DNA of 63,529 nucleotides, filler included, from Octopus bimaculoides (lineage: Eukaryota): assembly GCF_001194135.2 (NCBI RefSeq). It is 3 parts of 3 records of this genome, joined end to end, with 100 filler letters (N's around TTAATTAATTAA, not from the genome) between each part and the next. Parts side by side here need not be neighbours in the genome. Positions count along the whole stretch, not along the records: positions 30,300 to 49,715 come from NC_068994.1; 2 more parts are not named here. One strand, written 5' to 3'. How positions within the stretch are numbered: position 1 is the first letter of the stretch; each line of letters begins with the position of its first letter. The notes below the pieces were generated by a model. It did no database searches. It had not been told where the DNA came from and saw nothing but the letters and a program-made list of their open reading frames with translations. The translations under genes were made by a program, and so were the position numbers. Below, piece by piece: positions 1 to 63,529 of the stretch.

Positions 1-168
1 TTTATATATTATTGTTTTATATATTATTTTCTTCATTTTGTACTTCTTTGTAAAAAAAACATTTTCATTCTCCCTCTTGATAATTTGCTCCTTCGCAATG
101 AAAACCGGTTAGAAAAAATCTTTATTAAATTATACTTCCAGTTCAGCATTCTGGCTTTTTTTAATTTT

Positions 169-202
<34 letters not shown>

Positions 203-204
<2 letters not shown>

Positions 205-345
205 TTTGTTCTAAGAAGCTTGCTTCCAAACAATGTGATTTCAGGTTCAACCATATTGTGTGGCACCTTGAACAGTTGTTTCTGTGACCCCATCACAACC
301 AGGGCTTTGTGTTGGTAAATGGAAACTGGAGAAGCCTGCTGTATA
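203..345 (+). mobile_element. Degenerate tRNA-derived CORE-type SINE, head region
   Basis: Matches better copies (4137, 4813, 13575): AAGAAGCTTGCTTCC..GGTTCA..GGCACCTTG..TGGAAACTG, then a (TG) tract. Confidence 0.75.
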
Positions 346-599
346 TGTGTGTGTCCTTGTCTTTATATCACATGAGAGTTGTAAACAAGAGTCACTGTCA
401 TACAAACAATGTTCTTTGTTTCCAGTTTCCAATCTTCTGCGTAAACATGTCTAGTTATGGGAAACATTTACCTTGCTTGAAAACAAATGAGGGTCAATGA
501 CAGAAAAGGCAGCCAATCATAGAGAATCTACATGAATAGATTCTGTCAGACCCATGTGAAAGGAAAAGTTAAAATAATGGTTTTTAGATCCAGAGAGAG

Positions 600-2070
600 A
601 AAGATGAGTAAAGAAAAAAAAAAGTGTCATTGCAGCTCAACAACAAAACAGAACATTAAAAGCAATATCAAAACTAATGTCAAATGACATCAATAAAAAC
701 AGATCAAAATATGCATAGTAAAGATGGAAAACATCAGCAGTGAAAGTAGTATCAACAATATCAATAACAATGTTGTAGCAGGTATAAAACTCAGTATAAG
801 GAAAGTAGCTACAGTGACACCCAACCAAATCAGATCCAAATATAAAAACAAACAATTCCTATTTACTTTGCTCTCTGTATATATATAAATCTGGAAAAGA
901 AAGCTCAAAGACACAGCTAATGGTTAGAAATTTGTTGAGGAGCTAGATTCGTATAGCATAGTGGACAATTAGAAATTCCTTCAGGAGAACTTACTGTGCG
1001 CTACAGACCAATTCTATGACTGGTGTAAAGTTCTGGCCAGACTGCAAGTGAAGTGGTAGAACAGTGAAGTAGATGAAGCTATAAAAGCTAAAAGACATCC
1101 TGAAAATATGGTAGCTGCTGAGAATTGTATCAAGTACCCAAAAAGAGAAGCTAGGCAACAGCTTTATATAGAAAAAGGAGAAGCAGAAAGATTTGCCAAT
1201 ATTTTACAATGTTTTTTTTTACAGTTATGACAGTCTGTTAAACATGGAGAATGTTTGAGATACAGAGGGTCTTCTTAGCAAAGAATTAAGTTCTAGTAAG
1301 AAATCAAACAGGAACTCTCTTCCAATCAAATGAAAGAGAGTTCTCAGTATGTATGAAAATTATAGGAAGGAATTCTATACAATCTATAGAATTCACTGTG
1401 TAAGCTACAGACACACAAGACATGCAGTGGAATCACAGGTAGGTTAATAGAAAATGTATTCTTTGTGTGTGGAAGAAGCACAGGAACAATAAACACTGAG
1501 GAGATATGGGGAAGATTTTCTCAAATGCCATGAAAGCTCTTTAAAGAGTGTCTGTGATCTAGGAAACCTAATTAGCAGTGGAGGATGATGTTCTGAAAGT
1601 ATTGTTGAGAGAATAAGAATAGGATGGAAGAAGTTCAGAAAGCTACTACCTCTGTTGACAATAAATTTCTCTCTGGTTCTTTCAGAAAAAAAAAGGCAGA
1701 TTATATAATGTTTGTGTGTGAACAGCAATACTACATGGAAGTCAGACTTGGGCCCTGAATGCATAGGACATGTGAAGACTAGAAAAGAATGAAGCTAGTA
1801 CGCTCTGTTGGATGTGCAAGATCAGTGTGCATAGCCAATCGACTACGTGGATGTATTTAGAGAGAAAAATTAGGCACAAGCGGAACCAGATGTAGCATGC
1901 AAGAGAGAAGACTTCACTAGTTTGGTCATGTGATACATATGGATGAGGATAGCTTTATAATGAAGTGCCAATCATTTAAAATTTATGGGACTTGTGGAAG
2001 GCTGATCTCAAGATGCTGAACCTCATGGAAGAAATGACAAAGAACTAGGATCATTGGTAATTGACTGTGC
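600..2070 (+). mobile_element. Decayed, internally deleted RTE-clade LINE (ORF2 relics)
   Basis: Broken frames give LGNLISSGG-CSESIVERIRIGWKKFRKLLPLL, LHGSQTWALNA, REKLGTSGTRCSMQERRL and GHVIHMDEDS, homologous to the cleaner copy at 5170-5730. Confidence 0.85.
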
Positions 2071-2306
2071 GGCAAAAGTGAGTTCCTAAAATCATTATGA
2101 TTTTACAGAAACTTTCTTCTCACTCTCACTATCAAAAATGCAATAATTAAAGCATTGGCAGCCTGTAACATGTGATATTGTAGTTCACTTATTGCCATAT
2201 AAAGTAAATCTACAATAATGTAGAAATCTGCTTATTAATTAGTTTGGAGTATGTAACTTTTACTAAAATAAACCAATTGTTGGAGACAAAACTCTAGAAA
2301 ATTCTT

Positions 2307-2485
2307 AAAAAGCATCCACTTGACTTCTAGAGTGGTTGGCATTAGGAAGGGCATCTAGCTATAGAAACCACGCTAAATCAGACTGGAACCTGGTGCAGCT
2401 CCCTGGCTTACCAGTTTTCAGTCAAACTGTCCAACCCATGCCAGCATAGAAAACAGACATATGATGATGATGATGATGATGATGA
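2307..2485 (+). mobile_element. (GAT)n-tailed RTE 3' end / SINE-like element
   Basis: GAGTGGTTGGCATTAGGAAGGGCATC..CCAACCCATGCCAGCAT..(GAT)n; about 15 copies in the window. Confidence 0.85.
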
Positions 2486-3014
2486 ATACTTCTTTTTAAT
2501 CAAACTGTGGTTTTCAACATACTTTTATTATTGAAAATTTCAGCATGATTTCACTTTAATTCACAATAACAGAAAACCTTACAGTGAGATATTTTTTTTT
2601 TTACTTTCCATTCTTATTTTTTTTACCATTTTTATTTCTCTTAATTTTTGCTCCTCACTTATTCTCAGGTTTGCATTTTTTCTTTGCAATGGCATCTCTC
2701 TCTCTCAACTACATCTATTCAATTTTTTTCACTAAAATTACATGAATACAAAGATTTTCTTTTTGTTTATTGCCTCTATTTTTTTTTTTTTAGTCTCTCA
2801 CCACCTCTATTCTTATAAGTCTGCTCTTATTCTGTCTTATCCTCATTGTTGCATTTACTTTCTTCCTCTCTTTCCACCTCTCTTTAAATTAGTTCTTTCT
2901 CCATTAAAACTGTTCCTCTCTTGCTCCTAGCCTCATTTTTTTGCTTGCAACACATACACACACACACACACACACACTCTCTCTCTCTCTCTCTCTCTCT
3001 CACTCGCTATAAAA

Positions 3015-3041
3015 CTGCCCAGAGGGTAGTGTTTCTGCCAG
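3015..3041 (+). mobile_element. Degenerate Helitron 3' terminus
   Basis: CTGCCC-AGA-GGGTAG hairpin then TGTTTCTGCCAG|T; resembles the terminus at 35343-35370. Confidence 0.45.
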
Positions 3042-3512
3042 TACAAATGAATAAGCTAAGTCACCAATTTCTCCCCTAAAATCTAAACGATATAGTACCA
3101 TAGTCAATAAAATCCAGAAGCAAAATTTTCACAACAATGCTATACTAATACAAAGAAATTATCCAGGCACCAACATAATGAAAAACTTGTAGCATTATAA
3201 ACAAAGAAAGGATAAAAATCTTCCTGATATATTTTTCATAAAATGGGAAAGATGAAATTATGTTTAACTAGAGTAGCCACAGGGCTTACTTTTTCCTTTG
3301 CTAACACAAGCAGAAATATTTGTTGGATTCTGCAATCCTCAATTATTTAAATAATTCCCTTAAGGTAGCCTCAACAATACTACACTAATTTCATTTTGTT
3401 GCAAATAACTACAAGTACTTGATTCATGTTTTGGTAGCATTGGTTATACTGTAAAAAAGCAATAAATAAAACTGCTACAGTTTAAGACCTAAAAACTTTC
3501 TAACTGCATGAT

Positions 3513-3851
3513 TCTGAGTTCATTCCCACTGTGTAGCACCTTGGGCAAGTGTCTTCTACTATAGCCTCAGGCCACCTAAAGACTTGTGAGAGGATTTGGT
3601 ACATGGAAACTGAAAGAAAACTGTGTGTGTGTGTGCGTGTGCCTGTCTATGTTTGTCCCCCAACATTGCTTGACAATGAGTGTTGGTGTGTTTATGTACC
3701 CATAACTTGGCAGTTCAGCAAAAGAGACTGATAGAATAAGTAGCAGGTTTAAAAAAAAAAAAATTCTGGGATCAATTTACCCAACTAAAATTCTTTAAAG
3801 TGATGCCCCATCATGGCCATATTTTAATGACTGAAACAAGTAAAAGATAAA
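3513..3851 (+). mobile_element. CORE-type SINE with internal (TG)n and 3' module
   Basis: GCACCTTGGGCAAGTGTCTTCTACTATAGCC core, (TG)n, then a module ending GACTGAAACAAGTAAAAGA. Confidence 0.85.
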
Positions 3852-4136
3852 ATACTATGAAATGTAATTTTAAAATTAGAGTCCCTGTATTTTCAAGGCT
3901 GACCTTTAAAAAGGTTTCCAAACAATATAAGCTGAGCAAAAATTACCCATATATTCAAAGGTAGCAACAACCATGATTTCAATATCTGCTATGATGTCTG
4001 TTTTCTCAAGATTTCAGCAGCATTTCAGATTTACCAAATCTGAAAGTATCTAAGTTTAATATTTATTCCACCGCCAAGAAGAGCCACTCAATAATTAGTA
4101 TTTATTCCCAAGATTTAAAGTACAAAAGCTTAATTT

Positions 4137-4302
4137 AGGCACAAATGTGGCTGTGTGGTGAGAAGTTGGCTTCCGAATCACATGGTTCTGAGTTCAGTCC
4201 CACTGCAAGGCACCTTAGGCAAATACCTTTCACAATAGCTTTGGGCTGACCAAAGCCTTGACAATGGATCTGGTAGATGGAAACTGAAAGAAACCTGGTA
4301 CA

Positions 4303-4381
<79 letters not shown>

Positions 4382-4557
4382 CGCATGTGCACACAAAAGT
4401 CTTTGTTTGTATTTGTCTCTCTGCATCATTTGACAACTGATGTTGAGCAGTTCAGCAAGAGAGACCAATAGAAAAAGTACCAGGCTTCAAAGGAATTGGA
4501 GCCAATTCCTTCCACTACAATTTATCAAGGCACATTCTTATGACTGAAACAAGAAAA
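4137..4557 (+). mobile_element. Near full-length CORE-type SINE with long internal (TG)n
   Basis: tRNA-like head GTGGCTGTGTGGTGAGAAG..GAGTTCAGTCCC, core, (TG)n at about 4305-4381, 3' module. Confidence 0.85.
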
Positions 4558-4812
4558 AGTTTATGTATCCCACCTTAATGGGCTCTTCTTACTCACTACG
4601 CATTGTCTCAGTGTATTCCAACCAACTCAGTGCATTCCCCCACCTACATCCATCTCCATTCCCCTCTAATAGCCTTTTCTGTGTAACAGACCCAGAGAAT
4701 AGTGAGTCCTAATTAAATTTCCTGCTTAAAAGCTTTTGAGATAAGTGCCATCTCAAATCTTAATGATATTGCAAGAGCAGTTTTGTTTCTTTATAAACTT
4801 CAATGACAATAG

Positions 4813-4988
4813 GCACAGGCGTGATTGTGTGGTAAGAAGCTTGCTTCCCAACCATATGGTTCTGTGTTCAGTCCCACTGCATGGCACCTTAGGCAAGTGT
4901 CTTCTACTATAACATTGGGCCAATCAGAGCCTTATGAGTGGATTTCGTAGACGGAAACTGAAAAGAAGCTTGCTGTTGTGTGTGTGTG
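4813..4988 (+). mobile_element. CORE-type SINE, head and core
   Basis: GGCGTGATTGTGTGGTAAGAAGCTTGCTTCCCAACC..GGCACCTTAGGCAAGTG..GACGGAAACTG. Confidence 0.85.
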
Positions 4989-4989
4989 T

Positions 4990-5160
4990 CATCATCATCG
5001 TTTAACATCCGCTTTTGATGCTAGCATGGGTTGGACGATTCGACTGAGGACTGGTGAGCCAGATGGCTGCACCAGGCTCCAATCTGATTTGGTAGAGTTT
5101 CTACAGCTGGATGCCCTTCCTAACACCAACCACTCCGAGAGTGTAGTGGGTGCTTTTACA
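4990..5160 (-). mobile_element. (GAT)n-tailed RTE 3' end
   Basis: (CAT)n followed by the reverse complement of the tail element. Confidence 0.85.
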
Positions 5161-5169
5161 TGTTACATA

Positions 5170-6212
5170 GGCAACCAAGTCTGTAGTGGTGGTTGCTTTG
5201 AGAGTGTAGCGACTAGAGTAAGAATAGCTTGGGCAAAATTCAGGGTGCTCCTACCTCTGCTGGCAACTAAGGGCCTCTCACTCGGAGTGAAAGGTAGACT
5301 GTATGATGTGTGCAAACTGCCATGCTACANNNNNNNNNNGTGAAAGGTAGACTGTATGATGTGTGCAAACTGCCATGCTACACGGCAGTGAAACATGGGC
5401 CATGAATGCTGAGAACATGCGTAGGCTTGAAAGAAATGAAACTAGTATGATCCGCTGGATGTATAATGTCAGTGTGCACATGCGACAGAGTGGAAGTACC
5501 CTGAGAGAAAAGTTAGGCATAAGAAGCATCAAATGTGGTGTGCAAGAGAGACCACTGCGCTAGTATGGCCATGTGTTACATATGAATGAAGACTGTGTGA
5601 GGAAGTGCCATTCCCTAACTGTAGAAGGAACCTGTGGAAGAGATAGACCCAGGAAGACATCAGAAGTAATGGCAGGAGACCAGGACCTTTGGAGATATGC
5701 TGTGATTGAGAAGACTCGGCAATTAAAGAGAGATTGCAGCTACACATGTTCAGCCCTGTTAAGAATACTCCTGATGTGTCAGACAATATGATATGCTTGA
5801 AAAGGCCTGTTGAGTCAAGTAAAACCAATATCATAGCTGGTGGCACGTAAAATGCACCATCTGAACATGGTTGATGCCAGCTCCACCTGACTGGCTCCCG
5901 TGCCGGTGGCACGCAAAAAGCACCAACCTATCATGACCGATGCCAGTACTCCGACTGGCTTCTTTGCAGGTGGCACGTAAAAAGCACCATCCGAACGTGA
6001 TTGTTGCCAGGCCTGCCTGACTGGCTCCTGTGCAGGTGGCACGTAAAAAGCGCCCACTACACTCTCATAGTGGTTGGCATTAGGAAGGGCATCAAACTGT
6101 AGAAACATTGCCAGATGAGATTGGAGCCTGGTGCAGTCACTGGCTCCTCTTATCTCAATCAAACCATTCAACCTATGCCAGCATGGAAAACGGCCATTAG
6201 ACAATGATGATA
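5170..6212 (+). mobile_element. 5'-truncated RTE-clade LINE: RT C-terminus, 3' UTR with tandem units, GAT tail
   Basis: GGCFESVATRVRIAWAKFRVLLPLLATKGLSLGVKGRLY, MLHGSETWAMNAENMRRLERNE and GHVLHMNEDCVRKC are typical RTE post-RT motifs; sequence runs on into the tail element. Confidence 0.9.
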
Positions 6213-6224
6213 TACATAATGTTG

Positions 6225-6425
6225 TGTTTGTCTCTCTGTCATCACTTGACAACTGATGCTGGTGTGTTTATGTCCCTGTAACTTAACAGATCGACAAAAG
6301 AAACCGATCGAATAAGTACTAGGCTTACAAAGAATAAGTCCTGGGGTCAATTTCTTTGACTAACACCCTTTAAGGTGGTGCTCCAGCATGGCCACAGTCA
6401 AAAGAATGAAACAAAAGAATAAAAG
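6225..6425 (+). mobile_element. SINE 3' module
   Basis: CTTGACAACTGATGCTGGTGTGTTTATGTCCCTGTAACTTA..AGAATAAGTCCTGGGGTC..GTGCTCCAGCATGGCC. Confidence 0.8.
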
Positions 6426-7189
6426 AACTGTCCCAGCTCAACTTTTGGCTTCCAGTCTTGTGCCATTGCTTACAGGCCAGAGGAAGCAGTTCTGACAACC
6501 AAATTTAGTTTCTTCCTCGCCTTGATAAAAGCTTGGTCTACTTTGCTTGCAAAGGCTAATCCCACTACAAATGCTGTTTACTACTGCACCAGTGGTAGCA
6601 CTCCTTCCCCAAAGGTTTCAGACACCCTACTTCAATGAAAATTAAAAGATATATTAACATATAGAAAAGCACACTATAGATAAAAAAAATACTACTTTAA
6701 TTAATTTTAATTAAATCCTGCTGTTACCTGCCCTGCCTTGCATGACCAGGGTTAGTCATTAAAATAATGATTTGTTCTCAATACTATGGATGTAAATTTG
6801 ATTAATTAAAATTTCTTGGTTTGCCACATTAAGTATATTAGCACAAACTTTAATCTTGCTCAATTCCAATAAATTTACCATAAACATTAAAAAAAATTAT
6901 TTTGTTTACTTTGTTCAGATACTGGTTGCATTGATTCTATTGTAAATGACAAAAAATATATAGGATTAACAGAACCTATTTCTAAAAGCATGAATTGATA
7001 ATTGTTAAAATTGCTTTAAGAGGTCAGTACAATGCAAATTAGAAATAAAGGGGTGAAAACAAAAATAAATTAAAACAACGGCTTACTTTACACTTCTACT
7101 ATATATTCTAATATAAGTGAAAATGGAGGATGGTGAAAAGCTAGTATCTTTTTTCAAAGTATGTTGTTGTACTAAGCTATAGTTTTTTT

Positions 7190-7740
7190 TAACTTATGAA
7201 ATTACTTATTTAAAATCTTCATCACCATACATTTCTCATTCTCCTCACAGCCTGATTTTTTCTCCACTTGCGCTCATGCAACCTTCCCACTCACATATCT
7301 TCCTTTCATCCTTCTCCTGTCTGGTGTATTATTATCCTGCTGCTGTTCACATTCCTACAAATCAACTTCCCCTCCCCCTGACCTTCTTCAATTCATGTAT
7401 CATTGATTGCCCCTCCATCATTCACTACATTCCCCCCTATACCTTTCCCAATCTCATCTTCATTTACTCGCCCCTATCTTATCATTGACTCCACTCACCT
7501 TGTTCATTATTCAGTATATTCACTACCCTCCACCTTTGTCAACCAACCTTCACTCTCTCCATACAATCCTGCAGCTTCTACCCAGTTTCCCTATGCTCAC
7601 CCTGATGCCTTCTCACTACAGATTTGTCTTCCTTTCCAACTCCACACTGAGTACTGCCATCCACTTTTGTATGAGGTCAACCATGTATCTCCTCTACAGC
7701 AAGACACTTGCTCCATCCCCTTCCACTAAGTATTCAAAGC
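7190..7740 (+). mobile_element. Pyrimidine-rich dispersed repeat, probably a decayed non-LTR element
   Basis: Shares CATGTATCTCCTCTACAGCAA with 27383-27403 and CCACCTTTGTC with the minus-strand copy near 19.7 kb. Confidence 0.55.
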
Positions 7741-8597
7741 AGATCTTTTGCTAGATAAATTGATATCCTGGTGCACTGCTTCCTAAAGTAGTAACCCTTG
7801 AGGCATGATTTCTTTTCCCATTTTATCCACCGCAGTCACGGAAATCCACCAAAAAAGGTCATGCATGCTGCCATTCCTTCTCTGACAGACTAAACCATAA
7901 AACATTGCATTCTTGAATGATTTATTTTCTGTATTTCATTAGAGTTGTTATTGTACAAACTCACTATTGTAAAATATCTACTAAATTAGCTGAAATGCTA
8001 ACATTCATATAATCAAGTTCAGATTTGACCAAACTAATAAAGCATTCTAACTAATGAAAGCACATCAAATACTGAATTGATTACTTTGTTCTTAACGCTT
8101 TAATGGTGCTGGGATGTTTCCTGTTCTTGGATATCTCTCACAAGTAATAAATAATGCATTAAATAAATAATGACCTCAAGTATAATAACAAGACTACAAC
8201 TTAGAATTTAATTGACTTCAGAACTTGATTGGTAGTTACATTACTGAAACTGGAGGGGTGAAAACCAAAGTCAAACAGGACTGGGTTTGAAATCAGAACA
8301 TAAAAAATTGCCAGTGAAATACAATACAGACATTAGAATCGAGGCTTGTGATACATAACAAATCTCATGCCACTGACACAATCCACCATAGATAGAGAAA
8401 TGTCATCTACTTCATTGGAAAATCAGATGTGTCTTAAATAGCAAAAACAAATGATAAACACTAACATGAACACTAGAAACATTTCTTATATATTTTCTAC
8501 TGCATAATTATTCTGATATAATCAGCAGGCTAATCAAATCTTTTCTTTATTGTCCTACATTCTACATAAAACTATCAGCATATATTTTATAAATATA

Positions 8598-9448
8598 CAG
8601 AGCGTCCCAAAAGTAACTGATGGGTTTCAATTTTTAATAACTTCTTTACCTGTACAAATAAATGCATGACATTTTGATACAATATAAAGGGCATAATGCA
8701 AATTAATATGCACAGGTAAAATTTTGAAATACCACTACATTACATATGGAAAATGACATCACTTAAATGGCAGCCGTTTTCAGTTTCACATACCCGTGCT
8801 CTTTCCAAAACCTGCACCATAACACCCTCAGAGTTTCTGACTCTACTTCTCTGATTTCACTATTGTTGTTCTCCTTCAGTTGCACCAGGGTCTCTGGTTT
8901 GTTGACGTAAACCCTCTCTTTCAGGTATCCCCACAAGAAAAAATCCAGGCTAGTCAAGTCTGGGGAATGTGAAGGCCAGATGAAATTGCCATAGTGGGAG
9001 ATTATTCTCTCTCCAAAGCACTATTGTAGCAACTGCATTGTTTCTCTTGCAGTATAAGCAGTTGCCCCCATCTTGCTGGAACCATGTGTGAGGTCTACTT
9101 TGAATGACCAGGCACAAAAAAGGTCTCAATCATGGATAGCTGAAAGAGAAGGTTTACGTCAACAAGCCAGAGACCCTGGTGCATCTGAAGGAGAATATCA
9201 ATAGAGAAATCAGAAGTGGTGTCTGAAACTCTTAAGGGTGTTATAGTGCAAGAGCATGTGAAGCCAATAATGGCTGCCATTTAAGCGATGTTATTTTGCA
9301 TATGTGATGTAGTGGTGTTGCAAAATTTGATTTCTGCATATTAATTTCCATTATGTCTGTTATATTTTATCAAATTTCATGCATTTATTTGTAGAGTTAA
9401 GGAAGTTATTAAAAATCAAAACCCATCAGTGACTTTTGGGACACCTTG
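8598..9448. mobile_element. Tc1/mariner DD41D (rosa-type) derivative with about 320-bp inverted arms
   Basis: Ends CAGAGCGTCCCAAAAGT / ACTTTTGGGACACCTTG, TA on the left. Minus-strand WFQQDGATAYT...WPSHSPDLTSLDFFLWGYLKERVY has 41 residues between the last two catalytic Asp and one stop. Confidence 0.9.
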
Positions 9449-10109
9449 TGTAATATATATAGATATATTTTATAAATATTTATATTTAATTTTACAAATA
9501 TATAATATATACATGTACTTTATATTTATGTCACCCTATATAAATGCACATGTACACACACACAGGTAAGTGTAATAATTAATGAAAACAGTACTCCGGC
9601 AGGTTAAACATTTGTAGTAACAATTTGACTTAGATCTACATTATTAATAGTTTCATAGATGCATAAAGCATATCTGATCATTCAGATGCAAGGATACAAA
9701 GTAAGGAAGTAGTTAGGGTTTCTAAATAAGATTGACCGTTATTGGTCAAGAAAACTCATTCCTATCAGCAATTTGGGTCACATGATGAAGCTAGTAGTTA
9801 CTGAGAGTTAATGCTTCACTGAGGAGAGCTAATAAGAGTGGAACATATCTGAAGATGTCAACAAGACTTACTAGATGGGTTAAAATAATATTGATGGAAA
9901 TATAATTTCTTGACAATTGTTTTTAATTAGCCTTTCGATGTTGATTACATTACATGTATTAATAACTAAATCAACACTATTTTCATGCAGCCATAAAAAC
10001 TGTGCCAAGGCAAACATTGGACTCCTGACTTGTTGGTTCCTGTCAAACTTCCTAACACATGCCAGCATAGAAAATAAACGTTAAATGAAGATGATGTACA
10101 GGAAATAGA

Positions 10110-10230
10110 TTTCTTCAAATGGCCAAGGGGATCCTTAGAAGTAGTAAATAGTTACTGTCATCAAGGTGACCAAATTAACATCAGAGGAAGTTGCTCTGAA
10201 AGCATAGTTGCTAGAATAAGAGCCAACTGA
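10110..10230 (+). mobile_element. RTE RT fragment
   Basis: SLEVVNSYCHQGDQINIRGSCSESIVARIR, matching the RTE motif at 5170. Confidence 0.65.
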
Positions 10231-11090
10231 GTGAATCCTTTTGATCCACCACTTATAACTCTGGTGTTCTTCACATTTTCTCCTCACTACCTCTTCCCAT
10301 GCATCAATGACTGGTCTATTTTCTGCCGCCACCAATCCTTATTAGAAAGTCTTTCAGTCTTCCACTATTTGCACGCCCAAGTGTCATTCACATGCAGCCA
10401 AAACAGCTCGTGTCAAATCTGCACTGATATTTGCTGTCATGAAGAGACCACAGAAATATCTCCAATGTAGTTATGCCAATATCTCCTCCAAAAAACACAA
10501 AGACATACTCACCATACATCACCATACCTCCACCTGAAATATGGACAGTATGGAACTAGAATCCTGAAGGTTGCTAATTAATGCTATAGGCCTCACTATT
10601 GATAAGGTTCTCTCCTGGCAAATATATCTCTTCACCAAAGCCAAAACTGCATCACAAAGAGTGGCCTTCTTCTAAGAAACTACTTCAGCTTCCTAATAAT
10701 TTTACCAAGCTCAGGTGAGACCCACAAGACAGTACTGTCTCAGTCGCTGGGATTTACAAATAAACATCCTAGAATACATTTAAAAGGAAGCAGTTCAACT
10801 GACCAGTTGCAAGTCAGACACTGCCAATACATGCCAACTGCAGATCCACGCATGTACTGTGTCCTCTTTGACACCACTGCATCAGCCTCTGCTCCCTGGA
10901 GTCTGCTAGTCTCATGCCACTTCCAACCAGACACTCATATTCACTCATCTCTCACCCATACTTCATATCTCGATTCCTTCTTCTTCAGAATAGCTGCTCT
11001 CTGGAATTTTCTCCCAGTATGTTTTTCCTGTAGCCATCAACTTCCATCTATTCAAAGAAACATTGACTTCAATGATCTCACTTACCTTGG
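10231..11090 (+). mobile_element. Decayed CR1/L2-type LINE 3' part
   Basis: GLTIDKVLSW, QAQVRPT and SYLDSFFFRIAALWNFLP resemble the CR1/L2 RT C-terminus. Confidence 0.7.
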
Positions 11091-12467
11091 ACATCTTACA
11101 AAGGACCTGGTCACAGCCCCTTTTTTCCAGACCAATAAAATACCTAATATAATAATACAGAGCATTGTCTTTCATCTCCCTCCCACAAACATTTACAGCC
11201 ATGCATTTACAACTGACAACCTATTTAAATGCCCATCCTCCCACCCAACTTTTCCTACATTACTTTCTTTAAAAGTGTATGTAATATCAGTTCACGTTCT
11301 TGTTGCTTATATGATACATTTAATTTTGTTTATTCAATTGATTTCCTTATTAATACAAAGCTAATACACAATATTGGTTAGCTTTCATCTTATTACTTGT
11401 TGATTCTTATTTGCAATTCTCAACAACAGAAATATTTTCTTGTAGTCCTCAAATTTACGATGATATTATTACTCTCATCAAAATATTCCATCTTTCAACA
11501 TATGTTGAAATGTGCACCATAATTTATTGATATTTCTACTTTGTTCAAAATACTGACATTTGAAAGGAAATTATAGATGTAGACATACACATAGGAAAAT
11601 ACAAAGTGAAATGCATATCCTATTTATGATGATCTATTTACATTCATACATTTACATGATTTATATGTCTCCACAGACGGAAAGCAGTAGATATCTATAA
11701 AAATTTTTTTACATATATTCTCTACTCATACATATATTTCATTAACTTGGTTTTAGTCATTTCAAAATCATACTGAACAAATATTTTCCTTTATTGTATT
11801 CCTTGTAGAAATGATTTTTTTCATGTTACTTCTGAAAATTCTTCACAAAATACTTAGAACTTTTCCTAGTAATCATATTTCAATAGCTTCCATTCTACAT
11901 ATATTTATAAATATTGGTATCATTCCATATGACTTCAAAGCTTTATATCATACCTTTTATTGCAGTTCAAAGTTATTTTCTACTATGTTAATTCTCTTGG
12001 TTACTTATTGAGTACATTTAATATGCTTTCAATTTCCTAAGAGACACAGAAGTGGCATCAAATACTATTTTTAGAAGATCCTAGGAAAATGTGTCTATAG
12101 ACAAACCATGAGTTAACTTATCATAGGTCTTATGAAGAACATAAGTTTCTTTTTACATCTCAATCGATATTTCATGACTATCATTGTCTGAAATTTCAAG
12201 GAGTAAATAACCAACCATAAATGTATTTTACTCTTCAGAAAACAGATACTAACAAAGTCATTTCATCCACTTAATACAATTGGTAAGCATGCATGTACAT
12301 AGAACTATCATGATCTCACAACTCTACTATTAGTACTTCATCTTAATATAGAACATAAATCAGCCCAATACCACACTGACCATACAACAAAGAAAGACCA
12401 TTTAGAAGGAATGCCAGCCAGTGAGTAATTCCTGATCAAAACAAAACCTAGAAATCTTCCTTCATCT

Positions 12468-13075
12468 TCTTGTACTTGCTTCAGTCATTGTAGTGTAGCC
12501 ATGCTGGAGCACCACCATGAAATGTTTTGTCAAATAAATTACCCCAGTACCTGCTTATAAGTCTGGTACTTATATCAGTCGCTTTTGTTAGGCAATGGAG
12601 TGGTGAGTGGGGGATAAAAACACATACATAACAGACTTCCACACAGTTTCTTATTTATTTATTGCCCACAAGGGGCTAAACATAGAGGGGACAAACAAGG
12701 ACAGACAATGGGATTAAGTCGATTACACCGATCCCAGTGCATAACTGGTACTTAATTTATCGACCCTGAAGGATGAAAGACAAAGTCGGCCTCAGCGGAA
12801 TTTGAACTCAGAATGTAACGGCAGATGAAATACTGCTAAGCATTTTGCCCGGCATGTTAACGTTTCTGCCAGCTCGCCGCCATAACTTCCACACAGTTTC
12901 TACCAATCAAATTTACACACACGGCGATAGTCAGACCAGGGTTATAGCAGAAGACACTTGCTCAAGGTACCATGCAATGGGACTGAACCTAAAACAACTT
13001 GGTTGCAAAGTAAGTTTTTTAACCACAGCATTATACCTGCAACAAGCTTCATAACAACACAGCCATGCCTACGAC
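12468..13075 (-). mobile_element. CORE-type SINE interrupted by a younger SINE
   Basis: 3' module at 12468-12630 and core/head at 12902-13075 flank the nested element. Confidence 0.8.
12652..12884 (-). mobile_element. Full-length tRNA-derived SINE (GGCGGCGAGCTGGCAGAA family)
   Basis: Exact 17-bp TSD ACTTCCACACAGTTTCT at 12635-12651 and 12885-12901; B-box-like GAGTTCAAATTCC; (AATA)n tail. Confidence 0.92.
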
Positions 13076-13101
13076 TCACAAAATATAACTACAAGTAGCA
13101 A

Positions 13102-13350
13102 TCATTGTTTACCATTAAGACATAGGATTGTTTTTAAAAAAGCAGGCATTTTCTTTTGTTCATTGTGGCCTATTATAATTGTTTGTAACAGTTGTATTAG
13201 AGTCATTGATTGGCATTTCTCCAGAATGATGTGATGAATTGATATGTTATCATCTCTATATAAATCATAATTGAATGACCAACCTTCCTTAGATAAGTGA
13301 GAGAATGACATATCCAAAAACTTGCAGTTTTCAGAATTATCTTGAGTTTC
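13102..13350 (-). pseudogene. LRR-like coding relic
   Basis: Open frame of about 87 codons including DDNISI..QLLQTIIIGHNEQKKMPAFLKTILCLNG; similar to the 21093-21266 peptide. No convincing splice acceptor. Confidence 0.4.
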
Positions 13351-13574
13351 AGATTTGGGGGATCAATCACTTGTAACTAACTGACATTTGATTTGTGTTC
13401 AAATCATTTTATCTTTTATTTGTTTCAGCCATTGGACTGCAGCTATACTGGGGAATTGCCTTGAGTTTCAGTTGTACAAACTAACCCTTGCACTCATTCT
13501 TTTAAAGTGTTGTACTTATTTTATCAGTCCATTTTACTGAGCTGTTAAGTTACAGGAATGTCAACAAATGCAAA

Positions 13575-13697
13575 CATGGCCATGTGGTAAGAAGCTTGCT
13601 TCCCAACCATATGGTTCCGGGTTCAGTCCCATTGCTTGGCACCTTGGGCAAGTGTCTTCTACTATAGCCTCGGGCTGACCAAAGTCTTGTGAGTGGC
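13575..13697 (+). mobile_element. CORE-type SINE head
   Basis: GTGGTAAGAAGCTTGCTTCCCAACCATATGGTTCCGGGTTCAGTCCC..CCTTGGGCAAGTG. Confidence 0.85.
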
Positions 13698-15002
13698 TGT
13701 TTCAGGTGGAGAGAAAGGAGAAAGTGAGGAAGAGAAGATAGTGGTGACAATGAGTTGGCTGGTAATTGGAAAGGCTGAGATCAAGAGATTGGTAGATGAA
13801 AGTGGGGGTGTAACAAGAGTGCACAGGTAGAAGGAAGGACTGTTGGAAGGATATGTAGTGGGGAAGAGATTCACTGGGGACATATGTATGCAGATAGGTA
13901 CATGGGGAAGAAATGCAACAGTTTGTGAGCACTGGTGGGGGAAAAGGGAAGGTTCAAAAGATGGCTATGATCTAATATTCATTACAGTGGCAATTTTTTT
14001 TGTCCCTTAGTTTTATTGTCTTGTTTGTTTGCATTAGACATAATCTGTATTGCTGCATTGCATCATTCATTTCATCCGTTTGGTGATGGGTTGCCATGAA
14101 TCAATTCTAGGCATATGAATATTCTTTCAAATTGAAAATGCCCCAAATTCGCTTTCCAAACCGAACACCGTGGTTAGTGTGAACAGAGCTTGGAGCATCG
14201 AACAATATCAATAATGAGGAGATGCTTTAACTAATAGCTTTGTAAAGTTGCCTTTCTGAACGGAAATGTAAAAGGTTAAATGCATGAAAATATAAAATGT
14301 AAAAAGTGAAAATGTAGAAGTTGTCTATTTTAGTATTTTCTTTTAATCCAATAATATCCATTGACAACAACTGCCAAAGTTTTGTGGATTTTGTAAGTTT
14401 CCCTACCATAATCTTTTGATGAACTTAAAGTCAATGAATATTTAAATGTTTTGAGGGTTTCTCAAATATGTTATTAAATTTTGGGTCAAAACATGCAGTA
14501 GAAATAGTTAACGATCAAAGTTTACCTCTAAATTCAATTTGATATTATGATTATTGCACAAATTCCCAAGATGGCAGAACCAAGTATTCTACAGAAAATA
14601 CAAAATTCTGTTATCGGATAACCAGTATCTTTACTTAAATGTTTACAATTGTTTTTCCAATTTATGTTAAGCTTGTTTCTATCAACAGATTTTGACCTTT
14701 GATCTAATACCAAGTTATTTTGCAATAACAGCTCAACCCAGTTCACTCCCTCTGTCATTAATTGTATCTATTTACAGAGCTGAAAACAAACTTCTGCTTA
14801 AGTATTTGATGTGCTTCTACTTTTGACACTATTGGTTTTCAGCATTTTTTTACCAAAATGTACTCTCATTATACAATTAAAGCATTGTTTATCAACAGCA
14901 GCCAATTCTCCACACCCATATAAGGTTCTTCATTTATACTCAAAATATAAAGAACAATTAGTAAACTGGACATTAATAAATTTTATGTTGTTAAATGAGA
15001 AA

Positions 15003-15310
15003 TCATCATCATTGTTTAACGTCTGCTTTCCATGCTGGCATGGGTTGGATGGTTTGACTGAGGACTGGAGAGCCAGAAGGCTGCACCAGGCTCCAATCTG
15101 ATCTGACAAAGTTTCTACAGCTGGATGCCCTTCCTAATGCCAACCACTCCGAGAGTGTAGTGGGTGCCTTTATGTGCCACTAGCATGAGGGCCAGTCAGG
15201 TGGTACTGGCAACGACCACGCTCAAAAGGTATTTTTTACGTGCCAGTCCAGCGGCACTGGCAACAACCACATTGAAATGTTGTTTTTCATGTGTCACCGG
15301 CACATGTGCC
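15003..15310 (-). mobile_element. RTE 3' end with tandem GGTGGCACGTAAAAA units
   Basis: Reverse complement of the 5836-6212 sequence. Confidence 0.85.
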
Positions 15311-15559
15311 AGTAAGGCTCTCATCATTGCTTGACAACCAGTGTTGGTGTGTTTACGCCCCTGTAACTTAGCAGTTCAGTATAAGAGACGGATAGAATAA
15401 GTACTAGGCTTGCAAAGAATAAGTCCTGGGGTCAATTTGTTCGACTAAAGGCAGTGCTCCAGTATGGCCACAGTTAAATGACAGAAACAAGTAAAATAAT
15501 AAAAGAGTAATAAAAAACCAAATGTACTAAAATATAAATTTGGGAACATGTTCTCAATA

Positions 15560-16680
15560 AACTTCTTTATAAAATTTTTCTATGAATATCTTCAGTTTTA
15601 ATGATTGCATCAATGCAGAACTGGAGTCATGGATACGTCTGCACTTAACAGACCTTGTTCATTTCAAACATCATCTGAACAAGGACAGCTTTGAGGGGAT
15701 CTATAGTATGTCAATTAACCTCCCTTTCGACAATGTCTCAAATGTAGTACACCATCAGATTCAAATCTAGCAAGTTTCGTGTTACATGATCATAAAAATT
15801 GACATCCATTATTGAGTTATGTGGGTTTTGTGAGAAGGTGCTGAGTCTGTTTGAGACACATATGGCCTTCTACTGCATACTTCATCCATCCAGGGCTTAA
15901 CAAACAGTTGCCAGCACTGCAATGTATCCAGCAGCATTAATTCTAAGATCCTGCAGAAAGATCTGGGGTGGTACGATATGACCGTTATTCACCACTCCTA
16001 AAACCATCGCAGTTGCTGGAAACATATGCAAGGGGACACTAGGATCTGCAGATAACTATATCATTTCTCCAATTAGACTTCTGGTTTTGGTCGAAGACTT
16101 TTGCTCATCAGTGAAGAACCAAAACATGCCATCCATGCTCGTGAGGTTTTTAAAATTTTGTTATGTAACCATTTGTCACACATCAACCAGTTTTCCTGTG
16201 TTTTGCAGACAGATACGAACTGGCCCCTTCTCAATATATGCAACCTGTATCAAATGTCATTGTGCACCACAGTTCTGATAGACCATTCCAACACCTGAAG
16301 TTCTTTGGCAATGACCTATTGGTTTTTTTCAGGACCATCATTGATAATGTTTTGAACCTGTTGGATGAATTGCCATGTCATTATAATGACCCCAAACAAT
16401 GTTTTATTTTCTCTTTGATACAGTTGACACATTCCCACCAGAGACTTCCAATTCTATTCAGACTTTGTGTACAAAAGATATTGTAACATTTAGAAAGTTG
16501 GCAATTTTTAAATCACTGTGTTCTGCACATATAGCAACAATGACTGTTAGTCTTTTCATTTCTTGTATTAGCATTTCATTTACCATGGGAAATCTTAAAA
16601 ATAAAAAAAATAAAAACATTTCAATTGGTTTGAAGCGAGTAATGTACTGATGATTGTCCTCAATTATCATCCACTCTGTG
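15560..16680 (-). mobile_element. Decayed Tc1/mariner transposon, DD37D (maT-like)
   Basis: Minus-strand pieces QEMKRLTVIVAICAEHSDLKIANFLNV, MFWFFTDE, FPATAMVLGVVNNGHIVPP and KPWMDEVCSRRPYVSQTDSAPSH; many stops and frameshifts. Confidence 0.85.
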
Positions 16681-16694
16681 TATTGGGTGTGCGT

Positions 16695-17079
16695 GGAGGC
16701 GCAATGGCCCAGTGGTTAGGGTAGCGGACTTGCAGTTATAGAATCGTGGTTTCGATTCCCAGACTGGGCGATGTGAGTGTTTATTGAGCGAAAACATCTA
16801 AAGCGCCACGAGGCTCCGGCAGGGGATGGTGGCGAACCCTGCTGTACTTTTTCGCCACAACTTTCTCTCACTCTTACTTCCTGTTTCTGTTGTACCTGTA
16901 ATTCAAAGGGTCAGCCTTGTCACACTGTGTCACGCTGAATATCCCCGAGAACTACGTTAAGGGTACACGTGTCTGTGGAGTGCTCAGCCACTTGCACGTT
17001 AATTTCACGAGCAGGCTGTTCCGTTGATCGGATCAACTGGAACCCTTGACGTCGTAAGCAACGGAGTGCCAACAACAAC
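16695..17079 (+). mobile_element. Full-length tRNA-derived SINE with (CAA)n tail
   Basis: A-box TGGCCCAGTGG, B-box-like GGTTTCGATTCCC; 13-bp imperfect TSD ATTGGGTGTGCGT / ATTGCGTGTGCAT; second copy at 26609. Confidence 0.92.
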
Positions 17080-17179
17080 ATTGCGTGTGCATCAAGTAAA
17101 TATCATTGTACACAGCTCCCTCACCCTTAATCACGAACAACATTCAACTAGTGTTCTCAAACTCACTTGTTAAATCTTA

Positions 17180-17720
17180 GTATGACCGGAAGTCTTTCTT
17201 AGTGAGAACATATCCTAAACATGGCAAAAACTGCATCTCAGTGAACATCCCCTCTCTTTAGGACTACAAAATACTTCAGACTCCAACAATTAGTGATACT
17301 CTACAAAGCTCTAGTGAGATCCACCATGGAGTATTGCTTTCACATCTCAAACTGTGCTGCTGCATACACAAACATCCTATACAACATCCAGAAATGGTCA
17401 GGCGACCAACTACCATAAACTTACTCAGATACGCACCAGCTTCTTGCTCACTAGCAATCTGTCTACTTTTTCTCTCTGCTTGTCTACAGCTACTTTAATG
17501 GCTTCTGCTCCTCAAAGATGGCTTGGCTTAGATAATCCCATCTTATTCTCTCTTCATTTTCATATTTCTGTATCCAACCACACCAGGTTTCACATTAATT
17601 ACAGTCCACAGTTGCTTCTCCCCAGAACATTGGTCCCCAGGAATGCCTTCCCAGCCAAGTCTTTTCTGCAAATGTTAATTTACAAAGCTTCAAGAAAGTT
17701 ATTAATGGCATTAGTCTGAC
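17180..17720 (+). mobile_element. Decayed CR1/L2-type LINE 3' part
   Basis: ILYKALVRSTMEYCFHI..NILYNIQK motif. Confidence 0.7.
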
Positions 17721-17849
17721 TAGAGTTGGAGGTCATGTGAAGGCAATGGATACTGCTCCTTCTTACAGTAAAAATATAAGTGTAAGGTTGTGACAACCCT
17801 TTAATCTTGTCAAGGGTATAACATCTCTCTAGTGCAGCTGCCATGAAGT

Positions 17850-18045
17850 AGAGCACCCAGTACACATTGTAAAATAGTTGGTGTCAGAAAGGGACCTCAG
17901 TCATAGAAACCAGCCAAGATGAAATGAGAGATGCAGTTCTTCAACACTTCTAAGTAAGCAGTACCACAGAATATGCAGTCACATTGACTGTAGCATTCCA
18001 CTCGACTTATGCCAGCATAGAAAGGGGATGTAAAATAGTGATCAT
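17850..18045 (+). mobile_element. Degenerate RTE 3' tail element
   Basis: GCACCCAGTACAC..GGTGTCAGAAAGGGAC..TATGCCAGCATAGAAAG. Confidence 0.65.
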
Positions 18046-18959
18046 TATCATGTGTATGTGTATAGGTCTATTTCTCAAATTTTTTGTGTATATTATATTT
18101 CATTTGGTATAGAAACAGTCTTACTGTTGCTTCTAGTTACATACAAACAGAATGCAGAGAATACAACCCTTCACATATAGCTAACCTTTCCCCATAGACA
18201 TTATCCAATTTATGACAAATACACTTCTATGATTTGTAACATTGACAACAGCCTTCAAATGAGGATACTTAACAGAATTAAGAGCCATTCACTACAAGTA
18301 TTATAAAAGCCAGTCCACACAAAATTTAAGACCTCTTGTACAAAATAAAAACTTTCAAATATCAAAATGATACAATTTCTGATTATCTTTCAAAGCAATG
18401 TAACCAATATTGCAAGCCAAATATTGACCGTTTACATTAACAGATAATACTTCAGCTCAAATCAGTTCCTCGACAAGGTATAAGTGTGTCTCACACTGCT
18501 GTTTGGAAGAAGCGGTTGCATACATTAAAACACACTAGATTGTGTATAAAAGACCACTTGACTGATTTAAATATTTTTATTCCCAATACATTATAATGAC
18601 TGACATTTTATGTTTATCCACTGTCTTCTACCACTACTATCATAGTTCTTACTATTATCTGGTAAAACGTGCATCATCATTCTTATCCATTCCTATTTGA
18701 TGGACCTACTTTCCACCATCATCATCATCAAGGGTTTTAAGTATCCACTTTTCCATGCTTGCTTGAGTTAGATGGCTTGTATTGTGATTTTCTGTAACCA
18801 GATGCCTTTCCTGTCACTAAACCTCACTTGTTTCCCTAGTAAAGTAATATTTCTCCACAGAAGTACATATTTCACACAAGACTGGAAATGAGGAACACTA
18901 CTTTTATGACAGTGACAACACACACATTATTACCACTGAATGTCCATTATCCATGCTGG

Positions 18960-20190
18960 TATGTATTTGACAGTGTGACAGGATCCACCAAGATGGAGGA
19001 CTGCAATGGGCAACAATGTCTACTTTGGCATGGTTTCTACAGCTGGATGATCACTCTTACAATTGCCAACCACTTTAGAGTGCATTGGGTGATTTTTTTA
19101 ATTATGACACAGGCACCAGTGAGGTCATCAAGTAAAAGAAAAGGTGGAAAATAAAAGCCCCTTTGATTGAGTGAGGTTGTAATAGAGGTGGAGATGGCTT
19201 TATGAAAGGTGTTGGGAGAGTAAAGTATGAGAGACATAGGCACAGGTATTTTGTTACAGAAGATATGGCTAACCCATATGCAAGTAGGTGCAAGTAACTA
19301 GTAAGAAGACAAGGATGATGGTGATGTGATGTTAGAACAAATGCTAAGGTACAAGAAAGTGAGTATAAAAGAGAATATGAATTGAGGATTGGGAGCAGTG
19401 AGGGAATAAGTTCATGAAAATGATGGTTAGAGATGGAGGAGGGAGGCAACTGTAGTGAATGATGTAAAAGGGTGGAGGTGTGATCAGTGGTAAATGATAT
19501 GGGGAGGAGTTTAACAGAAATAGCATAGGAAGTAATAAGTGGCAGTACAGAAAGGGTGAAGAGAATCAGTGTAATAAGCCTGCTGATGGATCAGAATATA
19601 GGGAAACGATTTGTTGAGTGGGAAAATAGGGAAAGAGAAAGATCTAAAGGGATAGAGATGGAGGTCAGAGGTATGTAGTGGAGGCTGTAGTGAGGAGACA
19701 AAGGTGGATGGAGTGTTGATGGTAAACTGAGAGAGAGAGTGTCGAGAAGAGTCATTAAAAGGGAGCGATGGAGGTTAAAGATAAGGTATGGCAGTCCTCA
19801 GATGTAACTCTGGGGTAGAGAGAGAGAACTGGAGGCATAGAAAGAGGTGATCGATGGAAAATAAAGTGAGAAAGAATGATACTGAGAATAAGAATTGATG
19901 TTAAAAGAAGTAGTACCAGGGAGAGTGGGGGAGGTAACTAGCAGCACAAAGGGGATGAAATATGTGCATATTCTGCTGTCACGATTACAGCAGCTGAATA
20001 GTGTCATTGTTAGGAGAGTGGTGGAGGGATAAGTGCTAGGAAGAGAAGGAGTGGGTAAAGCATAATAGGGATGGATTTGGTGCAGGGACAGAGCCCAGTG
20101 AGTATACAGACATAAGCATAATGCTTTTAGGACATCACCTTTTCCATGACAAATGAGTCTTTCTGAGAACAGCAAAATGCCAATCATCTC
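18960..20190 (-). mobile_element. Composite: pyrimidine-rich body plus RTE-type tail
   Basis: Tail at 18960-19130 is continuous with the body at 19150-20190; the same join recurs at 24985-25810. Confidence 0.6.
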
Positions 20191-20249
20191 AGACCTTCCA
20201 CACCACCACTGTATGGTTTAACATCTTAAAATCAGCATTTGCTACATTA

Positions 20250-20565
20250 GCACATGCCTCTCCGGATCTTCCTCTTCCCACTTTATGCAATCCGTGCTTT
20301 TTATAAAGCCATCGTCATCCATATGCATCACATGGTCATACCAGCACAAACTTCTCTCTTCAACACTACACCTATTATGCCTAATTTTTCTCTCACCACA
20401 TTTTCATTTTGCTGTACATACACACTGATGCTGCACATCCAGAGAAGCATACAAGCTTCATTACTTTCTAGTCTTTACATATCCTCTGCATTTAGGGACC
20501 ACATCTCACTGTTGCAGTGCTATTCATATACAAGTATCATACAATCCGCCTTTCATGCAAGATAG
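20250..20565 (-). mobile_element. RTE RT C-terminal fragment
   Basis: Minus strand SEMWSLNAEDM-RLESNEACMLLWMCSISV..REKLGI. Confidence 0.75.
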
Positions 20566-21092
20566 ATAGATATACAATGGGCTTCTTTCGGTGCCTACCA
20601 AACCTGCTCACAAGGATTTGGATTGCTTGGAGCTATACAGTGGAAGGCACTAGCTAAAGGACCAATGCAGTCAAACTGAACCTGAAACCATGTGATTTGG
20701 AAATGAACTTACTAACCATGTCTACATCCCAGCCAAACAAACCCCATATTAAACACTTGCCAAATTGTTCCACTTCAGAAGTAAAGCTATCTGGAACTTC
20801 TCCCAGTCTTGATTTTCTCGGTAGCCATATGTATTTGCATGTACATATATTTCTCAGACATCTTTTGTGTATACACATTTCATTCAATACATGTACAGTC
20901 TTGCTGTCACTAATTATATATATACTTCTATGCTGAGAATATCATTAACGATATTGACATCAACAATTTTGGAAGACTTGCAAGAGTTCTGGACACTACT
21001 CCTTTTCCTTCGACTGAATAATAATTTAAAAAATGCCCACCAACCGAGTAAAGAAATATTGAATCTGAAAGTGTATTGATGTAGAGACTTGA

Positions 21093-21266
21093 GTCAACAA
21101 AATCATTTTCAACTTTAAGCTGGCTAAGTCTTTTATAAGAGTAAAGAACAATGATATAAGCATAGAAATGGTATGTAACATTGCAGTTGTGTTAAATGCC
21201 AGACAGAAATTCAATTATGTCATTTCTAATCTTCACACTTTCACTCTTGGACATCAAAATGTTTAG
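21093..21266 (+). pseudogene. LRR-like coding relic
   Basis: 58-codon frame ..SFIRVKNNDISIEM..ISNLHTFTLGHQNV*; an overlapping frame gives MFSNLDAVILRFNFM. Confidence 0.4.
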
Positions 21267-21671
21267 CAACTTGGATGCAGTAATTCTGAGATTTAATTTC
21301 ATGTCTTTTACAAATGATTTGAATCTTGGAATTTTTAGGTTTGGCTGGTTGAGTTTTTTTGTTTTTTTGCTTTTTTTTTGTGTGTGTGTGTTTCTTATTC
21401 AACAGAAACTTCATTGTTAATGACCATCATTTCACAGGAGTTGCACACGCATTACCAACTTTGAAGTCCAAGATATTCAGACATTTTATCTAGAAGTATC
21501 TATTCTCACTATCACCATCATTTTAACATCCACTTTTCTATGCTTGAATGAGTCAGAATTAAGATTTTCTGCAGCTGGATGCTCTTTGTTCCAACAATCC
21601 TTAAAGTAATATTTCCCTATGGTTGGATGATTCCATGAAAGATTGGAAACAACTGCTTGTATGATGGCACT

Positions 21672-21855
21672 ATGTAAATAGCACCCAGTGCTGCCTCCAT
21701 GTAAATAGCACCCAGTGCACTCAGTAAAGTGGTTGGCTTTAAGAAAGGTATCCAGCTATAGAAACGGTTATAGAAACTGGAGCCTGGTGCAGTCTTTCAG
21801 CTTTAGCATTCCTGACAAACTGTCCGACCCATACCAGCATGACGATGATGATGAT
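21672..21855 (+). mobile_element. RTE 3' tail element
   Basis: Duplicated ATGTAAATAGCACCCAGTGC unit, tail body, (GAT)n. Confidence 0.8.
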
Positions 21856-22324
21856 ATACAATGTCAAGACAAAGAAACACAAGCACACACAGAATGACAA
21901 TACCTACAGCAGGTTTCTTTCAGTTTCTACCAAACCAATTTCATTTACAAGGCAACAGTCAACCTGGAGGTAGACAAAACAATTGCCTGAAGTGTCACAC
22001 AGTGGTACTGAACACAAAACCATGTGATTGAGAAGTAAATTTCTTAACCACTCAACCATATCTACACCTATGTAAATAGTTAATATTTGTAACTACGGAG
22101 CTCACAGCCAATTTTTTCAATCTTTTCTTCTCACATATAATAATATAGCTTCAAATAATATAAGTTTTATGCTATTTCATACCATGAAGTCTTACACTGA
22201 TGAGAGAAGAGATATAAATTTCTATAGGTCAGTCTCATCCTGAAATCATTGATAATGTGAGGTGTCTCTAATTGGAATCCTAAGCAAATCAGACTATAGT
22301 CATAAAATAATTAATAATAAGCAT

Positions 22325-22477
22325 ATGCATAGTTGTGTCATTAAAAATCTTGCTTTGAAGGGATATGTGGTTCTAGGTTTGGTTCACCATCTGGCACATT
22401 GGTAAAGTGTCCTCTGCTATAGTGCTTGGTTGACTAATGATTTTTGAGTAGAATTTGATAGGCGGAGACTACTCATT

Positions 22478-22510
<33 letters not shown>

Positions 22511-22660
22511 TTTTGCATTCATATTTATATCAGCCTCTGTGACATCATAACTTAGAAATTTGAGAAATAGGATTAATAAAATCAGAACCAATCTGAAATA
22601 AGTACTAAGGTTGATATAATTTGGTTAACCTCTTAAAGACGGTACCCCAACATGGCCACT
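22325..22660 (+). mobile_element. Old CORE-type SINE with internal (TG)n
   Basis: Head, core, (TG)n and 3' module in order, heavily diverged. Confidence 0.65.
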
Positions 22661-23259
22661 TTCATTTCATTTAATAAATAATGAATGTTGTAGACGTTCA
22701 AATGCTGCTACTGCAGAGGATGATATACAAAAACAAAAAAAAGGAAAAGAGACAACAGTAATCGGAAATGCTTTCTGTGATAAAATGAACCTGCAACCAA
22801 TAAAAGAATAGATATTGAACATTAAAGTATAAATACAGATTTTAAAAAAATAAACAAAACAAATCAAATATATAAATAATAAACATTATCTAAAGTATGG
22901 CATAGTGATTGATTGACAATTCATGTAAATGCTAGAACAATCAAATTAAAATAGCTCATAGCTAAACTAAAATGGTGCATAGGAATCATACTTGCATAAA
23001 AATCCTGCTGTAAACATTTTAATATCCTGTTAGTATCCAACAGACAGGAAAAAAAAGATCATCTACGAAAATTGCTTTGTAATGATTAATCTCAAATTTT
23101 TCTTTCCAGATCTTGAAAATTTGTGCATTTTATCTAAGAAAACTATTATTGTTGTTATTATTATTATTATTATTATTATTTTGTAGTATATCATCTTCAA
23201 TAGCAGCAGCAGCATACTGAAGTTGTCCAATGTTATTTAATAAAACAAGAGAAAAATCA

Positions 23260-24220
23260 GAGACATAACTAAACTTTGATTTAAATCTAGACAGTTTATA
23301 TCTTTGAGGTCAATACCTCTAGTGGTTTAGCAGTATATTGAGTATATCAATAATTATTATTCAAATTTGCCATATGGTAGTCTATCTTTGCAAATATTCA
23401 CAAACAGTTTCTCTTCAAAACATTTGGTGATAGAACCAAAATAAAATATCTATCCCATTGTTGATTTGTGGTTGATAAATTTAAACGAGTTATTTATGGA
23501 AATTCTTAAATAAAGTGATGCTTTATCAAAGATAATTCATCATTATAGGTTTATGACACTATTGTAGTTATTTCAATATACATAAACAAAAATTGGTCAT
23601 AGAATATCTCAGAGGTAATAATTTCCCTCAGTGAATGAGGGTTTTGTGAGCACATTCACCAGGATTACATTTTAATATAAATTATACCAATAATATCTTG
23701 AAATCAAAATGTACAATTTAATGAGAAACTAGAGTTTCAACATACATTTATATATAAATTTAAACTCATTTAAATGAATTTATTAGCATTTTTTAATAGG
23801 AATAGAGATTTCTGCAAAAAGTAAGTTATATATTGATTTTTTTTTTACATTCTACTACAGCAGCTGAACAACTTACAGATACTTAACCTAAGGAATTAAT
23901 ATGTCATGTGTAGCCAAGGAATTAATTTGATGTTTCTGTTGCTCATGCATGTGATATACTGCAAACAAAAGCAATGTTTTCTAAGAAAAAAAAAAAGAGA
24001 AATTTTCAAATTTTACAGAAAGAAGTTTGGATACGATTACAAATTTAGATGTAGCTCCTTTACATTATGCACTGCTGATTATCATTACTTTTCAGAGTAA
24101 TGATCTAATATTAGATTCTTACTCTGAAAACTGAACTAATCTATGCGTTTTGAATTGTATTTCAAAATTTGTCAAGGAATTGATAATTCTTTGCATTTAA
24201 GTCAATTCTGAAATTAAGTA
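23260..24220 (+). pseudogene. LRR-like coding relic with many stops
   Basis: QQLNNLQILNLRN* at 23858-23899 fits LxxLxxLxLxxN; also VIEYLRGNNFP and NNYYSNLPYGSL. Confidence 0.4.
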
Positions 24221-24225
24221 TGTAC

Positions 24226-24270
<45 letters not shown>

Positions 24271-24984
24271 TTGTATAGCTATCACTGTATATAATTTACA
24301 TTACTAATTTACAAGAGTATATAAAAATTGCTTGTACTCAACAATTTATACACTTGGCTTAATGTCAATATATTAATATGTTTATTGCAAATAAACCATA
24401 TTAGAAAGGAAATTCTTTAAAATTATCAACTTGCATTCATTAAAACAAACAAAAAATAAATATTGTTATATATATTTCAGAATTATGATGAAAATTCATA
24501 AAATATTTCAATATTAGAGTGGAAAAACTGAAGTTTCTAACTAAAAGTTGGTTAGAAACTATTCCATTAGAAATTAAATGCAGACATTTTAATTATGTAT
24601 ATTACACTGGTGTGGAGTTGTGGAATTGTATAATTGTCTTAATTCCCCTGTTACATTTATCTTTCACAAATTTAACCTGAAATTTAATTGCAAATACTTA
24701 TGTACCTACTCTAGCTTCCAAACGTTCATCACTTGCAATGTTTCCAATATTTTTGTTACATCAATATACTTGTTCTGTTTTTATTTTTTTTTTTAAGTTT
24801 TTTTTTTATAAACGTTTTGCCAACTTTACCATTTTATTTTACTAAAATTCAATGGAAATCACAGAACCAATCACATCTTATTAGTCCACTTATCACCATA
24901 TTTCTGCTACCTCATCATTTTATTTGAATAAATAAGCTTGTGCTGTCTGATATAAAATCATCTCTTTCTCAGTATATTATGTAT

Positions 24985-25810
24985 TCATCATTACTATCAG
25001 TTTTCCATGCTGGCATGGGTTTGATGCTTTAATAGGGTCTGTCAAGCCACAGTGCTGCATCAGGCCTCCATGTCAGCTTTGACATGGTTTCTGCAGTTGG
25101 ATGCTCTTCCTAACACCAATAAATTTACAGCATGTACTGTTGCTTTTATTCATGACACCAGCACTAGTGAGGTCACCAGGTAATTTGCAAGACATATTTA
25201 TAAAAGGAAAATGCTCTTGTGTGTGTCAGTGACAGTGAATATGAGAAAGGGGGAGATGATAGGTGTTGATGGTTGTAAAGTAAGATAGAGAGAAAAGCAC
25301 AGGTATGTTACTATACAAGAAATATATGGCTTCCCTGCATTATGCAAGGGTGGGTGATAGTAGCTGGAAGGGAAATAAAGATACTTGTGATGGGATGCCA
25401 GAGTGTACTGACAAGGCACAAGAAAGTGAAAACAGAGAATACAGACTGCAGATCAGGAGAGAAAGGAAGTGTGGATGGTTTCATAAGAATGTGGGAGGAG
25501 AGTGATAGATGGTTAGAGGTGGGTGTAGTGAGTGATGAAAGAGTGTAAAAGTGCAGAGGGGGGGAGTGAGGTAGACTGAGTCAGGAAGGATGAAGTGACA
25601 AGCATCAGCATAGAAGGCATGGGAAGCAGCAGTGTCCTATCTGGATAGATCAGAGGGTAGGGATAAGTGCAACAGTGGCGGGTGAGAGGATGATGAACTA
25701 TGGCAGAGATGGGTGTCAGAAGTACATAGGGGTGGCTACAGTGAGTCAGATGAGCAAGGTGGAAACAAGTACGAGAGGGAGTTGAGAATGATAGCAGATA
25801 GGAGAGTGTT
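24985..25810 (-). mobile_element. Composite: pyrimidine-rich body plus RTE-type tail
   Basis: Same architecture as 18960-20190. Confidence 0.65.
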
Positions 25811-25829
25811 AAACATCACCAAAATTCAT

Positions 25830-26520
25830 TTGAAAGTCAACTTTAATGAAATTTGAAAATGTGTAACTGGTTACTGTCTTGAAGCTCTCTATTAAATTCA
25901 GAAAATTCTTCAAAACATGACTTCCAAAAGTAAAATCTGGAGGATATAGAATATGCTTCCCACTTAGAGAAATTAATGTCTGCACAATCTACCTTTATAC
26001 ATAATGAAAGTCTGAACCAGCTATTTGCAATCACTTCTTAATAAAATATAGTGAATCCATTTCAACCAGAAATACTTGAGTTACATGGCAGGTGTTTAAA
26101 GTGATCTACACAATATTTGTATACCAAGAACAGTGAATTAATTACAACCACTGACATTCTAGTTATATGTCAGATTTTAAAATGAACATTACAGTTAGAT
26201 TATAACCTATTTGTATCACTAAACATTACCTTGATGACGAACTTCTAAATTTCTTTCATTTTAATTCCACATATGCCTATGAAATAAAGCAATATCTAAT
26301 TTCCAATTCACAAGGAATAAATAATTCCTTTCAAAAGTTAAAATACATTAATATGTCAGTTTTCTAGAAAAAGTGTATAACATGAGGTTCCATTGCTGAT
26401 TTCACATAATCAATTGCACAATACTATTTTTACATCATATTGAATGCAAACTTACATAAAAGTGCTTTGTTACAGATGTAGGGACTAAGTTTATCACAAT
26501 AGTAAAATAGCAAAACTTAA
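25830..26520 (+). pseudogene. LRR-like coding relic with many stops
   Basis: EILELHGRCLK, LQLDYNLFVSL and SFQKLKYINMS; 19/23 nt shared between 26311-26333 and 24173-24195. Confidence 0.35.
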
Positions 26521-26608
26521 AAACGTATATCTCCACCTCTCTTTCTCTTCATCACATCTTTTTGCAGATACTACTGATTCATTTTCACTCTTTCCACTAA
26601 ATGCGAGT

Positions 26609-26972
26609 GGAGGTGCAATGGCCCAGTGGTTAGGGCAGCGGACTCGCGGTCATAAGATTGCGGTTTCGATTCCCAGACCGGGCGTTATGAGTGTTTATTG
26701 AGCGAAAACACCTAAAGCTCGACGAGGCTCTGGCAGGGGATGGTGGTGAACCCTGCTGTACTCTTTGACCACAACTTTCTCTCACTCTTACTTCCTGTTT
26801 CTGTTGTGCCTGTAATTCAAAGGGTCAACCTTGTCCCCGAGAACTACGTTAAGGGTACACGTGTCTGTGGAGTACTCAGCCACTTGCACGTTAATTTCAC
26901 GAGCAGGCTGTTCCGTTGATCAGATCAACTGGAACCCTCGATGTCGTAAGCGACAGAGTGCCAACAACAACA
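26609..26972 (+). mobile_element. tRNA-derived SINE with (CAA)n tail
   Basis: Exact 13-bp TSD ACTAAATGCGAGT (26596-26608, 26973-26985); short internal deletion relative to the 16695 copy. Confidence 0.93.
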
Positions 26973-26989
26973 ACTAAATGCGAGTAGCT

Positions 26990-27760
26990 GTATACCTTCC
27001 CTACAACAAGAACCTGCTCTACCCCAACCTCTTATCTCAAACCTTAACTCCATCTAACATAAGGATGTCCACAACCTCTCCCCATGCTTTGTAGACTAGC
27101 AAGCTCAAGAGTGCCAGTGGCACAAAAATAGTACCCCATACACACTGTAGAGTGGTTGGCATTAGCAGGGCATCCGGTTGAAAAAACAATGCCAAAGCAG
27201 ACACAATGCAGTTCTTGGATTAATCATGTCCTTGTCATACCATCCCACCCATCCATGCCAGTATGGAACATAGATGTTAAGCAATGATTTTATATTTCTA
27301 TATATACAAAACTTATGCTCACCTGGTTGCTCCTTGAGTTTGCACTGGCACTATCACTACCTTTCACTTATCTCCTTCAATCATGTATCTCCTCTACAGC
27401 AAAACACCTGTGCTTATCCCTCTATCATACTTTAGCCTTTCAACACCTGGCATAAAGCCACCACCTTCACTTTCCCCTCCCAAATACCTCCTGTTAATTG
27501 TCGGAGCTTTTTCCCCTTTCCTTTTCATCTGTTCTTTTCTGTCTTGCAAGTTACATAGAAACTTCACTAGAACTGGTGAACAATAAAAACACGAAGTACG
27601 TTTTGTAAAGTGCTTGGCATTAGGAAGGGTATGTAACCATAGAAACTATGCCTAAGATGACATTGGAGCTTGGTGAAACCTTACAGCTCACTAGTTCCCT
27701 ATCAAACCATCCAACCCATGCCAGCAGGGAAAGCAGACATTAAATGATGAAGATGAAGAA
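26990..27760 (+). mobile_element. Cluster of pyrimidine-rich fragments and two RTE tail elements
   Basis: Tails at about 27110-27280 and 27600-27760, each preceded by pyrimidine-rich family sequence. Confidence 0.65.
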
Positions 27761-27864
27761 AGTTTTTGGTATATTCTTATTACTGACAAGGATTCTTTAC
27801 CTATAGATATATAAATAGTATAGAAATTAGATTTAATTTGAATCTACTTTCGCTACTATTCATA

Positions 27865-28118
27865 CAGGAGATGTGTGTAAAAGTAGGTATACAGTAAGAG
27901 TCATATCAATGTTATAATATTTAATTCATTAAAATTATTATCACATTAAATTAGTTAGCCTCATTTTTGATATTCTCAGTGTCATTAATCATAATAATAC
28001 ATTTATCATAATTATAGTAATACTTTTATTGTAACTTTTTATCTTTTTGATAAAAATAAATGAGTACTGTACATGTTTTCTTTTTTCATAACTGTATACC
28101 TACTTTTGCACTACCCTG
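27865..28118. mobile_element. Tc1/mariner-type MITE
   Basis: Imperfect TIRs CAGGAGATGTGTGTAAAAGTAGGTATACAGT / ACTGTATACCTACTTTTGCACTACCCTG, TA on both sides; related lone TIR at 54929-54956. Confidence 0.8.
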
Positions 28119-28143
28119 TATGTTTTTCCAACTAGTAAGTCCA

Positions 28144-28396
28144 CAAATCTGTACAAATTTAGATATGAAGGTCAATGAACTTGATAAATCTCAGCTAATT
28201 AATTCAAATGTCAATCTTTGAATAAATTTTTATAGAATAGAACTACATTTCTTTCTTTGATAACTACTTCTGCAATATTTTAATGACTTGTTTTTGGCAA
28301 CTTTAACTGAGAATGGTAAAATTAAATCAGTTGTGTAAGACCTGGATTTACACTGGAATGTGTCAATTTTGAGGAGTTTCAGAACAGGAAGTAAAA
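28144..28396 (+). pseudogene. LRR-like coding relic
   Basis: One frame gives CTNLDMKVNELDK..V*DLDLHWNVSIL, with several stops. Confidence 0.35.
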
Positions 28397-28404
28397 AACA
28401 TGAA

Positions 28405-28710
28405 ATCATACCAGTAGCACATAAAAAGCACCATCTGAGCATGGCCGGTGCCAGTGCTGCCTGACTGGCACCCGTGCTGGTGGCAAATAAAAAGCACCAT
28501 TCGAGCATGGCCGAAGCCAGGGCTGGTGGCATGTAAAAAGTACCCACTACATTTTTGGAGTGGTTGGTGTTAGGAAGGGCATCTAGCTGTAGAAACCTTG
28601 CCAAATCAGATTGGAGCCTGATGCAGCCTCCTGGCTTTCCAGTCCCCAGTCAAACCACCCAACAAATTCCAGCATGGAAAGCAGACGTTAAATGACGATG
28701 ATGATGATGA
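28405..28710 (+). mobile_element. RTE 3' end with three tandem units and (GAT)n
   Basis: Repeated AAAAAGCACCAT units, then the tail body. Confidence 0.85.
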
Positions 28711-29472
28711 TAGAGAGAGGACAGGAGAAAAAGTTAGAAGAAATCTCAACAAAGCTCTTACAGATTTCTTGCTGGTAAGAAAACAAATATAAGAAACATC
28801 TAGAACTACGTACAATGACAACAGAACTACTTACTAACTATTACTTGTTTATAAAAAGTTGTGAATTTCTTTCAAGAAGTGCAACAGTGGCAGGTGAGAG
28901 GATGATGAACTACTAAAAATTGATAGTTTGTTTGCCCTTCTGCAAAGTTATATATTGCAGGAACTACTTCTGTCACCAAAATCCTATACTGCACAAAACC
29001 AGACTTCAAGTAGTGTTGTTACTTGGGCATAAAAAACTGAAACTTCTGTGTGAAAAACAAAGTTTAGTCACATTCTAGAAAGAACTTCTGGTTAGAAGAT
29101 TTCCTGTTTGCACCTTGTGTTTCCTTTTTCCATTTTAACAAGTGAGTTTATATGGATTTTTTCCCCGTCAAACATGATGGCAGTTAACGCCTCAAGTAGT
29201 GAGTTAGAATTTTGTATTATTTACTAATGATATATTCATTGCTATTTATCTATTAATGGTGTAATTAGAAAATCAATGCCTATGAGTCAATATTTTGTAA
29301 GTATATAAGAAACACTCATGTGCAATCAACAAAACTATATTCAACCTATCTTGGCAGGTGAAAGTAGCATGACAAACACATGCATGTGTGTGTGTGTGTG
29401 CAAGAGAGAGAAAGAGAGTGAACACACGAATTTGTTATTGCAAACAAACATGTTCTGATCATCAAATCATCA

Positions 29473-29475
<3 letters not shown>

Positions 29476-29566
<91 letters not shown>

Positions 29567-29568
29567 TG
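29476..29568. repeat. (TG)n-(TGCG)n compound microsatellite
   Basis: Directly visible; alternating purine-pyrimidine. Confidence 0.95.
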
Positions 29569-30299
29569 TTGTCATAAAAATTTATAAACTTTGAGAGAAC
29601 ATTAATTCCTCTTTTTTTGGAGCAGTGGAGCTTGAAGCACAAAAAGTTATAAAGAATGGCAAGTAAATACTTGATTTAAAAAATCCTTTGGATAGAGAAA
29701 CAAACATACATATGTTTGGAGGTATTTTGACTGCACATTGTACACAAACTGTTCCTAGTAGTAATGTGTGCATGCGTGCATGTACTTATATGTCTGCTTG
29801 TTTCATCCAATGCACATATTTTCAATTATTTTCTGTCTTTAAGAGCAGTAAATGCTATTCATAGGAATTAGAGACAGTTTATGAAAATTTAATTCAAAGA
29901 TTGACATTTGAATTAAGTAATTAACTGATATTTATGGAGCTTACTGATGGTCAGATCTAAATCTGGATAAAATAAACTTGTGCAATTACTAGCTAGAAAA
30001 AGGAATGCACAGAGTAATTCCATTTAATTTAAGGTGAAATATTCATATCAGTAATAATATTCCAAAATCTTTATATAATAGCTCATCCAGAAAAGAGAAT
30101 GCCTACAGGAAATGCAGAAGCTAAGTCCAACATGCTCTGAGACAGATGAAAGAGGCCTGGTGGTCTTTCAAGACAGAAAGGATCATATATATATATATAN
30201 NNNNNNNNNNNNNNNNNNNNNNNNNNNNNNNNNNNNNNNNNNNTTAATTAATTAANNNNNNNNNNNNNNNNNNNNNNNNNNNNNNNNNNNNNNNNNNNN

Positions 30300-30639
30300 C
30301 CGCTGTCCTACATAGAACTCTATCTAGATACGATCTCGACGATCCGACGCGGTTTGTCCAAGTCCACGTTGGCACGTTCGGATGGTCGAGTCGGAACCTG
30401 TCAGACAAATGGAAACGTCTGAGCAGGTCTTTGAGGCACTTACATCCCCTTCTACTCCTATCCACTCCCACATAGTCTATATGCGTGTCCAAGGTAGCGT
30501 TCCAGTCCCCTACTAACAGTAAAGGTCGTGACGTTCCCAGGAAAACCTCTAGACGTCTAAGGAAATCCGCCCGACCCGTTAAGGACGGTGCATACACTGC
30601 CACCAGACGGAAAGCACACCCGTTTGTGCCATCGACAGA
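30300..30639 (-). mobile_element. APE-type endonuclease fragment of a Tx1/L1-clade LINE ORF2
   Basis: Uninterrupted FRLVAVYAP..LLLVGDWNATLD..PTWTW..SRSYLDRVL; GDWN and YLDR catalytic motifs; runs into a gap. Confidence 0.9.
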
Positions 30640-31016
30640 TCTGTACGTATATACGTGAGTATATGTATGGCTGTATGTATGCACTCATGTGTATAGATGT
30701 GTCTGTGCCTGTATTAAACGCTTTTCTTTCACACCTGTTGTATTTTGTTTTAGAATATACCCATTTCTTTCTTGTTTTCTTGTGTAACCTGCTTTGTATA
30801 TTTTTGAAAAGTGAATGAAATATCACATTCAAAAGTATTGGATATTTCTATAGTATCGAAAGTAACACAATTTAGAACTTACTGGATGTAATGAAACCCG
30901 GCTGACACCAGCTCTTTGAATAGTTGATTGGATGATAATGTAGAGTTTAAAATCTAAATTAAGAGCATGTTAGGTAAGTGTTAGGTAAACATTTTAATAA
31001 AACTAGTTTTGCAAAA

Positions 31017-31168
31017 AAATGTGCTTTTCTTTTTAAGACAACAGAATGAAATTTCACTGAGGTTTGAGGTGAACATGTAAACGCATCCCCGTTAATGCGT
31101 TTATATGTTCACTCGAATCTCTGTGAAATTTCATTCTGCTATCTTAAAGAAAAAGGAAAAGCACATTT
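31017..31168. repeat. About 150-bp near-perfect palindrome with 8-nt loop
   Basis: AAATGTGCTTTTC..GTAAACGCAT-CCCCGTTA-ATGCGTTTAT..GAAAAGCACATTT. Confidence 0.9.
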
Positions 31169-32465
31169 GAAACTATAGGTCTAGATATATAATAAGGCAG
31201 AATGGTCACGGCTAGAACGGCTATAAGCGTAAGGCAGATCAATCAGGTCTACTATTAGGTGAAAAACAACAACAGCCCGTTTCCTTTCTTTCTTTTTTTA
31301 GGTACAATTATTTCCTAGAAGGCACAAAGAATGGTTTCTAAATTATGACATAATTTGATGAGCGAGATACATTTAACGATTACTTATTTTATTATCACTA
31401 GGAAAGAGAAGACAAAGTCATCTCCGGCGAGATTTGAACTTACAATGTGATGAGCCATCAGATACTGGAAGCATTTTGTTTGGCTCATCTGATTCTGAAA
31501 TCCATCACTCTCTAAATGAAGAGGTATAATAACGGATATAATGCAGTATTTTATTCAAGAAAGTACAGACGATTCAGTTGTTGTGAACCAGAAATTTTAT
31601 CATTTCGATCTTATTGTGTCCATGGACATTTTGCCAAAATCTGAAATAGCTCAATACAAGTTACAAATGGCCAATATCAAGTTTACGAACAACTGTCACT
31701 GTAAAACTCAGGGCCCAAAAAGACGCTAAATTCAAATCTGCCCGGAGAAAATTTAAATTCTCGACTGCAAACTACCAAATTACATGCCATTATACCCATA
31801 TAATATTTTTTATGGTGACGTGCTCTATCGTTAATAATTTCATTGATAGGGTTGTGTCTTTCGCAGTTTGTTACACTAAGTCATTTCGCCTAGCCAGAAA
31901 GAAAGAACTGGTGAGCTCCGTAGACCTTCTGGACTGTTAAATTCCCAGAAAAATCCATTACTTGTCGTTTGTCGTTAATACCAATTTAATTGGGCTCAAA
32001 TTTCACATTTCGTATCTCCATCTTCAAAATTTAATGAAGCCTTTATATAAGTCAAAAAGAAATCGAACTCGTGAGTGGGGGTTGGTGAAAATAACCGAAA
32101 AGAGAGAGAGAGACAGACAGACAAAAACAAGGACGGACAGACAGACAGAGAGAGAAAGTGTGAGAGCCAGAGATGGAGAGAGAGAAAGAGATGCAAAATA
32201 CATATTGTATTTAATTTCATGTCGCTCGGATTTGAATTTCAGTCCGAACAGCATGATTGTCATCTTCTCGCTAAGGCTGTTGGGTTCACAGATTTACCCT
32301 GGATTTTTTGTTTATGAATATGTTAAAATTGATAGAGTTGCGTAGTTTCATTGAAGCGCTGTGATCAAAGTAGTTATCAAAATTATTTTTAAAAGCCAGT
32401 GGGATTCAAGTTTAAAATAACAGAATGAATATATAAATGACAATGACAAGAAGACAACTTAATCA

Positions 32466-32512
32466 TTATCTTATATTTCAATATTTCGATGTTAAAATCC
32501 CTTTATCATAAG
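32466..32512 (-). ncRNA. Decayed type I hammerhead ribozyme motif
   Basis: Minus strand TTATGATAA-AGGGATTTTAACATC-GAAA-TAT-TGAA-ATA-TA-AGATAA; the CUGAUGA core is mutated; lies downstream of the GIY-YIG relic. Confidence 0.4.
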
Positions 32513-32625
32513 AAAAAGAGGGTATCTTTAGAAAAGGAGGGTATCTTTAGAAAATGGATGGTATCTAGTATCTTTAGTACAGGTATATGGCAAGTGACGG
32601 TTGTGACATATTCGAACAGGTATTG

Positions 32626-32904
32626 TTATAATATCCAATCCGTGTTGTGAAGTTCACGTTTATTTTTAGATGATAGTTTCAGTTTATCAATGAGAAAAGC
32701 CTTCTTAATCTTCAAAATGTTAACGTTCGTTTTATGGTCTCGGTATAAACAGTGATGTTTTTGAGTGTCACGTTTATCTAGAAGTATTTGTGAGGACGTT
32801 TTCCTTAATTCTAATATGTAATTTGTGCACGGCGACTCCAATACAGGATCCACCAAGTTATTTTTGCAGATTATTTCGTACACCATAAGTCTTCGAGCAC
32901 GCAT
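32626..32904 (-). mobile_element. Penelope-like element GIY-YIG endonuclease relic
   Basis: VYEIICKN..HCLYRDH..NILKIKKAFLIDKLKLSSKNKREL resembles the PLE endonuclease C-terminus. Confidence 0.65.
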
Positions 32905-33488
32905 CTATGTTAGCGATGGTGTAGTAAATTAAAGTTTATTAATGTTCATTTGTCATTTATGATAGTTAATTTTGAGAGACTTTACGGTCCACCTTGTTGC
33001 GAATGCGCGCATGTTACAGATTCAGAAAATTTCATTTTGCATGTAAGAGACGGTAAGTATAATTTTTAGTTTGTGTCAATGTTTGTATATCTTAATTAAG
33101 CGATAGAAGGTAGGGAGTCTTGTGCTGCAGCAAATATTCGTCCAAATGTTGTTTATGATAACCTCAAACTGGCTGGACATGATATATCCGAATATCAGCT
33201 CTTAGAAATGATGCAGAATTTCTTTCGTTGTCTGAAGGTACACAAGCAGTATTTTAGATAATAGATTGTGTAAAGCAAGAAGTTAAAATCTGGAGAGGTT
33301 ATGAGATAGAGCATGGCATTTTTGTACAATATTGAATTTTAACTTTAACATTGTGCTTGTGTGGAGAGAGTAGAGTAGTTTTCCAAAACTGCAGGTAGAA
33401 AACCTTGGTGACTTAGAAGTAGAGCCGGCATCTATTTTAGATGGGAACTGCTTTTGTAAAAACCAACTGCCATGTTGGGCCTAAAGCA

Positions 33489-34593
33489 TTTATCAAAAAA
33501 ATGTTATTGTTCCATAAGAACAAATCAATTCTTGATTTTTGGAGAGTCAGTTTATATTGAATATAAAAATATATGTGCTTTGCATTTTGAAATGAGCTGC
33601 AATTAATGCTAAAGGAGTTCCTTTATTAATAAGTTCTCCTAAATGATGAAAGCTACCAATAGAAATACTAATTGTAGTTTTAATTTTCTCATTTTACTAC
33701 TAGGTAAAAAAAAAAACTGTTTTTCTAGTTTATTGCGAACATGAGGTTTTACAGCAATATTTATTTATATATTTATTTATTTATTTTTGCTGAAGAACCT
33801 TATTTTGTTAAACTGGCTTTGTGAACTTATATTTCAACATTGCTAACATATTTCACTTCACTCATCCAATTTGAAAATTGTCGATTATTTTAGTCAGGAT
33901 TTTTCGAAACATTTTATCATACATTATTACTTACTCGTAAAAAAATGCCCGTAGTTTTTTTGTTTTTTTAATTCTTAGGTTGTCAAGACATTTCACAGCT
34001 AAACAAATTATGTGGCAGCTGTTTGAACGAGCTTTGGTACACGCTACTATTTTCAGTTTGTTTAATTGTGGAAGTCACACCCTATTCTCAAGGATTTCCA
34101 TTGTATTGACAACCTAAGAATTAAAACAAAAACTACGGCCATTTTATACTATGAGTAAGTTATAATGTATGATAAAATGTTTCGAAAAATCCTGACTAAA
34201 ATAATCGACAATTTTCAAATTGGATGAGTGAAGTAAAATGTGTTAGCAATGTTGAAATATAAGTTCACAAAGCCAATTTAACAAAGTAAGGTTCTTCAGC
34301 AATAAAGAAAAATAAATAAATAAATATTGCTGTAAAACATCATCTTCGCAATAAGCTAGAAAAGCAGTTTTTCTTACCTAGTAGTAAAATAAGAAAATTA
34401 AAACTACAATTAGTATTTTTATTAGTAGCTGTCATCATTTAGGAGAACTTATTAATGAAGGAACTCCTTTATCATTAATTGTAGCTCATTTCAAAATGCA
34501 AAGCGTTTATCAAAAACGTGTTATTGTTCCAAAAGAACAAATCAATTCTTGATTTTTGGAGAGTCAGTTTACATCGCATATAAAAATGTGTGC
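33489..34593. repeat. Foldback: direct repeat, 410-bp arm, 119-bp spacer, 399-bp inverted arm, direct repeat
   Basis: Arms 33577-33986 and 34106-34504 (about 90% by eye); direct repeats 33489-33578 and 34506-34593. Confidence 0.92.
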
Positions 34594-34919
34594 GCGCGCG
34601 TATGTGTTACCTATAACGATGAAATAAAATTGTAACAGTTCTTTTTGATGTGTTGCATCATGTTATGAAAACGCTGTCGATTGGCATTGAATATAATATT
34701 ATTAAAAACTCTTTTGCTATTGTAATACGAAGAGATTCTAACGTTTGAGATATTACAGATTCTTTCAATTCTCCAAACCTTTATGATATTCAGGTAAACC
34801 AAACTTGATTCTCATAAAATGCATCTGCCACTCTTTCTGCAATGGCTAGTATTTATAAAAGAAAATATAGTTAGTTGCTCTTTGCTTAATGAAAAATAGA
34901 CGAATGATTATTGTTCTAA

Positions 34920-35370
34920 TCTATATTATAATGACTGAAGAAGTGCGGGACTGTGTCCAGTTTATTTTTTTCCCCCACGTTATCAAAAATGTCATAGTAC
35001 TTTAAAGAAATTATAAGTGAATATTAAAAACTTTTAAACTAAGAAATTTATTTGTATATTAAACAACTCATAATGCCTTAATATTACAAGATACGCAGAA
35101 CTCAGCTCTTCTTATTGGTAAATGTAATTCATTAATTCACACCAGAGCATCTATTTTCAAATTTACTCAAGTGAAGTAAATTAGCATTTTCCCTTGACAG
35201 TCTCATCTCTTTTCCAATTTCGATTATCGTCTTTTTTAAACATTTCAAGGATTATTTTACCGATTACCGAATAAACTATATCAGAGTTTTTGTTCAATTC
35301 ATGTGCATATTGTCAATTTATACTATAATTTGCCAGCAGAATACCGCCCGGAGGGCAGTTTTTCTGCTAG
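34920..35370 (+). mobile_element. Non-autonomous Helitron (451 bp)
   Basis: A|TCTATATTATAA start, CCGCCC-GGA-GGGCAG hairpin, TTTTTCTGCTAG|T end; A/T insertion site. Confidence 0.7.
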
Positions 35371-36279
35371 TATAAGTAAATGGGTTGTGTGCGTGTGTGT
35401 TATCTGTGAGGATTTGCCACAAGGAATACAAAAAGCTGAAAGAAACTTTGCGTTTAGACTAGCTACCAATTTTTAACTGTTTATGTATATAGCAACATAT
35501 TTTCAAAGGACAGATTAATAAAAATGCTTCCATAATCCAAGTAAATGTTAAAGTGAGAGAGCTAACTGTAAATAAAGTGAAACCACACAACGAAGGCCTA
35601 TCTCTTATAGTGGATGGTAGCAGCCATGCACTCTATAAGTGGCTGAAAAGAGTCAGAAAATATTAGTTTATCAGGCAGAATAGTTTCTTGATATGGAGAA
35701 GACATGGCTAATGATATCCACTTATTGAAGTAAGCAGTATTATTTGATAACTGTAAATGAAACAACAGAAATCTGAATACACTATTGCTGACTATATTTT
35801 TAAATGAGATAATAGCAAACGGCTATGATATATTTTTACGTTATGAAATCTTCGATATCATCTTACAATTTTCTGTTTGATTTTCTTTTGTTGTGTCCAG
35901 AACATTGATATATTTTATCCTAATTCTTCTCCAAGTAACAAAATAATGCGAACAATACTTGCATATCTTTCAATATACTACTTTTTCACTAATGAAAATA
36001 TACATGAATCCGGCCGTAACGAAATAAAACCCTAACAAAAACTCAAGAACTAGCACCGAATATTTATGTCCTTCAAGCATATTTTAACACAGAAAATGTA
36101 TGGTACGGGATTTACTTGTTTAAAATCTATGCACGGGTGTAAAATCAACATTAAACGTAGTTACGAACGATGCACCATTTATGATAGGAACTTAAAAGGG
36201 AATTGTTTCTTTACTCAAGAAAGACATGGATGAGAGTCCACAGGATTCTAATAGCTTAATAATCTTTTAATCTTTCAAT

Positions 36280-36468
36280 CTTTTACTTGTTTCAGTCATT
36301 AGACTGCAGCCATGTTGGGGCATCACCTTGAGGGAATTTAGTCGAACTAATCGACCCCAGTACTTATTTCGTTTTTAAACCTGGTACGTATAGCATATGC
36401 CTCTTTTGCCGAACCGCTGAGTTATGTGGACGTAAACACACTAATACCGGTTCTCAGTCGGTGGTGGG

Positions 36469-36513
<45 letters not shown>

Positions 36514-36746
36514 GCCAATTCAAAGAACAAACAATTAGAAAACAGAGAAAAAAGAAAAAACATAGGGGTGTGCACAAGCAATATATTAATCTGTCGCTCG
36601 GTGAAAGGGGAGAGTTGTTAACGTATCGAGCATAGATCTTCATCGGAAAGAGAAAAGTCCAAAGCGAAAGAAAAAAAATAAGGGAAAATTATCAACAATC
36701 TACGTGCGTTTACATTTCAGGGTTATATTCGCGCGCACGTGCACAC

Positions 36747-36786
<40 letters not shown>

Positions 36787-36885
36787 GACAGGCTTCTTTC
36801 AATTTCCGTCTACCGAACACAAGGTTTTGGTCGGCCCAAGACTATAGTAGAAGACACTCGCCCATGGTGTGTCAGTATTTTTATT
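36280..36885 (-). mobile_element. CORE-type SINE sequence with (CA)n tracts, CpG-retaining
   Basis: 3' module 36280-36470 and core 36785-36885, in reverse complement. Confidence 0.8.
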
Positions 36886-37971
36886 CACCAAGCATAGGGC
36901 AGCGACCTGGCAGAATCGTTACCGCGTTGGACAAAATGCTTAGCAGCATTTCTTCTGCTTCTACTTTCTGAGTTCAAATGCCACCGNNNNNNNNNNNNNN
37001 NNNNNNNNNNNNNNNNNNNNNNNNNNNNNNNNNNNNNNNNNNNNNNNNNNNNNNNNNNNNNNNNNNNNNNNNNNNNNNNNNNNNNNNNNNNNNNNNNNNN
37101 NNNNNNNNNNNNNNNNNNNNNNNNNNNNNNNNNNNNNNNNNNNNNNNNNNNNNNNNNNNNNNNNNNNNNNNNNNNNNNNNNNNNNNNNNNNNNNNNNNNN
37201 NNNNNNNNNNNNNNNNNNNNNNNNNNNNNNNNNNNNNNNNNNNNNNNNNNNNNNNNNNNNNNNNNNNNNNNNNNNNNNNNNNNNNNNNNNNNNNNNNNNN
37301 NNNNNNNNNNNNNNNNNNNNNNNNNNNNNNNNNNNNNNNNNNNNNNNNNNNNNNNNNNNNNNNNNNNNNNNNNNNNNNNNNNNNNNNNNNNNNNNNNNNN
37401 NNNNNNNNNNNNNNNNNNNNNNNNNNNNNNNNNNNNNNNNNNNNNNNNNNNNNNNNNNNNNNNNNNNNNNNNNNNNNNNNNNNNNNNNNNNNNNNNNNNN
37501 NNNNNNNNNNNNNNNNNNNNNNNNNNNNNNNNNNNNNNNNNNNNNNNNNNNNNNNNNNNNNNNNNNNNNNNNNNNNNNNNNNNNNNNNNNNNNNNNNNNN
37601 NNNNNNNNNNNNNNNNNNNNNNNNNNNNNNNNNNNNNNNNNNNNNNNNNNNNNNNNNNNNNNNNNNNNNNNNNNNNNNNNNNNNNNNNNNNNNNNNNNNN
37701 NNNNNNNNNNNNNNNNNNNNNNNNNNNNNNNNNNNNNNNNNNNNNNNNNNNNNNNNNNNNNNNNNNNNNNNNNNNNNNNNNNNNNNNNNNNNNNNNNNNN
37801 NNNNNNNNNNNNNNNNNNNNNNNNNNNNNNNNNNNNNNNNNNNNNNNNNNNNNNNNNNNNNNNNNNNNNNNNNNNNNNNNNNNNNNNNNNNNNNNNNNNN
37901 NNNNNNNNNNNNNNNNNNNNNNNNNNNNNNNNNNNNNNNNNNNNNNNNNNNNNNNNNNNNNNNNNNNNNNN

Positions 37972-38027
<56 letters not shown>

Positions 38028-38499
38028 ATTCCGTGAATGTGTTATCTGTTTTGGTCAGATATTCCAAATTAAAGTTTATCTCAATAATAAATCTTACACT
38101 TATTTTCCTAAATTTTCTCAGTATTTGAACTGCTTGTTCTACATTTGTCATGAATGGATCATGAAATATCACTATGTCTAGCATATGAGTATCCACCACT
38201 GAGATGATCTAATAAGATCGAAATCCCGTAATATGGTGGTCTCCGAGCTAGGATGGTAAGGAGTTCTCTCCCTGTTTGCAATATATATCGAGTGCGAAGC
38301 GCACTGAATAGCCAGCTGGATGAAGCATCCTCCTGGGATTAAAATAGCAGTATCGTCTGTTCTTAAAGAACACCTACGTTTAAGTAACAATAAACATTAC
38401 TTCTCAGTATAAATACTGATTCCATCTCTAATAGAGATATTTTTAACAAACTAGTTTGCTAATTCATCATTAAAATCATGAATCATGGTAATATTGGTT

Positions 38500-38730
38500 T
38501 CAAATTTTGGCACTAAGTCAGCAATTTTTGGGCACGGGGTAAGTCATTTACATCGAGCACAGTACTCAACTGGTATAAAACAAGTTGAGCACAGTATTCA
38601 ACTTATTTTATTGACCCCGAAAGAATGAAAGGCAAAGTCGACCTCGGCGGAATTTGAACTAAGGACGTAAGAACGGACAAAGGTCGATAAGATTTTGTCC
38701 CGCGTGCTATCGATTCTGCCAACTCACCAC
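38500..38730 (-). mobile_element. tRNA-derived SINE (GGCGGCGAGCTGG family)
   Basis: GACCCCGAAAGAATGAAAGGCAAAGTCGACCTCGGCGGAATTTGAAC. Confidence 0.8.
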
Positions 38731-38842
38731 TTTGAATCATGATAATATTTACACTCAACATACACTGCACATGAGGGGATCTCCGTCGATTAAGATTGAC
38801 CTTTTTCTCTACAATTGTATGCAGGCCTGAACAATTATTATT

Positions 38843-39471
38843 ATTATTATTGAGTGAGAGAGCAATGCATGCCATCAAAGTGACGCTGGGGTAAAATATA
38901 CGAAGCCCATTATACCCATCATGACTACCCGTCTGATAAGGGTACACCAGGCACATGCATCACAACCATATGTGCGCGACATGGTGATCTCATATCAAGA
39001 TAATCTGCGCATGACCTCGCAGGTGGGGCCCAGTTAGAATTTTTTTCAGGTCGAGTAGCCCATCCCGCTCAAAAGGTCCCTGAATAAGGTTTGTTTAACG
39101 ATGTTGAGTAAAACACCCATGTTTCCAAAGGTGAATTATTCAAACCCCAAAGNNNNNNNNNNNNNNNNNNNNNNNNNNNNNNNNNNNNNNNNNNNNNNNN
39201 NNNNNNACCCCAAAGAATTCCTCTCAACACATGGCCATGATGCTCCCCCACTACTTCTGCTCATGATCATAGATGCACATATCGTCAGCCACCAAGGGAC
39301 ATGCTCAACTGGTTAAGGTCAAACAAGTGACAAGCAAATATGTGGTATTGAGCAGAATATTTGCCGTAGCCCATCTTTTATACTAAGACAAAACAATGTA
39401 CATGATAACACTTCCAATCAGTTAAGATCAGAAGCCATGAGAGTCACTGCCTGGTACTGCATCCGGGCATC

Positions 39472-39475
<4 letters not shown>
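38843..39475 (+). mobile_element. About 600-bp dispersed element flanked by (ATT)n on both sides
   Basis: Reverse-complement copy at 55965-56505 and partial copy at 56890-57050. Confidence 0.85.
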
Positions 39476-39521
<46 letters not shown>

Positions 39522-41299
39522 GAGGACAGTCTGTTGCTATGCTTCCAAGTGTGCAAATCTCCAGCCTCCCCTTTCCTCAGCACCGGTGTTATGCAAGTGA
39601 AAGGCCACTGTCTTGCATCAGTGACCTTGCAAGCATTACTGATAGGAGGACACAAACAGACGGAACAGGTACCCCAATACAACTTGCCTGACCCTCTAGC
39701 AGATCCGCCATTTCCTTACCTTCGATTGGCGTTTTTTATCAACTACGAAAAGGTGAAAAACAAGGTTGATCTCAGGGTGATTTGAACTTATCCAGAGAAT
39801 TGGGAAAATATGGTGATGTATTTTCTTCAACACTCTAACGATTCTACCAGTAAGCCGCCTTCAACAACCAGCATCCACCTCACACATTCACACACACAGA
39901 CACAAAATACACACAACACAACACACACATACAAACACATCACAACACAACACACTCATACACCAGACACTCACTCACTCACACACACACACACACACAC
40001 GACACAACACAACACACATACATATGTCAAACAAACAATCAAATCAGTCACTTCTCATCCAGTGTTGAATAAAGTAAAGGCTTTTTCTTTATCTCCTCTT
40101 CACTTTCCGCTTTCGGCGCCTAATCACTAACTTTTGTATTTGTTCAGTACTTGTAGATGTCTCGTGCATATATTTGCTTTGTCATCAGTATGCTTTTTAG
40201 TGAATCCCCACATTTGTGAGGGACCTCTTTTCATCGGCTACGAATGATTCGTTGCGTTTCTGTGAATTATAATTTACTCTACACAGTCTTTCTCTTAGAT
40301 GTAAGGAGTAGATAACTAGAGAAAGTTAGATTCAATATACTGATATCTTATCTTAAAAGCATGTTTAGACTTGGGAAGTATTTATCTCAAGCATTTATTT
40401 TCAATTAGGCTCACTCTGCGGGCCAAACTGAAGCATAAACTGGATTTTGTGAGCCTGGTAGGGAAAATTATTCCTAAAATATCTATTCATAATGTAGATC
40501 GAACTAATTTAATGAAGGGATCAATATAACAACTTTATTAAAAAATAGAGAAAAAGATTGAGTTGTTAATAAAGTTTGTGAGCAGTGATGTGTAAGAAAG
40601 ACTGACCCACACGATATATACACAATCCTATAGTCTAAGAGTCTTTAGAAAAAGAACGAAGTTAAATATTATCTAAATGAATGTATGCAGTTCTCGAGAA
40701 AATAGGTTTCAGCTTGCATGGTCTCAGTTGCAAAACTTTAGATGATTGAACACGTGCGTGGATTTGATAAAAAAAAAAAAAGCTATTTGCTCGGAACGTA
40801 TATACATAGTAAAAGGAAAATAGATCCCATCTTTTAGTGTATGGATCTATAGGCTTTTTTTAAAAAAGTTTATTTATTGGTTGAGATAAGGACAAGTTCC
40901 CTGAGTTACACCTATTTTACTAACCGGAACCGGTGTTAATTCCGACTCTGGTCCATTTCCGATTCTACTAACTTTGTAGACAGTGTATATTCTATAAAAT
41001 ATTCTAAAATTACGGATTAAGAATAACAGTTTGTTTTATAAAATTTAGCCAGGGACCAGACTAAACCTTGTTGCAAACTGTATGTTTGTCTTTTATATGT
41101 ATTTTACCTATGCATGTTTGAATAGACAAGAACTGGCAAATACATTATCTAAGTAAATGAGTCATTTCGATTCCATGGCAGCCTGTGTACAAAATCAACT
41201 GACACTGACTGAGTCCATATTTTATGGATCTCGTTATGATATGAAAAATAAATTTAATTAAAATAGGTTTCAGACTTTATTCTCAAAGAGAAATTCAAT

Positions 41300-41522
41300 T
41301 CCTTTGTATAATGATGGTTTCAAATTTTGCCACAGGGGCAGCCATTTTGGGGGAAGAGACTAACCGACTACATCGACCCTTTGCTTCACTGGTACTTAAT
41401 TTACCGAGTCCAAAAGGATGAAAGGCAAAGTCAACCTCAGTGGAATTCGAACTCAGAACGTAGCGGCGGGCGAAATACCGCCAAGCATTTAGTCCAGTGC
41501 GATAACGATTCTGCCCGCTCGC
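41300..41522 (-). mobile_element. tRNA-derived SINE (GGCGGCGAGCTGG family)
   Basis: GGATGAAAGGCAAAGTCAACCTCAGTGGAATTCGAACTCAGAACG. Confidence 0.8.
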
Positions 41523-42299
41523 AGTCTTATTCCTTTGTATAATACGAAACTGTATTATCGTAATCATATATATTATTATTCAAATTATGTACATTTAGTA
41601 ATAATATATTACTCATTTTTGTTTTCTTTCTTTGTAAACTAGAAAGTGTCAAAACGTTTCCACATTATAGAATATAATACTGCTAAGAAATACAGCAAAG
41701 TTGAATGCATCGGTATATGTGTTGTTCTTTTTTATGACAAACATGACTCGCGCAATCTGTTTCAGTTTCAACATACGAACTTAGATCATGTCACTTGCCA
41801 AGCAAGTATAATTCCTATATATTCATTTATTATTATTAATAAGCACATTTAAGCAAACAAGCATAACATCAAGAAACAATTTACAAATTAATATAATCAA
41901 AACACACAAAATAATCATGAAAAAAAAACTCCTCATAACTTGACACACAAAATACAATAGCGGTTACAACTCTTCTGCTTTCACGCTCACATCTTCTAGT
42001 CCTTTCAGGAAATCTATATAGGTGACATAGTTCTAATTTCACTGAACGGCTTTTCGCTTAATCCATTTTTCACTTATATCGAAGCTTCTGCCTCACGTTA
42101 TCTTCACAAGTTATGAGTAATACTCAAACGTCATTTTAAACACACAAAATCCATTTCACTTTTCTCAAATCAATAAAAACCTAACACACACACGTACACA
42201 CACTCTCATACACACACACTCATACATACACATACATATGTATTATATATATACATATGTATATATACACATACATATGTATTATATATATACATATGC

Positions 42300-42358
<59 letters not shown>

Positions 42359-42439
42359 CAATACTAACGTGCACACATACGTATGCATGCATATACATAA
42401 GTATATATGTGTATGAGTGTATGTATGTATATATATATT

Positions 42440-42830
42440 CTTTTATTTGTTTCAGTCATTTGACTTCGGCCATGTTGGAACACCACCTTAAGGGGTTTTA
42501 GTCGAACAAATCGACCCAAGGACTTTTCTTTGTAAGCCTAGTACTTATTCTATCGGTCTTTTGCCGAACCACTAGGTTATGGGGGACATAAAGAGACTAA
42601 CATCGGTAGTCAAGCGATGGTAGGAGGACAAACACAGATACAAACACACACACACGCGCTCATATACGACGGGTATCTTTCAGTTTTCGTCTACCAAATC
42701 CACTCACACGGCTTTGATTGGCCCAAGGCTATAATAGAAGGCACTTACCCAAGGTGTTTGGTAGTGGGACTGAACCCGAAACCATGTTGTTGGGAAGCAA
42801 GCTTCTTACCACACAGCCACGTCTGCGCCT
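42440..42830 (-). mobile_element. Near full-length CORE-type SINE
   Basis: 3' module, short (CA) tract, core and head in reverse complement. Confidence 0.85.
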
Positions 42831-42839
42831 ATACATACA

Positions 42840-42919
<80 letters not shown>

Positions 42920-42925
42920 TGTGTG

Positions 42926-43150
42926 TACACAAGGTGTATTCCATAAGTTTTGTATCTCTGCCAGGGTAGGCACTTATTGATTTCAAAGAAGTACAAAATC
43001 TTTAATCTCTTTCCACATTGGATCCTCTGATTTCAATGCACTTGTAGCGCTGAAACTACTTCGTGAAGGCCCCATGAAAGTCCTGCTGTGTGAAGGTGTC
43101 CAGGACCATTGTCACAGCCTCCTTCATCTCCTTCAGCTTGAAGAACAGTC
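42926..43150 (-). mobile_element. Mariner (DD34D-type) 3' end relic
   Basis: LKEMKEAVTMVLDTFTQQDFHGAFTK-FQRYKCIEI resembles a mariner transposase C-terminus. Confidence 0.6.
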
Positions 43151-43179
43151 AAAAGTCACAGGGTCCACATGGTAAGTTT

Positions 43180-44090
43180 TAATGTCTAGAATATATTAAA
43201 GAAGGTTTAATGCAGTACGTGGGCTAAGTGTTCATACAATTTACCATCAAGATATTCACAGCTAACTGGAGATAGGCATGACTGAGGGTTATACTTTTAC
43301 GACCCTTCTTTTAGTGGTGGTTATGACGGGGGGATACTGAGTGATAGAAAATTACATAGTGAAAACACATCGGACTGCAACCAACACTAGATTTTATGAA
43401 TAATCATAACACGGAGAGAATTAAAAAATTTCTTGGCCTGGCTGGATGGTCACTTCCAAGAAAATTTCCAAAATTCAGAGCGGGTTAGAAAATTCGTCTT
43501 TTTAATTGGAGGAAAGAAATCGTTAACAATCGAAGGAAAGGCCATTAGGAACTCTGGCTGCATCTGCGCAGTTCCCTTATATGATACCAGGGAAAATGTT
43601 GACATCGAAGTCTTGCAAATAAAGGGACCAATTGCCACTAACGATTGCTGTTGGCAAGGAAGTTCATGATATGATGAATGCAATGTCCTCGAAAGTAACT
43701 ACATATTCACATTGTTTTGCGAGAATTGGTTTATTCATTGTTACAGTAAAACTCCAGCTGACTTCGTCATCGTGGGTATAAGAGCTTAAGATAGCAAATT
43801 CTTGCAGTCATATGATGCTAACAGATTTTCTGCTCACCCATCATTTCTTATACTCATGTCCTTCCTGCGACGGAAAAACTTAGGGTGGATTGGATCAGAT
43901 ACAAACAAACGAACGTCTCGCTTGAATAACAAAGTAAATGAAATATCATAGCCAAAGAAATCTGGCAGACTGATGTGGAAGTGCACGCGATAACAAATAG
44001 CGGGATTAGGAAGCCAATGCACATGGGGATCATACTCGACAAATGAGCAACGGAAGCTATCATGGAACATATTTTCGAGAGTAGAGACAG
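43180..44090 (+). mobile_element. Decayed RLE-type LINE, HERO-like
   Basis: AWLDGHFQENFQNSERVRKF and LIGGKKSLTIEGKAIRNSG resemble the WARMKFKP-KSRSL / I-G-IPT-EKPVKSLG post-RT motifs; heavily frameshifted. Confidence 0.45.
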
Positions 44091-46095
44091 TTGGGTTATA
44101 ACTATTCAGATTGTGTACAATTTGCGTCCACTATGCCCAATCAAAATTGACCCAATTAATTTTTTTAGAAAATTCTGGCAGAATGTAAGTCATTCATAGC
44201 AGAATATAGTGGCAGTATACGTGTACTAAGATAGTAATACAGTGTTGCCAATGCGGTGGAAATCAGCAACATCTAGTATCATTTTTTACAGAAGGAAGAC
44301 AAGAAAAAATATTTCGGGTAAAATAAAAAACTGGACCTAGACTTCGGAGTGGTGCTAATACCTTGAAGGTGTAGGTGACTTAGAGAAAATACTAGTGTTC
44401 TTAAACTATGAAGTGAGCAACAACTTGGCTTTAATAATTCTTCTTTTTATGAAGAAGAAATATGTTGACTTTCGTAGACACTTGGAGACTGGTGAGATCG
44501 TCGCAGGTAATGTTCTTTTGGATAGGCTGACAGAAGAAAGACCTGGGGAGAGTGGTTTTTCGGATAGTTTTTCGTGATTGAGTGACAACATTGCGATCGA
44601 TTCTTCTATCATTTCCTCTCTCACCAGCTAGAAATTGTTAGTGTTGTACCATAAGAAAATTCATGAGGGGTCACTCACAGCAGCCACTTCCCAAGAAATT
44701 TCTTGTATAAGAATGACATCCAACAAGAACTGCCGATGTCTGGGCTGATGTGCNNNNNNNNNNNNNNNNNNNNNNNNNNNNNNNNNNNNNNNNNNNNNNN
44801 NNNNNNNNNNNNNNNNNNNNNNNNNNNNNNNNNNNNNNNNNNNNNNNNNNNNNNNNNNNNNNNNNNNNNNNNNNNNNNNNNNNNNNNNNNNNNNNNNNNN
44901 NNNNNNNNNNNNNNNNNNNNNNNNNNNNNNNNNNNNNNNNNNNNNNNNNNNNNNNNNNNNNNNNNNNNNNNNNNNNNNNNNNNNNNNNNNNNNNNNNNNN
45001 NNNNNNNNNNNNNNNNNNNNNNNNNNNNNNNNNNNNNNNNNNNNNNNNNNNNNNNNNNNNNNNNNNNNNNNNNNNNNNNNNNNNNNNNNNNNNNNNNNNN
45101 NNNNNNNNNNNNNNNNNNNNNNNNNNNNNNNNNNNNNNNNNNNNNNNNNNNNNNNNNNNNNNNNNNNNNNNNNNNNNNNNNNNNNNNNNNNNNNNNNNNN
45201 NNNNNNNNNNNNNNNNNNNNNNNNNNNNNNNNNNNNNNNNNNNNNNNNNNNNNNNNNNNNNNNNNNNNNNNNNNNNNNNNNNNNNNNNNNNNNNNNNNNN
45301 NNNNNNNNATATATATATATATACATGTATGTACGTATGTATGTATGTATGTATGTATGTATGTATGTATGTATACACACACTGACACACACACACAGAC
45401 ACACACATATATACACTAGTAGAAAGGCCACCTTCCAGCAGTGGTTTTCTACTAGTTGCTAAATAGTATTTACATATTTGATTCACAATTTGCATAATCT
45501 TTCCGTTACATCTAATTTTCCTTTGTATCTTATATTCGTTTAATAGTATTCACTTGTTCAGTAAATTCAATGCGTAACTAGAGAACTCTGCTCCACTGAA
45601 TTTGTTTCCTCATAATCTTATGAAAAACGAATATTTCTAATGAAAGTTTCTTCAAATACGTTTCAGACGGTATATGCTATGATTATACCGGAATATGTGG
45701 TGAAAAACATCTGGGGAGAAGTGTTTCGGATAATTCACGCACTTCAAATTTCTTTCCTCATAGCGTTCATAAAAATGAGTATTTTTTAATGAAATTTTCT
45801 ACCAATAACTTTTAGATGGTTTAGATTACGATTTTATAAGAATTTAGTATGAAAAAAACTGAGGAGAAACGTATTTTTCACGCGTCTCGACTTTCTTTCC
45901 ATATCGTTTAGATGATTTAATTACAATTATGTTGAAAAAAAGTACTTTTGAGACCTATGTGTTTCCTGCTGTTTCTAGCATACTATACGAAATCGTATGG
46001 GATGGACTACACTTGAGTTTGTTTAAAGAGAGCGATTAAGATTGTAATAAAATAATGGATGAAATATCTTTTCAATAATTAGTTCTAGCATAATG

Positions 46096-46270
46096 GTGGC
46101 GAGCTGGCAAAATTTTTACAGAGCCGGACAAAATGCTTTGCGACATATCTTTCGAATTTACTTTCTTAGTTCAAAGTCTTCTGGGATCGACTTTACCTTT
46201 CGTCCCTTCCGGGGTCAATAAAATAAGTACCAGTTGAATACTGGAGTCGATATAACCGACTTACCCCCTG
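46096..46270 (+). mobile_element. tRNA-derived SINE (GGCGGCGAGCTGG family)
   Basis: GGTGGCGAGCTGGC..CCTTTCGTCCCTTCCGGGGTCAATAAAATAAGTACCAG. Confidence 0.8.
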
Positions 46271-46869
46271 CTCCGATATAATCGTAATCTACACAATCTG
46301 AAAGGTATTTGAGAATATCTCATTAAAAATATACATTTTCAGAAGGTTATGAAGAAACAAAACTAGTACGGGCTTTGTATTAACGTCCAAAGTTTCAAAC
46401 TTCCATATGTGTGCTTGGGGGGTGGGGGGGTATGTATGCGCGCTCGCTCATATGTGTGTAAGAGATTTCACACGTTCATTTATTTTTAATTATGACTCTA
46501 TGAAAGATTTTGACATTCAACATGTTTCTGTGGTGCAAAATGTGACAACACAACACTGGCAGAGTTCGCACATTTCTTATCTCACCACATAGACCATGAG
46601 AATGTGATCATCTCTATGGTGATTATCTTTTTATATTGTCTATATTTTCCCGAGCTAAATGGGACACATTCAAATACAAATGCATAACCGGGTGAATCTG
46701 AGATACTATTTGGTATGTCACATTGATCTACGAGTTGAAATTTGTAAAGAAAATTTAAAATACAGTACAGATTATGATAATGATTTTGACGTTAATAAAA
46801 ATGACCTGCATGTTAAACTACCTTGGTTGGAATCAAGTATATGTCGCTATATGTATGACTTTGTTACTT

Positions 46870-47940
46870 AGAACACTACAGAAGGCCCGCTACTTGCTTT
46901 TCTCAATTTACGTACAATACTCAGTGACATATCTGGAAGCTTCTATCGTTCCCTTAACTCTTTTGGTGAAACTAGAATCATCGCTCTTGATATCTGAAAG
47001 ACTTTTGACAGAGTGTGATAAACTGGACTGATCTATAAGCCCAGAGGCTATGGCCTGCCTTGGCCGTTCCTAAGTATAAGGTCATTTCTTTCAAATTGCA
47101 AAATGAAGGTGGTCATTGATGGCCGGCAGTTGGAATCATATGCTATCAATGCTGGAGTACCCCAAAGTTTTGTACTTGGTCCTACTCTTTTTCTCTTTTT
47201 CATTAATGATCTTCTAGACGAAATTGTTTCTAAACTGCCATCTGTGTCGATGGCATGGCTCCTTAATCTGGTCATGACAAAATTAGCGGCTTTGAGCTGG
47301 TTGTCTTTCTTAAGGATGTACATCATGCGGTCATGAAATGGGATAGTGACTGACTGGTGACTTTTAATGCTAGCAATACAAAGCTTTTGTCACTTAATCA
47401 TTATAGGTAGCAATCCTTCCCCTCCATTGGGGAAGTGGGGACTGATCTTTCAGAAAGCTATAGTATCCGACGTCATCTCTCTTGGAACAAGCACTTTCAG
47501 TCCATTGCCATGTCGACAGCCAAGAAGGTTGGATCTTTCTTCCATGCTTACAAGTTTCTTACATTGCTGTTTTCTTTGGGTTGGTGCCTCCTCCGGGTTT
47601 CTTATTTACTTGACCGAATTTAGGATCGAATCGTTAATATGGTGGGAACTCTTCTTTCTATTTAATGTGGAATCTTTGGCTCATCGTTAAAACTTATATT
47701 CGTTCTGTCTCTTCTATAAGTATTTCCATGGTGAGCTTTATCATCTGGTACCCTCTGTCAAAACCTTTAAACGTGCTTTCCGCTTCTTTTGCCAAGCGCA
47801 TCATTTCTCTGTTAAGCTTCCTGTTAGCTATAATGCCTTTATTCAGATAGCTTCTTTCTTCGAATTACTGCTCCTTGGAACTCTATCATCGCCTTCACTT
47901 CCTCTCGGCTATGATATTCGGTCCTTTAAGCTTTCTTTTC
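46870..47940 (+). mobile_element. CR1/L2-type LINE RT region, decayed
   Basis: IIALDI-KTFDRV and INAGVPQSFVLGPTLFLFFINDL (RT domains 3 and 5 region). Confidence 0.88.
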
Positions 47941-48210
47941 CTTTGTGGTTATTTCCACCAACGTGGCCGAATACAATCACATTAAAAATAAATGATAATT
48001 AATAATTAATAAATATTGTTTATTTTTGTAATTGTAATTGTGCTATTTTCGTTACAAATTAATTTGTAACTTTTTTATAATTTAATGATAGCATGTCAGA
48101 CTATTCTAGTAATACCTGACTTTGCAAGGTGTTCTATCTTGTTTAGATTGTTGCAATGATTGTTGCATTGAGAAATAAACACGGAGTCAAATTAATAATT
48201 ATTATTTCTA

Positions 48211-48650
48211 AGGCGGCGAGCTGGCAGAAACGTTAGCACACCGGGCGAAATGCTTAGCAGTATTTCATCTGGCTTTACATTCTGAGTTCAAATTCCGCCG
48301 AGGTTGACTTCGCCTTTCATCCTTTCGGGGTCGATAAATTAAGTACTAGCTGCGTCATAGAGTCGATTTAATCGACTGGCTCCCTCCCCCAAAATTTCGG
48401 GCCTTGTGCCTAGAGGAGAAAAGAATAATCATTTCTAAGGCGGTGAGCTGGCAGAAACGTTAGGACACCGAACAAAATGCTTAGCGGTATTTCGTCTGTC
48501 TTTACGTTCTGAGTTCAAGTTGAGCCGAGGTCCACTTTGCCTTTCATCCTTTCGGGGATGATAAATAAAGTACCAGTTGCGTAGTGAGGTCGATCTAATC
48601 GACTGGCCTCCCTCCCCCTTGGGCGTTGTGCCGAGAGTAGAAAAGAATAT
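48211..48650 (+). mobile_element. Head-to-tail dimer of the GGCGGCGAGCTGG SINE
   Basis: Two diverged copies with (ATT)ATTTCT at 48201, 48431 and 48653. Confidence 0.88.
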
Positions 48651-61160: not shown

Positions 61161-61288
61161 GTTTGATGTTACTGTAACCTTTTCTAAATCACTCATTTCC
61201 ATTATTCTGCACCCATTGTTTTCTTTTGCTCACTCACCCATTTTTTGTGTCAGTTCCCTTTTACAAGACAATGTGCAGGCATATATAT

Positions 61289-61329
<41 letters not shown>

Positions 61330-61456
61330 TATGCACGTACACATATAACTGAACACACACACACACATAATCCCTATTTAATGTCAGTTTACACACACAC
61401 ATACACATATATACATATACATCTATATAAGTATTTATGTGTATATATATATATAT

Positions 61457-61524
<68 letters not shown>

Positions 61525-62554
61525 ACTTCTCCATACAAGTAGTTTTATGGAAGAAAGAAATGAAGTTGAAAATGCACAAAGAGTGAATAAGAAGATTTAT
61601 TAATGTTAATAACACTTCACTGGTTTCAGATTTGTATGATTTTCCAAAAAGTGTAAGTTTTGAAGAACATGGGATTGTGTTACAAATACTATAGTTTCTG
61701 GCCAATAAATTCACCCAATGAGTATGAATTAACCTATGTGGTTTATTTTATATTTGATTTGCTAATATTTTAAACCTCCTTAACCCTCTTGGGACATCCG
61801 GGCCAATTGATCAGCCCAAGTGATTCAAGCTGAAAGGATTTTGAGGTTGATCCATCAGCCTGATGAAACAAATGCTGTGAATGGTTGGCTTTGAAGTGTA
61901 ATAACCAATCAGAGATAGTCTTTCAGTACATATTGTTTTTGTGTTTTCACAGAAGCATTTATGCTTATTATTGTATTTATTTATATGTCTTGTGCTGTTT
62001 TAGGTTTTCTTATTGTGATAGATGTATTGTACTGTTTATAAGCTTTCATAATATATGCTGAGACCCCCTTCGGCCATGATTGACCATGGGATTACACCTA
62101 GAAAGTTCCCCTCCAAAGCACAAGTCCAGGCAAGGTTGTTTATGTCACTGTCATACAAGCAGTGTTCTTCGTTTCCAATCTTCCATGAAAACATGTCCGG
62201 CCATGGGGCAATATTACTTTGCTTGGAAACAGGTGCGGGTTGGTGACAAGATGAGCATGCAGNNNNNNNNNNNNNNNNNNNNNNNNNNNNNNNNNNNNNN
62301 NNNNNNNNNNNNNNNNNNNNNNNNNNNNNNNNNNNNNNNNNNNNNNNNNNNNNNNNNNNNNNNNNNNNNNNNNNNNNNNNNNNNNNNNNNNNNNNNNNNN
62401 NNNNNNNNNNNNNNNNNNNNNNNNNNNNNNNNNNNNNNNNNNNNNNNNNNNNNNNNNNNNNNNNNNNNNNNNNNNNNNNNNNNNNNNNNNNNNNNNNNNN
62501 NNNNNNNNNNNNNNNNNNNNNNNNNNNNNNNNNNNNNNNNNNNNNNNNNNNNNT

Positions 62555-62655
62555 GGATGTGGTGATGATGATGATGAGGATGATGATGATGATGATGATG
62601 ATGGTGATGATGATGGTGGTGATGATGATGGTGGTGATGATGTTGGTGGTGGTGG

Positions 62656-62738
<83 letters not shown>

Positions 62739-62835
62739 GCAGTGATGGTGATGGGGAGGAAGAGGAGGAGGAGGATAATGATGATGATGACAATGACAAT
62801 GGTGGTGGTGATGATGTCGATGATGATGATGATGA
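62555..62835. repeat. (GAT)n/(GGT)n trinucleotide repeat
   Basis: Directly visible; source of the poly-M/H/I/S ORFs. Confidence 0.95.
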
Positions 62836-62900
62836 ATGTTGTGCAATAGACTGCCTCTCTCAATGTTTAATTCTTGGAACCAAAAGATGATACATTGACG

Positions 62901-63176
62901 TGTTCTGTTGTCGAGAATGGAGGAGAATGTTTTTAGGTGTATCTAAACAAACTAACGTCTGCTTTTATTGAAACAGCTTGCACACTGTCATCTTTACCTT
63001 GAAATATTAAAGTACAACAAACTGAAAGACTCACAGAAGTCCAGGAAAATCTACCATTATCGGCACATCTGTTTATGTTGGTAATCTTGCTTGAAATCAG
63101 GAACAAAGTAATGCTGGAAGCTCAGTATCTTAATTCACCCAATTAAATTGTTGATTTGCTGAGGAATTCTTGTGGC
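62901..63176 (+). pseudogene. LRR-like coding relic
   Basis: 92 codons with 3 stops: CSVVENGGEC..TLSSLP*NI..RLTEVQENLPLSAHLFMLVILLEIRNKV. Confidence 0.4.
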
Positions 63177-63432
63177 ATACACACAGATATGTATAGACAC
63201 AAACGCACAGGCAGACAGATACATATGTAACTGCAAGCATATATGAACACAAACATATATTGAAATAAAAACAAATACATATAGACACACAAGCTACACA
63301 TATGTGCAGTCATACATATGTGTAAACATAGTTAAACACAGGTTTAGAAACACACATACTTTGTTCAGAATTAAACTTCCATCAAACGCAAACACAACAG
63401 TCTAAATTAAAGTCTCTGAGACGGAAAACAAA

Positions 63433-63529
63433 TCATCATCATCGCTTAACGTCCGCTTTCCATGCTGGCATGGGTTGGACGGTTTGACTGAGGTCTGGAG
63501 AGCCAGCGGCTGCACCAAGCTCCAATCTG
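63433..63529 (-). mobile_element. RTE 3' tail element, cut by the window edge
   Basis: (CAT)n-CGCTTAACGTCCGCTTTCCATGCTGGCATGGGTTGG. Confidence 0.88.

What the first reader, a model, noticed from the sequence alone, without database searches (positions are those of the whole stretch)
33489..34593. 1.1-kb foldback flanked by an about 90-bp direct repeat
Seen: DR (33489-33578), arm (33577-33986), 119-bp spacer, inverted arm (34106-34504), DR (34506-34593). The repeats abut the arm tips exactly and are direct, so this is not just two inverted copies of one repeat. About 90 bp is far longer than the TSDs of cut-and-paste transposons. DR and arms look similarly diverged, suggesting one event. Inference: an undescribed foldback element class, a PLE-type rearranged insertion (PLE relic 600 bp away) or a fork-stall inverted duplication; any transcript would form about 400 bp of dsRNA.
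Basis: partly seen in the sequence, partly recalled or inferred. Interest (0 to 1): 0.72.

Follow-up and report, generated by a model that had tools for sequence, protein, structure and literature searches.

The report
Inverted-repeat insertion with ~90-bp target duplication
A real, old, non-coding 0.9-kb hairpin-shaped insertion sits between two copies of about 90 bp of its target; it is most simply a one-off insertion at a widely staggered break, probably made by retroelement machinery, and nothing shows it is a new kind of mobile element.

Summary
A 96-nt direct repeat (33483-33578 and 34500-34595, 90% identical) brackets two inverted arms (33577-33990 and 34102-34504, 93.5% identical) around a unique 111-nt centre. 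Repeats and arms overlap by 2 nt (GC) on the left and 5 nt (AAAGC) on the right. This is far beyond chance, and the 7-10% divergence rules out a chimeric-read or haplotype artefact.

The structure has no ORF over 45 aa, no Pfam domain within about 2.5 kb, no Rfam family (no hammerhead) and no tRNA. No second copy of any part exists in the 19-kb piece. The only coding relic is a LINE AP-endonuclease fragment 2.8 kb upstream.

Best reading: one insertion event at two nicks about 90 bp apart. Filling the 3' overhangs made the direct repeat. Both target 3' ends were joined by microhomology to the same terminus of the inserted sequence, as in head-to-head retroelement insertions. A 126-bp TSD (R9) is a precedent for the length.

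Modest interest.

The parts
33483..33578 (.). Direct repeat copy 1 (A1), read as the left copy of the duplicated target. Its last 2 nt (GC) are shared with the left arm.
   Evidence: family D1, 96 nt, 90%. GC 22.9%; it carries A/T at all 9 GC-changing differences from copy 2.
33577..33990 (.). Left arm (B) of the inverted repeat, 414 nt. T-rich on the + strand (AT skew -0.15). Contains an (ATTT)n microsatellite at 33758-33786.
   Evidence: (alignment with the reverse complement of the right arm, 93.5%).
33991..34101 (.). Unique centre (S), 111 nt. Not significantly palindromic and unrelated to the arms or the DR. Its strand skew matches the left arm, a weak hint that B+S is one continuous 525-nt copy.
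   Evidence: local alignment scores 9-13 against A and B, the same as background; AT skew -0.16; GC 37.8% against 26% in the arms.
34102..34504 (.). Right arm (B'), 403 nt, A-rich on the + strand. Its last 5 nt (AAAGC) are shared with DR copy 2.
34500..34595 (.). Direct repeat copy 2 (A2), read as the right copy of the duplicated target. It keeps 3 CpG that are TpG/CpA in copy 1.
34584..34606 (.). TA/TG/CG microsatellite-like tract (ATGTGTGCGCGCGCGTATGTGT) spanning the right end of the duplicated target. This is the inferred position of the top-strand break.
   Evidence: Read directly. The bias of PLE insertions towards microsatellites is from PMC8557442.

Best explanation
This is the relic of a single insertion event, not a working element.

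A target stretch of about 90 bp (A) was nicked on the bottom strand at its left edge (GGGCCT|AAAGC) and on the top strand at its right edge, inside a TA/TG/CG microsatellite. That left two 3' overhangs of about 90 nt. About 0.92 kb of foreign, non-coding sequence was placed between them. It consists of two inverted copies of the same sequence, one about 525 nt and one about 403 nt, joined at their inner ends. Filling in the overhangs produced the direct repeat.

The most likely engine is target-primed reverse transcription by a retroelement enzyme (a PLE, or a LINE of the kind that cuts with a long stagger). There are two variants. Either both target 3' ends primed on the same 3' terminus (...GCAAAGC) of the template, using 5 nt and 2 nt of microhomology. 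Or one end primed, the cDNA snapped back on itself, and its end was joined to the other overhang. All four repeat units then decayed together by about 7-10%.

Shown: the anatomy, the junction overlaps, equal divergence and the absence of coding or RNA-family signal. Inferred: the staggered break, the RNA template, and that the arm tips are a 3' terminus.

If the locus is transcribed it would fold into about 400 bp of dsRNA. No function is implied.
For: - Both arms end at the same base directly against the two DR copies, and the junctions overlap by 5 nt (AAAGC) and 2 nt (GC). Inference: an overlap of at least 5 nt is expected by chance about once in 1000 junctions.
- The inner ends of the arms are unequal, leaving a unique 111 nt. 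That is what two 5'-truncated copies of different length would give.
- DR and arms have statistically indistinguishable divergence.
- No short TSD flanks the arm tips or the whole unit (read).
- No part of the structure recurs in the 19-kb piece.
- The strand that ends at each tip is A-rich, as retroelement sense strands usually are (weak).
- Literature: PLE insertions are often 5'-truncated with an adjacent inverted 5'-truncated copy and favour microsatellites, and Naiad PLEs lack hammerheads (PMC8557442). A. vaga PLEs are head-to-head and flanked by TSDs (PMC3846280).
- Literature: 3'-overhang staggers give TSDs, and the stagger can reach 126 bp in R9 (PMC6895275). The reciprocal 3' end can prime by microhomology in L1 (PMC11702581).
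Against: - There is no evidence that the arm is a repeated element or an RNA-derived sequence.
- There is no poly(A), no 3' microsatellite tail, no hammerhead, no RT/EN remnant and no PLE "tail".
- 89-96 bp is far above the 8-10 bp PLE TSDs reported in A. vaga and the 10-20 bp of AP-endonuclease LINEs.
- No microhomology could be shown at the inner junction.
- The DR differences are one-sided: copy 1 is A/T at 9 of 9 GC-changing sites. Simple shared neutral decay does not predict this.
- No empty orthologous site and no read support could be examined.
Confidence: 0.45

Rival explanations
1. DNA-level capture with no reverse transcription. A palindromic or snap-back DNA fragment from elsewhere in the genome was ligated by end joining into a break with about 90-nt 3' overhangs (two nearby nicks on opposite strands), and the overhangs were filled in.
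For: It gives the same anatomy and the same junction microhomologies. It also explains the lack of any retroelement hallmark.
Against: It needs an independent source both for a preformed 0.9-kb foldback fragment and for two nicks 90 bp apart. Templated or captured insertions at breaks are usually much shorter or are plain linear fragments (established knowledge).
Confidence: 0.17
2. In-situ replication error (fork stalling and template switching, or MMBIR). One half, for example S-B'-A, is native, and the other half, A-B, was copied in by serial template switches.
For: Microhomology at the junctions. The GC content of S (37.8%) resembles the left flank (36.8%) more than the arms. No foreign signature is present.
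Against: Because the outer repeat is direct while the inner one is inverted, three switches that reuse the same breakpoints are required. The simple fold-back product would carry an inverted outer repeat.
Confidence: 0.12
3. A member of an unrecognised cut-and-paste or foldback DNA transposon family (long TIRs, short centre) whose integration duplicates about 90 bp.
For: 414/403-nt terminal inverted repeats with a 111-nt centre look like a foldback or MITE-type element, and the flanking duplication abuts the tips.
Against: No second copy is in the piece. The tips match no known superfamily terminus, and there is no transposase nearby. No known DDE or other cut-and-paste system makes TSDs above about 15 bp (established knowledge). 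One locus cannot define a class.
Confidence: 0.08
4. Two or more independent events: a tandem duplication of A followed by insertion of a foldback exactly at the duplication junction, or A and B are ordinary repeats placed side by side by separate insertions.
For: The one-sided substitution pattern of the DR, which the arms do not show, hints that the DR and the arms need not share one history.
Against: It requires exact coincidence of three boundaries. Divergences are compatible with one age. Neither A nor B recurs locally.
Confidence: 0.08
5. Assembly artefact in a gapped short-read scaffold.
For: The piece carries three N gaps, and inverted repeats are error-prone for assemblers. PLE structures are known to upset short-read assemblies (PMC8557442).
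Against: The copies differ by 6.5-10% with indels, so they are not chimeric-read palindromes or duplicated haplotypes. The structure lies in continuous sequence, 2.4 kb from the nearest gap.
Confidence: 0.04

Closest known systems
Penelope-like element (PLE) insertions with an adjacent inverted 5'-truncated copy (head-to-head pLTR structures)
   Same: Two inverted copies with their common terminus facing outward, unequal inner truncation, a flanking target duplication, no poly(A) and a target at a microsatellite (PMC8557442, PMC3846280).
   Different: The TSD here is 89-96 bp, against 8-10 bp or indiscernible. There is no hammerhead, no 30-40-bp tail and no RT/GIY-YIG remnant, and the arm has not been shown to be a PLE end.
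R9 rDNA-specific non-LTR retrotransposon (126-bp TSD)
   Same: A very long target duplication produced by distant staggered first- and second-strand cuts with 3' overhangs (PMC6895275, citing Gladyshev and Arkhipova 2009).
   Different: R9 is a site-specific, coding element inserted in one orientation. Here there is no ORF, the site is not rDNA, and the insert is an inverted duplication.
L1 twin priming / 5'-inverted insertions
   Same: Both 3' ends of one staggered break act as primers, with microhomology at the junctions and the TSD preserved (PMC11702581).
   Different: Twin priming inverts a different, upstream part of one RNA, so no long duplicated arms result. Its TSDs are 12-18 bp and a poly(A) is present.
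Foldback / long-TIR DNA transposons (Drosophila FB, Galileo, MULE-type MITEs)
   Same: Long terminal inverted repeats around a short centre, and non-coding.
   Different: Those give fixed 7-11-bp TSDs, occur as families, and FB arms are built of tandem subrepeats. None of this is seen here.
Hairpin-RNA (hpRNA) / endo-siRNA loci
   Same: An inverted repeat of about 400 bp that would fold into a long dsRNA.
   Different: No evidence of transcription, small RNAs or a target gene. This could not be tested.

Membership tests
Penelope-like element insertion | PLE reverse transcriptase and GIY-YIG endonuclease coding sequence in or next to the insertion | tested here: not met
   No Pfam hit at E<=1 in six frames of 31000-35990. 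No paired GIY/YIG motif and no YxDD motif in the piece; the one loose GIY-pattern hit at 36107 stands alone. A heavily 5'-truncated copy need not carry them.
Penelope-like element insertion | Hammerhead ribozyme motif in the pLTR (canonical clades; Naiads lack it) | tested here: not met
   No Rfam match at gathering score, and no hammerhead at E<=10 in 32000-36000.
Penelope-like element insertion | Inverted 5'-truncated copy abutting the element, with the common terminus outward, flanked by a TSD | tested here: inconclusive
   The geometry fits. The polarity of the arms is unknown, and the TSD is about ten times the reported length.
Penelope-like element insertion | The arm sequence belongs to a multi-copy family with PLE 3' ends | not testable with these tools
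   No collection held this genome. The protein-collection negative is uninformative, because the piece's own high-copy SINE also found nothing.
Non-LTR (LINE/SINE) target-primed insertion | Poly(A) or a simple-repeat 3' tail at the junction with the target | tested here: not met
   The arm tips end ...CAAAATGCAAAGC with no tail. There is no tRNA-like part.
Non-LTR (LINE/SINE) target-primed insertion | Target-site duplication from a 3'-overhang stagger, with microhomology between the target 3' end and the template end | tested here: met
   An 89-96-nt direct repeat with 5-nt and 2-nt overlaps. The length is within the published extreme (126 bp in R9).
Cut-and-paste foldback / MITE DNA transposon | Short TSD of fixed length (2-11 bp) directly flanking the TIR tips | tested here: not met
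   No short direct repeat flanks 33577/34504, nor 33483/34595.
Cut-and-paste foldback / MITE DNA transposon | Several copies with conserved termini | tested here: inconclusive
   No other copy in the 19.4-kb piece.
LTR-type miniature retrotransposon (TRIM) | Direct terminal repeats with TG..CA ends, a primer-binding site, a polypurine tract and a 4-6-bp TSD | tested here: not met
   The DR starts AAAGC and ends GTGC. No TGG primer-binding site follows copy 1. The flanks GGCCT and GCGCG differ.
DIRS-like element | Inverted terminal repeats plus an internal complementary region that matches the termini | tested here: not met
   The centre has no significant similarity to the arms or the DR in either orientation.

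The most novel reading that the evidence does not exclude
The structure is one copy of a still undescribed non-autonomous element, or of a distinct insertion mode of an octopus-type PLE or RLE-LINE. In that reading the element regularly integrates as a head-to-head foldback and duplicates about 90 bp of target, so such loci would be scattered through the genome as ready-made long-dsRNA hairpins.
Probability: 0.08. Interest if true: 0.65.

Novelty: new variant of a known kind. Interest (0 to 1): 0.3.

Why it matters
As a single decayed locus it matters little. It is one more complex insertion in a repeat-rich invertebrate genome.

It would matter if a genome-wide search showed many foldbacks with about 90-bp duplications. 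That would define an integration mode with an unusually long, regular stagger. It would give sequence-level evidence on the poorly understood PLE (or RLE-LINE) second-strand step. It would also identify a source of long hairpin RNAs, which are potential ADAR or Dicer substrates.

Tried and rejected
**Searches for other copies or the orthologous site all failed**
- Four exact ORF look-ups found nothing.
- A metagenome scan with a 20-mer conserved in both arms gave one chance hit with no further similarity.
- Prokaryote genome contigs and viral contigs gave nothing.
- A six-frame translation of 33400-34700 against 5.8 billion proteins gave no hit. The same test with the piece's own abundant SINE also gave none, so that negative says nothing about copy number.
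- The LINE endonuclease relic found only four hits, at most 69% identical, on short contigs of no use.
- The PLE consensus sequences of PMC8557442 are not held as supplements.

**Readings rejected**
- TRIM/LTR element: no TG..CA ends, primer-binding site or short TSD.
- DIRS-like element: no internal complementary region.
- Parvovirus-like snap-back genome: the centre is not a terminal palindrome.
- Inversion with staggered breaks: this would give inverted flanking duplications, not direct ones.
- tRNA-derived SINE: none found.
- Foldback arms built of tandem subrepeats: only an (ATTT)n run is present.
- MDA or chimeric-read palindrome: the copies are 6.5% diverged.

Full report
**Observation**

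- A 96-nt direct repeat lies at 33483-33578 and 34500-34595 (86/96 identical, ungapped).
- Between its copies are two inverted arms, 33577-33990 and 34102-34504. A global alignment of the left arm with the reverse complement of the right arm gives 375/401 identical positions and four indel events.
- The arms are separated by 111 unique bases (33991-34101).

The repeats do more than abut the arm tips: they overlap them. GC at 33577-78 can be read as the end of repeat copy 1 or the start of the left arm. AAAGC at 34500-04 can be read as the end of the right arm or the start of copy 2. The unambiguous duplicated stretch is 89 nt.

The longest exact direct and inverted matches in 32500-35600 are 39 and 73 nt. 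The maxima in 200 first-order Markov simulations were 17 and 22 nt. Chance is excluded.

The copies differ by 6.5-10% and by indels. They therefore cannot be chimeric-read palindromes or duplicated haplotypes, although the piece is a gapped scaffold (N runs at 36987-37971, 39153-39206 and 44754-45308).

**What the parts contain**

- The longest ORF touching the structure is 45 aa.
- Six-frame translations of 31000-35990 hit no Pfam family at E<=1 apart from a low-complexity artefact.
- No Rfam family reaches its threshold in the piece. At E<=10 only three chance-level miRNA matches appear in 32000-36000, and no hammerhead.
- There is no tRNA-like gene.
- The only tandem repeat is an (ATTT)n run that is mirrored in both arms.
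- A sensitive blastn of each part against the rest of the 19.4-kb piece finds only low-complexity matches. Locally, A, B and S are unique.
- The centre is not significantly palindromic and is unrelated to the arms or the direct repeat.

The only coding relic nearby is a LINE AP-endonuclease fragment on the minus strand at 30300-30684 (Exo_endo_phos, E = 8e-8). It lies 2.8 kb upstream and is cut by the edge of the piece.

**Age and history**

Kimura distances are 0.092-0.114 for the direct repeat and 0.068 for the arms, which is not significantly different (Fisher p = 0.19). Without CpG sites the counts are 7/96 and 25/401. One event followed by common decay is therefore compatible with the data.

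One oddity remains. At all 9 GC-changing differences, repeat copy 1 carries A/T and copy 2 carries G/C (sign test p about 0.004). Three of these sites are CpGs kept only in copy 2, and three lie in the microsatellite edge. The arms are symmetric at 9 against 10. I cannot explain this, and it slightly weakens the simple one-event picture.

**Mechanism**

The most economical reading is L-A-Y before the event and L-A-[B-S-B']-A-Y after it. That is an insertion at a break whose two nicks lay about 90 bp apart and left 3' overhangs. Filling them in duplicates A. This is the general origin of target-site duplications, and 3'-overhanging staggers as long as 126 bp are documented for the R9 retrotransposon (PMC6895275).

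Three features point to target-primed synthesis rather than cut-and-paste transposition:
- Both arms end at exactly the same base against the target.
- That terminus (...GCAAAGC) overlaps the bottom-strand primer end by 5 nt and the top-strand primer end by 2 nt. This is the pattern expected if each target 3' end annealed to the end of the same template.
- The inner ends are unequal, as for two 5'-truncated copies.

A head-to-head pair of 5'-truncated copies flanked by a TSD is the published signature of PLE insertions. PLE insertions also favour microsatellites, and in the Naiad clade they lack hammerheads (PMC8557442; PMC3846280). Use of the reciprocal 3' end as a second primer through microhomology is documented for L1 (PMC11702581). 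The right edge of the duplicated target lies in ATGTGTGCGCGCGCGTATGTGT.

A one-primer variant gives the same product: the cDNA snaps back, copies itself, and is joined to the other overhang by the 2-nt overlap.

Two weaker hints:
- The strand that ends at each tip is A-rich (AT skew +0.15).
- The centre shares the skew of the left arm, which suggests a 525-nt copy on the left and a 403-nt copy on the right.

**Limits**

None of this shows that the arm is a retroelement end. There is no tail, no ribozyme, no coding remnant and no PLE "tail" extension. The duplication is about ten times longer than the PLE TSDs reported in A. vaga.

Rivals that remain open:
- Capture of a palindromic DNA fragment at a doubly nicked site.
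- Serial template switching in situ. This needs three switches, because the outer repeat is direct.
- An unknown long-TIR DNA transposon family.
- Two separate events.
- A misassembly, which is unlikely.

**External evidence could not be obtained**

- Exact ORF look-ups failed.
- DNA pattern scans of metagenome, prokaryote and viral contigs found only one chance 20-mer.
- A six-frame protein search found nothing. A control with the piece's own high-copy SINE was equally empty, so copy number remains unknown.
- The organism was not identified by any tool. The tRNA-like SINE copies and the (CA)n/(TATG)n microsatellites resemble what I recall of octopus genomes, which is recollection only. If that is right, PLEs and Dong-R4 (RLE) LINEs are abundant and recently active there, and the cited rate (JC 0.065 for about 18 My) would date the event to roughly 10-15 My (PMC13282606).

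**Consequence**

A transcript through the locus would fold into about 400 bp of nearly perfect dsRNA (MFE -601.5 kcal/mol). Whether it is transcribed, edited or diced is untested.

**Verdict**

This is a real and neatly resolved structural relic. It is best explained as a single retroelement-type head-to-head insertion with an exceptionally long target duplication. It is an unusual variant of known behaviour rather than a new element class, unless a genome-wide search shows that it recurs.

Noticed in passing
window 30300-30684 (- strand): Relic of a LINE apurinic/apyrimidinic endonuclease domain (Pfam Exo_endo_phos, E = 8e-8), cut off by the left edge of the piece. The closest proteins in the 5.8-billion collection are only 69% identical.
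   Followed up: partly
window 48194-48390 and 48421-48617; also 36895-36986, 46092-46268, 41388-41530 (-), 38601-38681 (-): At least six copies of one SINE-like repeat, 71-89% alike, two of them in direct tandem 227 bp apart. ARAGORN finds no intact tRNA in them.
   Followed up: partly
window 36279-36817 and 42439-42698: A second dispersed repeat. Its head matches at 85% (36279-36365 / 42439-42525) and its tail at 79% (36747-36817 / 42628-42698). The first copy is stretched by about 280 bp, which includes an internal (CA)n expansion.
   Followed up: no
window 33483-33578 vs 34500-34595: One-sided substitutions between the two direct-repeat copies: copy 1 has A/T at 9 of 9 GC-changing differences (GC 22.9% against 32.3%). 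The inverted arms are symmetric. Unexplained.
   Followed up: partly
window 47048-47326 (- strand): A 92-aa ORF containing a ...VGPSTKLWGTPA... stretch that looks like a transposable-element protein remnant. It has no Pfam match.
   Followed up: partly
window 36987-37971, 39153-39206, 44754-45308: Three assembly gaps (N runs of 985, 54 and 555), each bordered by (GT)n, (TA)n or (TATG)n microsatellites. The piece comes from a gapped scaffold.
   Followed up: no
window 32075-32320 (+ strand): A charged low-complexity ORF (RERDRQTKTRTDRQTERE...) produced by a purine-rich simple repeat. It gives a spurious weak Atrophin-1 Pfam match.
   Followed up: yes
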